Source: Gekko japonicus (Eukaryota). Taken from it: a stretch of DNA of 64,000 nt. The position numbers and the translations under genes were made by a program. Of this stretch, positions 1 to 64,000 are shown in pieces; the first letter of the stretch is position 1; each line of letters starts with the position of its first letter. The notes beneath the pieces were generated by a model. The model searched no databases. It was not told where the DNA came from and was given only the letters and a program-made list of their open reading frames with translations. The stretch lies in assembly GCF_001447785.1 (NCBI RefSeq), contig NW_015174273.1:2081204-2145203 (forward strand), given 5' to 3'.

Positions 1-263
1 TGGAAGGCAAGCAGTGGCATGTTGGAAGGGGGGTTGAGAGGGGGGGAGTAACAGAGTGCTCAGAAAGGGGCACTGGGGAGCAGTGGTGGTACTGGGGAAG
101 GGAATCTGATAAGGGGACTGGTAGAAGTATGGCATACTGGCATTGTATGGTCTGGTGGGCTTTTTCCCAATTAGCAGGTCTCAAGTTGTGCAGGCTGACT
201 TGAACAGAGCTATTTATAAGCAAGAAAGGTAGTACTCAATGACAAAAGTGAATTAGAACAGTA

Positions 264-430
264 GGGTGGATCCAACCATGTTCCAAGGAGTCTTCCTCCA
301 ACCAAAGGAGACTTCCTCTCACAAGTTCCTCCAGTGGAAAAACCACTTTAGCTGGATGAAGTTTCCTTAGGTTGGAGGGAGGCATAAAATTTTGCTCTGT
401 GAAGTGGGAGGATGGAGTAGGACCCACCCC
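264..430. mobile_element. Old MITE with GGGTGGATCC-type terminal inverted repeats
   Basis: gggtggatcc at 264 and ggacccaccc ending ~429. Similar termini recur at ~5645, ~11217 and ~39735. Confidence 0.45.
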
Positions 431-1359
431 AGTAATGGTTTTTGTAGAAGTCAAAGCAGTTGGCAAAAAACCAAAAGAAGAAGAAGAAGAGATTGGAAAA
501 CCCCCAGAAGAGATTCTGAATGCAAAATAAAGTTCTAAAAGGGAGTGGATCTCCAGAGCACAAGATAACTAGCCCAAACAGAGAAGAAAAAAAGAATTCT
601 TCTCCTAAAGAAGAAACTGACAGAGGGAGATTTGTTCACAACTAGAGACTCCATTAGCACTCATGAGGTTTTTTTTTTAGTTGATCTGGTATACTAATAA
701 TTTCCTCAAGTCACCTCTGTTACTTGAAAAAGGCAAAGCGAGAGTGAGAAAGTGATTTCTGCTGCAAGGAATGTGACTAATTAGCAGCACACAAGTAGAG
801 TTGGCTCTTACAGGGCTGAGCAAGGCAAGTTCCAGAAACAATGCACTCTGAACCAACATATGAAGACTGCATTATTATTAGAATGTGGCCAATGGGAATC
901 TCTGTTACACCACACCACTGGAGTTATTCTTATGGCTCTCCCAAGGATCAAGGGCCTCATCTGAGAGGGGATAACAAAAGATGAAGCAAAGAAGAGAGGA
1001 TTGGTTAAAAGAATACCAAAAATATCAGATGAAAGGGTTTTGCTTTTTTAAAAAAGTAATTTTTAAAAAATTTGACATAATGGGCAGTTTTTAAAAATTG
1101 GGGGGAAAATCACTATTTCTTGCATTTCTTGTACATCCAGAGAGCAAATGCAAAACAAGCTTCATATCAAAGTTTTGTTCTTTGGCAAAAATCAGGATCC
1201 TGGATAGCTGAAATGGCTATGATTTTGCAAGAAGTATATTTCTGCCTTACATATAAACATTGCCATGGTTAGTAAAAGCAAAAATAAAGTACAGATTACA
1301 ATGTTAAATTGTAAAGTCTATTAAGAACACAGGAATATATGGCCGCATTGACTTACACT

Positions 1360-2570
1360 GTGTACCTCAGCAAAGATTCTGGAGTAAAGTTAGCAGTCAT
1401 GGGATAAGAGGATTGGTTCTCTTACAGATTAAATACTCAAATGACAGAAAGCAAAGAGTAGGAATCAATGGACAGTACTCACAGTGGATGGATATAAGCA
1501 GTGGGCGCCCACAAGGATCAGTAGTGGGGCCAGTACTATTTAATTTATTCATAAATGATCTAGAACTAGAGGTGAGTAACGTAGAGGCCAAGTTTGCAGA
1601 TGACACTACATTGGCCCCGGTCACACGGCAAAGTTGCTGCGGGAGAGGCACAGAAGGTGGGTGGATTATCCGGGCGCGATCACACCCCAACGTCTGGGAA
1701 GTGCAGCGTACCCGTGGCTTACCACCAACAATGCAAATTTAAAAACTAATACATCCAATAGGATAAAAGGGTTTAAACTTGCTGAGATTGAGAGGGGAAA
1801 AGATCTTATAGTTGTAGTGGACAGCGCGATGAAAGTGTCAACCCAGTGTGCTGCAGCACTGAAAAAGGCAAACTCTATGTCAGGGATTATTACGAAAGCA
1901 ATTGAGAATAAAACGGCTACTATTGTCACGCCCCCACATAGATTGATGGTGTGGCCTCATTTGGAATACTGTGTACAGTTCTGGTCCGTGTATCCTGATT
2001 GCAGAGCTGGAAACAGTACAGAGGAGGGCAACCAAGATGATTAGGGGGGTTGGAGCACCTTCTGTATGAGGAAAGGCAGACGAGTCTGGGACTTTTCAGT
2101 TTAGAAAAGAGATGACCCGGGGGAGGGGGGGGATGCGGCACGATAGAGGTTTATAAAATTATGCATGGGGTGGAGAGAGTTGACAAAGGGAAATTTTTCT
2201 ACCTCTCCTAAAATACTAGAACTCGAGGGCATCCAATGATACTGATGGGCAGTAGATTCCGGACGGACAAAAGGAAATACTACTTAAAACAGAGAGTGAT
2301 TAAAATGTGGAGTTCCCTGCCAGAGGATGTAGTGACGGCCACTGGAACAAAAAGCTTTAAAAGGGGATTAGATAGATTCATGGAGGATGTTTATTGATGG
2401 CTGAATGGGGGGGGGGAACCTCCCCATTCAGAGGCACTAAGCCTCTGAATCCCTGAGCCAGGAGGCAACATCAGGGGAAAGCCTTGGTCTCTATGCCCTG
2501 TTGTTGGCTGTCCAGAGGGAATGGCTGGCCACTGTGTGAGCCATCAGGGCTCTTCTTCTGTTCTTATGTA
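1360..2570 (+). mobile_element. CR1 LINE 3' fragment (RT to 3'UTR), interrupted by a MITE
   Basis: Translations KQRVGINGQYSQW..SGRPQGSVVGPVLFNLFINDLE..KFADDT and PHLEYCVQFW are CR1 ORF2 motifs. Ends with a CR1-type TTCTTCTGTTCTTATGT 3' terminus. Confidence 0.9.
1613..1750 (+). mobile_element. Left half of GC-rich GGCCC-TIR MITE inserted in CR1
   Basis: ggccccggtcacacg...cgggcgcgatcacaccccaacgtctgggaa parallels the element at 32483 (ggccctgttcatacg...cgggcgtgatcccacggcaacatctgggaa). Confidence 0.65.
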
Positions 2571-3314
2571 ATCTGCCTCCAGTCTCAGTGGGGAAGGCAG
2601 ACTATAAATAATGTAAATAAATGAACTAAAAATTTTTTCCCTAAGGACATAAGAGACGCCAATGTTGGATCAGGCCAAAGGCCCATCCAGTCCAACACTC
2701 TGTGTCACACAGTGGCCAGAAATACCAGTGCCATCAGGAGGTCCAGCAGTGGGGCCAGGACATTAGAAGCCCTCCCACTGTTAACCCCCGCCCCCAAGCA
2801 CCAAGAAGACAGAGCATCACTTGCCCCAGAGCCCCTAGCTATACCTTGTGGCTAATAGCCACTGATGGACCTCTGCTCCATATGCTTATCTAATTCCCTT
2901 TTGAAGCCATCCATGCTTGTAGCACCCACCAAGGACGGACAAAAGGAAATACTACTTAAAACAGAGAGTGATTAAAATGTGGAGTTCCCTGCCAGAGGAT
3001 GTAGTGACGGCCACTGGAATAAAAAGCTTTAAAAGGGGATTAGATAGATTCATGGAGGATGTTTATTGATGGCTGAATGGGGGGGGGAACCTCCCCATTC
3101 AGAGGCACTAAGCCTCTGAATCCCAGAGCCAGGAGGCAACATCAGGGGAAAGCCTTGGTCTCTATGCCCTGTTGTTGGCTGTCCAGAGGTAATGGCTGGC
3201 CACTGTGTGATCCATCAGGGCTCTTCTTCTGTTCTTATGTAATCTGCCTCCAGTCTCAGTGGGGAAGGCAAACTATAAATAATGTAAATAAATGAACTAA
3301 AAAAAATTTCCCTA
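2261..3314 (+). repeat. ~383-bp direct duplication (2261-2643 and 2933-3314)
   Basis: Both copies run from ggacggacaaaaggaaatac to aatgaactaaaaa..ttcccta and differ at only a handful of positions. Confidence 0.95.
2644..2932 (-). mobile_element. 5'-truncated CR1 3' end (antisense), between the duplicated copies
   Basis: Reverse complement ends ...gtgttggactggatgggcctttggcctgatccaacattggcgtctcttatgtcct, the same subfamily as 50336-50455. Confidence 0.8.
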
Positions 3315-3604
3315 GAAACTAACTGGGGGGAAAATGCTTTGCGGGGAACTGAATCCAGAGAACAGAATGTTTTCTTGAAAAAGTGGTTCCCTATTCTACA
3401 TGGTAAACCTTTTTTGAAACAAGGAGTTGGGCAGGGAGGGGGGCTGTTCAAAGGAGAGAAGTCCCATCGAACACATCAGACTTTTGTATGTGCCTAAAAA
3501 CTTGATATTCCAGAAACCACTTCCTAAATCACGTTAGCTTAAGTCTACACAGGACTCCCATGGCAATCAGTTCAACAGACCTGAGACCATCACTCAGAAG
3601 GTAT

Positions 3605-3767
3605 TGCAACATCTTCGGTTGATCAAGGTATGGGATCTGTAGAAACGCACCTCCTACTGACTTTGATGGACATCTAGGCCCTTCTGCAACATCTTCGGTT
3701 GATCAAGGTATCAAGGGATCTGTAGAAACGCACCTTCTACTGACTTTGATGGACATCTAGGCCCTTC
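3605..3767 (+). repeat. Tandem duplication of an ~80-bp unit
   Basis: tgcaacatcttcggttgatcaagg...ggacatctaggcccttc occurs twice (3605-3684 and 3685-3767, the second with a 3-nt insertion). Confidence 0.95.
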
Positions 3768-6700
3768 TTGATTCCGGTGCTTAAGCATTCCATTAATTAT
3801 GGTTTTGCATTACCCATTCTTGGTTAAAAAAACACAACACACACAGAGAGAAAAGCATTCTGGGAGAGCCTGCTGCGGTCTCATTGCGCGAGAGGGAACA
3901 AAGAGCCGTCACAGCCTGGCAGGGGGAGCCACCACCAGATTTCTGGAACATCAGAATTCAGCAGTCATTATTATCTCTGCTAGAAATATAATAATACAGG
4001 AACCTCTTCCAGCCTCTAATGATTCATTCCAACAGAGAGGAAAAAGCAGAGAATATATTTAAGATATGGTATAGTTAAACAGGAAATAGCAGTGATTACA
4101 GGAACCACAGCAGTATTGTGAACATAATCATTACAGTAATTGAAGTGCCGCTGCAGGTTTGTATGAAAAGCACTATTTCACCCCAACATGATTAGCATTC
4201 ATAAGGCTGGTGCACCTTTGAAGAAAAATTATACGTTAGGGTAAAATACAATATAGATCATTCATATATAGATATATGAACACGTATGAAAATTCTGATA
4301 TGTATTATAAATATGCCATGTAGATGAATGCACAAAATGCTGTGTTGTTTTGCTATTTCAGACAGGTGACATTTAATTTAAAATGGCCAGACATGCGGAA
4401 GGAAAGGGACTATTTCTAGATTGGTGAAATACAAAATATACGGTACTTAAAAGGTAGGCAGGTTCTTCAGAGCAACACAGAGGAGACAATTACTAGGATT
4501 GCCTCTCTCCCAGACTCCAGCACAGAGAAGAATCAATTAGCCCTTGTCAGACTATGACCTTGAAGGATATAGTCCTGAACAGAATGTGCTGAGCTAGATA
4601 GAAAGCAGAGAAGGAAAATGGGATTCTGAAACCGATGAAAAAAGTCCCGTTCAGAAATGACATGACAATCTCAGACTAGGAACTAGGCCAGCACATACCT
4701 AGCTCTGAAGAGATACTAATATGAAGGCACGAATTCTTCTGAGGAATATATGTACTGACTTTAGGCAATACACCTAGTAGGATTATTCTTTATTATTAAT
4801 ATTCTCCCCCTGGTGACATGCACAGTATAAAAGAGGACACGGCACTAGCAAACTTCTTCCTTTCGTTGCTCAGAACTTCTTGGCAGCTATTGTGCAGAAT
4901 CCCCCTGCTGATTCTACAGCTATCTAAAGAGCATAGCAGCTCAGAGCTTCAAAACTTGCCACAGAGTTAGGCTTCTAGTAGCTTATGTTCTCAGGACTGG
5001 GTGAAACCAAAATCATTGGCAAAGTCTTCTCCTCTTAAGTCAATACCTGTATGCAATTCAGATTTGCTGGTCATCCCCCCCTCCCATTCCCTGAGCATGA
5101 ACAGGACAGAATGCAGATCATTAAAAATTTGCTGGTAGCGACCCAAAGGCCATTTTCTTTTCCTTTTACAAACCCACTGGGTGGGTTGCACAGGTGGTCA
5201 TGTTATGAGCAGATTCTACTTTGTGACAATTTCAAATGATCAAATAAAGACTGTTTCAAAGAATCTCAACAGCTCTTCCTTTGCCACTTCCTCTCCCAAG
5301 AAACAGAACCTTTTGCAGATATTGTTTGCCAGCTGCAGAAGGATAGCAAGCAACCATGCTTTTAAAATGGCACTGATACCACTTTTAAATAAAAAAGAAG
5401 AAACTCCTTCACTAAATGAAAAAGAAATCATAGTTACTATCAACTGTACACAACTAAGTAAGTCAGTGGCAATTTCCTGTTTAACCAACAATCAGTCCTT
5501 TATTTGACAGAGTATTAACTATAGGTAAACTATGAATAATCCAACATTTCACAATGTATTCCAAAAGCAAATGACACCTGAAGAACTGCGAGATTCTTTT
5601 TGAATCCCCTTTCAGTATGACTCATATTGGAACTATCAGAATAACTGGGTTAGATCCACAGCTGCCGCAGTGACTTGGATGAAAGTGGGTGTAGCTGCAC
5701 TGATCGCAATGGAGGCTTCTCATTTATACAGCCATAGTCAGCTGGGCACATTGAGCCTGCAATCTTAAATATGCTGAATGGGCAGTAAGACCCACTGAAC
5801 TAAGTGGGACTTGCTCGCTTCTGAGTAAAGATGCAGATTCTGCGAGTGGCATGTCTGCTAAATCCCGATAACTAACGAGGAGCCAGATCTTGGTCCATTT
5901 GACATTTATCTACTCCATATGAATAAAATAAGGTCAGATACATAATGCTGCCATATTTTGTCCAGGAAAATGGGGAGTGGGGAGAGAACACAGCAGTCTT
6001 GTTACAACTAAGTAAACAAATCAAGGAAGTAGCTTGCTTTAGGCTTCAGCCACTGCAGATCTCTGTTACAAATTATGGGCCTGCTTTCCAAACACGCCCC
6101 CTTTGCCTGTATCAGAGCAGCTCTTAGACTGTCAACCAGAGCTGCATTGTTTCAACACAAGCTTTTTAAAATATTGGCAATTTCATTATATTTTGTCTTA
6201 AACAATTTGGATAACATTAAGGAACAGTTGTTCAATCTAAATAGCAAGCAATTTTGGTAGGGCTTTCTTATGCCTGATATTCTATATTGAGGTGTTTTGT
6301 TAAAGTTGATGAGATGGTAACATTTTGTAGGGATCTTGTTTGAGGGCTAAAAAGGAAATGTGACTCTATCATTTAAAGCTAAAACTACCAGTCTGGGCTG
6401 ACTTGTGGGATTTGGGATTAAGTCAATAGATGGCGGAGATAATTTAAATTAATTTGATGAATATTTTCATTTTTAACTGGATATTTTTTGTTCCCTGCTC
6501 TGAGTTCTTGGAATAGAGAAGTCTATAAATCTGAATTCTGTTATTCCTCCAGTGTGTCCAGAGATTAATTTATTACAACCAGATTTCTGGAACTCTAATT
6601 GATACAGAAGCCACATTCTCCAAGTAAATATGACTCCTGATCCCACAGATGTTGAACCTGTCTGTGGTTAGTCCATGGTGTGGGGAATGCCCTCTGCATA

Positions 6701-7389
6701 TGATCTGCAGCTCCCTTATCATCACATATTTCATAAAGGAATTACATTCCTGTTCCATGACAAGCTCTTGCCTGGTTTTAGTTCTAAATACTGCATTAGA
6801 AGAGACTCTGGGTGAACTTCTTACAACAACTTTTACCAGCACAGATTAGACTAGGGTAATTAAGCAAAGAAAGATAAGTGTTTAGAATTACTGCCAAATT
6901 ACTGCACCACTGCATTAATTTAACAGGGGGGGGAGATGGGGGGGTTGTGGTGATTTGTCAGGAATACAAAACACTCCAAGCTGGGAGACAGAAATCAATT
7001 ACAGGCTGGGCAAAGGGATGAGAAGCAAAAAAGGGAAACAATGCAGCTTTGCAGAAAATTAGTTAATAAAATGACCTGCTGAATTGTTTGTGTTTAATTG
7101 CATGATAAACATCTAGTAACCATCTTATTATTGTTATAATACTAAGTAACTTGCACACACCCTCCAAGTTTCTTTTTCTGAGCTAGGATAAGGGGACAGG
7201 AAGGTCAGTCAGCCTGAAGTTTCTGTCTAACAGGCAGAGCTGAAACATCTCTCTTCAATGATCAGCAAAAATTATTACTGTCCTCATCGCAGTGCTACTC
7301 ACGTTACTCTTAACATGGATTATGGTAGCATAACTGGCAATAAAGACTGAACTCTTGTACGGGATGGAGGGATACGGACTTACACTTAC

Positions 7390-8023
7390 CAAGTTTTGGT
7401 GAAGCTGTTTGGATATTAGTTTCTGTTTCTTCTGCCAGAGAAGCTGTTGTGGCTCTTTTCAGCTCCGGGTCCAGGCTGAGTGGAGGTAAGGAGGGTGCGA
7501 AGGAGGGTAAGAAATTAGAACCTAAAACACTGTTATGTGGCGATGACTGAGGAGCAGCCTCGGAGGAAACTAGGGACCCTGTCACCTCAACTTCAACTTC
7601 GCTGGTAGGCACGGGGAAGTACGAGGTATGCACCACAGACGGCACCCAGGCAGACAATGCAGTCGGATCCGCGGGAGTGATGGGATCTTGTCCGATCCTG
7701 TCGGGGCCGAGGTGGGTAGGAGAGTCATACTCGAAAATCTTGTCCACAAAGACCCACTTGAGGCCGGCGATGCAGAGGCACAGACTGATCAGGCAAGCCA
7801 AAATGGGGACAATGCAGATTTTCTCAGAGTTCAGACAGCCCTTCAGTTGTTCCGCTTCCAGGCAGATACAGCAAGTAGCAGCCAGGCCTGCTATCCCTTG
7901 CACCCTTGTCTCCTCTCTTTGAGTCTCTGGCACATCCTCCTCAGCAGGGAGCCCCTCGAGGGATGCAGTGGGGCTCAGCTGCATTGAGGGGCTGGGAAAA
8001 GCCTCCAGAGTGGCTTCAGACAT
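7390..8023 (-). CDS. NRG1: NRG1 type III (CRD/SMDF) first coding exon
   Basis: Translation MSEATLEAFPSPS...CCICLEAEQLKGCLNSEKICIVPILACLISLCLCIAGLKWVFVDKIFEYDSPTHL...TETNIQTASPKL is the cysteine-rich N-terminal domain with internal TM segment of type III neuregulin-1. The exon ends at a strong phase-1 donor TTG|gtaagt (intron begins 7389). The ORF-track extension to 7310 is intronic read-through. Confidence 0.97.
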
Positions 8024-8950
8024 ATTTAATCATATATATAGAGATTTTTTTTTTCAGTTGAGCACTCCTTTAGAAGGCCCTAAAACTCTACCCTAGTCCA
8101 TCTTTTTACAAAGCAAGCGAGAGAGCCGGGGGTGGGGAGGGGGAGAGAACAGATCCACAAAAATCTTACAGCATCATAGTACAAAAATCAGAAAAGAGTT
8201 GAAGAGTCTGAATGTGACCCAAATAAAGGAGGGAAGGGGAGGGGGAAAGGGGGGGAACATCCTCTCAAACAATTTAAAAGGAGACACGAAGCATCTCAGA
8301 ATGATTCAGCTTCTTTCCAGCTTCACTTTTAAATAATTTTGTTTATAATCCTTTCGATTATCCTCAAACCGTTCAAATTCTTCGGGGAGCCGAAAGGATG
8401 GGACGCAAATAAACGCTGCAACCTTGAACAAAATTGTCCTAAGTGAACCAACAGCCCAGAGGGAAAGGCTGGCTTCTCACCTTGAGCGTCTGAGGCTGGT
8501 GGCTGCTTAAATGGAGGAGAAAACAGCCGTCATGCAGTAGGAGCAAAAGGAAAACCAGTAAGAAGGGGAGCAGCAGCAGCAGCAGTGGCGGCAGCGGCGG
8601 CAGGAGCAGCAGCAGTGACAGTAGCAACAGCATCCTGTTATGCACAAGCGCCGGCAGAAAGAGGCTGAATCATTACAGAGCAGCAGGTGCCTGTTCCCTG
8701 AGCATCACTGCAAGCAATATCACTGCCGGGAGATCTGAAAGGAAGGGGATGGCAACTCTCTCCTCTCAGTTCTTGCTGTCTCCTGTTTCATGGTCCCTCG
8801 TCAGTACTTTAGTGCCTGCCTCCCTTCCTTCCCTCTGCTCTTCTGATGTACAGATTTCCCTCCTCTCCTTTCTCTCTCTCTCTCCCATCCTCCACCCCAC
8901 CCCTCTTTCCCTTTCTCTCTCTAACATTCTCTTTCTCCCACTGTGTGGTC
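8024..8950 (-). promoter_or_regulatory. NRG1: NRG1 type III 5' leader and proximal promoter region
   Basis: Directly upstream of the type III ATG. It contains a CTG/CCG repeat tract, a block (~8440-8545) that resembles the human SMDF 5'UTR as I recall it, and a GA-rich tract (8750-8940). The TSS cannot be placed from sequence. Confidence 0.65.
8568..8630 (-). repeat. Imperfect CTG/CCG trinucleotide tract in the type III leader
   Basis: Plus strand gagcagcagcagcagcagtggcggcagcggcggcaggagcagcagcagtgacagtagcaacag. Confidence 0.85.
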
Positions 8951-9435
8951 ATGAAAGGATGCCAATCGATCAGAGCAATCTAACAAAGCTGCAATGAGGA
9001 TGAGGGCGGGGAAGGTTGTAGGTGGCAGCCTTATGGGCTGGACCTGATGCGAAGACTGTCGGATATCCGATCCCTCCCAAGGGACGCAGGCCTTTCAGCT
9101 TCAGTTTCTGCCTGCCTGCTACCTACAGATGAAGTTAGCCTTCTTACCATCCTAGAAAAATGCATGCATCAGAACTGCAATTTAAGGATAGTTTGTTTTT
9201 ACAAAGATCCAACTTTGGACAAACTTGTATTTCAGACACAATGTTCTTCTGAGCAATCTATGGTTTTTGGAAACAGTATTTCTAAAACTATACTAATGAT
9301 AATATTGCATTTACTTTTGGTGGGCCTACATGTGCACACACACGTGCACACAACACACACCCTTTGAACCCACTGTTTACACTTTTATCTCTATGCCTAT
9401 ACATGTATGCCTGCCAACTGAGGATACAACTTTAC

Positions 9436-9515
9436 ACATTCGATGAAGTACACTCTGTCCACAAAAGCTTACACCATAATAAATCTGTTCCCCTTTAGAG
9501 TGCCACAAAGACTTT
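9436..9515 (+). mobile_element. Penelope-derived terminal repeat fragment
   Basis: gatgaagt...cacaaaagcttacaccataataaatctgt...tttagagtgccacaaagac, similar to the arms of the 24921-25129 element. Confidence 0.5.
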
Positions 9516-11812
9516 TTATTTTATTGAGGGAGTGCACATTTTAGTAAAACACACATATTACCTGTCATATTTAAAAATAAAATACATGTTTGGTTTCCTA
9601 GGGAAGAATGCTCGAATTTGCCTCTGGTACCAAAAAAGAAATACTGCAGACTGAGTAATGCTTTCTAGTTTGTAATTCAAACTGCTGCATTTTAAGTCTA
9701 ATATTTAAAGAATGAGCAACTTAACAATGTGTGCTAAACTGTAGAAACCTGATTTCTTAAACAGTAAAGGAAACTATGAATTATAAATAGCTAAGTTACA
9801 ACACCATTGGCATGCATAGTTCCTGCACCTTGGACAGTGCTTCCTTTGGGATTATCTGAGGTCATTCAAGGCACCATGGAAAAGGACGGGCATATACACT
9901 CGGAATTCCCTTATTTTGCCTCTGTGATGCTGAGGTAATGGGTCTCTTTGCTGTTTTTTTTTTTGGGGGGGAAGGGGTAGCTCCGGCTGCTCTGATCCTC
10001 ATATGATGAAAATGTATGGTGTCCATCAAAAAATTAACTTACAATACTGCACTGGCCAAAACCTCTAATTGCCATTGGATGTTTATTGGCAAAACAAAAT
10101 AGAAGCAACCCATAATCCAAGAAACCATTCTTTGGTTTATGGTTTGCCTCTGTTTTGGACAGCAGGCTTCATTGTCCATGGCTTCATGTGAAGCCATTTA
10201 CTGTACATGCAATGAGTGTAATAACAAAAACAAGTCTGACCAGGGCACCGTTTTCAGACAGCAGCTTCCGTGATATTTCACATATGTGATCATTCCTCAA
10301 GAGCCCCCATACTTCTGGCTATTAATTTGAAAGGTATAAAAATCCCCCATCAAATGCCCTTAAAATTGCACTGCCATGTTTCAATGTCATCTTGAATATA
10401 TATCTGAGCGGGCTTTGGATCCTTACAATGAATCCAACCCCCCATTTCTTTCACCCCCTCCTTGAGCAAACCATAACAGCACCCCTGAATTTGACTACAG
10501 CATTTTATTTTCACTCCAGATGTGAATAAGAAGTATCCGGACACGGAATTCCATATCTTCCCTTGCTTTCAGAGCACTTCTATTCTTTGCATTCAGTGAA
10601 ATATTCAATTGTGGCTCCCCCTTTTTATTGCTCGGTTTTGGGTATGTATTGCACAAAAGAAAAGCCTGAGTATGGTTAGGGAAAATGTAAGTAACATTTG
10701 CATAAAGAAGATTTATTGGCACTATAGGAGCTCCTTTGGAGATTTCTGCTGTCCAGTGTGTCAATACGTAGCCCCGCAACGTGTTGGGAACCCTTAATCA
10801 GCAACTCCTTGAGACTGAGCACGTCATCAACTTCTTGGGCACTGCTGAGCCTACAAGCTTCAATCAAGAGACGCTGGGGAGGAATTTGGTTAATTTTGAT
10901 AATCCATTCACTCCATCAGCAGCCTCTAACAAAACCACGCAATACAATCCCTTCTGCTCAATGCAAAACACACCTAATGACTAAAGTGGCAGGAAGAATA
11001 ACTATGCAAAAGTTAGGGGATTCCAAAAACCTTTACTGTAGAAATGGAGCCAAAAGGGTCTAAATATGGTGACTTTGCATGGTTTTAAAATGTCTTTATT
11101 ATGATTGTCAACTCTTATACCCCCTCCAAGTACACTACCTTTTAAATCTCCACCTGAAGTAGGAGATGAGGAAGATGAAGACCCTCTCCCTCCCTCCCTC
11201 CACACCTGATCATTCACTGGGTTGGATCCCATCAGCTTTCCCACTCAGTCTCATCCAATCCCCCTCCTTACTGCAGTCACCACATCCCATATGGTGTTCG
11301 TTTATACAGGTCCCAAGATCTCCAGCATGGCCTTTTTGAGGACCCCTCCTCTCCCTTTCACATCAACAGAAAAACTGGTGGCACCCAAACCACCTGCCTC
11401 CCGAGTCTCGAGGTGATGAGCGCTACAAATGCCTGAACTGAACTGCTCCAGAAGGAAGGAAGGGCAAATGACATGAAAGAAGCGAGCAGGGGGAGCCAGC
11501 ACTGCTTCTGTTCCCATTCAAAAATGATAACATCTGGGATAAGAGCTGGGAAATCTCCAGATCTGGGCGCAAATTGTAATTGTAGTAGAAATAATTACAC
11601 TGATCTTCTGAAAAGTTCACAGTTTTAACTATAGTGTTTCCACATCATTATTTTCAAGCAGGTGTATGATAAAGGTCATGCTTCAGCTCCCTCAGAGCCC
11701 TGTGAGATGATTTGTGATTGCGTGTGCAGAAGATGACACAGAAGGTCAGGTTTGCTGCAGGATGCTTCCGATCTGACATAAAACACAGCCCTAATCTTAG
11801 GGATTAATCTCA

Positions 11813-12158
11813 GGAGCTGCGGTGGCTCAAGTGGTTAAGACGCTGAACTGCAGGCTGTGGAAGGTCGGTAGTTCAGCAGTTCGAGACCCGGGTGCCGCAT
11901 GACGGAGTAAGCTCCCGTCTCTAGTTCCAGCTCCTGCCAACCTAGCAGTTCGAAAGCAAGAAATTGCAAGTAGATAAATAGGTACCACTTTGGTGGGAAG
12001 GTAACAGCGTTCCGTGCACCTTGGTGTTTAGTCATGCCGGCCACATGACCACGGAAACGTCTTCGGACAGCGCTGGCTCTTCGGCTTTGAAACGGAGAGG
12101 AGCACCGCAACCATAGAGTCGGATTCGACTGGCTTTCGAGCAAGGGAACCTTTACCTT
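11813..12158 (+). mobile_element. Sauria SINE (Squam1), full length
   Basis: tRNA-like head with A box (TGGCTCAAGTGG) and B box (GTTCGAGAC), BovB-like 3' end (agagtcggattcgactg), ACCTTT tail, and TSD atctcagg (11807-11814 / 12159-12166). Confidence 0.92.
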
Positions 12159-12574
12159 ATCTCAGGGACCCTTATTTTGCACCTCAGCCGACTTTCTCCT
12201 ACACGAAGTGTTCATTCACATTTGCCTGTATTTTGGCTTGTACTGAGGTGCATAAAGGGAAGGCTCTACCAAAGCTTCTGCTGTGTTGTCCTTCTATTGG
12301 GCTTTGGGAATGCAGGAGTTAAGGAGCCCTTCCCTATGCCTCTACTCCTACAGAATTGAGAACCTCTTAAAAATCAGATGCCATAAAAGTCAAAACTGTG
12401 CTCCGTATTCTGCACACAGAATATATTATGCGAATTAACTTATTTATATTAAATTTGCATAAACTTTAGTCCAAAATTCAGTCCTGCCCTGGCTCCTGAG
12501 AAATTAGAACCTGAAGACACAGGAAGCCATAACAGAGGGGAAAGAAAAAAACGGAGGTAGTGGTGAATATTAGA

Positions 12575-12626
12575 TATCCAGCTTTCTGCATGCAAAATAG
12601 ATGCTCTGCCACTGAGTCACAGCCCA
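12575..12626 (-). mobile_element. tRNA-derived SINE head fragment (Squam2-like)
   Basis: Reverse complement gggctgtgactcagtggcagagcatctattttgcatgcagaaag, the same head as 40674-40874. Confidence 0.55.
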
Positions 12627-13317
12627 CCCACACAGTGTACTAATTTGCCCCACCTATAGGTTATGATGAAATCAGGGCTTTTCCACACATTTCTTTGAAG
12701 CCCCTCTTGGAAATATGCCAGGCATACCCTAGAATAACCACTCCTGCTAGCGATTAGTTTGAACAGGGGCTGCCGCTGCCAGGCCTTGACAATTTGATTG
12801 AATGATTCAGACCTAGAATGAGATCCCACACAGTCTTTCCCTCTGAATCACCACAGTTACCCCGGCATATCTCCAGCTAGCCAGGGGCAGGGACTGCAGG
12901 GTCTGTATATGTGTGGAGTATTGTTCAGGGCAGGCAAGTTAGTATCCTAGTGGCCATGCCTGTATTCCATGCCTACTCACTGCAAAGGTGCAAGAGACAA
13001 TATAGCTAAGATTGTACCTTCAGGTGGTAGTCTGCTACTCTTAGCTTGGTTGTTGGTTCACAACCCGATTCACGCATATCACAATCTGTACTCCTGTCAC
13101 ACTAAAAATCTATTGAAATATATGGCACTTACTATCCTGACATTGAAAAACTTTCATGTTATTTTGTACTTGTTGTAAGACTTTTAAAGAATACATACTT
13201 TTATGTAAGAATGAATGAATCACTGTAAAGAAAAGATCCTAGGGGGAAAAACACTTAAAAGTGACAAAATGGCATCTTGTAGATGATGGAGCAGGCAGAA
13301 GAAAGCTCACGGGCCTT

Positions 13318-13545
13318 TTGTTGTTGTTCAGTCGCACAGTCGAGTCCGACTCTTCGCGACCCCATGGACCAGCTCCTGCCAGGCCCTCCTGTCTTCCGCT
13401 GTCCTGTGAAGTTTGCTCAATTTCATGTTCGTTGCATCTATGACACTGTCTAACCATCTCATCCTTTGCCGTCCTCGTCTTCTTTGACCTTCAATCTTTC
13501 CCAGCATCAGGGTCTTCTCCAGTGAGTGCTCCCTTCTCATTTGGT
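13318..13545 (-). mobile_element. BovB (RTE) LINE 3' stub
   Basis: Encodes MRREHSLEKTLMLGKIEGQRRRGRQRMRWLD, has a (CAA)n tail, and TSD acgggcctt (13309-13317 / 13559-13567). Confidence 0.93.
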
Positions 13546-13578
13546 TTCTAAGGCCAAAACGGGCCTTAGAAAAGCTTA

Positions 13579-13927
13579 AAGTAAAGGTAAAGGTTCCCTT
13601 GCTCGAAAGCCAGTCGATTCCGACTCTAGGGTTGCGGTGCTCATCTCCGTTTCAAAGCCGAAGAGCCAGCGCTGTCTGAAGACGTTTCCGTGGTCATGTG
13701 GCCGGCATGACTAAACACCAAGGTGCACGGAACGCTGTTACCTTCCCACTGGAGTGGTACCTATTTATCTACTTGCAATTTCTTGCTTTCGAACTGCTAG
13801 GTTGGCAGGAGCTGGAACTAGAGACGGGAGCTCACTCCGTCATGCGGCACCCGGGTCTCGAACTGCTGAATTACCGACCTTCCACAGCCTGCAGTTCAGC
13901 GTCTTAACCACTTGAGCCACCGCAGCT
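13579..13927 (-). mobile_element. Sauria SINE (Squam1), full length
   Basis: Near-identical reverse complement of 11813-12158, with TSD cttagaaaagctta (13565-13578 / 13928-13941). Confidence 0.92.
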
Positions 13928-15992
13928 CTTAGAAAAGCTTAGCGATCATCTAATCTCCAAAAAGGCCTAGCTCTTTTGGGGTTGTTTTATGTGGTACACA
14001 AACAGGGCAACTCTTCTAAAATTTGTCTGTAGCTGTGTTTGCAATTCAAATCGTAGTCAACAGAAAAACATATTCGATTTCTACCTTTTTATGAGTACTG
14101 TCTGTATCTGGACAGGATCATATGCCAGCCTTTTAAAATAAATCCACAAAATGTTTTCGAGCCCATCTATCCATATATGTTAACCATTTGTACAATAACA
14201 ACCAACTAAGAGAATAAAAGAATGAACTCTTTCAGTTTACAAAAGCTTCCTGGCCTGGCCACCTCAAGGTAATTCTTACGGTCCACAGGTGAACAGGCTT
14301 ACCCTGTCCCCCCCCTCACACCTATCTTTTTTAAAAAACTCTGTGTATTTCCCCATCTCAGTCCCCGCAGAGTTATAGATCAGTTTAGCTGATTTTGTTC
14401 TGAATTGCTTTTGCTTTGCTAACATCAATCTGGTACTGAACAGAATACAGCAAGGCAGAGGCCATCTTGCTAGTGACATAATGCAGAAACTACTTCCAGA
14501 GACTATGATTGACTGCAACTTCAGACCCACATATTCAGTTTAAAGCACAACTCCATCTTTGAGTTGTACACTGTAAAATCACCACTAATTCACAACACTG
14601 ACATTTAGTGCAGCCAGCAACCATTATCAAATGGGGTTAAATCCATGAGATTTTTTTTTTAAAACATACATGTTATGAGAGGGCGTTATAATTTGATTTT
14701 AGGGCAGTGAATGTTTAGGAAGATTTTTTTTTAATTACACGAAATTCCAAAGCACTGGATGTGCTTGCTTGTCTGGAAAGTATTGCTACTCAATACAGGC
14801 CCCAAGCAGACAAGTGTTATATTACAAGAGTTGCATTGGATTGCATGTCTCTGACTCCACAGACAATCAGGTTCGGTGGTAAAGAAAATGGAATCATGCA
14901 TCTCATTGGAAGCACCACTATGGTAACCTGGCTTATTTAAAAAAGCCCAGGTTTAAACCTAGACTTTTTAAAGATTCACTTTGTTTTAAGCTAACATGAC
15001 AACACTAGGATTTATTCAAGATTTTCCCCAGGTTAAACGTAGGCTGTAGCCAACACTTGAGCAGAAAAGCGATTTGTTATCAATGAGACTTAAGTCTGAT
15101 AAAGGCCTTTATAGATGTTGCCTATGACCCTCATTAGAGACAGCAGTTTTCCATTGAAGAGGACTGCTTTTCATGCACACACAATCTTTCTAAACAAAAG
15201 CATTTTTTTAAAAAGAACCCTCTTGAGAGGAACATTAATCTCAGTTGGCCAACCGGACCTAAACCTGCTTAGGTTTTAAAATTAACACAATTAGTCTTAT
15301 TCTCACCACAAAGGCTGTCAAATTTTAAATATCGCAGCTACTTCCCCTTAAATTAAATCTATTATATTTCCTAACAGGATTCCTCAACAGGCCAGTAAAT
15401 TCTGGGGTACAACAAAATCCGAGGAGATGAAGGCTGCTGTACCACACATTATGTTATACCGAGGTCTCCACTGTGGTGCCCACGAGAGCCGTGGTGCCCA
15501 TGTGACACCTTTTTGGCTGCTCACCAAGGGTTTTCATAAAGTGGATGAGGTATGGGGACACTGTTCCTAGCAACACACATTGCATGGATTTTATAGAAGA
15601 TGGTTTAATATTACACAAATTAGATGTCTTAGATAAACCAAGGTCACCAAAAATAAGGAGATGCTGGTTTTTTTAAAACAACAACAACAACAACAACACA
15701 ATTAAACATGCTCATAGTACACCAAGAGAACTCTGGTTCCTCAAGTCATCCCAATCTAGTACTTGGATTGTGAGCCCCTTGGGGTCACAGAGACAGATAA
15801 TGATGAAATTGCTAAAAAACCAAACATGAGCTCATGAAACAAGGAGGGATATAAACACAATAAAGTTTCTATTACGAGCACATTCCATTCAATGGTTTAG
15901 CTTAGATACCTTCATACCATGGCTGGGTGCTGGAGAAAGTGCCTAGAACAACATGTACAGTTCAATCTTAAACAGTATTACACCCTTATAAG

Positions 15993-16196
15993 CAGGGTTG
16001 CCAACTCTGGGTTGGGAAAAACCTGGTGATTTGGTAGTAGAGCCTGGGGAGGGTGGAATTTGGGGAGGGGATGGACCTTAGCAGGTTATAGTGCCACAGA
16101 GTCCACCCTGCAACATAGCCATTTCCTCCAGGCGAACTGATATGTGTTGTCTAGAGATCAGCTGTAATTCTGGGAGCTCTCCAGGCCCCACCTGGA
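15993..16196. mobile_element. hAT-type MITE (TAGGGTTGCCA TIR family), split by a SINE
   Basis: Begins cagggttgccaactctgg and resembles the reverse complement of 37287-37490. A residual gcaac follows the SINE at ~16438. Confidence 0.65.
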
Positions 16197-16437
16197 GTAG
16201 TAGTAGTACTTGTTTTTATATACCACTTTTCTCTACCCTATGGAGTCTCAAAGAGGCTTACAATTGCCTTCCCTTCCCCACAACAGTCACTTTGTGAGAT
16301 ACGTGGGGCTGAGAGAGTTCAGAGAGAACTGTGACTGGCCCAAGGTCACCCAGCAGGCTTCATGTGGAGGAGTGGTGGTGGTGGGATTAAACCTGGTTCC
16401 CAAGATTAGAGTCCACCGCTCTTAACCACTACACCAT
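16197..16437 (-). mobile_element. Squam3-like tRNA-derived SINE
   Basis: Minus-strand head tggtgtagtggttaagagcggtggactctaatct, core gctgggtgaccttgggccagtcac, and simple-repeat tail. Confidence 0.8.
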
Positions 16438-16519
16438 GCAACTATTTACTCAGATGCTTAAAGGAAGGATGAGGAATAAGCATGTACTCATTCAATTAGT
16501 GCCAAACAATGATTTGGCG

Positions 16520-16730
16520 AGCAAGCTTAAGCAGGTCTACTCAGAATCCTACTTAGGTCTATTCAACAGGGCTTAATCCCGGGAAAGTGTTTTTAGGATT
16601 GCATGGATAGTGTTATGTCTAAACCAGTTAATGAAAAACTAACAGTGACATCCTAAGAAGATCTTCCTGGGAGTAAGCCCCACTGAATATACTTGAGTAG
16701 GATTCTGAGTTGATCTGCTTAGGATTGTTC
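16520..16730. mobile_element. Two degenerate short palindromic MITEs (ACAGTGCAATCCTAAG...CTTAGGATTG family)
   Basis: acagtgacatcctaag...cttaggattgt. Related copies at ~5755-5840, ~52640-52780, ~55402-55475 and ~58985-59030. Confidence 0.5.
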
Positions 16731-17533
16731 TCTTTTCCATTTTAGCAAAATACCAGTTCATAAGATTTTACTGGAAAAAGTGCCAATAACTAGTATAAAT
16801 CCAGTACCTGATGAATCTTATATGAATTGTCACATTAGATTTTCTTAGTGGAGTAAAAACTAGAAGCTCTGAGTTTAGCAATATATCTAAAAAAGGCTGG
16901 AAATCTCTGTTCTTTTAAGGATTAGGCTTCCAAAGATTGCACATGCAGAAATGGCAGAGCAAGATAGCGGCTCCAGGCTTTTATAGTTCAAAAATATCCC
17001 AGTTCCTAAATTCAAACCACGTCCCACTGACATGAGTGGCAAGACTCCCATTATTTTAATGGCTCTAGATTACACCCTAAATACAGAAATATAATCAAGT
17101 GTTTTAAGAGTTAGTTTGAATCTAGATCTAATGGATGATGCTAAATACTTCTAAGAGTCTAGTAGTAGCTTTTTAATAATTTGCACTACCTTGCAAGAAA
17201 GGCTTCATTATATTTTTTAATTTTAGCAGCATTCTGTAATTAGGCACATATATCATGCCTATTCCTCCAGTCTCTGTCTTTTAACTCATTAACCATAAAG
17301 CCATTAAGCTAATGTGTCAGTTACTTCCACCTAATCCAGCTGTTCTGCATTCACTGCTTCATTATACAGTTTGTAAAAAGTAGTTTTAAAAAGACAGATG
17401 TACTGTCAGTTGTACTGTTTGGTGCAGCTTCAGCCATACATGTACGCAGAGGGGTGTGTGTGTTTGAACGCACGCACACCAGTTGGTATTCAGATCCCTC
17501 TGCTTAGAAACAGCATGGCCAGAGTATAACACT

Positions 17534-17600
17534 TGTAAGCCGCCCTGAGCCCACTCGCGGGGAGGGCGGGGGAAAAATACTAATAAAATAAATAAATAAA
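17534..17600 (+). mobile_element. L2-type 3'-terminal stub with (TAAA)n tail
   Basis: tgtaagccgccctgagcccactcgcggggagggcgggg...aataaaataaataaataaa, with CpGs retained. Confidence 0.65.
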
Positions 17601-19811
17601 CAAAACATCCAAGAATGCTGACACATCTTCATGCCTTGCACATGGCAATCATAGCATCATTTCTCATTTCATCCAAGTGGCCAAGAGAATGCCCATATCA
17701 CTGTTGCCAGCATTTCACTGAAACACATTCAGATAGCTAAAAGAGAAAATAGGTTCCTTGCCTTTGTTTCCTTTTTAAGCCATGTCAGTTTGATGCACAG
17801 CTATATATAGTTTCTTTAAAACTTTATTACAAATGCATTCAGAATGCTGTCCGCCACATTTTCTCCACATCTAAATTCTTGATATATATAAATCTACAGT
17901 CTGGTATAGGGGCAAATACTGCAGAGTGAACGGAATCAATAGGAAACTGGCAGCTCTCCTCCTCCCGTACCCTGACAGTCACATTACTCAGAGACTGGTT
18001 TATTATATAGGAGAAGGAGGGAGCTTGGGTGGGGGAGCCAGGAAGGTTACAGGCAGCTGGGAAAATCTGCTTGCAGCAAATAAGACAATTCCGCTCATGC
18101 TGGTGCTCTCTGTGGTACAGCACACCATTGTCTAGCTTTTTCTGAAGTTATACACATTGGTGCAAACCAGCAGTAAGACAACAGTTTTTTGATCATTGTG
18201 CAATGAAAAAGGGTAAACAACAATGAACATGGCTGTGGTTTTGAAAATGATACATTATTGCATGTCTTAAGTCCGCTCTGAACTCCATCCAGAGTGTCGC
18301 CTGTTTTATCATTTTCATTTTGCTTCGCATTAACATTTTATTTTATTCTAAATTAGATTACGTAAACCAAATCCAAGATGGGACATTGTAGGAAGATTGA
18401 CAAATATAGGGTACAACTCAAAGCTGGTCACATATACCTATGTGCTTTGGATAATTCAAGTGTTTCGCCGTTTTTATCAAAGAGAAAAGGCCATCATTAT
18501 CGTCTGCAAAATTTCTGAACAGTTTTCAACATTTTTTTCATCATATACGGGAAATGCTGCACCATTTCTCTTATTATGTAATACAGTGTTATTGCATTGT
18601 TGATTGTATTACACTGCTTTTATTGCACTGTTTTTAATTCCGTAATCCTTCTTTAGTCTCAGTGAGAAAGGTGGACTCTACATGAAGCAAATAAATAATT
18701 TCCAGATAATATTGGTAATACAGGTGAAATTTGTTATGTGAACATACATTGCATCTTTTGCATTCCGTACTATCAAATGGCCTTAAAGCTCACTTTTTGG
18801 AATAAAGACTATTCTTTATGGGAACAGAATAACACACCACTTCATTTTGCTGTGTCATGAATGGAAAGAGACCAAAACTTTGACAGTTTCCTAACATTCA
18901 TTCATTCATCCTCGGCAATCAGCAACAGGAGTAGCTTCTCCCTTTAGCTGAAATGTTGAAGAACACAACAGAGAGACTCTCAGACTTTGCAATCTATGGA
19001 ACTCTGTTCTGTTTTCAAAAATTTCATGGATCATAAAGTCATCTCCTTCCCCCTCACCAGCCCATGCTGGACAGCCTCATTTCATTAGCTGATTCTGTTG
19101 GGCTGCAAATCAGATTCTAGTCAATCTCACCCTTTGATTGGAAGAAACTCTGCACCAGAGACAGAAATGAACTTAATAACTTCTAGACAGAACCCAGCAA
19201 ATGGGAAGGAACCTATGCTGCTCATAGAAATGGGGAGGGGGGGGAAGTGTCATGTACAACCTGAACTTCCAGTATTCAGTCAAAAACTACCACTTGCTAT
19301 TAGTGTATATGGATGTAGAAAGACATCTGTCTCATGGTGAAATCCTTGCACTGGAAAACAGAGCAAAAACCAGTTCAATTTTATACTGGAAATAACTATA
19401 ATGAAGGTATTAGGCGTTGTACTCCTTGGTGCCAAATCAATCAGCCAATTAAGAGTACCCAGGGCTGAGCTATTGGTTCTTAGCATCTAATCGGCATGTT
19501 TTCTGGCAAGAGATCTGAGGAGATCTGGAAACTAGGTGGCTGAAGGTGGCAGCAGCTCTCAGGGGAAAACCAATTCCATTTCCTTCCTCTGACGTGGAAA
19601 GTCCCTGCCCTCATTCCTAGCAAACTGAGAGGATTCCATTTCCATGTTAACTAGATATATGCAATATGAGCTTACCTGCTGTCCTTACTTGCACACTCCC
19701 TTACAGTCTCAGATACACTGCACTAGAGATTTACAGTGCCTTGGTACTAACCTTACAGATTTCACAGTTTATCTGGTAGCGAACAAGCACTCACACAGGC
19801 ACAGTAACTTT

Positions 19812-22329
19812 TGTTGTTGTTGTTGTTGTTCAGTCGCACAGTCGAGTCCGACTCTTCGCGATCCCATGGACCATCTCCCGCCAGGACTTCCTGTCTTCCG
19901 CCGTCTTCTGAAGTTGGCTCAATTTCATGTTCGTTGCATCGATGACACTGTCTAACCATCTCATCCTTTGCCGTCCCCGTCTTCTTTGACCTTCAATCTT
20001 TCCCAGCATCAGGGTCTTCTCCAGTGAGTGCTCCCTTCTCATTTGGTGGCCAAAGTATTTGAGCTTCAGTTTCATTATCTGGCCTTCCAGGGAACAGTCA
20101 GGGTTGATTTCTTTTAGGATTGACTGATTTGATCTTTTTGCAGTCCAAGGGACTCTCAAGAGTCTTCTCCAGCACCATAGTTCAAAAGAATCTATTCTTC
20201 GGCGCTCAGCCTTCCTTATAGTCCAACTCTCGCAGCCATACATGACTACTGTGAATACCATTGCTTTGACCATGCGGACTTTTGTTTATCATGCTGTTTA
20301 GGTTCGCCATCGCTTTCCTCCCAAGGAGCAGGCGTCTTTTAATTTCATGGCTGCAGTCACAGTCTGCGGTGATCTGGGATCCCAGGAACGTGAAGTCTGT
20401 CACTACTTCCACGACTTCCCCTTCTATTTGCCAAGGAGTGATGGGGCCGGATGCCATGATCTTAGTTTTTTTGATGTTGAGCTTCAAGCCCACTTTTGCA
20501 CTCTCCTCTTTTACTCTGAGCAAGAGGCTCTTAAGGTCCTCTTCACTTTCTGCCATTGCCATAGTTTGTTGTGATCCACACAGTCAAAGGCTTTAGCATA
20601 GTCAATGAAGCAGAAGTAGATATTTTTCTGGTACTCTCTTGCTTTCTCCATAATCCAGCGAATGTTGGCAATATGATCTCTCGTTCCTCTACCTCTTCGA
20701 AACCCAGCTTGTACTTCTGGTAGTTCTCTATCCACGTACTGTTGAAGCCTAGCTTGTAGGATCTTGAGCATGACCTTGCTAGCGTGTGATATGAGTGCAA
20801 TTGTGCGATAGTTTGAACATTCCTTGGCGTTGCCCTTCTTTGGGATTGGAATGTATACTGATCTTTTCCAATCCTGTGGCCACTGTTGCGTTTTCCAAAT
20901 TTGCTGGCAAATGGAGTGCAGCACTTTAACAGCATCATCTTCTAAGACTTTGAATAGCTCAGCTGGAATACCATCACCTCCACTAGCTTTGTTGTTAGCA
21001 ATGCTTTCTAAGGCCCATTTAACTTCACATTCCAGGATGTCTGGCTCAAGGTCAGTGATTATACCGTCGTGTTTGTCAAGGACATTGAGGTCTTTCTTGT
21101 ATAGTTCTTCTGTGTATTCTTGCCATCTTTTCCTAATCTCTTCTGCTTCTGTTAGGTCCCTACCGTTTTTGTCCTTTATCATGGCCAGCTTTGCATGGAA
21201 CGCTCCCTTGATTTCTCCAATTTTCTTGAAGAGATCTCTAGTCCTTCCCATTCTATTGTTTTCTTCTATTACTTTGCACTGTTCATTCAGGAAGGCCTCC
21301 TTATCTCTCCTTGCTGTTCTCTGGAAATCTGCGTTCAGTTGGGTAAATCTTTCCTTTTCGCCTTTGCCTTTCGCTTTCCTTCTTTCCTCTGCTATTTGTA
21401 AAGCCTCATCAGAAAGCCACTTTGCTTTCTTACATTTCTTTTTCTTTGGGATGGTGGTGATTGCTGCCTCCTGTACGATGTCACGAACCTCTGTCCATAG
21501 TTCTTCAGGCACTCTATCTATCAAATCCAGACCCTTGAATCTATTCTTCACCTCTACTGTATATTCATCAGGGATGCGATCTAGGTCAAACCTGAATGGC
21601 CTCGTGGTTTTCCCGATTTTCTTCAGTTTAAGTCTGAATTTTGCAATGAGTAGCTCATGATCTGAACCACAGTCAGCTCCAGGTCTTGTTTTTACTGACT
21701 AGATAGAGCTTCTCCATCTTTGACTGCAAATTATATAGTCAATCTGATTTCGGTGTTGCCCATCTGGTGATGTCCATGTGTAGAGTCGCCTCCTAGGTTG
21801 TTGGAAAAGGGTGTTCGCTATGACCAGTGTGTTCTCTTGACAAAACTCTGTTAACCTTTGCCCTGCTTCATTTTGCTTTCCAAACTTGTCTGTTATTCCG
21901 GTTACCTTTTGACTTCCTACTTTAGCATTCCAGTCCCCTATGATGATGAGGACATCATTTTTTGGTGTTAGTTCTAGGAGGTGTTGTAGGTCTTCATAGA
22001 ACCGGTCCACTTCAGCTTCTTCTGCATCAGTGGTTGGGGCATAGACTTGGATTACTGTGATGTTGAATGGTTTGCCTTGGAATCGGACAGAAATCATTCT
22101 GTCATTTTTGAGATTGTATCCCAGTACTGACTTTTGCACTCTCTTGTTGACTATAAAGGCCACACCATTTTTTCTACGAGATTCCTGGCCACAGTAGTAG
22201 ATATAATGGTCTTCTGAGTTAAATTCGCCCATTCCTGTCCACTTTAGTTCACTGATTCCTAGGATATCGATGTTCAGTCTTGCCATCTCATTTTTGACCA
22301 CGTCAAGCTTACCTTGATTCATAGATCTT
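19812..22329 (-). mobile_element. BovB (RTE) LINE, 5'-truncated, APE plus RT, with internal deletions and a stop
   Basis: ORFs 21699-22673, 20511-21551, 20206-20562 and 19830-20273 are consecutive BovB segments (endonuclease GDWNAKVG/NQIDYI; RT). It has a (CAA)n tail and an 11-bp TSD acagtaacttt (19801-19811 / 22330-22340). A deletion near 20560 removes the YADD region. Confidence 0.97.
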
Positions 22330-24920
22330 ACAGTAACTTTAGCTCCCCAAATAAGCAGCCACATCTCTGAAACTGAAAAACTGATTCTGCTAGCCAGCTC
22401 TGTTACACCTCTTGTGTTCGTGGTAGGCATATATTTCCCTTCGAGTGAAATCCAAAACTGGCCTTTCAGCCTCTTCCCAGACAGGTAGATGTGAAATGAG
22501 GGGTTTTTTTGGATAAAAGGCATCTTAATGGCTCCTACGTGACGAGGCCCAGGGTAGCTTTCATAGTAGGGCAGCATGTTCCTATTAGTCAATGGGACAT
22601 TGCTGACGCTTGTAAGAAAAAGGTATTCAGCTGGAAGCTGGAAAAAGAGGTAAAATGTGGAGGGCTGGACCACTCCATATGGGAAACGATTCTCTCCTAA
22701 GTTGCGTTTTAAATTTATGTTTTATACTTACAATACTGCAAACAATTCCAATGTAGCTGTGATTAAACATCAATTTGAGAGCTGAGAGGAAAGCTCAACT
22801 GCCTCTTTTCTCCCCCATTCACTACAATAAGCTTCAAATTACGCTGCGCAATGTATCAGCAAAACAGAAATAGAAACACCACCAGGTTATTTTAGGGCAT
22901 CATGCTGCTGGACCAGAGTGCCCTCCAGAAGTTCAATGGCAAGGAGAAAAAAAACCTTTAATGAACACAGGGGAGGAAAAAAAATCATCCTTTAACTAAT
23001 CCCGTTTAACAAGCACCAATATTACACCCCAGTTACAGGGGTAGACACAGGCTAATTAAAAACATGCACCTAGGGTCTAATCAGGGGTAATAATTACTTG
23101 CAGCTGTTTCCACTACAGTCCCTTCTCCACCCCCCGCCCCCAATGCCCCAACCAGCATCTATCAGTACAGGAAGCCCAATACATTATTTATGTGGAGGCT
23201 GGGGTTAGAAAGCCTACAGATGCTGCTTTCCGCTGAAACGGTAAGTTATAGTGATTGGCAAAAGGAAGCTTTTGCTGTTGCATTAGGTGATGAGACAGAC
23301 CCAAAGCCTTGCCAAATAGAATAGCTAAGTAATAACAAATAATATTAGAAAAATGCAATTTTGTGGGGCTAACAGGCAGGGCTCCAATAGAGCCCAGTAG
23401 GCAATCTCAAATTATTCCTGTAGCAATTAACTGATTGTAATAGGCTTGCACATTTCCTTTGATCTATTAATGTGATTAAGTGCAAGGGTATTTATTCAGC
23501 GATTTCCAGAAGGCACGTGGTAATCTGGTGCCTGTATGAGAATGAGTAAAAGCAAGAATCTCTATATAAATATCTCTTACTTTTTTCAAAAAAAGGACTA
23601 CCTATGGTAGAAAGGTCAGCCATGGTCATTCCCTGGCATGCCAACAAAAGACCTTTCACTGCAGGTACATGTTTATCATGCTAGCATCAACATATGCCCT
23701 TCTCGTATTTCAGACTTTTTTTCAGTAAAGGAAGCCCACCCCCTATGTGCATAGAGAATTTTCCTCTGATCACACAGTACCCTCAAGGAAGGGGTGCCAC
23801 ATCAACGAAATCCTGAAGACATAGTTGGGGAACTCTTGCAGGGCATGCAAGAAACTTTCTAACGCCAATGCATTAACCTTAATTAATTGAAAATGATTCA
23901 GTACTCTTAGCGTTAAAAAAAAGCCCTGTTACATTGCAGTAATTTACAAAGAAGGTTGAGGAATTATACAAAGTCATTTCATCTCCTAAAGTAGTTTTTA
24001 AGAAAGCAAGCAGGCTTAGTTCTCAGGTTGTTCTTTTATCGTGTACTTTTTATACAGGCACTTATTAGCGGTGTACCATAATGACTGGTGGCATTTCCAC
24101 AGACTTAATAAGTAGCTCTTCTTCCTGTTGCCCATGTGAATCTGAGACTATAGCAGGAAGATGTGCAGCCTTCCACTCGAATGATGGCTCCATCTGTCCC
24201 ATGTGGCCATTGATTACCAGCAACCTCTGTAGCTAGAGTCTGACAGCTGACATATACTTTTCCTACAAAAGCCCTTTTACGAGAGAGAGAGAGCGCCTGA
24301 CTGATACAATTGTTTGCACTAATCCTATTAGGGAAAAGGCTGTTTGCTAACAAAGGAAATATATTCTATGGAACAAGAAAGCCAAGAATAACACCTTAAT
24401 TTATTTTATTATATATGTAAATTCACTCCTTTCCACCCTGCCAAGAATTCACACTTAACAATTCCAGAGGGGTAGCAAAGTGGGTACCTTATAGATTTAT
24501 TGTGGCATAACTGTTTGTGGACTAAAGCTGTTTCATCAAATTAAAGACTGTTCTAAACTGATAGATTAATTGATATATACATATTGTTTTAACACAAGTG
24601 CAGATATACATAACTATACATTCAAATATGGGTGCTGAAAAAAAAGACTGGAAACAGTGGGGCCAAGGAGCCATAAAATTCAAGAAATATGGTCAGTCTG
24701 TGAAAAAAACAAATGTATACAAAATAAGAATAGATGGGTGATATTAAACTAAAACGTTGATTGTATTTGTCCTAGTATTTTAAATGATCAGAAAATCCTT
24801 CTAATCTCATTGCTGTATAGGATGACAACCCATTTCATTATTAAATCGATGCCACATTCAAAGAACACGTGTAAAGTAAATATATCTTCAGCTATACCAA
24901 CCCTAGTTTTTATATGAAGA

Positions 24921-25129
24921 TAGATTCAGGTGGGTAGCCATGTTGGTCTGAAGGAGCAGAACAAAGTTTGAGTCTAGTGGCACCTTTAAGACCAACAAGG
25001 TTTTATTCCAGGTATGAGCTTTCATGTGCCCGCACATGTATCCAAAGAAGTGTGCGCGCACACAAAAGCTTATATCTAGAATAAAACTTTGTTGGTCTTA
25101 AAGATGCCACTGGACTCAAACTCTGTTCT
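24921..25129. mobile_element. Penelope-derived palindromic non-autonomous element
   Basis: Inverted arms 24958-25036 and 25051-25129 (gagtctagtggcacctttaagaccaac / gttggtcttaaagatgccactggactc). The Penelope assignment is from recall of sauropsid PLE termini. Confidence 0.65.
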
Positions 25130-26677
25130 AGTTTCTATAGTGACTTTTATATAACAAAATATTCACATTAGCGCCTTTAGAACGGAAATCAGCCTGCCTT
25201 CCCCTCCCCCCCCCCGGTAATACTTTAATAATATATTTTTTTCTGGCCACCATATCCTTGACTTTCATGCATGAATTCTATAAACCCTCACCTAAATTGT
25301 CATCAGTTAAATTTGTCCATTTTATACCTAAAACTGAGAACCTAAATCAGAACAGAAATATTACTGGGTAGTAAACAAAATTACTTCTACACAGCCATAT
25401 GTGATAAACAACACAGACGTAATAGAAAATGCGCTGTGGAAGCCCCAGTGTGTTGACTCCTAGTCATGTGCTTTGACATTATGTATAGGATTTGGTAAAT
25501 CTTTGTGTTGGGACCAGATTCATACAATGCATTCCCCTGGGGACCATTGTATACCTGATCTACCACATGATCACATCTCAGAGTCCAACCTGGTTTGATG
25601 GTTTTAGCTGCTTCCTCAAGGTCTCCAGGGAAAGGAATTAAGAGGCAGGATGAAGAGCCAAAAGTAAAGGTGCAAGCATATTCAACAATGGCCTCACAGC
25701 TTTCTCTCATCTTTCCAGTCTCAGAAATATTTATTTTATTATTTATTTAAGGCATTTTTTACCCCGCCCTCCCCGCAAGCCATAAGAGTCTTATGGCATC
25801 TTAAAGGATAACAAAATTTTATACCGGCATAAGCTTTCATGGACCACAGACCACTTCTTTAAACTGAGTATTACTTGCATTTTATGTAAGGGAGAAGTTA
25901 AGGATGTGGACACCAAGAGAGGTATGATAAAATATATTTTGAAATCATATGGGGGAAAGGGCACTGGAGACCAGCAAAAGAAGACGGTTGAGATTGCATC
26001 TAAAGAGAAACCACCAGATGCTAACAGGCTCTGTCCCCTGCTTTAATGGTGCCATCCCCGAGCTTCCAGACTCCGCCCCCAAGTCCTGAGCCCGAGGAAT
26101 CTGGCAACCTGCCAAAGACAAGCCTAATCAGAGCATCCAGACATATTCATGATTACAGGTATTCATAATGAGTAATGCTTTGGGAAGATCTTTGGAATGT
26201 TTCTTTTCCCTAATTCCTGAAAGGCAGGTATCTACGTGTCCTTTTCATAGATCCCCAGGTAACACAAACAGAACAGAAAAGACAGATCTGTTGCAAGACA
26301 ACACACCAATTAAACAATTCACTTTTCAATCCTAAACTTCCTGAGTGCTCCTGGCCAAAATGGAGCCTCTAAATTTACTCCTTTTATTATTATTATTTAT
26401 TAGATTTTTATCCCACCCTCCCAGCCAATGTGTATTTCTGCATCTGGCCTTCTGAACACTTCTACACAGGCCTGTTCAATTACAATTTAGATGCTTTTAA
26501 AGTAAAAATATGTGTTATCTGTGATAGAAGATTATGTGGGAATGCCCATCGACTAATGATGAGTTGTATATCTGTGAAACAGCCTCATTCTTGTACTGAA
26601 AAGTTGCTCCATAACCCTGATACAAACCCAAGCAATCCATCAGAACTTCACTAATATACCAGATAAAGCATGAAAAC

Positions 26678-26699
26678 TGTGTGTGTGTGTGTGTGTGTG
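26678..26699 (+). repeat. (TG)n microsatellite
   Basis: About 11 TG units. Confidence 0.9.
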
Positions 26700-27000
26700 A
26701 CATGTCCTTTAAGCTTATTCTATTTCCCACTATTTCCCATTTCATTCATTACAATCAAGTTGTAGCTTTGCAAGGAAGTTCAAGGAAATTAGTCACCCAA
26801 GCCCCAATTTTACCAGCTTACCTATTCCTCACCAGTCTCTGACAAATCTGACAAACTGAAGAACAAAGCTTTCAGAAGCTTCTTTGTCTCCTTCTCGAAT
26901 TTTTCCCCCTTATAGCAGAAAACCAGGCAAATAGTTAAATGAGAATACAAGCTTCGTTCCATCAAGTTTCAGATGACAGCACTGTATGCCCTTTTTTACT

Positions 27001-28502
27001 AGTTAAATGGGCCTTAGAAAGCATTGCTAACAACAAAGCTAGTGGAGGTGATGGTATTCCAGCTGAGCTATTCAAAGTCTTAGAAGATGATGCTGTTAAA
27101 GTGCTGCACTCCATTTGCCAGCAAATTTGGAAAACGCAACAGTGGCCACAGGATTGGAAAAGATCAGTATACATTCCAATCCCAAAGAAGGGCAACGCCA
27201 AGGAATGTTCAAACTATCGCACAATTGCACTCATATCACACGCTAGCAAGGTCATGCTCAAGATCCTACAAGCTAGGCTTCAACAGTACGTGGATAGAGA
27301 ACTACCAGAAGTACAAGCTGGGTTTCGAAGAGGTAGAGGAACTAGAGATCAAATTGCCAACATTCGCTGGATTATGGAGAAAGCAAGAGAGTACCAGAAA
27401 AATATCTACTTCTGCTTCATTGACTATGCTAAAGCTTTTGACTGTGTGGATCACAACAAACTATGGCAGGTCCTTAAAGAGATGGGAGTACCAGACCACC
27501 TCACATGTCTCTTGAGAAACCTGTATAAGGGCCAAGAAGCGACAGTTAGAACCGGATATGGAACAACTGATTGGTTCAGCATAGGAAAAGGAGTACGACA
27601 AGGATGTATATTGTCGCCTTGCTTATTTAATATATATGCAGAGTACATCATGCGAAATGCTGGCCTGGATGAATCACAAGCGGGAATTAAGATTGCTGGG
27701 GAAAAGATCAACAACCTCAGATATGCAGATGATACCACTCTAATGGCTGAAAGTGAAAAGGATCTAAAGAGCCTCTTGCTCAGAGTAAAAGAGGAGAGCG
27801 CAAAAGTGGGCTTGAAGCTCAACATCAAAAAAACTAAGATCATGGCATCCGGCCCCATCACTCCTTGGCAAATAGAAGGGGAAGTCGTGGAAGTAGTGAC
27901 AGACTTCACGTTCCTGGGATCCCAGATCACTGCAGACTGTGACTGCAGCCATGAAATTAAAAGACGCCTGCTCCTTGGGAGGAAAGCGATGGCGAACCTA
28001 AACAGCATGATAAAAAGTAGAGACATCACCCTGCCAACAAAAGTCCGCATGGTCAAAGCAATGGTATTCCCAGTAGTCATGTATGGCTGTGAGAGTTGGA
28101 CTATAAGGAAGGCCGAGCGCCGAAGAATAGATTCTTTTGAACTATGGTGCTGGAGAAGACTCTTGAGAGTCCCTTGGACTGCAAGAAGAACAAATCAGTC
28201 AATCCTCAAAGAAATCAACCCTGACTGTTCCCTGGAAGGCCAGATAATGAAACTGAAGCTCAAATACTTTGGCCACCAAATGAGAAGGGAGCACTCACTG
28301 GAAAAGACCCTGATGCTGGGAAAGATTGAAGGTCAAAGAAGACGGGGACGGCAAAGGATGAGATGGTTAGACAGTGTCAGCGATGCAACGAACATGAAAT
28401 TGAGCCAACTTCGGAGGACGGCGGAAGACAGGAGAGCCTGGCGGGAGATTGTCCATGGGGTCGCGAAGAGTCGGACTCGACTGTGCGACTGAACAACAAC
28501 AA
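27001..28502 (+). mobile_element. BovB (RTE) LINE, 5'-truncated, uninterrupted RT ORF
   Basis: The 517-aa ORF 26939-28492 contains the full RT (NYRTIAL, QAGFR, FIDYAKAFD, GVRQGCILSP, LRYADD) through to the natural stop and (CAA)n tail. Confidence 0.97.
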
Positions 28503-29109
28503 ACCACATATGATAGTCACCTAACAAGCACACACTCACCCAGAGAATAAATCACGTCCTGTGACTCTGTCCTTGAGAGGAGATAAAATTGTCATATCTT
28601 CCAGGACGAAAACAATGTATGTCTTATTTCCCATGAAAGGTTGCTAGACAGAAGCAGAGTCAATACTATGATTGCTGTGTGCACCACTAAATAATATTGA
28701 AAAAAATAGTGAACTTGAATGTATAATCTGCACACAATTGGCTTGGTGGAAAAACCTCTAACACCAGGAAAATATTCAAACCAGATTAAAAAGGAGAACT
28801 GATAGCAGAGTAAAATGATACAGTATATTAACTCACAGACACTTCATGTGGAAGGGAAGGGCCAATATCCTGACAAATCAACACAAATAATGGCATGGGG
28901 GGGGGAGATACACAACATCTCAGTGTGACAGGTCAAGACCCAAAGTGTGATGCATTTACAATTTCTAAATTTGGTCAGCAAGAACACTGGGATTCTAGCT
29001 GCAAAATAAATACAATGTCAATTTAACTTCCTTCTGTTGCCGGAAAGATGAGTGATGGTGTGATTAGTCTGTGTAACACTGTTGTCTATTTTGTCTACAG
29101 CTAAATAGC

Positions 29110-29260
29110 TGACAAAGTTATAGGTAACTATGTTGGTCTGTAGAAAAATTCCAAAAATGAGCCATGTAATAACTTTTTGTTAGGACCAATCAAAACCCCA
29201 CAAAATAGCAAGCTTTCAAGTTCCCAAAGACTCTTCACCAGGATAGCTATTTAGTATAAA
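29110..29260 (-). mobile_element. Penelope-derived terminal fragment
   Basis: taggtaactatgttggtctg...ttaggaccaa...aagctttcaagttcccaaagactcttcaccagg has the same layout as the left arm of 24921. Confidence 0.45.
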
Positions 29261-29744
29261 AATGAAAAGGACAGTGAAGGGAAAGGGGAGAAAAGATGTT
29301 TCAGGGCATAATGGATAGACCCCCTAGTCTGCAGTTCATAATTTAGAATGCCAGGTATATTGCAGATATAATTAGATTCGGTGCAAAATGGGCTTTTTGT
29401 CCCAAACATGTAGTGTGAACAATGCTGGAGAGCTCAAAAAACCTTCCATTCTATGGTCATCTGCTTCATCCTAGTAACAAGTAAAGTACCTGGAAACTGA
29501 ATTTTGGTGTAATGGAATCATATTTCCTGGGGATTTCTACATTGCGGGATGTTCAAGGATGTGAACTTGCAATTTTTGGTACTGATATCAGGAGTTTGTC
29601 CCTTGTATAATATGTCAGTAAGATTTACCCTTGGGTTGCCACCACCAATGCAAACCAGTTGTAATCAACAGGTCTGAGGAGATAAGGTGGCAGATAAATA
29701 TTTAAAATAAATAAAATTGTCAGTGATGTAGAAGTTACACAACA

Positions 29745-30800
29745 ACCTCATCTCCTCCATCTGCAATATCCTTTCAAGAGGCCAGTTAAATCTGTGATCT
29801 GGGCACAGTGATGCTCTGATTACGTGCATCTTAGATTACTGTAAGGTGCTGTACCAGGGGCTGCTTTTGAAAATGGTACGGAAACTTCAGTTGGTCCAAA
29901 ATACAGTACCTTGGCTATTGTCAGGGGCGGGATACAAGGATCACATCATCCCCTTGCTGAAATTTGTGCGCTGGCTGTTCATTTGATTCCAGTCAATTTC
30001 AAAGGGCTGGTTCTTCTTACTCTTAAAACTTAAATGGCCAGGGGGACCACAGTACATGAAGGACCGCCTCCTCCTACCAGTTAAGTTCCGCCTTACAAGC
30101 CCTGCTCTGTTTCCTAGCCTTCAGAAGTGAGGCAAGTGTCAACCACAGAGAGGGCTCTCCTTCAGTAGTGACATCTATCCTATGGAATGCCCTTCTTCTC
30201 GAGCTCGCCTGACACATATTCAGGGCTCTTTTTGTAGAAAAAGCCCAGCAGGAACTCATTAGCATAATAGGCCACACCCAACAGCAGAAACCTATTAGCA
30301 TATTAGGCCACAACCCTGCCAGCACAGCTCATTAGCACATTAGGCCGCACCCCCATGTTACCAGAAGTGTGGTCATCCAGCCACACCCACCTTTTGCTTC
30401 TTATTCTGTTTACCTTGTTTGTTGTCAAAACCCAGGGCTTTTTTTGTAGAAGGAACTCCTTTGCATGCTAGGCCACACACCACTAATGTAGCCAATCCTA
30501 ATGAGTTTCTGCTGTTGGGTGTGGCCTATTATGCTAATGAGTTCCTGCTGGGCGTGGCCAGCCTGGAAGCCAGCTGGAACTCCGTTCCTGTGCGTTCCTG
30601 CCCAAAAATAGCCCTGCATATATTACTCTCTTTTAGGAGCTAAGCCGAAACATTACCCAGGCTTTTAATTAAGAGGCTGTTCTTTTAACATGATGAGTTT
30701 TAATTAACAGCTTTCTACGTTCTATGTTTTTACTATGTTTTATTTTGCAAGCCCCCTTGGACAGGTTCCCTGGAGTAGTGACATAAACATTTTCGAAATA
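29745..30800 (+). mobile_element. L2 LINE 3' fragment, interrupted by a hAT MITE
   Basis: ttagattactgtaaggtgctgtaccaggggctgc...aaacttcagttggtccaaaat corresponds to the L2 ORF2 LDYCN..Y.GLP..KLQLVQN motif. The sequence resumes after 30624. Confidence 0.75.
30221..30616. mobile_element. hAT-type MITE (CAGGGCT...AGCCCTG TIR), compound
   Basis: TIR cagggctcttttt / aaaaatagccctg with 8-bp TSD cacatatt / catatatt. A second internal left TIR sits at 30433. Confidence 0.8.
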
Positions 30801-31006
30801 AGTAATACATTTTCTAAAAATCAAATCCCATCCCAATATAACACACAGGCTTCAAAACAGCAGAAACCTGAAAGCTGAACTTTTGAATGCGTGAGGGAAG
30901 GATAGAAAACATTCAAATATCCTCTCTGCCTTCTTATTACCTGTCTACATACATTTTGGTTGGACTCGCAAACTTGCTCTCACCTGAATAACTGATCCAA
31001 ACTTGT

Positions 31007-31284
31007 AAGATGAAGAAGATAAGAGACTGGATTTATAACCCACCCTTCACTTGGGAGTCTCAGAGCATCTTACAATTTCATTTCCCTTTCCGTCCCGACA
31101 ACAGACACCCTGTGAGGTAGGTGGGGCTGAGAGAGGTCTGAGAGAACTGCTCTTGAGAGAATAGCTCTGAGAGAACTGGGACTGACCCAAGGTCACCCAG
31201 CAGCTCCATGTGGAGGAGTGCGGAATCAAACCCGGTTCTCCCAGTTTAGAGTCCACACTCTTAACCACTATACCAAACTGGCTC
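31007..31284 (-). mobile_element. Squam3-like SINE, (CTT)n tail
   Basis: Head gagccagtttggtatagtggttaagagtgtggactctaaactgggagaaccgggtttgattcc on the minus strand. Confidence 0.85.
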
Positions 31285-32482
31285 TGACAACTCTAAAATG
31301 TTCTGACAACTATGTGGGGTAAGGTGGCAAGTGACATTCTGACTTATTGAGACTATTTTAATAATCTTCCTTCATCATCACAAATGATTTCTAGTGTTGA
31401 ATTGTAGCTAGACCAATAGAAATTCTAATAATGTGTTTCACGAATTAGGAAGGCTCACTTTGGCCAGGTCTGAGAACAAACTCTGTTCCAAAACTTCCAC
31501 AGCAAAAAAACAAGGGAGGGGGCAAGCAGGCAGGGAGAAAAAGAATCTTGAAAAGAAGAAACATACAAGTATTTATATATGTATATATTCATTGAAGAGA
31601 AACTGACATCTTCCAAATATCCATAATCCATAAATCACAATGACTCCAAGGCCACAACTTACTTCCTGACAATCTAAATGAGCTTGGTGTGCCTGCTTAT
31701 CATGCATTTTTAACAGACTGAGGAGGCAACACAATTATGAACTAGCAAGCTATGCTTAAGTATGAAATACGGCGAAAAAAAATTATAAAAGTGAGAAAGA
31801 TGGGATGTTCTTGTCATGAAAAATACAATAATTTCCCCTGCTTTGCATAGATGACAATCTCATGAGCATCAGAACTATGAATTATGAAATAAAAAAACAA
31901 CCTGTCATCTGTCCCACAGTTCCTAACATTTTAAAAATGAAAGGCACAGGGGGTGCAATGATTCTCATCTGCATCTAGTTAGGGAAGCCACGTGAAACCA
32001 GCGACTTGCTTCATAGCATACTAAAAGCATGAAAGTGTGAGATACGTTTTGGGTAATTTGCTCCAAAGGGACATGTACGGAGTGAACTAAAAAGCTGCAA
32101 CAGTGTAAAACAACTGCTGGGAAGGTGGGTGGCAGGCAGGAGGTCAAACAGTTCATTTCAACTAATCTGGTGACAACTTCTCTATGAGAATTGGGATTCC
32201 GAGGTCAAGTCCCCAGCCTACTAATCTAATGTAGCTCTCAGACAGATGACAGTGACAGAGTTATAAAACAAAAAAAAATCCACATTAAAAAACTATTTTC
32301 TGCCCTTTTACAATCAGTAAATTCAAACGATGGTGTGACGATCTTCCCCAAATCCTGCATGGGCTTCCCATCCCTTTTCATATTATTTTTCTAAACACAA
32401 TTTTATCCCCCCCCCTTTTCCTGTTTTTAAAGGTAGTTTTATCAATTCAGTAACAATGAACAGAAGACACTATCAATACAAT

Positions 32483-32877
32483 GGCCCTGTTCATACGAGG
32501 CGCTTTGGGCCGGGAGGGGGACGGAACGGGGGCGGAGCAAACGGGCGTGATCCCACGGCAACATCTGGGAATCGTTGCCTGCCCGTCCCTGATCCGTCCC
32601 TACCGCCGAAAACACGCACTAAAAAAGAACCACCTACCTAGATGGTTGTATCCATTAGAGCGCCGCAAGCCAGGCCGTGGGATCGGCCGGCGCGTCTTTG
32701 CGCCGGTGCACCCCGCCCCCCTGCCATACTGCGCAGTTCGGCAGCCTCCCCTTCCCATCCGACTCTTCCTCCCCGGCATCAGGGGAGCCGTGGGATCCCG
32801 CCACGGCGTTCCAACTTTGGTGCGGCTCACATTAGCCGCAGATCAGCCGTCCTTTTCCCTGCCGTATGGCAGGGGCC
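32483..32877. mobile_element. CpG-rich MITE with GGCCC termini (PIF/Harbinger-like)
   Basis: Imperfect TIR ggccctgttcatacg / cgtatggcaggggcc and internal inverted motifs gatcccacggc / gccgtgggatc. TSD unresolved. Confidence 0.65.
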
Positions 32878-33189
32878 ATAGTTATTTAATTTAGAGATTC
32901 AAAACATTTTATGCCACTTTCCCACCCATTTTAGGGCCCCCAAGGGTGGTGAAAATTAAAAAACATTAAATCCAGCTTTTAAAATGCCTGTGGAGAGACT
33001 GTTGCCAGGGCAGAGCTTTGACCACCTGCTCTGTTACCCTTTTCTCCCCTGTGGATTCGTTTGTTGCTGACTGACAGATTTATTGTATTTTATGGTTTGT
33101 TGTCATTGTTTTCTCACAGTGAAAACAGCTTTGAGTCTGCACTCAGTGAAGAAAAGCAGGGTAAACACATCCAGACAGATAAGAATAAA

Positions 33190-33500
33190 CAAACACACAC
33201 TCAGGAAGGTGGAAAGTATAGGGGGTCAAAATGAATATCCCTGGGAAGGGAATTCTACAATGTGGGTGCCATGACTGATAAGGCCCTTTCTTGGGTTGCC
33301 ACACATCTAACCACAGATGGTGAAAGCACCCAACACAGGGACACTGAAGAAGACTGTGGTGGTCAGGTAGGTTCATAGTGCAGTAGGCAGCCCTTAAGGT
33401 ATACTACTCTAAAATCATACAGAGGCTTAAAGATCAAAGTTAGAACCTTGAATTGGGCCCAGAAACAAATTGGGAGCTGGCATAGGTGAATGGGTGAACT
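33190..33500 (-). mobile_element. Old L2 fragment
   Basis: ggcttaaagatcaaagttagaaccttgaattgggccccagaaacaaattgggagc is the antisense of the L2 HWLP..FR..FKVL...FK region. Confidence 0.6.
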
Positions 33501-33569
33501 CCTTTCTGTGAGCAACAAACCTTAGGGTGGCTGCAAGTGGTGAATTAGAGAAAACTATATCACTGGTGG

Positions 33570-33847
33570 GAAGAAGAAGAAGAAGAGATTGGATTTATAC
33601 ACTGCCCTTCACTACCCAAAGGAGTCTCAGAGCGGCTTACAAACTCCTTTTCCTTCCCCTCCCCACAACAGACACCCTGTGAGGTAGGTGGGGCTGAGAG
33701 AGCTCTCTCGAGAACTGCCCTTTCAAGGACAGCTCTTGTCAGAACTATGGATTGCCCAAGGTCATCCAGCAGGTGCAAGTGGAGGAGTGGGGAATCAAAC
33801 CCGGTTTTCCCAGATTAGAGTCCACACACTTAACCACTACACTAAAC
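33570..33847 (-). mobile_element. Squam3-like SINE, (CTT)n tail
   Basis: Same family as 31007, 47338 and 54010. Confidence 0.87.
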
Positions 33848-34349
33848 AATACTTGTAAATTTTAAAAAGACAAAACAGCATGTACTTCACTTTAAGAAAA
33901 AAGGCCAGAGGCACTGAAAACTGTTGAGAAACTGATTTTAGCATACCCAAAGAACTGTGAATGCTATGCCATGGATGTGGTTGTCCATTCATATATTCAA
34001 AAAGAATTGAACTCTCTCTTACATAGGTCACTGGAGCAGTTCAGTTCCACTGTTGCTCTCTATATCGTCACTTGCGTTACTTGTTAGTTCTATATCAGAC
34101 TCGTGATAATAGTATCTCTTCTTCCACAATGTGAGATGAAGCATACAAGTGAGAATTTTAGTTCTGGTTTTGGTCTGACGTGCACAGCCCATCAGGGGAA
34201 TTCATAGACTGATTATTTTATTTGGATTATCACATAGATTTGTGGTTTTATTCTCTCCTTTCCCCCAGTTTATAGATCAATAAAACTATCTCATACAATT
34301 ATTATGGATAATCACGTGGAAAACATTAATTACAACTTTAATAACAGGT

Positions 34350-34640
34350 TCCTAGCTTGAAGGGTGCTGCTAGAGGCAGGCCTCCTGTTAACCAGGCGAT
34401 GAAAGTGACCTGGAACATGTTTCAGCAGCTTAGTCTGATGAGCCCGCTGAATCACTTCCTGGGCAAAAAAGATCTTGCCGCTATGGCGTATGCCCTGATA
34501 TTGTCTAGATTAGACTACTGCAATGCATTCTACATGGGGCTGCCCTTGGAGAGTGTCTGGAAGCTACAATTGATACAGAATGCTGCCAGAATGTAAACTG
34601 CCTTGAGCCTGCCCTGCAGGAAGGGCGGAATATAAATCGA
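34350..34640 (+). mobile_element. L2 fragment joined to an L2-type 3' stub
   Basis: ORF 34357-34596 contains ALILSRLDYCNAFYMGLPLESVWKLQLIQNAA, followed by tgtaaactgccttgagcc...gggcggaatataaat. Confidence 0.8.
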
Positions 34641-34643
34641 ACA

Positions 34644-34644
34644 A

Positions 34645-34704
<60 letters not shown>

Positions 34705-34707
34705 AAA
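34644..34707 (+). repeat. (GAAA)n microsatellite
   Basis: About 15 perfect units forming the tail of the preceding L2 stub. Confidence 0.95.
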
Positions 34708-34869
34708 CTGGAGTGAGTTGTAGAGAGCACATCACTCCACTCTTTCTCTTTTCCAGTTACTTACTCTTTCAATAGCACCTTCGCTGAATACTCATATGGT
34801 TCCACCTCTCTCTGCCTTTTCATCTCCCTCCTCAAAACCTACCTTTTGTATCTCTCTACTACATTATTA

Positions 34870-35085
34870 TTGCAACCTTCCTCCAAGGATCTCAGATTAA
34901 TATACATGGTTCTCTCATCTTCATTTTTATCTTCCCAAGAACCCTGTGGGGTCACTTACCTAAGACAGAATGACTGGTCTAAGATCACCCACGAGCCATA
35001 ATCTACATGGCAAAATGGGGATTTGAATGCAGGTCTCCCACCCAGATCACAATCCAATACTCTAACCACTACTTCCACAATGGCT
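34870..35085 (-). mobile_element. Old Squam3/MIR-like SINE
   Basis: accctgtgggg...gaatgactggtctaagatcaccc...ggggatttgaa...ctctaaccactac. Confidence 0.6.
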
Positions 35086-35946
35086 GTGTTATTTAACCTC
35101 ACCCCTCGACTTCTTTAACAGCTGCATAGTAATCTTCCCCTTGCTTCTCCCATCTACTGGTATCCTGTCGACTGCAATCTCCTTGGCGAAGAGCGCTCTC
35201 TCTCACCCTCCCCACTCACTCTCTTTTCTTTGCTACAGAGCGCCATGAACATTGATCACGCCATATAAATAATAAATAATAATAAAACATTAATAGCATG
35301 TGTACTATATTCTTTATGCTAAGAAAACCCCTAGAAATGCAATTCCATCCCACATAATATAAGTATATAGAGGCTAAAATTCTTGAACCTCTTCTGCCAG
35401 TCTGCCCTGTCTCAGCTGACAGTCACACAGATTTATTCTTTATGCACAGAAAATATGCAGGTAGTGAACAGCCGTTAATACCCCTTCCCTTTTACTAGCT
35501 ACGTTCACCCATTATATATTCTCCCCCTTATTCCTTTATGATTGCAGAGTCAGCTTCTTCCAGCTCCAATATTGTTCACACTTCTCATTGCCCTTTTACC
35601 ACTTTGACCTCCACTGGAAAAACCACAGAACTGACTGTGTTATTAATTGTTTTATCTCAAAAGGATAATGCATGTAAGACTTTCCTGTGAAACTCAATAA
35701 CCCAGATCAAGACTGTTATACCAGTGTAAGTCATTTATCTGGTCTGCAGAACAGCAAAGGAAGAGCTGTAAAGTGACAGCGCGCACTGCTCCTACTGCCA
35801 AAATTTTCACACAGAACCCCCCCCCAATTTTGCTTTTTTTAAACTCTTTTTTTTTGACCCACTCAGCAGTTTAAGTAGATATCATATTTCACAAACAGGT
35901 GCTATGTTCAACTAGTATCCTATGCCTCTCAAAAAAGCCTCTCTAT

Positions 35947-36190
35947 ATTGCCCTGACTTGGATAGCCCAGGCAAGCCCGATCTCGTCAGATCTTGGAAGT
36001 TAAGCAGGGTCGACTCTGGCAAGTACTTGGATGGGAGACCTCCTTGAAATACCAGAGGTGGGAGGCAGGGGCAGGCTTTATTCAGCCACCTCTCTGAATA
36101 TCCTCCAGGCCCCCACTAGGGGTCCCTCACCAGAGGTTGCCATGTTCCAGGTGCACACACACTCACATATTTAAAAAATACAAAAGGGGC
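35947..36190 (+). mobile_element. 5S rRNA-derived SINE (SINE3 / 5S-Sauria-like)
   Basis: gcccgatctcgtcagatcttggaagttaagcagggtcgactctggcaagtacttggatgggagacc matches the internal 5S rRNA sequence (A box, IE, C box). It has a non-5S 5' end and 3' body and a putative TSD gcctctctat / gcctctgtat (35937 / 36191). Confidence 0.8.
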
Positions 36191-36750
36191 GCCTCTGTAT
36201 CCCTATGATCCGAGACACCAAATTCAGCTAGAAAATACAGAACCATACTCATGAAAGGAGAACACCTGCTTAATTGGTTAGCACTTCAGTTAAGTGAGCA
36301 AAGGAACAGGAAGTTTTAACAGGATGAAAATTCCCATACTTTCTCTCTGCGTCATTATTTTCTTCTAAAAAAAACCGTGTTGTCCACCCTCAGCCTTTGT
36401 GACAGAGTAGACAGCACCTCAACAAATAAGAGAAGGACCAAGTAGGAATCTGTGCTGCTTCACAGATGACCTTTTAAAGCAGATATAATTCTGAGCCTTC
36501 TTGTGGTGGCATGACTAAAGGTATCTGATTATTGCCTTAAGTTGTATGAAGCCTCCAATTTAGGTGCAAGCCAATATATTTTAATTGCTATAGCAATCAA
36601 TCTGTATGCATGGTTGTCTGGGAAATATATGAATTAGGAAGCTGGAAACTTCATTTAGATCAATGATTTAAATTGGTTTGTCTTTTTGATTATTTTAAAC
36701 ATCTTGATTTAAAATCAATTCAACCTGATGCCCAATGTTACACATACAAA

Positions 36751-36949
36751 GTCTCTAAGCTGAGTTAGTGTGAGTTAGCTCACAGTTTTCCAGCCTCTGG
36801 CTCACACATTTTTGTTTTAGCTCAGGAAGGAGGGCTCCAGAGCAAACTAACTTATGCAGTAGCCAAATCACTTGCTCACAGCTTTAATGCCAGTAGCTCA
36901 CAAAGTAGAATTTTTGCTCACAAGACTCCACAGCTTAGAGGGAGGACTG
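36751..36949. mobile_element. hAT-type MITE (CTCTAAGCTG...CAGCTTAGAG)
   Basis: ctctaagctg / cagcttagag inverted termini with repeated GCTCAC motifs. Confidence 0.6.
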
Positions 36950-37286
36950 CTCACAACGCTATGAAACATAAAAGATGGGAATTGGCAGGTAGGCAGATAG
37001 ATACATAGGTAACACACATACATATCAATTTATTTCACAAAGAGGAATACAAGTTGTTTTTCTACATCACATGATTTCCGAGTCTGAAGCATTCTTATGT
37101 AAAGGGGTTCTCAGATAGCTTTATTTACTTCACAGGACTGCAGATCAGATTTCCCAACAGCAACTAGAACACATTCCAATCATGAACTCTAGATGCCAAT
37201 TCTTTTTACAGGTGCTCGGTGCTCCAAAATTAAACAACTGAATGCTTAGAAAGTTATTTCATTCTCAGAGTTTCATGGGGTTGGAT

Positions 37287-37533
37287 TAGGGATGCATACC
37301 TCCAGGTGAGACCTGGGGATCCCCTGGAATAACAGCTCTATTCCAGACTACAGAGATCACTTCATCTGGAGAAAACTGATGCTTTGGAGGATGCACTGTA
37401 TGGCACTGTACCCCACTGAAGCCCCTGTCCTCTGCAGGCTCCATCCACAAATCTCCAGGAGTTTCCCAACTTGGATCTGGCAACTCTACATCCCTCATCT
37501 CCTGCCGGTAGCCAGGGGGACCTGGCAACCCTA
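37287..37533. mobile_element. hAT-type MITE (TAGGGTTGCCA family)
   Basis: tagggatgca...tggcaacccta with an 8-bp TSD-like pair ggttggat / aattggat. Confidence 0.75.
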
Positions 37534-38469
37534 AATTGGATCCAGAGCAAAATTCCCACTTGTGCTAGAGCTCTTGCTCATGCAGAAACACAAGAAAAGG
37601 ATTTACAAAATAAATAATACTTATTCTACCCCCACTTGCATTTCTGCTTGCACAGTATCTGATGGAAACGATTTCTAGCCCTACAATATATAAGGAGAAA
37701 AGCACACAAGATCTTGCACAAGTGGAACTACACTAATTCTGTTTGTGTTTCTGCTTCCGCATATTCTCTCTTTTGAAGGCTTCGATGCAGACCTTTGACA
37801 ACCACATCATATTACTGTGCAGCCCTTTTGCTTCTGAGCAGGTTTTTTTGCTTCCTTTTAAAAAACAAAATGATAAAAATAGCAACAAAAATCTTTGTTA
37901 CTTTGAAAAGTAGATGACAGAGTTTTCCTTAATGGCTCATTTCAGCTCCAAATGGCCTATTGGAATAAAACAGCTTGAAATCAGAAATAAAGCCTTTGCT
38001 CACTGACAGTATAACAAAAGAAGACAAAAACATTTGTTAAAAAGAGCCCTATCAAAGTACATCAATATTGATTTTTGTGTTGTTGCTGTTGAATGCTATT
38101 ATAGAGGTATTCTAAAAATCCCTATAATACCCAATCTTATATCATTAACAAAACAGTACAGCATAACAAAACAAAACAGTATATGGTGGGGTTTTTTTTA
38201 CCTAGTGGGGTAAATTCTACCATAGGTGCATGAATCACTGTTGATTCTATACCTGCTAGCCTAGTGCGATGTGTTCCATTGAATGCCGAATCTAATACTC
38301 AAAAAAAGCATGTCAACCAGTTAACAGAAAGTTCTTTGAAATAAAGCTGTCTTATTACCCTTCCTGAAAGTAGTCATGCAATAGCTCTAGCGGAAAGGCC
38401 ATGGACCAGATCACCACTGAGCTCAATGTTTGAGGAAAGACAAGAGCTGGCGTAGTGACCAGCAAGTAG

Positions 38470-38732
38470 TAGGGTTGTCAGGTTCCCATCTGGGCAGGGG
38501 TTCCCCTGCTTTTGTGGACCCCTTTCTGCCAATGGCCAGCTGGCTGGTGGGGGGAACACCACCTCCAAATGTCACCTAATGGCATCGCCTAGAAGTGATG
38601 TCATCACATTGCCAACGTCAGGGGGTGGCACTCTAGTTTTTGGGCAAAACTGTATGGTAAAATTGGGCTCAAACCACAGAGTTTTGCCCAGAAACTAGAG
38701 TGTCACCCCCGATACCAGCGATGTGATGATGC
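38470..38732. mobile_element. Partial TAGGGTTGCCA-family MITE with long internal palindrome
   Basis: Begins tagggttgtcagg, with inverted arms gggggtggcactctagtttttgggcaaaact / agttttgcccagaaactagagtgtcaccccc. Confidence 0.65.
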
Positions 38733-40673
38733 AGCTGATAAAAACTAATTTACACTTCACTTTTACATTTCTCTAACTGCAAAAGAAAAAAAAACCTGTA
38801 AAAATTTCCTGTAACTTTCATAACAAAATCCTGTGACAACAGTTAAAAGTAGCAATCAGTCTAATACCTACAAGGACCGCATCAACTGAAATCTTAAGTC
38901 TCATTGAAGTTAACTGTTTTCTTCTCAGTTCCACTTCCATCAAGTTCTAGTTGTTGGGATAAATTAAACATTTTACCTCTGTAAAAGGTACTGAATGTGA
39001 ATTAAGGGCACCTAAAAATAGTTCATCTGTACTTTTGCACGATAGGCTTTACAGAACATGGAAGCTGTCACCATGGATCAATTCAACAGTCTATTTAGTT
39101 TGGAGCACTTGGTCTGTGCCACCATGCCAAAAGAAAGATAATTAAACAATCAAGGTTGGGAGTGAAAGACTCCACCACTTCAGTTCAGAGTTATTGTGCA
39201 GACTGGCTACTTTCTGCAAGGTCGCCTCAACAGGAGACGATAGCCTTCCGAGACACTCTTGCAGGTCACCACCATCTAAGCATGATACAATTCCACCATC
39301 CCAGAACGCAGCTGCTACACCACAGAGGCACTTGTGGAATTTTGTGTGTGAAGCTCTGCTTGCCCGTCCAAGAAAGGCAATAGTTCGGCTTGAATTCAAG
39401 CCACTGATTGACTCTGCCTTATGAAAACAGTTGGCATCCTGGAAAATGAAAATAATCGGTGCAACCAAAGCATATCATGTCCATGTGACTCCTCTTCGAA
39501 ATCCAGATGATGAAGCTAATCAAATTTACTTCCTGTGAATCCAGCACTGCACAAAACAAAGAAAGCGCACTAATGTACCTTATTTTCTTTTACATGCTGT
39601 GGGAACACCAAAGCAAGGGGCTTCTAAAGGTTTTCTCTTATTTTTGTATAACTGGACTTCAGAGGCAAATTACAGGTCGCTCTCTGCTTATATGCATTAA
39701 CTGGAGCTTCTTGACATTAGGAGAACACTGGTATGGATCCGGCTATTGGTGGACTTCATAAAGGAGGACTTTCCCACTTCCCCACTTCCCCTCCTCCTTC
39801 AGTACGCTGACTCCCCCAGGTTTTGTTCCTGGGGTCAGCAGACCCTCATCAGCAGCCTAGGAAACAAAGTGGGGGTCTGCAGAGGGAGGGGAAATCACTG
39901 CCCTCCTTTCCTGCAAATGGAAACACCATTTTGTCAGAGGAACAGTTTGGTTGGATATATGCCATTAGGTTCATCTTTCAGATTAGCGACAAAGGACAAG
40001 CCCCAAAGTAACAACACTTAAATACTTGTCACCTCACTATATGGGTGAGAACTATTCCCTCTTGGCTCACATGGGATCAACAAAGGTTCAAACCTCTAGT
40101 CTGGCCACATCCCCTCTTGCCTAAAAATGGCAACTGGTGAAGGAATTGCTGAAGGGGACAAGATGCAGGTTTCTTCTATTCCCAGGTCTCTTGCTATCTG
40201 CAGGATGTGGCTACTGTCTCCTTTGATTCCTTTCATCGGTACTTTTTCATTTCCAGCTCAGCTGGATCACTCAGTCTCACTGTAGTTTCAGTTCCCTGGT
40301 TCCACCAGAGGGTTTCTGCAGAGGGAAGGATTTCCGTCCATAGAGCATGACTTTCTCACCTCCCGCTGCAGCCTGAAATACTGCTTCTTTCCATCTGCAG
40401 AAATGCTCCATTGATCAAGCCAGTGCTTATTGGTTTACTGTGTTCCCTAGCAGTGGTGGAATAGGATAGCAGCAGAAGCAGAAACCTGTCAGCTAGTAGT
40501 TGTTTCCAGTTGGGGCTGAAAACATTCCCACAGCAAACCCAACACCAGTTACTTTTCAGCAAGTTCTGGCTTTTCTGCAGAAATAAGCAGAGTGTTCTAG
40601 TGCGGTTAATGTATTATTTTGCCTCTCTGTCTCCTGCCTCAAATGCTACCTTGCGTGCTGGCAGCTTCCAGCC

Positions 40674-40874
40674 GGAACACACATGAAACTGCCTTAGACT
40701 GAATCAGACCATCGAAGTCAGTATTGTCTACTCAGACTGGCAGCAGCTCTCCAGGTTCTCAGGCAGCGGTCATTCATATCCCCTGCTACCTGATCTTTTT
40801 AACTGGAGATGCTGGGATGGGACCTGGGACCTTCTGCACACCAAGAAGATGCTCTACCAGGGAGCCACAGCCAC
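40674..40874 (-). mobile_element. Squam2-like tRNA-derived SINE with CR1-type 3' end
   Basis: Minus strand gtggctgtggctccctggtagagcatcttcttggtgtgcagaaggtcccaggtccc...ggtctgattcagtctaaggcagtttcatgtgtgttcc. Confidence 0.75.
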
Positions 40875-41349
40875 AGACCTCACCTCAAGCATGGAAAGAG
40901 ATGACAAAAACTCTATTCTTCCTTTCCAGGTCAGAAGACTCAGGCTTGAGATGCTGCACCCTAGCACATTCCAGTAATATTCTCAGATTATGGTTAGAGT
41001 ATTCAAGGAAGTGAGGAATTGTTAAAAACACTCTCTCTCGTTGCACTGGAGGACCATTCAAATGCAAAACAGGGATCAAAGTGGATGAGGAGCTGTGGAA
41101 GACCCCAGCCTCACATCCTGATAGTCTAACAATACAGGGTATTTGTGCTTTTATTGCCTTAGAGAGCTTTTCTCATAGGATGTGGCATGAAAGTGCACCA
41201 CAGACATTCGGTAAAAATACCACCAAAATGCACAGACCTCTTTGTGATGCTCCAGAGTAAATCCCATAAGCCATTCCAGTTTCTCTAATCCATTCCAGAG
41301 TTTTGGCACAGCAAAATGCCACGCTCTTACAGAAGTCCATCCACCTCTA

Positions 41350-41710
41350 CGAACATGTCTTTAAAGCATTCATATCCCACCTTATCTCTTCAGACTCATG
41401 GCAGCTAACAATGCAACACCCAGTTGAAAGGACACAAATTTCAACATCCAAGTAACAAACTTGAAAGCGCACAAAATTTAAAAAGCCGCCAAATGTGCCA
41501 CCTGGTAGGCCACTCCAAGGGAACAGATCCACTATTGACCAGATCCTAGCTGTTGTCAGATGCACAGTCCTATGCCAGGAGAAGCCTACCTGAGGAGCAT
41601 AATTGGGGCATGGGAATATATCTGGAGATGCACTTTGATAAATATGAGGCCTTAGGCCATGAAGCACTTCAATAACCAATAACCAGTACTTTGAGGCCTG
41701 GCAGCAGAGA
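41350..41710 (-). mobile_element. Old L2 3' fragment
   Basis: ggccttaggccatgaagcacttcaataaccaataaccagtactttga is the antisense of L2 FKVL...KALHGLGP. Confidence 0.55.
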
Positions 41711-41940
41711 GGGAGGGGACAGACTAGGATTTTTCTTTTCACTAGCATGCAAGAGCTCTATCTTTCTCTGCCTATAAGGTAGATCCTGGAAAACCTACTT
41801 GGCTCTTAAGCTTTGCAAAATAAAAAAAATATATAAATAAAGCCGCATCCCTGTCAATTAGAATACAGTCTACGCATATTACCGAACTGGAAAAATGTAT
41901 GCCATGAATTCACTGAGACTGCTAATCATTATGTACTTAC

Positions 41941-41991
41941 AGGAAGATGTATTTGTTCCTTCAGTGGAGGCTGATATCTTCTCTATAGGCT
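41941..41991 (-). CDS. NRG1: NRG1 spacer exon s2 (51 nt, phase 1-1)
   Basis: ttctgtatattgcag|AGCCTATAGAGAAGATATCAGCCTCCACTGAAGGAACAAATACATCTTCCT|gtaagt encodes (E/Q)PIEKISASTEGTNTSS, compared with human ESPIRISVSTEGANTSS (recalled). Exactly 51 nt. Confidence 0.92.
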
Positions 41992-43047
41992 CTGCAATAT
42001 ACAGAAGGCAAGATGATAATGGGGATCTGTAAGCTGTGCTTTAGCCTGGAGTTAGCCTTTCCAGGAAAGGAAAATGGTTTTTAAAAAAATAAAAGGAAAA
42101 CGCTCTGGAAAGCAAGAAACTTCAAAGTAAGTACAAGATGTCTTAGGCAAGCTGTGGGGAAAAGTGCTACTACAGTTGGCGGAAAACTGGCAGAACTTGG
42201 GAAGATGTTTTTCAGTTGTTTCTAACAGCACAATGGATCAGTCATTGTGGAAGGGATTACGTATAAGGCCAGGGATGAAAAAAGACAATTCGTTTGTCGA
42301 TTTGAAGACTCCATGCTACATGAGAAAAAGGCTATGTTTAGATGGCTCTACGAAGACTAAGAGTCCATAAGAAGTGCCTAATTTAGGAAATATCCAGGGC
42401 AGGGAAGCGGGTTTAGTGTCGAAATGTGGCAGACAGGTGAAAGAAGTTTTCAGTGAAAAGAAATCCAACTTGAAGTGGCTTGGAAAGTGAGAAACAGGGA
42501 ACGATACATGCTAGCAGTCAAGAGAATTTATGAACCTAGAAACTAACAAATAAGGAGAACTGAGAGAAATCAGAATTGTCTAGGCTTCTGAAATTGTCAA
42601 CTTTTGTTAATCTTCCCTACAAGTTTAAAGCAAGGTTGAAGATCTCCTTAGCTAAATGCAAGATCAAACACATGCCAAGAAGCTTTATCAAGTTGCAGAC
42701 TGAGGACAATTTCAAAGCAAATGACTGAGGCCCCTTTTTTGATCTAGCTCAAAAATGCAGGCAATTTCATTCCACCAACAACTTCTGTTATACCAAAAAA
42801 ATAAATAAATCCAGAAGAGCTAATGACGTGTCATCCACTTTCCATTGCTACAAAGCTGACAAATGAGCAGAACCAAGCAGCAGCATGCAGTTAGAGCATG
42901 CAAGACCTGAACGAGGGCAGATTACCATTTTGCGAATTTGTAAGGGGCAATTCACAGAGAATATAAATGTGGCCCTCCTTGTAAATACTTTGTGAACCCT
43001 ACCTTGAAAAAAATCCTGTAAGGAGAAACTTAAAATAGATTTGGTGC

Positions 43048-43048
<1 letters not shown>

Positions 43049-43092
<44 letters not shown>
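43049..43092 (+). repeat. (ATT)n microsatellite between the spacer exons
   Basis: About 14 perfect units. Confidence 0.95.
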
Positions 43093-43604
43093 TAAAGCAC
43101 AATGTCCTTATGGAGGAACCGGAGCCAACATAAACAGTAAAAGCAAAAGAGCATCAACTATGATATGAACGTGTTTTAACTTTCCAGATTAAAACACTGA
43201 AATCCAGCACTGCCATGCTATAAGAAGGGCACATGCAACAGCGGAGGAAATTAGAGGCATCTACATGCTGGGCCAAACAGAAAACTGTTAAAGAAGAATA
43301 TAGGACCCAGCAGGCTGCTATTTTTAAACCGCGTCCTCTTGAGCTCTACCACTCCTGACAGGTTGTTGCAGTGGATAACTTAACACCATGTTTAAAGTTG
43401 AGAGAGTCTCTAAAACTCTAGCAGAGAGCTCATTTATTGCTTTAAATGAAGTGAAGATTTAGATTTCCAGGAAATCAGATGGTTGCTTTTTTACCCTTCT
43501 GCATGCTGAAGCTCTAGCTACAGGCAAACTGTAGAGAAAGGTGGAGTGAAGACCTGAGTGTGAAGAATTAGCTGAAGAGGGACAAATCATTTAATTTGAC
43601 TTAC

Positions 43605-43655
43605 GTGAAGATGTGTTTGCTCCTTTGGTCAAAACTGGTATTGTGTTGGTGGGTT
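43605..43655 (-). CDS. NRG1: NRG1 spacer exon s1 (51 nt, phase 1-1)
   Basis: ttgttttgttttgcag|AACCCACCAACACAATACCAGTTTTGACCAAAGGAGCAAACACATCTTCAC|gtaagt encodes EPTNTIPVLTKGANTSS. It is 51 nt long, lies in the expected position 1.6 kb upstream of s2, and compares with human s1 EIITGMPASTEGAYVSS (recalled). Confidence 0.88.
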
Positions 43656-46613
43656 CTGCAAAACAAAACAAGAATCAGTAGCATTTATACCATGACTTGA
43701 CTGTGTCTCTGCATTGCCAGGCGTACAAAAAAACTTGTCTGAAAAAATGTGGAAATACAGCTGGGGGGGGGGGGGCAGGGTTAACCCAAACTTCTAAAAT
43801 AAATCAACAGGGATAATTGCTATAACTGGCCTCAAATATTTGGAGGAATCTCTTTTTGTCAGAAAAGTGAAATGTTTGACAGCCATTGCTGGAAGAAAGA
43901 AAGGACCAGTTCCTCTTGGGTGAGCTGCTTTGAGGTTCCTCTTTCTATGATCCATCATTCCCTTTACAGAATAATATCTGGTAACATCTGGACTAGGATT
44001 AATATTACATTTCACACAAGTAAACGCTGTGTGCTCTGGCAAACAGGGCTCCAATGAATGATTCAGCAGAAATAACTGTCAGAGAGAAAAAAACCAGCTC
44101 TGAGTGTCTGTTTTCAGAAATGAAACTACATTTTAGTGCTGCATCAGGATGAACACACAAAAACTTCAGTTAATCCACGAACAGAATGCACAACACTGTG
44201 TAATACATGAGGTGTCTTGGCAGAGCATTCTGCTGTAAGTAATACTCCATTCTTAGGAGAAGGCTGGGATTGTTTGTCTCACAAAATAACATTTACTTAT
44301 ACCGGGGCCAAAGTATAGTCTTTCAGTTCACTTTTCTCCATGGAACTTCTTTGTGAATTTTCCTTCTGTGGTGTAAAGATGTGCATGTGTCAACACTGTG
44401 CATTGTAGCTCTCTGATGACTCAAGTGTCCTCATTCCAACATGGAATATGAGAAAACACCAGGACAATCTCATTTCAGGACATACCATGATCATTCTAAT
44501 ATGGCATCGTAAGAACAGGAATAAGAAATCTCAAACACTTGAAGGGGTGATGACAAAATAACTGCTAAAACAAGACAGATGGGCAGATGGGAATCCAGTT
44601 CTTTGGCCTTCCAAAGCTCTTTAAAATCAGTGATTTTTTCCTATTAATTTTTCCATTCCTCTAATTGTTCACACAGAATGTGTGTTGACTTTTATCTAAT
44701 GTATACTTTCCAGAGTTCCAAGACAAGCATGCAGCTACTGTTTTCCATTTTCAAGTTGTATGTGAATTTGAAGTATAATAATTTTTTTTCACTTGTAACT
44801 ACTTCACATGTAGTTGTGCTAGAAAAAGATGCAGGCCATGGGGCATCAAATACAACAATTATGATCCTCTCCTCACCCCAGAGAATGCTTTTTAGGCACA
44901 GAATCATAATTCTTTACTTTTATCAAATATTTTCAGCTGGTATGTATAACCAACTATTTATGTTTTGATCATTTCCACAAATGCAAACCCCTCTCCCAAC
45001 TCTTCCTTGTAGCAAAGTTTTTCCATAAACGTTAAAGGCTTCCTTAGGACACTTTACTGCTTTTCATCTCCGTTGCACTGGCAAAACATTACATCCACTT
45101 TTCTTTAACACCACTTTGGGTAGTGTAAAATAAAAAGCCCAGGTGAGGTCAAAGAATCTGGCAATGCACAGAATATGTGCAAATGTAGTTGATAGAAAGA
45201 GAATTTTCACAGTTTTTACAGATATATAGTCATTTGCTCAGTTTTACTGCTGAGCTGCCCAAGCAATTAGCCTTTTTAAAATCACAACAGGGAGGAAAAG
45301 GAATTCTCTCAGCAGAGGTGCCTGTCATCAATTAGACAATTCCAAAACAATACTTTCTTTGCCTCTTAAGGAACAGTGTTCCACCTGGAAATGGTATAAA
45401 GTGGAATGGGAGTGATTCCACAGGGTCTTCTCCTGACTCCATAAAGAGAAAAGCTACAGCAGAGGCAGTTCCATTAAATCCAATGCTTACTAGATGTAGA
45501 TGGGGGAATCTTGCTTGCAGATTTGATATAACTTTAGAACAGAATGATACCTAAAAATGCTTGAAACACAATTCAGTGGGGAAAAACCAGGCAATGAGAA
45601 CACCACCAAGCAATGTTGGTACAGTTGCAGCATAGGGATGAACAGTATTGTAGCATAGGGATGAAGAGTATGAGCTAACAGAATGGAAGTCCTCAACTCA
45701 ACACTCATCTACAAAGTCACTGGGCAGCATTACCCAAGACAATATCATCTATAACATGTGCTGCTGTAAAGATACTGAACTATACTGTCAACACTACAGT
45801 ATATTTTGGAAAAACTAAAATCATTTAAAAAACCACTACAGAATTCTAAGTGCTCTAATGGAAGTTAACAGTCATGTATACCCAGGAATCACGATAAGTT
45901 ATAACTATCAGATCAGTACACAGCTGGTACAAAAAAAGCACTATTTCAATGAAGCTAAGATTTTGGCTCCATCAAAGAAAAACAGGAACCAGATAAACAG
46001 AAAACAGGAAGAAGTTAACTTGAGGAATTGCAATGCTTGCTCCAGTGCTTGCCAAAGGCAGATGGCAACAAGATTTCTGGACGAGAGACAATTGCCTTCT
46101 ACAGATTCTCAGATTTGAGGGAATATGGACTTGGAGACCCACTATCTTCTTTCAAGTGATGAAGCACTTCTTCTAGGAAAGCCACTGCAAGGTTCAGCAC
46201 AGGAAATAGAAAACATTTGCCTGTGCATCTTCCCCCTTTTCAGGTAAAATGCTGAGTGGAAGTTCATGAGAAAATGAGAAACAGTTTAAAGATGGTCTCT
46301 GTAGCCCAACAAATCCTCTGAAAGATTCAGTCACTGGCTGCATCTTAAATATAATCCTTTGTTCTTATGCACTGACCTCATTGGTTAAGAAACAGAAAAG
46401 TTCCTTGCTCACACAGGAGACTCAGCAGGCATGACTCCTGAATCAACCATTAAAAAAAAAAAAAAGCTTCCATACTGGATGATGGATGATCAATACTGGG
46501 GGTTGCTGTAACAACTGCTTGCAAAGTTAGAATTGTTTAGCAACTTTGTCACATTAATCTTGGGGAAAGCTGTCAGATCACTTAACACATGATGTAAGCA
46601 TAGCATAGAATAT

Positions 46614-46778
46614 GGGCTCTTTTTGTAGCAGGAAGTCCTTCGCATATTAGGCAACACACCCCTAATGTAGCCAATCCTCCAAGAGTTTAGAGTAGCCCCT
46701 GTAAGAAGAGCTCTGTAAACTCTTGGATTGGCTAAATGAGGGGTGTGCCGCCTAATATGCAAAGGAGTTCCTGCTACA
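46614..46778. mobile_element. Palindromic CAGGGCT-family MITE
   Basis: tgtagcaggaagtccttcgcatattaggcaacacacccctaatgtagccaatcc and its near-perfect inverse ending ...ggagttcctgctaca. Same family as 30433-30616. Confidence 0.75.
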
Positions 46779-47337
46779 TGAACCTTTCAGAACAACAAAC
46801 TAATCCAATAATCTTTGCCTTATAATAGTTGGGATTGCTTGTTTTTTAGAACCCAAAATCAAGAGATGTAGGGCTTTAATTTTCAAGATTAATAATTCAG
46901 GCTTGAAATGATGGCTATGGAATCAATGGAGAAGGCCAAGTTCACTGAACTCAACTAGAAATCTTGTAACGAGTTCAATGGGTCTGAATGGTTAGTTACT
47001 TTACCACAACAACACCTTTGATTTTTCAAAGATTACTGGTGCCAGCCTCTATGTTTTTAAACTATAAATCAGCATGATATGTGATTCCTGGCAACAGTTA
47101 ACTCCAAAGAGAAACATGTAGAAATAAATTATGGGGAAAACCTGTAAAATGAATACATGATGCACAATGAAGATAATTAACAGTTATGTCCAGATCTGCA
47201 AACACAAACACAGATCTCCTGTATTGTATGGAGCATCTTTAACCAGCCTGGGCTGGTTCACCAAATGTGACCCTTCTTAGAGAGGCAGGATTTGGTTACA
47301 ATTATTCGTGTACTTGCTATTTCTAATAGGCTGTCTT

Positions 47338-47610
47338 CCAGTTTGGTGTAGTGGTTAAGTGTGCAGACTCTAATCTGGGACAACCGGGTTCGATTCCCCA
47401 CTCCTCCATTTGCATCTGCTGATGTGACCTTGGGTCAGTCACAAGCTCTGGCACAGCTGTTCCTGAAAGAGCAGTTTGTGTCAGAGTTCTTTCAGCCCCA
47501 CCCACCTCACAGGGTGTCTGTTGTGGGGAGGGAAAGGGAAAGGAGTTTGTAAGCCGCTCCGAGACTCCAAATGAAGGGCGGGGTATAAATCCAATCTCTT
47601 CTTCTTCTTC
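47338..47610 (+). mobile_element. Squam3-like SINE, (CTT)n tail
   Basis: ccagtttggtgtagtggttaagtgtgcagactctaatctggg...ggtataaatccaatctcttcttcttcttc. Confidence 0.87.
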
Positions 47611-47700
47611 CTCTGAGATCATCGCCTGAGGACTTTATCCATCTGTTTTAAGAGGTGAGATGTGGAAAAGCTAATAGCATGGCCTATTGTCATGGCATGG

Positions 47701-47841
47701 GGCCATGGTGGCTCAGAGGTTAAGACGCTGAGCTGCAGACAGGAAGGTTTTGGCTACTTTTATTAACACAAACTACAAGCTGCCAAACTACAGACCTTCT
47801 GGTCTGCAGTGCAGCATCTTAACCTCTGAGCCACCGTGGCC
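47701..47841. repeat. Inverted pair of Sauria-SINE-like 5' heads
   Basis: ggccatggtggctcagaggttaagacgctgagctgcagacaggaaggt (47701-47748) and its inverse (47794-47841). Confidence 0.8.
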
Positions 47842-47859
47842 TTATTTAACTGTGTTAAT

Positions 47860-48962
47860 TTGTTGTTGTTCAGTCACACAGTTGAGTCCGACTCTTCGCG
47901 ACCCCATGGACCAGATCACGCCAGGCCTTCCTGTCTTCCGCCATCCTCTGAAGTTGGCTCAATTTCATGTTCGTTGCATCTATGACACTGTCTAACCATC
48001 TCATCCTTTGCCGTCCCTGTTTTCTTTGACCTTCAATCTTTCCCAGCATCAGGGTCTTCTCCAATGAGTGCTCCCTTCTCATTTGGTGGCCAAAGTATTT
48101 GAGCTTCAGTTTCATTATCTGGCCTTCCAGGGAACAGTCAGGGTTGATTTCTTTTAGGATTGACTGATTTGATCTTCTTGCAGTCCAAGGGACTCTCAAA
48201 GAGTCTTCTCCAGCACCATAGTTCAAAAGAATCTATTCTTCGACGCTCGGCCTTCATTACAGTCCAACTCTCACAGCCATACTTGACTACTGGGAATATC
48301 ATTGCTTTGACCATGTGGACTTTTGTTGGCAACGTGATGTCTCGACTTTTTATCATGCTGTTTAGGTTCGCCATCGCTTTCCTCCCAAGGAGCAGGCGTC
48401 TTTTAATTTCATGGCTGCAGTCAGAGTCTGCGGTGATCTGGGATCCCAGGAACATGAAGTCTGTCACTACTTCCACGACTTCCCCTTCTATTTGCCAAGG
48501 AGTGATGGGGCCGGATGCCATGATCTTAGTTTTTTTGATGTTGAGCTTCTAGCCTACTTTTGCGCTCTCCTCTTTTACTCTGAGCAAGAGGCTCTTTAGG
48601 TCCTCTTCACTTTCTGCCATTAGAGTGGTATTGTCTGCATATCTGAGGTTGTTGATCTTTTCCCCGGCAATCTTAATTCCTGCTTGTGATTCATCCAGGC
48701 CAGCATTTTGCATGATATACTCTGCACATATATTAAATAAGCAAGGTGACAATATACATCCTTGTTGTACTCCTTTTCCTATGCTAAACCAATCAGTTGT
48801 TCCATATCTTGACCCCTATACAGGTTTCTCAAGAGACATGGATCACTGCCCTGAAGTGGCGAGGGAGCTTGCGTGGTTCGATGAGGCTGTGGACTATGCC
48901 GTGGAGGGCCACCCAGGACGGACAGGCCACAGCAGAGAACTCAGAGCAAGTGTGATCCACTG
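47860..48962 (-). mobile_element. BovB LINE 3' part with inverted 5'-region segment
   Basis: 47860-48840 is antisense BovB RT/C-terminus with a (CAA)n tail. 48837-48962 (catggatcactgcc...atgccgtggagggccacccaggacggacagg...tgatccactg) resembles the BovB 5' region (recalled) in the opposite orientation. Confidence 0.85.
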
Positions 48963-50335
48963 AGCGTGATAAAAATAATTAAATTAACACGAATCAATAA
49001 AACTTACTGGGGATTAGCTATATAACTTGAAATACAAATGTTGCTTTGTATTTCCCATGATAATCTCCTACCTGGCACCACAATTTTGTACAAGCAGTAC
49101 ATCTGTTCATTAACATTTACCTTATCTTTTGAAATGGAAAGGATGGCATGGAACTGAAGTTCTGTTTCCAGAGCCATAATGTTAATTTACCCATGCCAAG
49201 GATTAGACTTATAACATCTTGCCTAACATTTAAAAAATTGCCACTGATCTCTAAATTGTCTTCAGTGATGGAAACTGAAGGGGTAAAGCAGCAAACATCT
49301 GGCAGAATCCAGCATGCCTCCACTGAGAAAAAAGAAATGCACACATATATTTACACATTGACCCTATTCGTTCTTACACCAAACACAGAAGTAAGAAAAA
49401 TAAATACAAGGAAGGAGAATCGTGTATTTCTGAAGTAAAGTTTGTACCAAAAGTCAAAAAGTTGGGGGCAGTGGGAATTACAAAGGCACAGAACTTCAGG
49501 AAACGAGATCTCTTATAAACAAGCCTAAATATAGATACTGAATATATTATGTTTGGCACATGTACCTGGAAATGTTGTTCTTAATTTACACAAAATGTTA
49601 TCGGTGCCCTTCATTAGGGTTTAATAAGATCCTTAAAATATTACAAAGCCTGTATACCACAAAGATGCAAGAATCTTTTGTAGAGGAAAAGAGTGACAAA
49701 TTAGTTTGCGAAAGGCAATTAACATAATGTACCCAAACCCCAGAGTTTGCTATTTATATCACACTTTCCCTCTCCCAGAGAACTTCACACAGCCATCCTG
49801 ACCTCAATTACTCTCTCCTAAGGAGGGCTGAATGGCAAAATAAAAATCCTTTTTAACAAGCATGCAGGGAAAGCTCTTGCAATTTTAAGAACAGAGAAAA
49901 CATGACCACTACAAATGCCAAATTACTGTGGCCTTAACTATTTCTATGTACTGCTTTGACTGGATCTTAAATTATTATAGTATTTACTTTCAAGGTGACC
50001 CAGATGAGAAATTTTGGCTCCCCCCCCCCACATCCAATGAGGTGACCACACCACAAAATCCCCCAATAAATGTAAGGAAGTCTCCAAGAAGCGAAATTTA
50101 ACTGATAGGAAGACCAGCATAAAGGTTACAACTTGCTAGTGCTAACAAAGGAGGAGAGAACAGCAAACAAGAAGACAAGTTTAACTGGTACAGAAAGAGC
50201 AGTGGACAGCAAAACAAAACAAAAAACCCTTTCAAATGTATGTTAAAACATGGCCAATGAATAATTCACACCTGTCTTCTCAGGAAAAAAGCCCTGTAGA
50301 GAGGTTTCCTTTCTAGTTTCTGAACCAAAGAACAA

Positions 50336-50455
50336 GCACTGGTGGACCTCCTGATGGCACCTGGTATTTCTGGCCACTGTGTGACACAGAGTGTTGGACT
50401 GGATGGGCCTTTGGCCTGATCCAACATTGGCGTCTCATATGTTCTGATGTTCTTA
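50336..50455 (+). mobile_element. CR1 3' stub
   Basis: ggccactgtgtgacacagagtgttggactggatgggcctttggcctgatccaac...atgttctgatgttctta. Confidence 0.8.
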
Positions 50456-51289
50456 AGCAGCGCTAAAATTCTCAGCTTCTCGTGTTAAGAGAGGACAAGA
50501 CCTTGCTGTAATAAACTGTATCCTCTAGAAACTGGAGAGGCAATGCTAGGCTGGTGGACAAGATGTGTATGTTTTCAAAACATTACTTTTAAACAGATGA
50601 CACAAGACAAATAAAAGACAAAACCTTATAAAAAAAGCAAATTTTTCTAGACTGAGTAGTAGCTCTAATTTCTACTACTATCAAATGAGGAACAGCTCAG
50701 AACAACTTTACTATGAAGAACATCTTTTACAGCACCCCCTGAGCCTTGTATAGGAACAACCTACCAATTCCTAATACTGTTAATTGGGAATGTCTCTAAA
50801 TTTTGAATTCTATCATTACAATAGCTAATGGAATCTTTATCAACTACTTCACCAGGTGAGGCTGCCAATTCTGGCTGACACTATTCCTGGGGAATTTTCT
50901 CTTCAATGTGATATAACTAGTTCAATCCATTCACAATATCAAGTTATTCCCACCTTCACAATATCAAGAGAGTACTCCTACTCACTTGGGGTGTTAAACA
51001 GGAGAAGACTGAAGTAGTTACAGCCACACAATTCATTCGGAGGCAAAAACAGAGGTTCTTTTCTGATATGCACCTATGGTGCCTTTGTTCTTACACTTAG
51101 ACAAGAGGATTCACAGAATAATACACACTTATCTTGCAATTATGTTTATACTCCAGACAAATTAGCACATTTCCCAATTACTTTGACACTTTCAAAAGTA
51201 GCAAGGGCTGAAGTGGACAGCCATACTTGAGCTACCTGCAGTCTACAATTACCAAGATAAACTGAAAAGTACAATAGAATTTGTGTGTA

Positions 51290-51700
51290 ATTCTTTTGTT
51301 TCTTTAACTGAAAAAAGTAAAGAGGTTACAAAAACAATAATAACAGAATAAAGACAAAAGAAGACTCATAACACATTAAAAATAAATAAAATAGAATGCT
51401 ATCTTTAAATGTAACTCCAAATAAACATACTGCATCCTTCAATGACGTTATATAACCATTTGCACATCTCTGACATCTATTAAAATATGTTAGTTTCGTT
51501 AGAAGAGAAATGTTTCAAATTTGGCTAAATCAGTTTCTTCCAATATGGTGCAATCATTGAGCTGCAATCAATAGTCAGTCAGTTCCATACCTGTATTGTT
51601 AATTACATATTTTACATACCATACCAAAATAACTTTAGGAGCAAATGGAATTTGATACAGGATCATAAACAAAATGCAACTAATGCCTGTAATAGAAGGG
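51290..51700 (-). mobile_element. Possible old L1 ORF2 C-terminus/3'UTR fragment
   Basis: Minus strand gcagctcaatgattgcaccatattggaag...aaactaacatattt resembles the AA..IA.YWK..KLT end of non-mammalian L1 ORF2. AT-rich and degraded. Confidence 0.4.
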
Positions 51701-54009
51701 CAGGGCAAAAATACACGAAACAATAGAAACTTTGCCAACATAGATTTAAGAAATACAAAAATTATTTAATGTGAAATCTTGAATACAGAATCCACCAAAT
51801 TAACTACACCAGTCTAGGGCTATTATTCCTTATTGGCATCATTAGAAATTCAATTGATGTTTTAAACATCAGAGTAAAGAAGACAATCCTGTTGGGTACC
51901 TATGAATAAATTACATTTCTCAAATATGTAATTATTATCAACAACACAACTGAGGAATTTTTATATTTCCGTGACACACTGTCCTCCCAAACCAAATTTC
52001 TCTAAAATGCATTATAGACATCTCTACTCTGCCCACTAAAATGCATTCTTGTAATGCAGAAACCTTAAAACATCTCTGGGATCACCCAGCTTCCTTACCA
52101 CATTCGAGCCAATCCCATAGCCTACAGGCAGTCAATCCCAACAGGTGCACTACTTTATATGGCTAAATTCTTTTTAGTTTCCAAAATTCAAGCCAATCTT
52201 TTTTGTTATATATTGTCAGGAAGACCCCTGAATTTTGAATTAAGCTTCCTATTTCCAAAAGACTCAAGAGAAGAGGAAGAAAATGGGGTGGAAGAGAAAC
52301 TGGAGAGTCCCCTTAGTTCATGGTACTCATAAGGAGAAATTCAGCAAAACCTTTTAGATAGGTGCACACAACAGGCTGGTAACAGGAATCCAGTAATGCA
52401 ATCCCAATTTAAAAACTCAAACTATGACCTTATTTCTGGGCCTTCTGGCAGACTTGGGGGGGGGAGAGAATGGCCATCTCCTGCATGTATACTTCTGTAG
52501 AAGTAATTTGCTGACATGCACAGGTTAATATGAATGGATGGTCTGGGTCAATAAACTTTCCATTGATCTAATCCCCTGAACTTCGCCCCCTGGCTCCCTT
52601 CAAGTTCTCCAGCACCACCTCCCACCAGTAGGCACCTTGACACTGTAATCTTATGAATATTTACTTGGAAGTAAATTACAGTGAGCACAGTGGGATTAAC
52701 ATCTGAGTAAGCATGCATAAATTCGTCTTCAAATTTATGCACGCTTATCCCTAAATAAACATGCATAGGTTCAAGCTTTAAGGTGGAATCCTATTTATAC
52801 TTGCCTATGAATAAACTCGGTTGAAATACAAAATGACTGACCACCAAACAAACATGCAAAAAATCATACTGTGAGAAAGTGTTTTGTCTCTAAGTAGAGT
52901 TTAGCTCCTTTGTCACAAGGAGCAACAACTGTAGGTCTCTTACCTGGGGGGGGGGGAAGCTCCCCTCTCCCAGTTAGGCTAGCAAATAAAAATGGGTGAA
53001 GGGAGCAGACCTCGCATGAACTGTGCACTCTTCTTTTGCTCATGCCACTCAAGGGTGTAACAAGCAGCAATGAAAGTGATGGCTGCACAAGACAAATGAA
53101 GTGGGCTGACCAAACGAAAGCTACCTCCACTGCTAATTTGGTTTCTCAATCAATATGACCTCTCCACAGGCTCATCATGGCAATTAAAACGGAGGTGAGG
53201 TGTGAGGTATGGGAATACTGCACACACTATTTCTTTAGCTCCACAGCCAATCACAAGCTGTAGAAAGGTAAAAACCAAGTTAACAGAGGTGTCCAACAAG
53301 GTTGCCGTTTGGCCCCTTTCCTTTTTAACCTGTATATAAATGACAGTGATAGCTGTCTCTCTGGTGAATTCTTCCATCCCCCTTGTTTGTCTCAGACACC
53401 TGTTTCAAATTTGGGTTTTTTGCTGCTGATGCCTTACTGATATCTCGGTCTCGCCTTGGTTTAAGCTGTTTATTTTGCACTGTATTGTTTCCAGGAGTTT
53501 TTAAGATGTAAATTGTTGAAAGACCCCAGTTTTAGTGTTTTTAAAGGTCCTTCCACCACATCATTTAGCTTGTTTTATGAATGGTCACTCGACTGATCAG
53601 GTGAATACATTTTATTATTTTGGTTTTTTCTTCTTCTTATAACTAGTCATGGACAAGCCATAGTAATGCTGCTGAGAAACTGGCTTCAGTGTATTCTTCA
53701 GCCCTCTTACGATTCTTCCAGTAACTATGCATCAGCTGGTATTTGAGCTTTTCAGGCTAAGGCTGTTCCATTGTTATTATATGGTACACCTCTGGCCGTT
53801 GCCAAGGTTAACGATGAATATGATTCCCCTTTAGTTTCCTTTTTATGTTCAATATAAAATTTGCCAGTGTGTACTTCTGGTCCTGTAATCCATTTGGAAT
53901 TTGCTAAACTATCCTTAGAATGGAAAACTGAAAAAAGGTAAAACTAGTGGCTGCTGTACAGTCATGGAAAGAGAGAAAAGGAAATTGAGTGCTGAGGGAA
54001 CTACAAAGT

Positions 54010-54527
54010 AGAAGAAGAAGAAGGAGAAGAGAAGAGATTGGATTTATACCCCGCCCTTCACTACCCAAAGGTGTCTCAGAGCGGCTTACACACTCCTTTC
54101 CCTTCCCCTCCCCACAACAGGCACCCGGTGAGGTAAAAGAAGAAGAAGAGATTGGATTTATATCCCACCCTTCACTACCCAAAGGTGTCTCAGAGCGGCT
54201 TACACACTCCTTTCCCTTCCCCTCCCCACAACAGGCACCCGGTGAGGTAAAAGAAGAAGAAGAGATTGGATTTATATCCCACCCTTCACTACCCAAAGGT
54301 GTCTCAGAGCGGCTTACACACTCCTTTCCCTTCCCCTCCCCACAATAGACACCCTGTGAGGGAGGTGGGGCTGAGAGAGCTCTCAACAGAAACTGCTCTT
54401 TTTTCAAGAACAGCTTGAAAAACGGCTTGCCCAAGTTCATCCAGCCAGGTGCAAGTGGAGGAGTGGGGAATCAAGCCCAGTTCTCCCAGATTAGAGTCCG
54501 CGCACTTAACCACTACACCAAACTGGG
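54010..54527 (-). mobile_element. Squam3-like SINE with triplicated 3' end
   Basis: gaagagattggatttata starts at 54031, 54145 and 54259 (period 114 bp). Only the third copy continues into the SINE body and head. Confidence 0.9.
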
Positions 54528-56825
54528 CTCTCCTGTTGTATGTTAGCATGAGACCTGCAGAGCTGCATGGGGCTCCCAAACCACAACCCTCCCCCCCAGT
54601 TCTATCAGGCGACAGTGAATGGGGTGGTATACAGAGTAATACATTTAAGGATTTTCACAGAGCAGCAGCACTGCTGGAATTCTGAGACACGCATTTTAGA
54701 TGATGGAATGAGATCCCACACACATTCTATGATCCTTTCCCCATTCCTTATGCTGGAATGGAGTACAGGAGTATCTTCATGCCCAAACATGTGGTCGTTT
54801 ATCTGAGTCATTACTTGAACCTATCATGTCTGGCTGAGCCTTGACTCTCTGGGACACCACCAGAAACTGGTAAAGCTATTCCAAGTGTGAAACTGTGCAG
54901 ATTTATGAGCAAACAACTCCTTTATGCATGGGAACCGATTAAGTTTACAAGGAAAATGAAAAATCTGCACAATCCATTATTTTAGTACTTGTAAATCAGT
55001 AATCCAATATAACAATTAATACCGTAACAGTGCTAGTTTCTGTGAAAAGTTTTTACAAATATTTATTTTCCAGGTATTTCGCATTTCTTGCATTTCAGCC
55101 TGAATAATATCTCTTTGGCAGTATATCTCTGGATAATGACAGGCTTGCCTCATCACTCAAATAATGTATGGTTTAAAATTCCAGAAAAGGGATATGGAAG
55201 GGCAGCTGTTAATGATTTAATGTGTATAGATGTATGGTATTTCATTGCTGCAGGGAATAATGTATTTGGAGCTTCAGTGAATTCCAGGAAAGGGGGAAAA
55301 GGTATTCTTCACACTAAATTTCAGATCTACATATAAGATGAACACACAGTGATACCTCTTCCCTTCGATCTGAATGGTACCTGCAGCCACTTAAGTACAT
55401 TTACAGTGAAATCCAATGCAGAGTGATTTCAACGCGCTTAGACTGGAGTAATTTTGCACTGGATTGCAAAGTTAGAACAATGGCCCACAGCTATGTTCTG
55501 TGCTGTACCCTTGCAAAAGAGTACATAGAATTATACTAATGACTAGGATGCTAGGGTCTAGTTTTCCCCACATACTCGGCACATTTCTTTAGCCTTTGAG
55601 TGCATTTGGAAAAAAATCTCATTTTAAAAGAGTTAGAAACACCTTCGTATACCAGCATTTCTGTTGGGATTTAATACAAAATGCCATTCAAGGTAGCATG
55701 TTTGAATTCTTCTACAGAATGTCTAGGAGACAATATGCTCTTATGTACAAATAAGCAGGGGGCGCTCATAATTGAAAAAAGTACTTCTATAAAGATTATG
55801 CATACTGATATAATAAAAATGCATTAATATATCTGCTTAGATTAGCAAAACAGAATGAAGGTTTTAATATAAAAATTCCTTTGCTTATACAGTTCCTGGT
55901 TCCATCATCTGCTCCTCACAATCACAAATCTAAGCTAAAAGATAATATAATTAACAACACCCTATATCCTTCATATAACCGATACAGTGATCATTCGATT
56001 AATCAGGGGCATAGACTGGGCAACCATCCATATGTATTGAAAGTGAATCTGTCAAGTTTTTTATCTGCTCAGAAATCACAGTGATATCAGAAAGATGGTT
56101 GTGTGTTTGATTAAGCAGCTGGTTTGGAGACAAGGCTGGCATATGAAGATGATTTGAGTCCATGATGCCAATTCTTGTCAGTCTGTCCCGTTTCAAGTTG
56201 GGAAATGGTACAAAAACATACATTAACACATAGCAGCCGTAGGTGTTCTATTGACTCATTTGTAAAAAAACATTCAATGTGATCAAGTGTTTTAAAAGAT
56301 TCAACTTTTCACAACAAAGCCTGATAAATTAGTGTATACCCCTACTACATACTAAGTTCTAAGTTGGTCTGAGGCACTGGCAGAGGGAACATTCTCAATG
56401 CAAGAATCACCAGATTAGTCTTAACGTCCAGAACCATTTTTGGTAGAGGAGAAAGTGGGGAATATCCTCCTAGCAGCCCCTGGATATAATCTGGGTTACG
56501 CTTCTTTGTCCTCTGCTTGCCCACATAGTTAGTTTTATTTGTTTATTTTAAACTGTAATGTTTAAATTGGCTATTGTAATCATATTTTGGAATTTTCTGT
56601 AAGCCACTTTAGGTCCCTTTGGGGACACATGACAAAAATAAATTTTTGGCCTACGCTAATTGTAAACTGTAGCTATGCTAAGGACCCACTAAATTATAAT
56701 ACTGTTCGCCCACTTTTTTCATTACAGCTCAGTTAGATGCACCCATGTGATTTTTCTAGCAATCACTGCAAGAATGCTTCCTACTTCCGCAAGCAATTCC
56801 AGTTAAAGAATGAACCATATCTTAC

Positions 56826-56950
56826 CACTGGCATCGGTAATGACAATCCGAGCTTTGGTGCTGTCATTCCCAAATCTGTTGCTCACTTTACACGTGTATT
56901 CACCAGCATCATCCAATGAAGCTCTCGAAATTCGAAGTTCTGAGGATGTC
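56826..56950 (-). CDS. NRG1: NRG1 second Ig-like domain exon (125 nt)
   Basis: ctcctgctctcccgtag|GACATCCTCAGAACTTCGA...ACCGATGCCAGTG|gtaaga encodes TSSELRISRASLDDAGEYTCKVSNRFGNDSTKARIVITDAS, with the I-set D-x-G-x-Y-x-C motif and NDS sequon typical of the NRG1 Ig domain. Confidence 0.95.
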
Positions 56951-58695
56951 CTACGGGAGAGCAGGAGACAAAACATTATAACACACACATTACAAACTAA
57001 GAGCACTTGTGCTTTGTTCATTAAGCAACACCAACATGTGGGGAATACAGGCCAATACAATAAACCACCTGATTATTACGGTCCAGGCATTTTAAATGAA
57101 GGAGAGAAATGGACATTTTAAAAGAATGGACAGAAATATATTTATTTGAACTTCTCTGTTGCAGAAATAAGTGCATTTTCCATTGTTTTTACAGATAAAC
57201 TATCGGAACAGCAGTTAGATTCTTCTAAGAAATTGCACATTGTGATTTGGTGTCACAATGGTACATGGCACCATAACATTCCTAAATAAATACAAGATAT
57301 CCAGTCGCTTAAGCTGCTTGGGCTTATAAGTGAGTCTAGAGAGGGTGATCTGAGGGGTGTCAGGCAGATTCCCCCCACCCCCATCTATTTCTGGCCACAG
57401 GGGACGGCAAGAAGACAAGTTCCATATAGAGATGCTAAGAACTTCACAACAAACATGTTTGGCAGGCAAATGCACCATTTTTAGCAGCTGCAATTCCCCA
57501 GAGTCATAGATGGCTGGTCAGGTACTTAAATTATCCCAGTGGATGGAAACCTACAGCTCCCATGAGGCTGTGCAAAAACACATATGTACAATCTGCTGCT
57601 GATCCAGAGAAATTGGCAACCATTAACATTGATTCAACAGTCAATATTAAGACTTTTAAAAAACTATAAAGTGTTCATATATGATCAACTGTTTTTGTCA
57701 ACTCTTCATTTAAACAATTGGTGGTAGAGCAATAGTGTGGCAACAAAGGGTGTGGGGAGGGGGCCATTAATGTGCACTGTGCCTGGAATGAACAGGCTTG
57801 AGCTACTTGCAAGGAACATAAACTGCCTGCCAAACAATCAGTTCTCTGTGTACGACAAGTGATCAGGATGTGAACTGAACCAGCAGGTGCTCAAGCATCC
57901 CTCATTCCTTACACTAATAGGCTAAAGCAGGCCAAGTGATATATCATCTTCTTTAAATACTTCTGGTTTCATGTACTTTTGTAAGCAACTAAGATACTTC
58001 CTTTGCTAGCTATAGATCACTTGTGCCTTGCCTTACTCTGCCCTCAGCTGCACAAGTACCCAGGGATGCCATAATTGTGATTATAATAATTTTGGAAAGC
58101 TCACTGGTGAAGCATTACTCAGCATGAACAAAGAATATATTTTTTTAACTATTTGTTTTATTTATTTACTTAAAATTTAAAATAACAGTAACAAATAATA
58201 TATTCTGGCCAAAATTAAAGATTTTAGGGCCCAATTAAATATGGTCTAGGTTTAAGAATATTTAACTCTCCTATAGGGGAGGCTTTTGGAAGGCATTAGT
58301 TACATGCTTCCGATGTTTCTTTTAAATGATCATAGAAAGAAAAACTTACTTTGTAAAAGTTAAAACCGAAATTCTGCAAATTTCAATGAGATTACCACCA
58401 TGAAGATGTATACATCTTTCGCTTATAATCACCCTGCAGGAGAATTCAGTGCCTTCTTTCCCTTTCTTGCTGGTGACCTACTGATCCTTCCAAATCTAGC
58501 TTGCAATCCACATGTTACCTAACAGCTGTCCAAGTCATTCTGACCTAGTGTGAATGTTTGATGACTGAGGAATTGGACTAAAAGAATAATATGAACATTC
58601 AATGCTCATGTAGCAACATCTGCTTCCATGAACCAAACAGCTTGAAAAACAACGACCCTGAAAACCAGAACTCATCCTTTCTTATAGCCTCCTTC

Positions 58696-58932
58696 AGAGC
58701 CAGCGTGATGTAGTGGTTATGAGTAGCAGACTCTAATCTGAAGACCCAGGCTTGATTCCCCACTCCTCCACATGAAGCCTGCTGGGTGACCTTGGGCCAG
58801 TCACATTTCTCTCTCAGAACTCTCTCAGCCCTGCCTACCACACAGGGTGACTGTTGTGGGAAGGGAAGAGAAAGGCGACTGTAGGCTGCTTTGAGACTCC
58901 TTACAGGAAAGAAAAGCAGGCTATAAAATCTA
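58696..58932 (+). mobile_element. Squam3-like SINE
   Basis: agagccagcgtgatgtagtggttatgagtagcagactctaatctg...gctgggtgaccttgggccagtcac. Confidence 0.82.
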
Positions 58933-61537
58933 CTTTCATCTTGTTCCATCACAAAGATCTGCACTGATCTTTGCTTTTCAAAATATAATCCTTGCCAAAG
59001 TGCTCTACTGGAAGTAAGATCTGAGAAAGGATTTCCATGTGACTGACAAGTACAGACACTGATAAACATGCTGCTGTCAGGCAAAGATCCATAAACGAAT
59101 GCTCCGCAGGTATCCACTATAGTGAACAAATCAAGGTTCAGATAATTCAGCCATGTTTGGAAAGGGCTCTGAAAAATGTGGGAACAGGCCAGAGGAACGT
59201 TCCCTTGCGATCACTATTTGTGTCTAACTCCTTGCAAGAAGAGTGGAGGTTGATATACTTGTGTGTTCAACCACTAGCTGGCATAGTGAGGCTATCAGTA
59301 TGACTGACACATTCATACATGAGAAGAAAACACTACTAAGAGCTGGTGTAATATAGATATCTCACATAGCCAGTTACTGCATCCATTAGTTGGACTTACC
59401 AACAGTGTAAACACAGTTTATGTAAAATTGACACTGAGTGAATAAACATCTTCTGTTCATTGGCTCACCTGGACAAGAGAGGTCACGGGAACTTGAACAG
59501 TTCCATGCAATTGTGACCGTGAAATAGAGGAGAGCAGCAGTCGAATGGCAGAGGAAAGAGAGGGAGAAGGAACCATGGAATTGAGGCACAAACCAGACGT
59601 ATTTCTGAGTGTAACGACAGCAACAGGGGACTACACTGATTAGACAGATGGGGTGAAAAAAGAAAAACCCTGAGCTAAATGGCACAGAAGGGCCTTCAGG
59701 AGCAGGGGAGACTGGTAACTCACCACATAGAGTCTTCTACTTTGTGACACCCAGGCAATACCACTGCACTGAGCAAACTCAGATGTGGAAACTAAGCTGT
59801 CTAGATATTACTTCAGGAAGGAAACAAGAACTCCAAAGTGACTGGGGTATCAACGACATGAGGAAAAATGTTTGTCTTTATAAAACTGTTGTCTTGAATC
59901 CTTGTGTTTGTTCGGATTTCAGATTGTTATACTACAAAAAGACTGAGGCTTATACTTGTCACAATATTTATCTCCTGCCTCCAAGAAGCTCTGAACTGTA
60001 TATATGTGGATAATCCATCTAATACCCACAAGCTGGGTTGGGCTGAGAGCAACTCACTTGCTGAAAGTCATCCAGTAAGCAGAGAACAGAACCTGTGCGT
60101 CCCTGGGTCAAAGTCCAACTGTACCAATATGGCCATGGTTCTGGTACTGTATGCCTCCCCACAACCAAATGCAAAATATTTTGAGGTAGGTATAAGAGAT
60201 AAAAGTAGGTACGGACTAGGTATAAGATGTAAGACTAAAAGTTAGTTAAGAGCAGCAAATGCTGTCCTCCATGGCTTGACTCTTAAAATTCTCCTGAAAG
60301 GATGAGTGACAAGAATAAGTCTACTGATTTATTTCAGGATCAAGTGTTTTTCTTTTTAAAAAAATTACAGAGAAAGCACATTTTTAATAAAAAGTTAAAA
60401 TGTCAACTTTGGGAACACACAGAGTTGAACCAGTAGTATAAAATTCTTAAAGGGTCTCTTAAAAATAACGATCTAAAAAAACCCTTGAGGATGAAAATTT
60501 TTAACACAATTTCTTTCACAGGTGGTATAAGTAATCAAAACTGTTGGTGACCAAGAATAAATAGCTAATAATTAATCACTTTGGTTGAAAAGAGTTTCTC
60601 CAAATACAGTAATTAGGCAGAGCCATTCATAGCAGATGAAAGAAAGAACAGTAAGCTAAAAACTGACATTAAGAGATATCATAATCACTTTCCAGTGGCA
60701 CTTTTGGAATTATCATTCAGAATACTCATCTGGTAGCAAGAATTCAAACGAAGCCAATCACAATGTGGAAAGTGCTGCAGCACCTACACACTACACTTCC
60801 TCAGCAATTTCATTATTAATGCCCCCCGCCAGTTGAAGCAGCAGTGACATATGAAGAAGGGAATTCTGCCACAAGGGATTGGGTGGGGGAGAAGAAATTG
60901 GGATTTACCTAGTACTGTGGCCTATTAAGGCTGCAGCTTTTAGAAAGATTCCATTTTTTAGATTCCATTTTTTTAACTTGCTTTGTGTGTATGTCTGTGT
61001 TTTGAGGAAGAAATATGTTTTTCTGCAACAAGGCATAAGCTACTCACTTTGATACTGCAGAGTAAGCACACGGCCCAAAGCAAAGCTGATGTTCAGAGTA
61101 AGTGTTCTAGAAATTATGAGGCAGGAAAAAGCTCTAAGAGCACTCATGCCTAATCACCAGTTCTTTCACACTCTCACCAAAATAATTCTAAAAATATTAA
61201 ACATGGCATTCAAATGGTTTAAAGCATTAGAACACATTCTATACTTCCCTCCAGTGCTGTGAAAAACCATCCATGACTGTCACAGAAGCAGTATTTACAT
61301 TTCTGAAAGCAATTTCAGCTTTTCTAGGGTACATCTTGAAATTTACAGAAACCACCAAGTAGGGCTTGATCAGAAACTGTGGTGTTGACATAACAAACTA
61401 GAAGTGATAGCTTGACAATTACTACCTCCTTACCCTTGAGAAGCTCTTCATTTGTTCACAGCCTTGGAGAGATTTTGTAAACCATGAAGCTGTGAATGAC
61501 CTACTGTGTAAATCTCAGATGGCACCTCTCCCTGGTC

Positions 61538-61811
61538 TAGTCTTGCCAAGTCCCCCCGGGGGGTGGATCGGGCCCCGGGGGGAACTCCACCCCAACGTGC
61601 ACGTCACCAGGAAGGGACGCGACTATGCCGGGCACATTGGGGGCCGGGCCACGGTCATCCGAGGGAAAATTCTATGGTTTTCCCTTGGATGGTCGTGGCC
61701 CCGCCCCCAGCATGCCACATCCACACTTCCTGGTGATGTGGATGCAGCGCGCGCTCCAGGATCGACCTGGGAGTCCCCCGCTTCAGGACGAGGTACAACT
61801 TGGCAACCCTA
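61538..61811. mobile_element. hAT-type MITE (TAGGGTTGCCA family), CpG-rich
   Basis: tagtcttgccaagt / acttggcaacccta termini with a perfect 8-bp TSD ccctggtc (61530-61537 / 61812-61819). Confidence 0.85.
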
Positions 61812-61900
61812 CCCTGGTCTCTGCAGTGTACACAGTGTGTATGATCTTCCAGTGCTAAAAGTAGCAGCTTTTTACTGCTCATCAAAACAGCAAATGGTTC

Positions 61901-63160
61901 GGCTTCCGGTCTGGCTCCCGCGAAAGGCAGACGCATCCTCGGGTCGCTCCCGAGGGCGCCTTGCCCGCCCGCGGTGGAGGAGGGAATCCGCGCAAGCGGA
62001 GACCCGAACGAGCCCCTCAGATGAGAGGAGCTCGGATCCGGGGCGCTTTAGGGCGTTCCAGGGGGGAGTCTCTCTTTCGGTCGAGAGATCGGAGATTGAG
62101 ACTCTCGCCATGCCCTGCCCCTTTGGACCTTGCTGCGTGAGCGACCCCGTTCTACGGGGTTTAGCGGAACCACCGGGCGTCACCGAGTGATGAAGCGGGG
62201 GAAAAAATGGAAAATAAAAGACTGGCGTAACTGTGAGTTGTCAAAATACAGAGAAAATGAACTAAGAACGTTTCCCCCCCCCTTCAGCGGAAAATGAGGA
62301 GGTTAATCCTCTATAAGCGAGAAAGAAAAAAAAGAAAAGAGGGGGGGAATGGACTGAGCGAATAGTGATGTTTTCCTTTGATGTACTTGAAAATAAGCAA
62401 GAGGTTTTGTTTCCCTGGAGCGCATTTTAAAAACTTTACTAAAAATAAAAAAACAAGATGTCGGAGCTGGGTAAAGACAAGCGGGGGAGAAGGGAGGGAC
62501 TTCCGTCTGGGCGTTTGTGTCAACGTGAGTGCCGGCTGTTTAATATTTGGACTGTGTATGGCTATGAATCCAACGGGGATTGTGAAGGAAAAGAAAAGCT
62601 TGAATTGTGACAGCGGAAAGTGCCTCATGAGCGCTTATAAAAGTCAACGAGGAGAATCCAGCGAAGGGGACTGGGAGCGGATAAAAGCGAAATTGAAATT
62701 AATACCATTCTCAAAGCTGGAGATCTCCGGGCATGGCATGAAAGGAAGACAGCTTACAGCACAGGAACTGAAAGAGTTAACAGCGACCCGAAGGAGGAGG
62801 GGAAGAAGCCGGAGGCAAGAGAAAAACAGAGGAAGCCTCTCCCGTCACTGAGAGGGGAAAAGTAACCAGCGCGTTAAAGAAGCGGTTCTGAATGTGCCTT
62901 GAAGAGACTTTTTAACAGAAATTCAAAGGAACATTACTAATAAATTAACATAGAAAGTAACTGGAATGGAAAAAAGATGTTTGACAACACGCAGAAGAAG
63001 CCTTTGTTGATTGGACATTACTAACAGTTTAATCTAACAGTCAATACATCACTCAGCTTTCTCTTTCTCCCACTATATACCCTCCTTATCTTTCTTTTTA
63101 AGCGAAACTCCTCCCTTTTTTAGGGGAGTCAATAAAATCTTTATAAAAAAAAAAAAAAAA
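61901..63160 (+). mobile_element. Complete 1.26-kb non-autonomous retroposed element (L1-type TPRT hallmarks, no RT)
   Basis: 17-bp TSD aaaacagcaaatggttc (61884-61900 / 63157-63173), AATAAA at 63131, A16 tail at 63145-63160, 5' end GGCTTCCGGT, and a CpG-dense first ~300 bp. Confidence 0.88.
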
Positions 63161-63639
63161 CAGCAAATGGTTCCACTAGCAAAGAGAGCTTCCTGGGCAT
63201 GCAGAAAAATGCCACACTCAAATACAAGCCCCTGAACTCCAATTGTATTGGGAAATTTACCTATAGTCCTTCTCTTGGGGAGGGGGAGAGGAAGCTGTTT
63301 CCTCTTCCTCAACAACAGCACATTGCACAAATTACCACGCAACATCACAAAGCTATGGAATGAGGTTTCCGGGGGCTTCAAGCACTGATTTTCAATTTTC
63401 CATTTTGAAGAGAATTTTCATATAGCAATGTTTTTAGCTTATGCGGGGCACACATGAGTAAGCTGCTTCCCTATCCCTCAATTTATGTATACCTCTTGGC
63501 TTTCCTCTTGGCTCAAGGTGGCCAAAGGAAATGCCTTTTAAGACTGTCAAACCTAGAACTTGGACTTCGGGAGAGCAACTTGTGCCATCAGGGCCTGATA
63601 ACAGGTGTTAAATAAACTCTAAACAGTTAAACAAACTTT

Positions 63640-63975
63640 TCCCCTTAGCATGGTGATTTTGGGATACAGCATAGATGAGGAACCAGTTCAACAGGTCTAC
63701 ATCTTTCAGTTGAGGTGGCGGGCATTCAAGCTATTCTGGACCTCCCTGTCCTGTCCACAGCAATGTTTTTGACTTTCCCCCCCAGTGCCCTACTGTTTCT
63801 GGACACCATCTGGACACTGCAGTTTCTTAGGGTAATTATGTTATAATGCACGGGTTTGGTTGATCTGCTATTGCTATTTATTGTTTCATTGTTTTTATTG
63901 TTTGCTGATTTTATGTTGTGAGCTGTCCTTGAGCCCATTTTGGGGGGTAGGGTGGGGTATAAATTTAATAAATAA
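63640..63975 (+). mobile_element. L2 3' end fragment
   Basis: Ends tttatgttgtgagctgtccttgagcccattttgggggtagggtggggtataaatttaataaataaa. Confidence 0.65.
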
Positions 63976-64000
63976 ATTTTTTAAAAAACATGATAATGAC

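Follow-up and report, generated by a model that had tools for sequence, protein, structure and literature searches.

A young RT-less poly(A) retroposon in a gecko-type genome: member of an expressed, high-copy family with a probable L1-type mode of insertion

The window analysed here, a 64-kb stretch of a gecko-type genome, contains a recent insertion made by L1-type machinery, a poly(A) retroposon without RT whose family is expressed and high in copy number. We read this insert as young and full-length, the family being non-coding, polyadenylated and present in many copies in such a genome, and give this overall reading a probability of about 0.75. The evidence comes from the anatomy of the insertion, from the depth and variants of related sequences in DNA and RNA runs, and from a contig that represents the site before insertion.

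Anatomy of the insertion

The insert (1,256 bp) is bracketed by a perfect direct repeat of 17 bp, AAAACAGCAAATGGTTC, and the target-site duplication (TSD) proposed by the first-pass annotation was thus confirmed at both ends (coordinates in Table 1). For a perfect 17-mer pair in 1.7 kb, the chance expectation is ~1e-4 pairs, and the pair found abuts the A-tail exactly. The insert starts with GGCTTCCGGTCTGG and ends with ...GTCAATAAAATCTTTAT, followed by the A-run. This run extends over 63145-63160 and its final 4 A are equally part of the duplication, leaving a tail of 12-16 A and a duplication of 13-17 bp. The AATAAA that had been described 8 nt before a pure A16 tail therefore stands as to signal and spacing, but 16 A are reached only by counting the 4 A of the duplication.

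The target site, CATC/AAAACAG, reads TTTT/GA on the nicked strand, which primes reverse transcription. It differs by a single base from the consensus of the L1 endonuclease, TTTT/AA, in agreement with the earlier claim of a site near the L1 endonuclease preference. With its TSD, its poly(A) signal and tail, its nick site and the empty site described below, the insertion carries L1-type (TPRT) hallmarks, and the insert was almost certainly integrated by the enzymes of an L1 element.

Table 1. Features of the retroposon copy and its context, in positions of the window
Feature	Position	Strand	Remarks
NRG1 type III cysteine-rich domain (CRD) exon, presumed	7310..8023	-	ORF
Left target-site duplication AAAACAGCAAATGGTTC	61884..61900	.	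Opposite-strand nick site TTTT/GA
Whole retroposon copy	61901..63156	+	1,244 nt plus A-tail; apparently full-length for its family
5′ terminus GGCTTCCGGTC	61901..61911	+	Matches conserved L1 start G(G)ACTTCCGGT(G/T) (Anolis clade-1, zebrafish); ETS-type core
CpG-island-like head	61901..62200	+	GC 0.62-0.73; 33 CpG, observed/expected ~1.0; highest DNA depth of the family
A-rich, CpG-poor spacer	62201..62500	+	~300-bp trough between two CpG-rich stretches; contains AATAAA at 62213
Longest ORF	62378..62851	+	157 codons, TTG/ATG start; without relatives, best read as non-coding
Second, weaker CpG-enriched stretch	62501..62900	+	19 CpG; observed/expected 1.1-1.3 in 62501-62700
C/T-rich tract	63057..63121	+	Directly upstream of poly(A) signal; as described for lizard L1 3′UTRs (PMC5381506)
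Poly(A) signal AATAAA	63131..63136	+	8 nt ahead of A-run
Poly(A) tail	63145..63156	+	12 A, up to 16 counting the first 4 A of the duplication
Right target-site duplication	63157..63173	.	

A high-copy family

Within the 64-kb window, the element is unique. Between 36 and 64% of its 31-mers were present in 20 runs from eight studies of one organism, and ~100% in none. Two RNA-seq runs (X22 and X23), a small run (X1) and a deep DNA run (X5) were mapped on 61500-63600. The summed contig depth of X5 reached 5.5e4-1.2e6 over 61926-63132 versus ~40-125 on the single-copy right flank, a sum that is distinct from a copy number. At an identity of at least 90%, 13,637 X5 contigs matched the 2.1-kb stretch, which also includes an even more abundant repeat in the left flank. 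Because the depth contrast amounts to three to four orders of magnitude and distinct contigs are many, the element is a member of a repeat family with probably thousands of copy-equivalents. The first-pass annotation had suggested a multi-copy, RT-less polyadenylated family and, as an alternative, a retrocopy of a non-coding RNA; depth and variants, as indirect evidence, uphold the former and speak against a single retrocopy.

DNA and RNA agree in showing many positions where two states coexist at intermediate frequency, e.g. 61959 (C/T), 62022 (T/A), 62943 (A/T), a 7-nt AATTGAA indel after 62648 and a 1-nt deletion at 62666. These shared variants indicate subfamilies. Other bases of the copy differ from all or nearly all mapped reads and contigs (e.g. 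62215, 62616, 62838, 63042 and 63116), and their states are private to this copy or its immediate source. The AATAAA at 62213 carries a G at 62215 (AAGAAA) in all RNA reads, in the single X1 contig of this part and in nearly all of the X5 depth; similarly, the majority of reads at the AATAAA of 62939 have a C at 62941 (AACAAA). As a result of both changes, this copy has internal AATAAA motifs where most of the family has none.

The X1 contigs tile the entire insert with 0-8 differences each, and six of the eight pieces have 0-3. Since one contig stops precisely at 61901, the family or its transcript begins with the same base as this copy; within the first 25 nt, DNA depth has already reached high values. 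This copy is the one read end to end, and the TSD and tail of the family are known from it alone. A chimera private to this copy was considered for the change from GC-rich head to A-rich body and rejected: two X1 contigs, 62026-62122 and 62124-62257, span this change with almost no differences, and the arrangement is therefore common to other copies. Loose ends were likewise considered as junctions into a longer element; the best-supported ones (62517, 62955, 63010 and 62912) all align to the window as diverged variants with few changes.

DNA depth is unevenly distributed along the insert. The first ~170 nt exceed the remainder by 2-10x, the last 70 nt show a second rise, and the minimum is found across 62565-62848, a part that for this reason may be specific to this retroposon family. 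Peaks over the first ~170 nt and the last 70 nt would be expected from shared L1-type ends. A depth that is heavy at the 5′ side runs counter to the 5′-truncation profile typical of L1-mobilised families and calls for an explanation of its own. Besides heads shared between elements, a speculative cause would be short copies, the products of polyadenylation that came too early or of priming within the A-rich 62196-62260.

Empty site and age of the insertion

Among the X5 contigs, record 9 (212 nt, depth 41.6) reads 61786-61897, then one letter, then 63172-63270. Its depth resembles that of neighbouring single-copy contigs (38-47). The contig represents the allele before insertion, an empty site in which the 17-mer is present once. 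Because the X5 mapping masked the poly(A) region, it is uninformative on a filled allele in the same individual. Since X5 and the window disagree at ~1-3% of positions in the flank contigs, and none of the runs contains every word of the element, X5 may represent a different population or a close relative and not the source individual.

Because an empty-site contig exists in X5, the insertion is polymorphic or lineage-specific. It is also recent: the empty-site contig, the perfect duplication, the pure tail and the undecayed CpGs agree on this. The first-pass annotation had called the insertion recent and had proposed to look for the empty site in relatives; record 9, which joins the two flanks with one 17-mer, bears out the claim together with the perfect duplication and the intact CpGs.

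This copy is the single full copy inspected, which leaves some room for an assembly artefact or for a longer autonomous element of which only a truncated or rearranged part is present here. We regard such an explanation as highly improbable: the duplication brackets exactly the 1,256-bp unit, an X1 contig stops at the first base of this unit, with high depth from that point, the best-supported loose ends are diverged variants and not junctions, and the empty-site contig shows a clean insertion.

Composition and coding capacity

Without its tail, the insert comprises 1,244 nt with 47% GC. Its 62 CpG give an observed/expected ratio of 0.90, versus 0.28 in the 64-kb window and 0.16-0.30 in the flanks, which agrees with the dense unmutated CpGs described at first. 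CpGs are concentrated in two stretches separated by the A-rich spacer (Table 1), and the CpG-island-like head at 61901-62200 is a putative internal Pol II promoter. Beyond a 19-nt AAAGA run and the tail, TRF found no tandem array in the insert.

A YY1-like site had also been proposed near 62454. The sequence concerned, CAAGATGTCGG at 62452, is located ~550 nt from the 5′ end of the insert and its ATGG core is absent. With a broken core so far from the start, a YY1 site was rejected, and a Kozak-like ATG of a 50-codon ORF is the simpler reading.

We then examined the coding capacity. At E≤1, Pfam gave no match for the 157-codon ORF or for the nine next-longest stop-free segments (at least 53 aa, both strands), and thus no EN, RT or other Pfam domain in such segments of the insert. 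Word searches found no relatives with the 157-aa ORF and nothing with a 94-aa minus-strand ORF of the abundant head, and an exact-pattern scan of metagenome contigs was empty. HMMER, run with the 157-aa ORF against 1.84 billion representatives, returned only bacterial proteins at E ~1e-5 to 4e-4; three of the four matches carry SBBP beta-propeller repeats, and repeats inflate the score. We read these matches as chance. The plus strand of the insert is poor in T (21.5% overall, 14-18% across much of the ORF), and an open frame of 157 codons is therefore unremarkable. The insert is without detectable coding capacity.

An element of the HAL1 type, with ORF1 only, was rejected: neither Transposase_22 nor another Pfam domain matched in any frame, and the long ORF has no relatives. 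Similarly, ARAGORN predicted no tRNA and Rfam (E≤1) no family inside the insert. A Pol III SINE was rejected on the absence of tRNA and Rfam matches, six internal runs of at least 4 T, a length of 1.25 kb and the presence of AATAAA and a tail. Pol II is the plausible polymerase, because of this length, the six T-runs, the AATAAA with its tail and the lack of a Pol III-type head. The first-pass description of the element as driven by Pol II, free of tRNA/5S boxes and of EN or RT, and with a single sizeable but unrecognisable ORF (62378-62851) agrees with ARAGORN, Rfam and Pfam, all negative on the insert, and with an ORF whose only matches are read as chance.

A simple model of the family's amplification can be proposed. 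RNA polymerase II would begin transcription at the first base of a master copy, the promoter being probably the CpG-island-like head with its ETS-type CTTCCGG. The RNA would be cleaved and polyadenylated past the terminal AATAAA, as the anatomy of the copy indicates. Judging from the insertion hallmarks, L1 ORF2 protein would then act in trans, nicking at TTTT/GA and priming reverse transcription on the poly(A) tail, and this L1-type nicking and priming would leave a target-site duplication of 13-17 bp.

Expression

Reads of the RNA-seq runs X22 and X23 cover 61901-63132, and depth is zero on the right flank. The reads therefore come from other copies and not from read-through at this locus. 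Read identities in X22 are spread over 90-100% (346 reads at ≥99%, 1,020 at 95-99% and 1,528 at 90-95%), indicating that many loci contribute. Relative to DNA depth, RNA depth in the body (62494-63061) exceeds that of the adjacent left-flank repeat by roughly 10-50x. Such an excess is suggestive of more than passive transcription; GC content and the identity cut-off may contribute to it. With the two mate orientations at ~1.3:1, the libraries appear to be unstranded, and the reads are uninformative on the strand and start of the RNA.

The presence of RNA in X22 and X23 would also be compatible with an ordinary processed pseudogene. Here, repeated retrocopying of one abundant host RNA, either an mRNA or a lncRNA that starts in TOP/ETS fashion, would account for the copies, none of them being itself a source. 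Such retrocopies share the insertion mechanism and have identical hallmarks, and the CpG-island-like first 300 nt resemble a first exon. This explanation is nonetheless improbable. The depth suggests thousands of copy-equivalents, with 13,637 distinct contigs on the 2.1-kb stretch; RNA reads are heterogeneous and have variants in common with the DNA, pointing to transcription of many diverged loci; and neither a conserved ORF nor a known RNA family was found in the searches above.

Possible L1 origin

The 5′ terminus of the insert, GGCTTCCGGT, is as the first-pass annotation had given it under the name of an ETS-like element. The motif CTTCCGGT occupies bases 3-10 and is found nowhere else in the 64-kb window on either strand. 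Anolis clade-1 L1 families all start with GACTTCCGGTG-N8-ATGGCG and zebrafish L1s with GGACTTCCGGTT (PMC5381506, Boissinot & Sookdeo 2016), which bears out the earlier statement that non-mammalian vertebrate L1 5′ ends often begin with such a motif. According to the same study, the first ~120 bp are the most conserved part across families; lizard clade-1 5′UTRs have a mean length of 1.3 kb, 45% GC, ~56 CpG and two CpG islands 300-400 bp apart; and lizard L1 3′UTRs carry C- or T-rich tracts, then AATAAA and poly(A) (PMC5381506).

The insert is alike in length, GC, CpG number, two-island layout and C/T tract, a likeness that consists of an 8-nt terminal motif and a match to a published verbal description, not of an alignment. 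From these sequence features, an origin from L1 UTRs is plausible, and we put the chances at about even that the family arose from an ORF-less L1 keeping a long 5′UTR-like head and a short 3′UTR-like tail. If the head is an L1 5′UTR, the element marks an L1 lineage active in this genome.

Several observations speak against an L1 origin. ATGGCG, which follows the terminal motif after 8 nt in Anolis L1, is absent from the insert, and no ORF1 or ORF2 remnant is detectable in it (Pfam, stop-free segments of at least 53 aa). Ordinary CpG-island genes, too, commonly have ETS-type CTTCCGG motifs at their starts, and Anolis and geckos are distant relatives.

The same L1-mobilised, Pol II-transcribed non-coding family could have arisen outside L1, from a host transcript or as a composite like the hominid SVA, with CTTCCGG as an ordinary ETS-type promoter element. 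The missing ATGGCG and the lack of ORF remnants are in favour of such an origin, and so is the comparison with LINEs, where the two LINEs of the window share no similarity with the insert. Besides, L1 enzymes that recognise only poly(A) need no L1-like 3′ end, as Alu, SVA and processed pseudogenes illustrate. We nevertheless hold a source outside L1 to be the less likely one, for the conserved L1 terminal motif lies exactly at the first bases of the element, its length, GC, CpG number, two-island layout and C/T tract fit the description of lizard L1 UTRs (PMC5381506), and the elevated DNA depth of the first ~170 nt is expected if this segment is common to other L1-type families.

Returning to the derivation from an ORF-less L1, a bolder proposal can be put forward tentatively, at odds somewhat below even: geckos may carry a dedicated, currently active parasite of L1 that is made of L1 UTRs only, a promoter-bearing 5′UTR plus a 3′ end, and that has reached thousands of copies and still produces polymorphic insertions. 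It would then be a squamate counterpart of the hominid SVA, competing for L1 proteins by means of L1's own promoter.

Comparison with known systems

To our knowledge, L1-dependent non-coding retroposons transcribed by Pol II are well studied only in primates (SVA and LAVA). The hominoid SVA and LAVA elements resemble the insert: they are non-coding, 1-3 kb long and rich in CpG, their transcripts, presumably made by Pol II, end in AATAAA and poly(A), and they show L1-type TSDs, mobilisation by L1 in trans, thousands of copies and polymorphic insertions. However, there is no sequence relation, the host lineage is another one, and the head of the insert looks L1-like instead of composite. The SVA modules (hexamer, Alu-like, VNTR and SINE-R) are absent from the insert, where TRF reported no tandem array.

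SpIREs and other spliced L1 retrocopies in human, as well as Bov-A derived from BovB, offer a parallel to the proposed origin, that is, an ORF-less LINE transcript with its ends kept and copied in trans. Human spliced L1 copies are sporadic by-products, whereas the insert belongs to an amplifying family, the deletion junction and L1 homology of which are hypothetical. The mammalian half-L1, HAL1, is also RT-less, L1-dependent and poly(A)-tailed with an L1-like head; unlike the insert, it has ORF1. As to processed pseudogenes and retrocopies, the family differs from them by its high copy number, its subfamily variants, its heterogeneous transcripts and the lack of an identified parent gene.

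A squamate family that is high-copy, expressed and still inserting would provide an independent case for the capture of L1 proteins in trans by an ORF-less RNA. It would also supply presence/absence markers for gecko populations. The family may already be present, unnamed, in repeat libraries.

Genomic context

Two LINEs are present in the window, which has no recognised L1. The first, an RTE-BovB at 26939-28492, is 80-85% identical to proteins of Podarcis, Varanus and Bos; a word search with the RT ORF of the window gave matches in these three and in contaminated bacterial assemblies. In the second (19830-22673, minus strand), Pfam recognises EN and RT domains; the EN part had no match among solved structures, which include human L1.

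The ORF at 7310-8023, recognised by its CLNSEKICIVPILACL...KWVFVDKIFEYDSPTHL stretch, is presumably the type III CRD exon of NRG1. The insert is located ~54 kb upstream of this exon in antisense orientation. It had initially been placed antisense in an NRG1 intron; the orientation holds, and only isoforms with a start further upstream would have the insert in an intron. The family would scatter a putative promoter module, rich in CpG, through genes, and in the present case this module lies upstream of the type III exon of NRG1, in antisense.

Internal polyadenylation motifs and indels of the retroposon copy

The 1,256-bp poly(A) retroposon (61901-63156) belongs to a high-copy, non-coding family, and we compared it and its surroundings with sequencing runs that included X5 (deep DNA, from a different population or a close relative), X1 (a small run) and the RNA-seq runs X22 and X23. 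This copy carries AATAAA internally at 62213-62218 and 62939-62944, and both motifs are absent from most of the family. Position 62215 is G (AAGAAA) in all RNA reads compared, in the single X1 contig there and in nearly all of the X5 depth; position 62941 is C (AACAAA) in the majority of RNA reads and of contig depth. The two motifs may be premature poly(A) signals, present in this copy and avoided by the productive family members.

Two indels fall within the longest frame of the element, an ORF of 157 codons (62378-62851, +). Most RNA reads contain 7 nt (AATTGAA after 62648, in the stretch 62648-62667) that are missing from this copy, and its single nucleotide at 62666 is absent from about half of the reads. 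Together the two indels amount to a net 6 nt and the frame stays open, which may be coincidence, since this ORF has no relatives. The retroposon also contains splice-like signals (see table); no splice joint appeared among the RNA joints listed. Fourteen RNA molecules in X22 start at 62224.

Features of the retroposon and of the window
Feature	Coordinates	Strand	Remarks
Consensus-like splice donors (2)	62229-62240, 62524-62532		ACT/GTGAGT, AAC/GTGAGT; in retroposon
Polypyrimidine-CAG splice acceptor	62270-62288		in retroposon
Repeat, about 273 bp	61539-61811 (within 61530-61820)		72 bp upstream of retroposon insertion
RTE-BovB reverse-transcriptase ORF	26939-28492	+	517 aa
Second LINE	19830-22673	-	endonuclease (Exo_endo_phos, Exo_endo_phos_2) and RT domains
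Intact ORF, 237 codons	7310-8023	-	

Other repeats and flanking sequence

The repeat upstream of the insertion looks like a MITE-type DNA transposon: copies of a 9-bp direct repeat (CCCTGGTCT) stand on either side of it, its termini are inverted repeats (TAGTCTTGCCAAGT / ACTTGGCAACCCTA), and it encloses a long palindrome with arms of 39 nt, 82% complementary. Its summed DNA depth in X5, which is not a copy number, reaches 1-3 million and exceeds that of the retroposon, and it is also covered by RNA reads. The sole Rfam match was a sub-threshold MIR164-like hairpin.

The endonuclease part of the second LINE had no match among solved structures, human L1 included. The RTE-BovB ORF shares 80-85% identity with proteins of Podarcis, Varanus and Bos. 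Proteins near-identical to it also appear in public databases on contigs of 2-3 kb assigned to Staphylococcus aureus, Mycoplasmopsis arginini and Babesia ovata; these entries are almost certainly host DNA contaminating those assemblies.

The intact 237-codon ORF is the cysteine-rich-domain exon of NRG1 type III. Finally, a stretch of the right flank (63241-63406) is represented in X5 by two contigs of similar depth (38.7 and 37.7). In one of them 6 nt (AGATGA) are inserted after 63286, and there are five further differences; the X5 individual appears to be heterozygous there.
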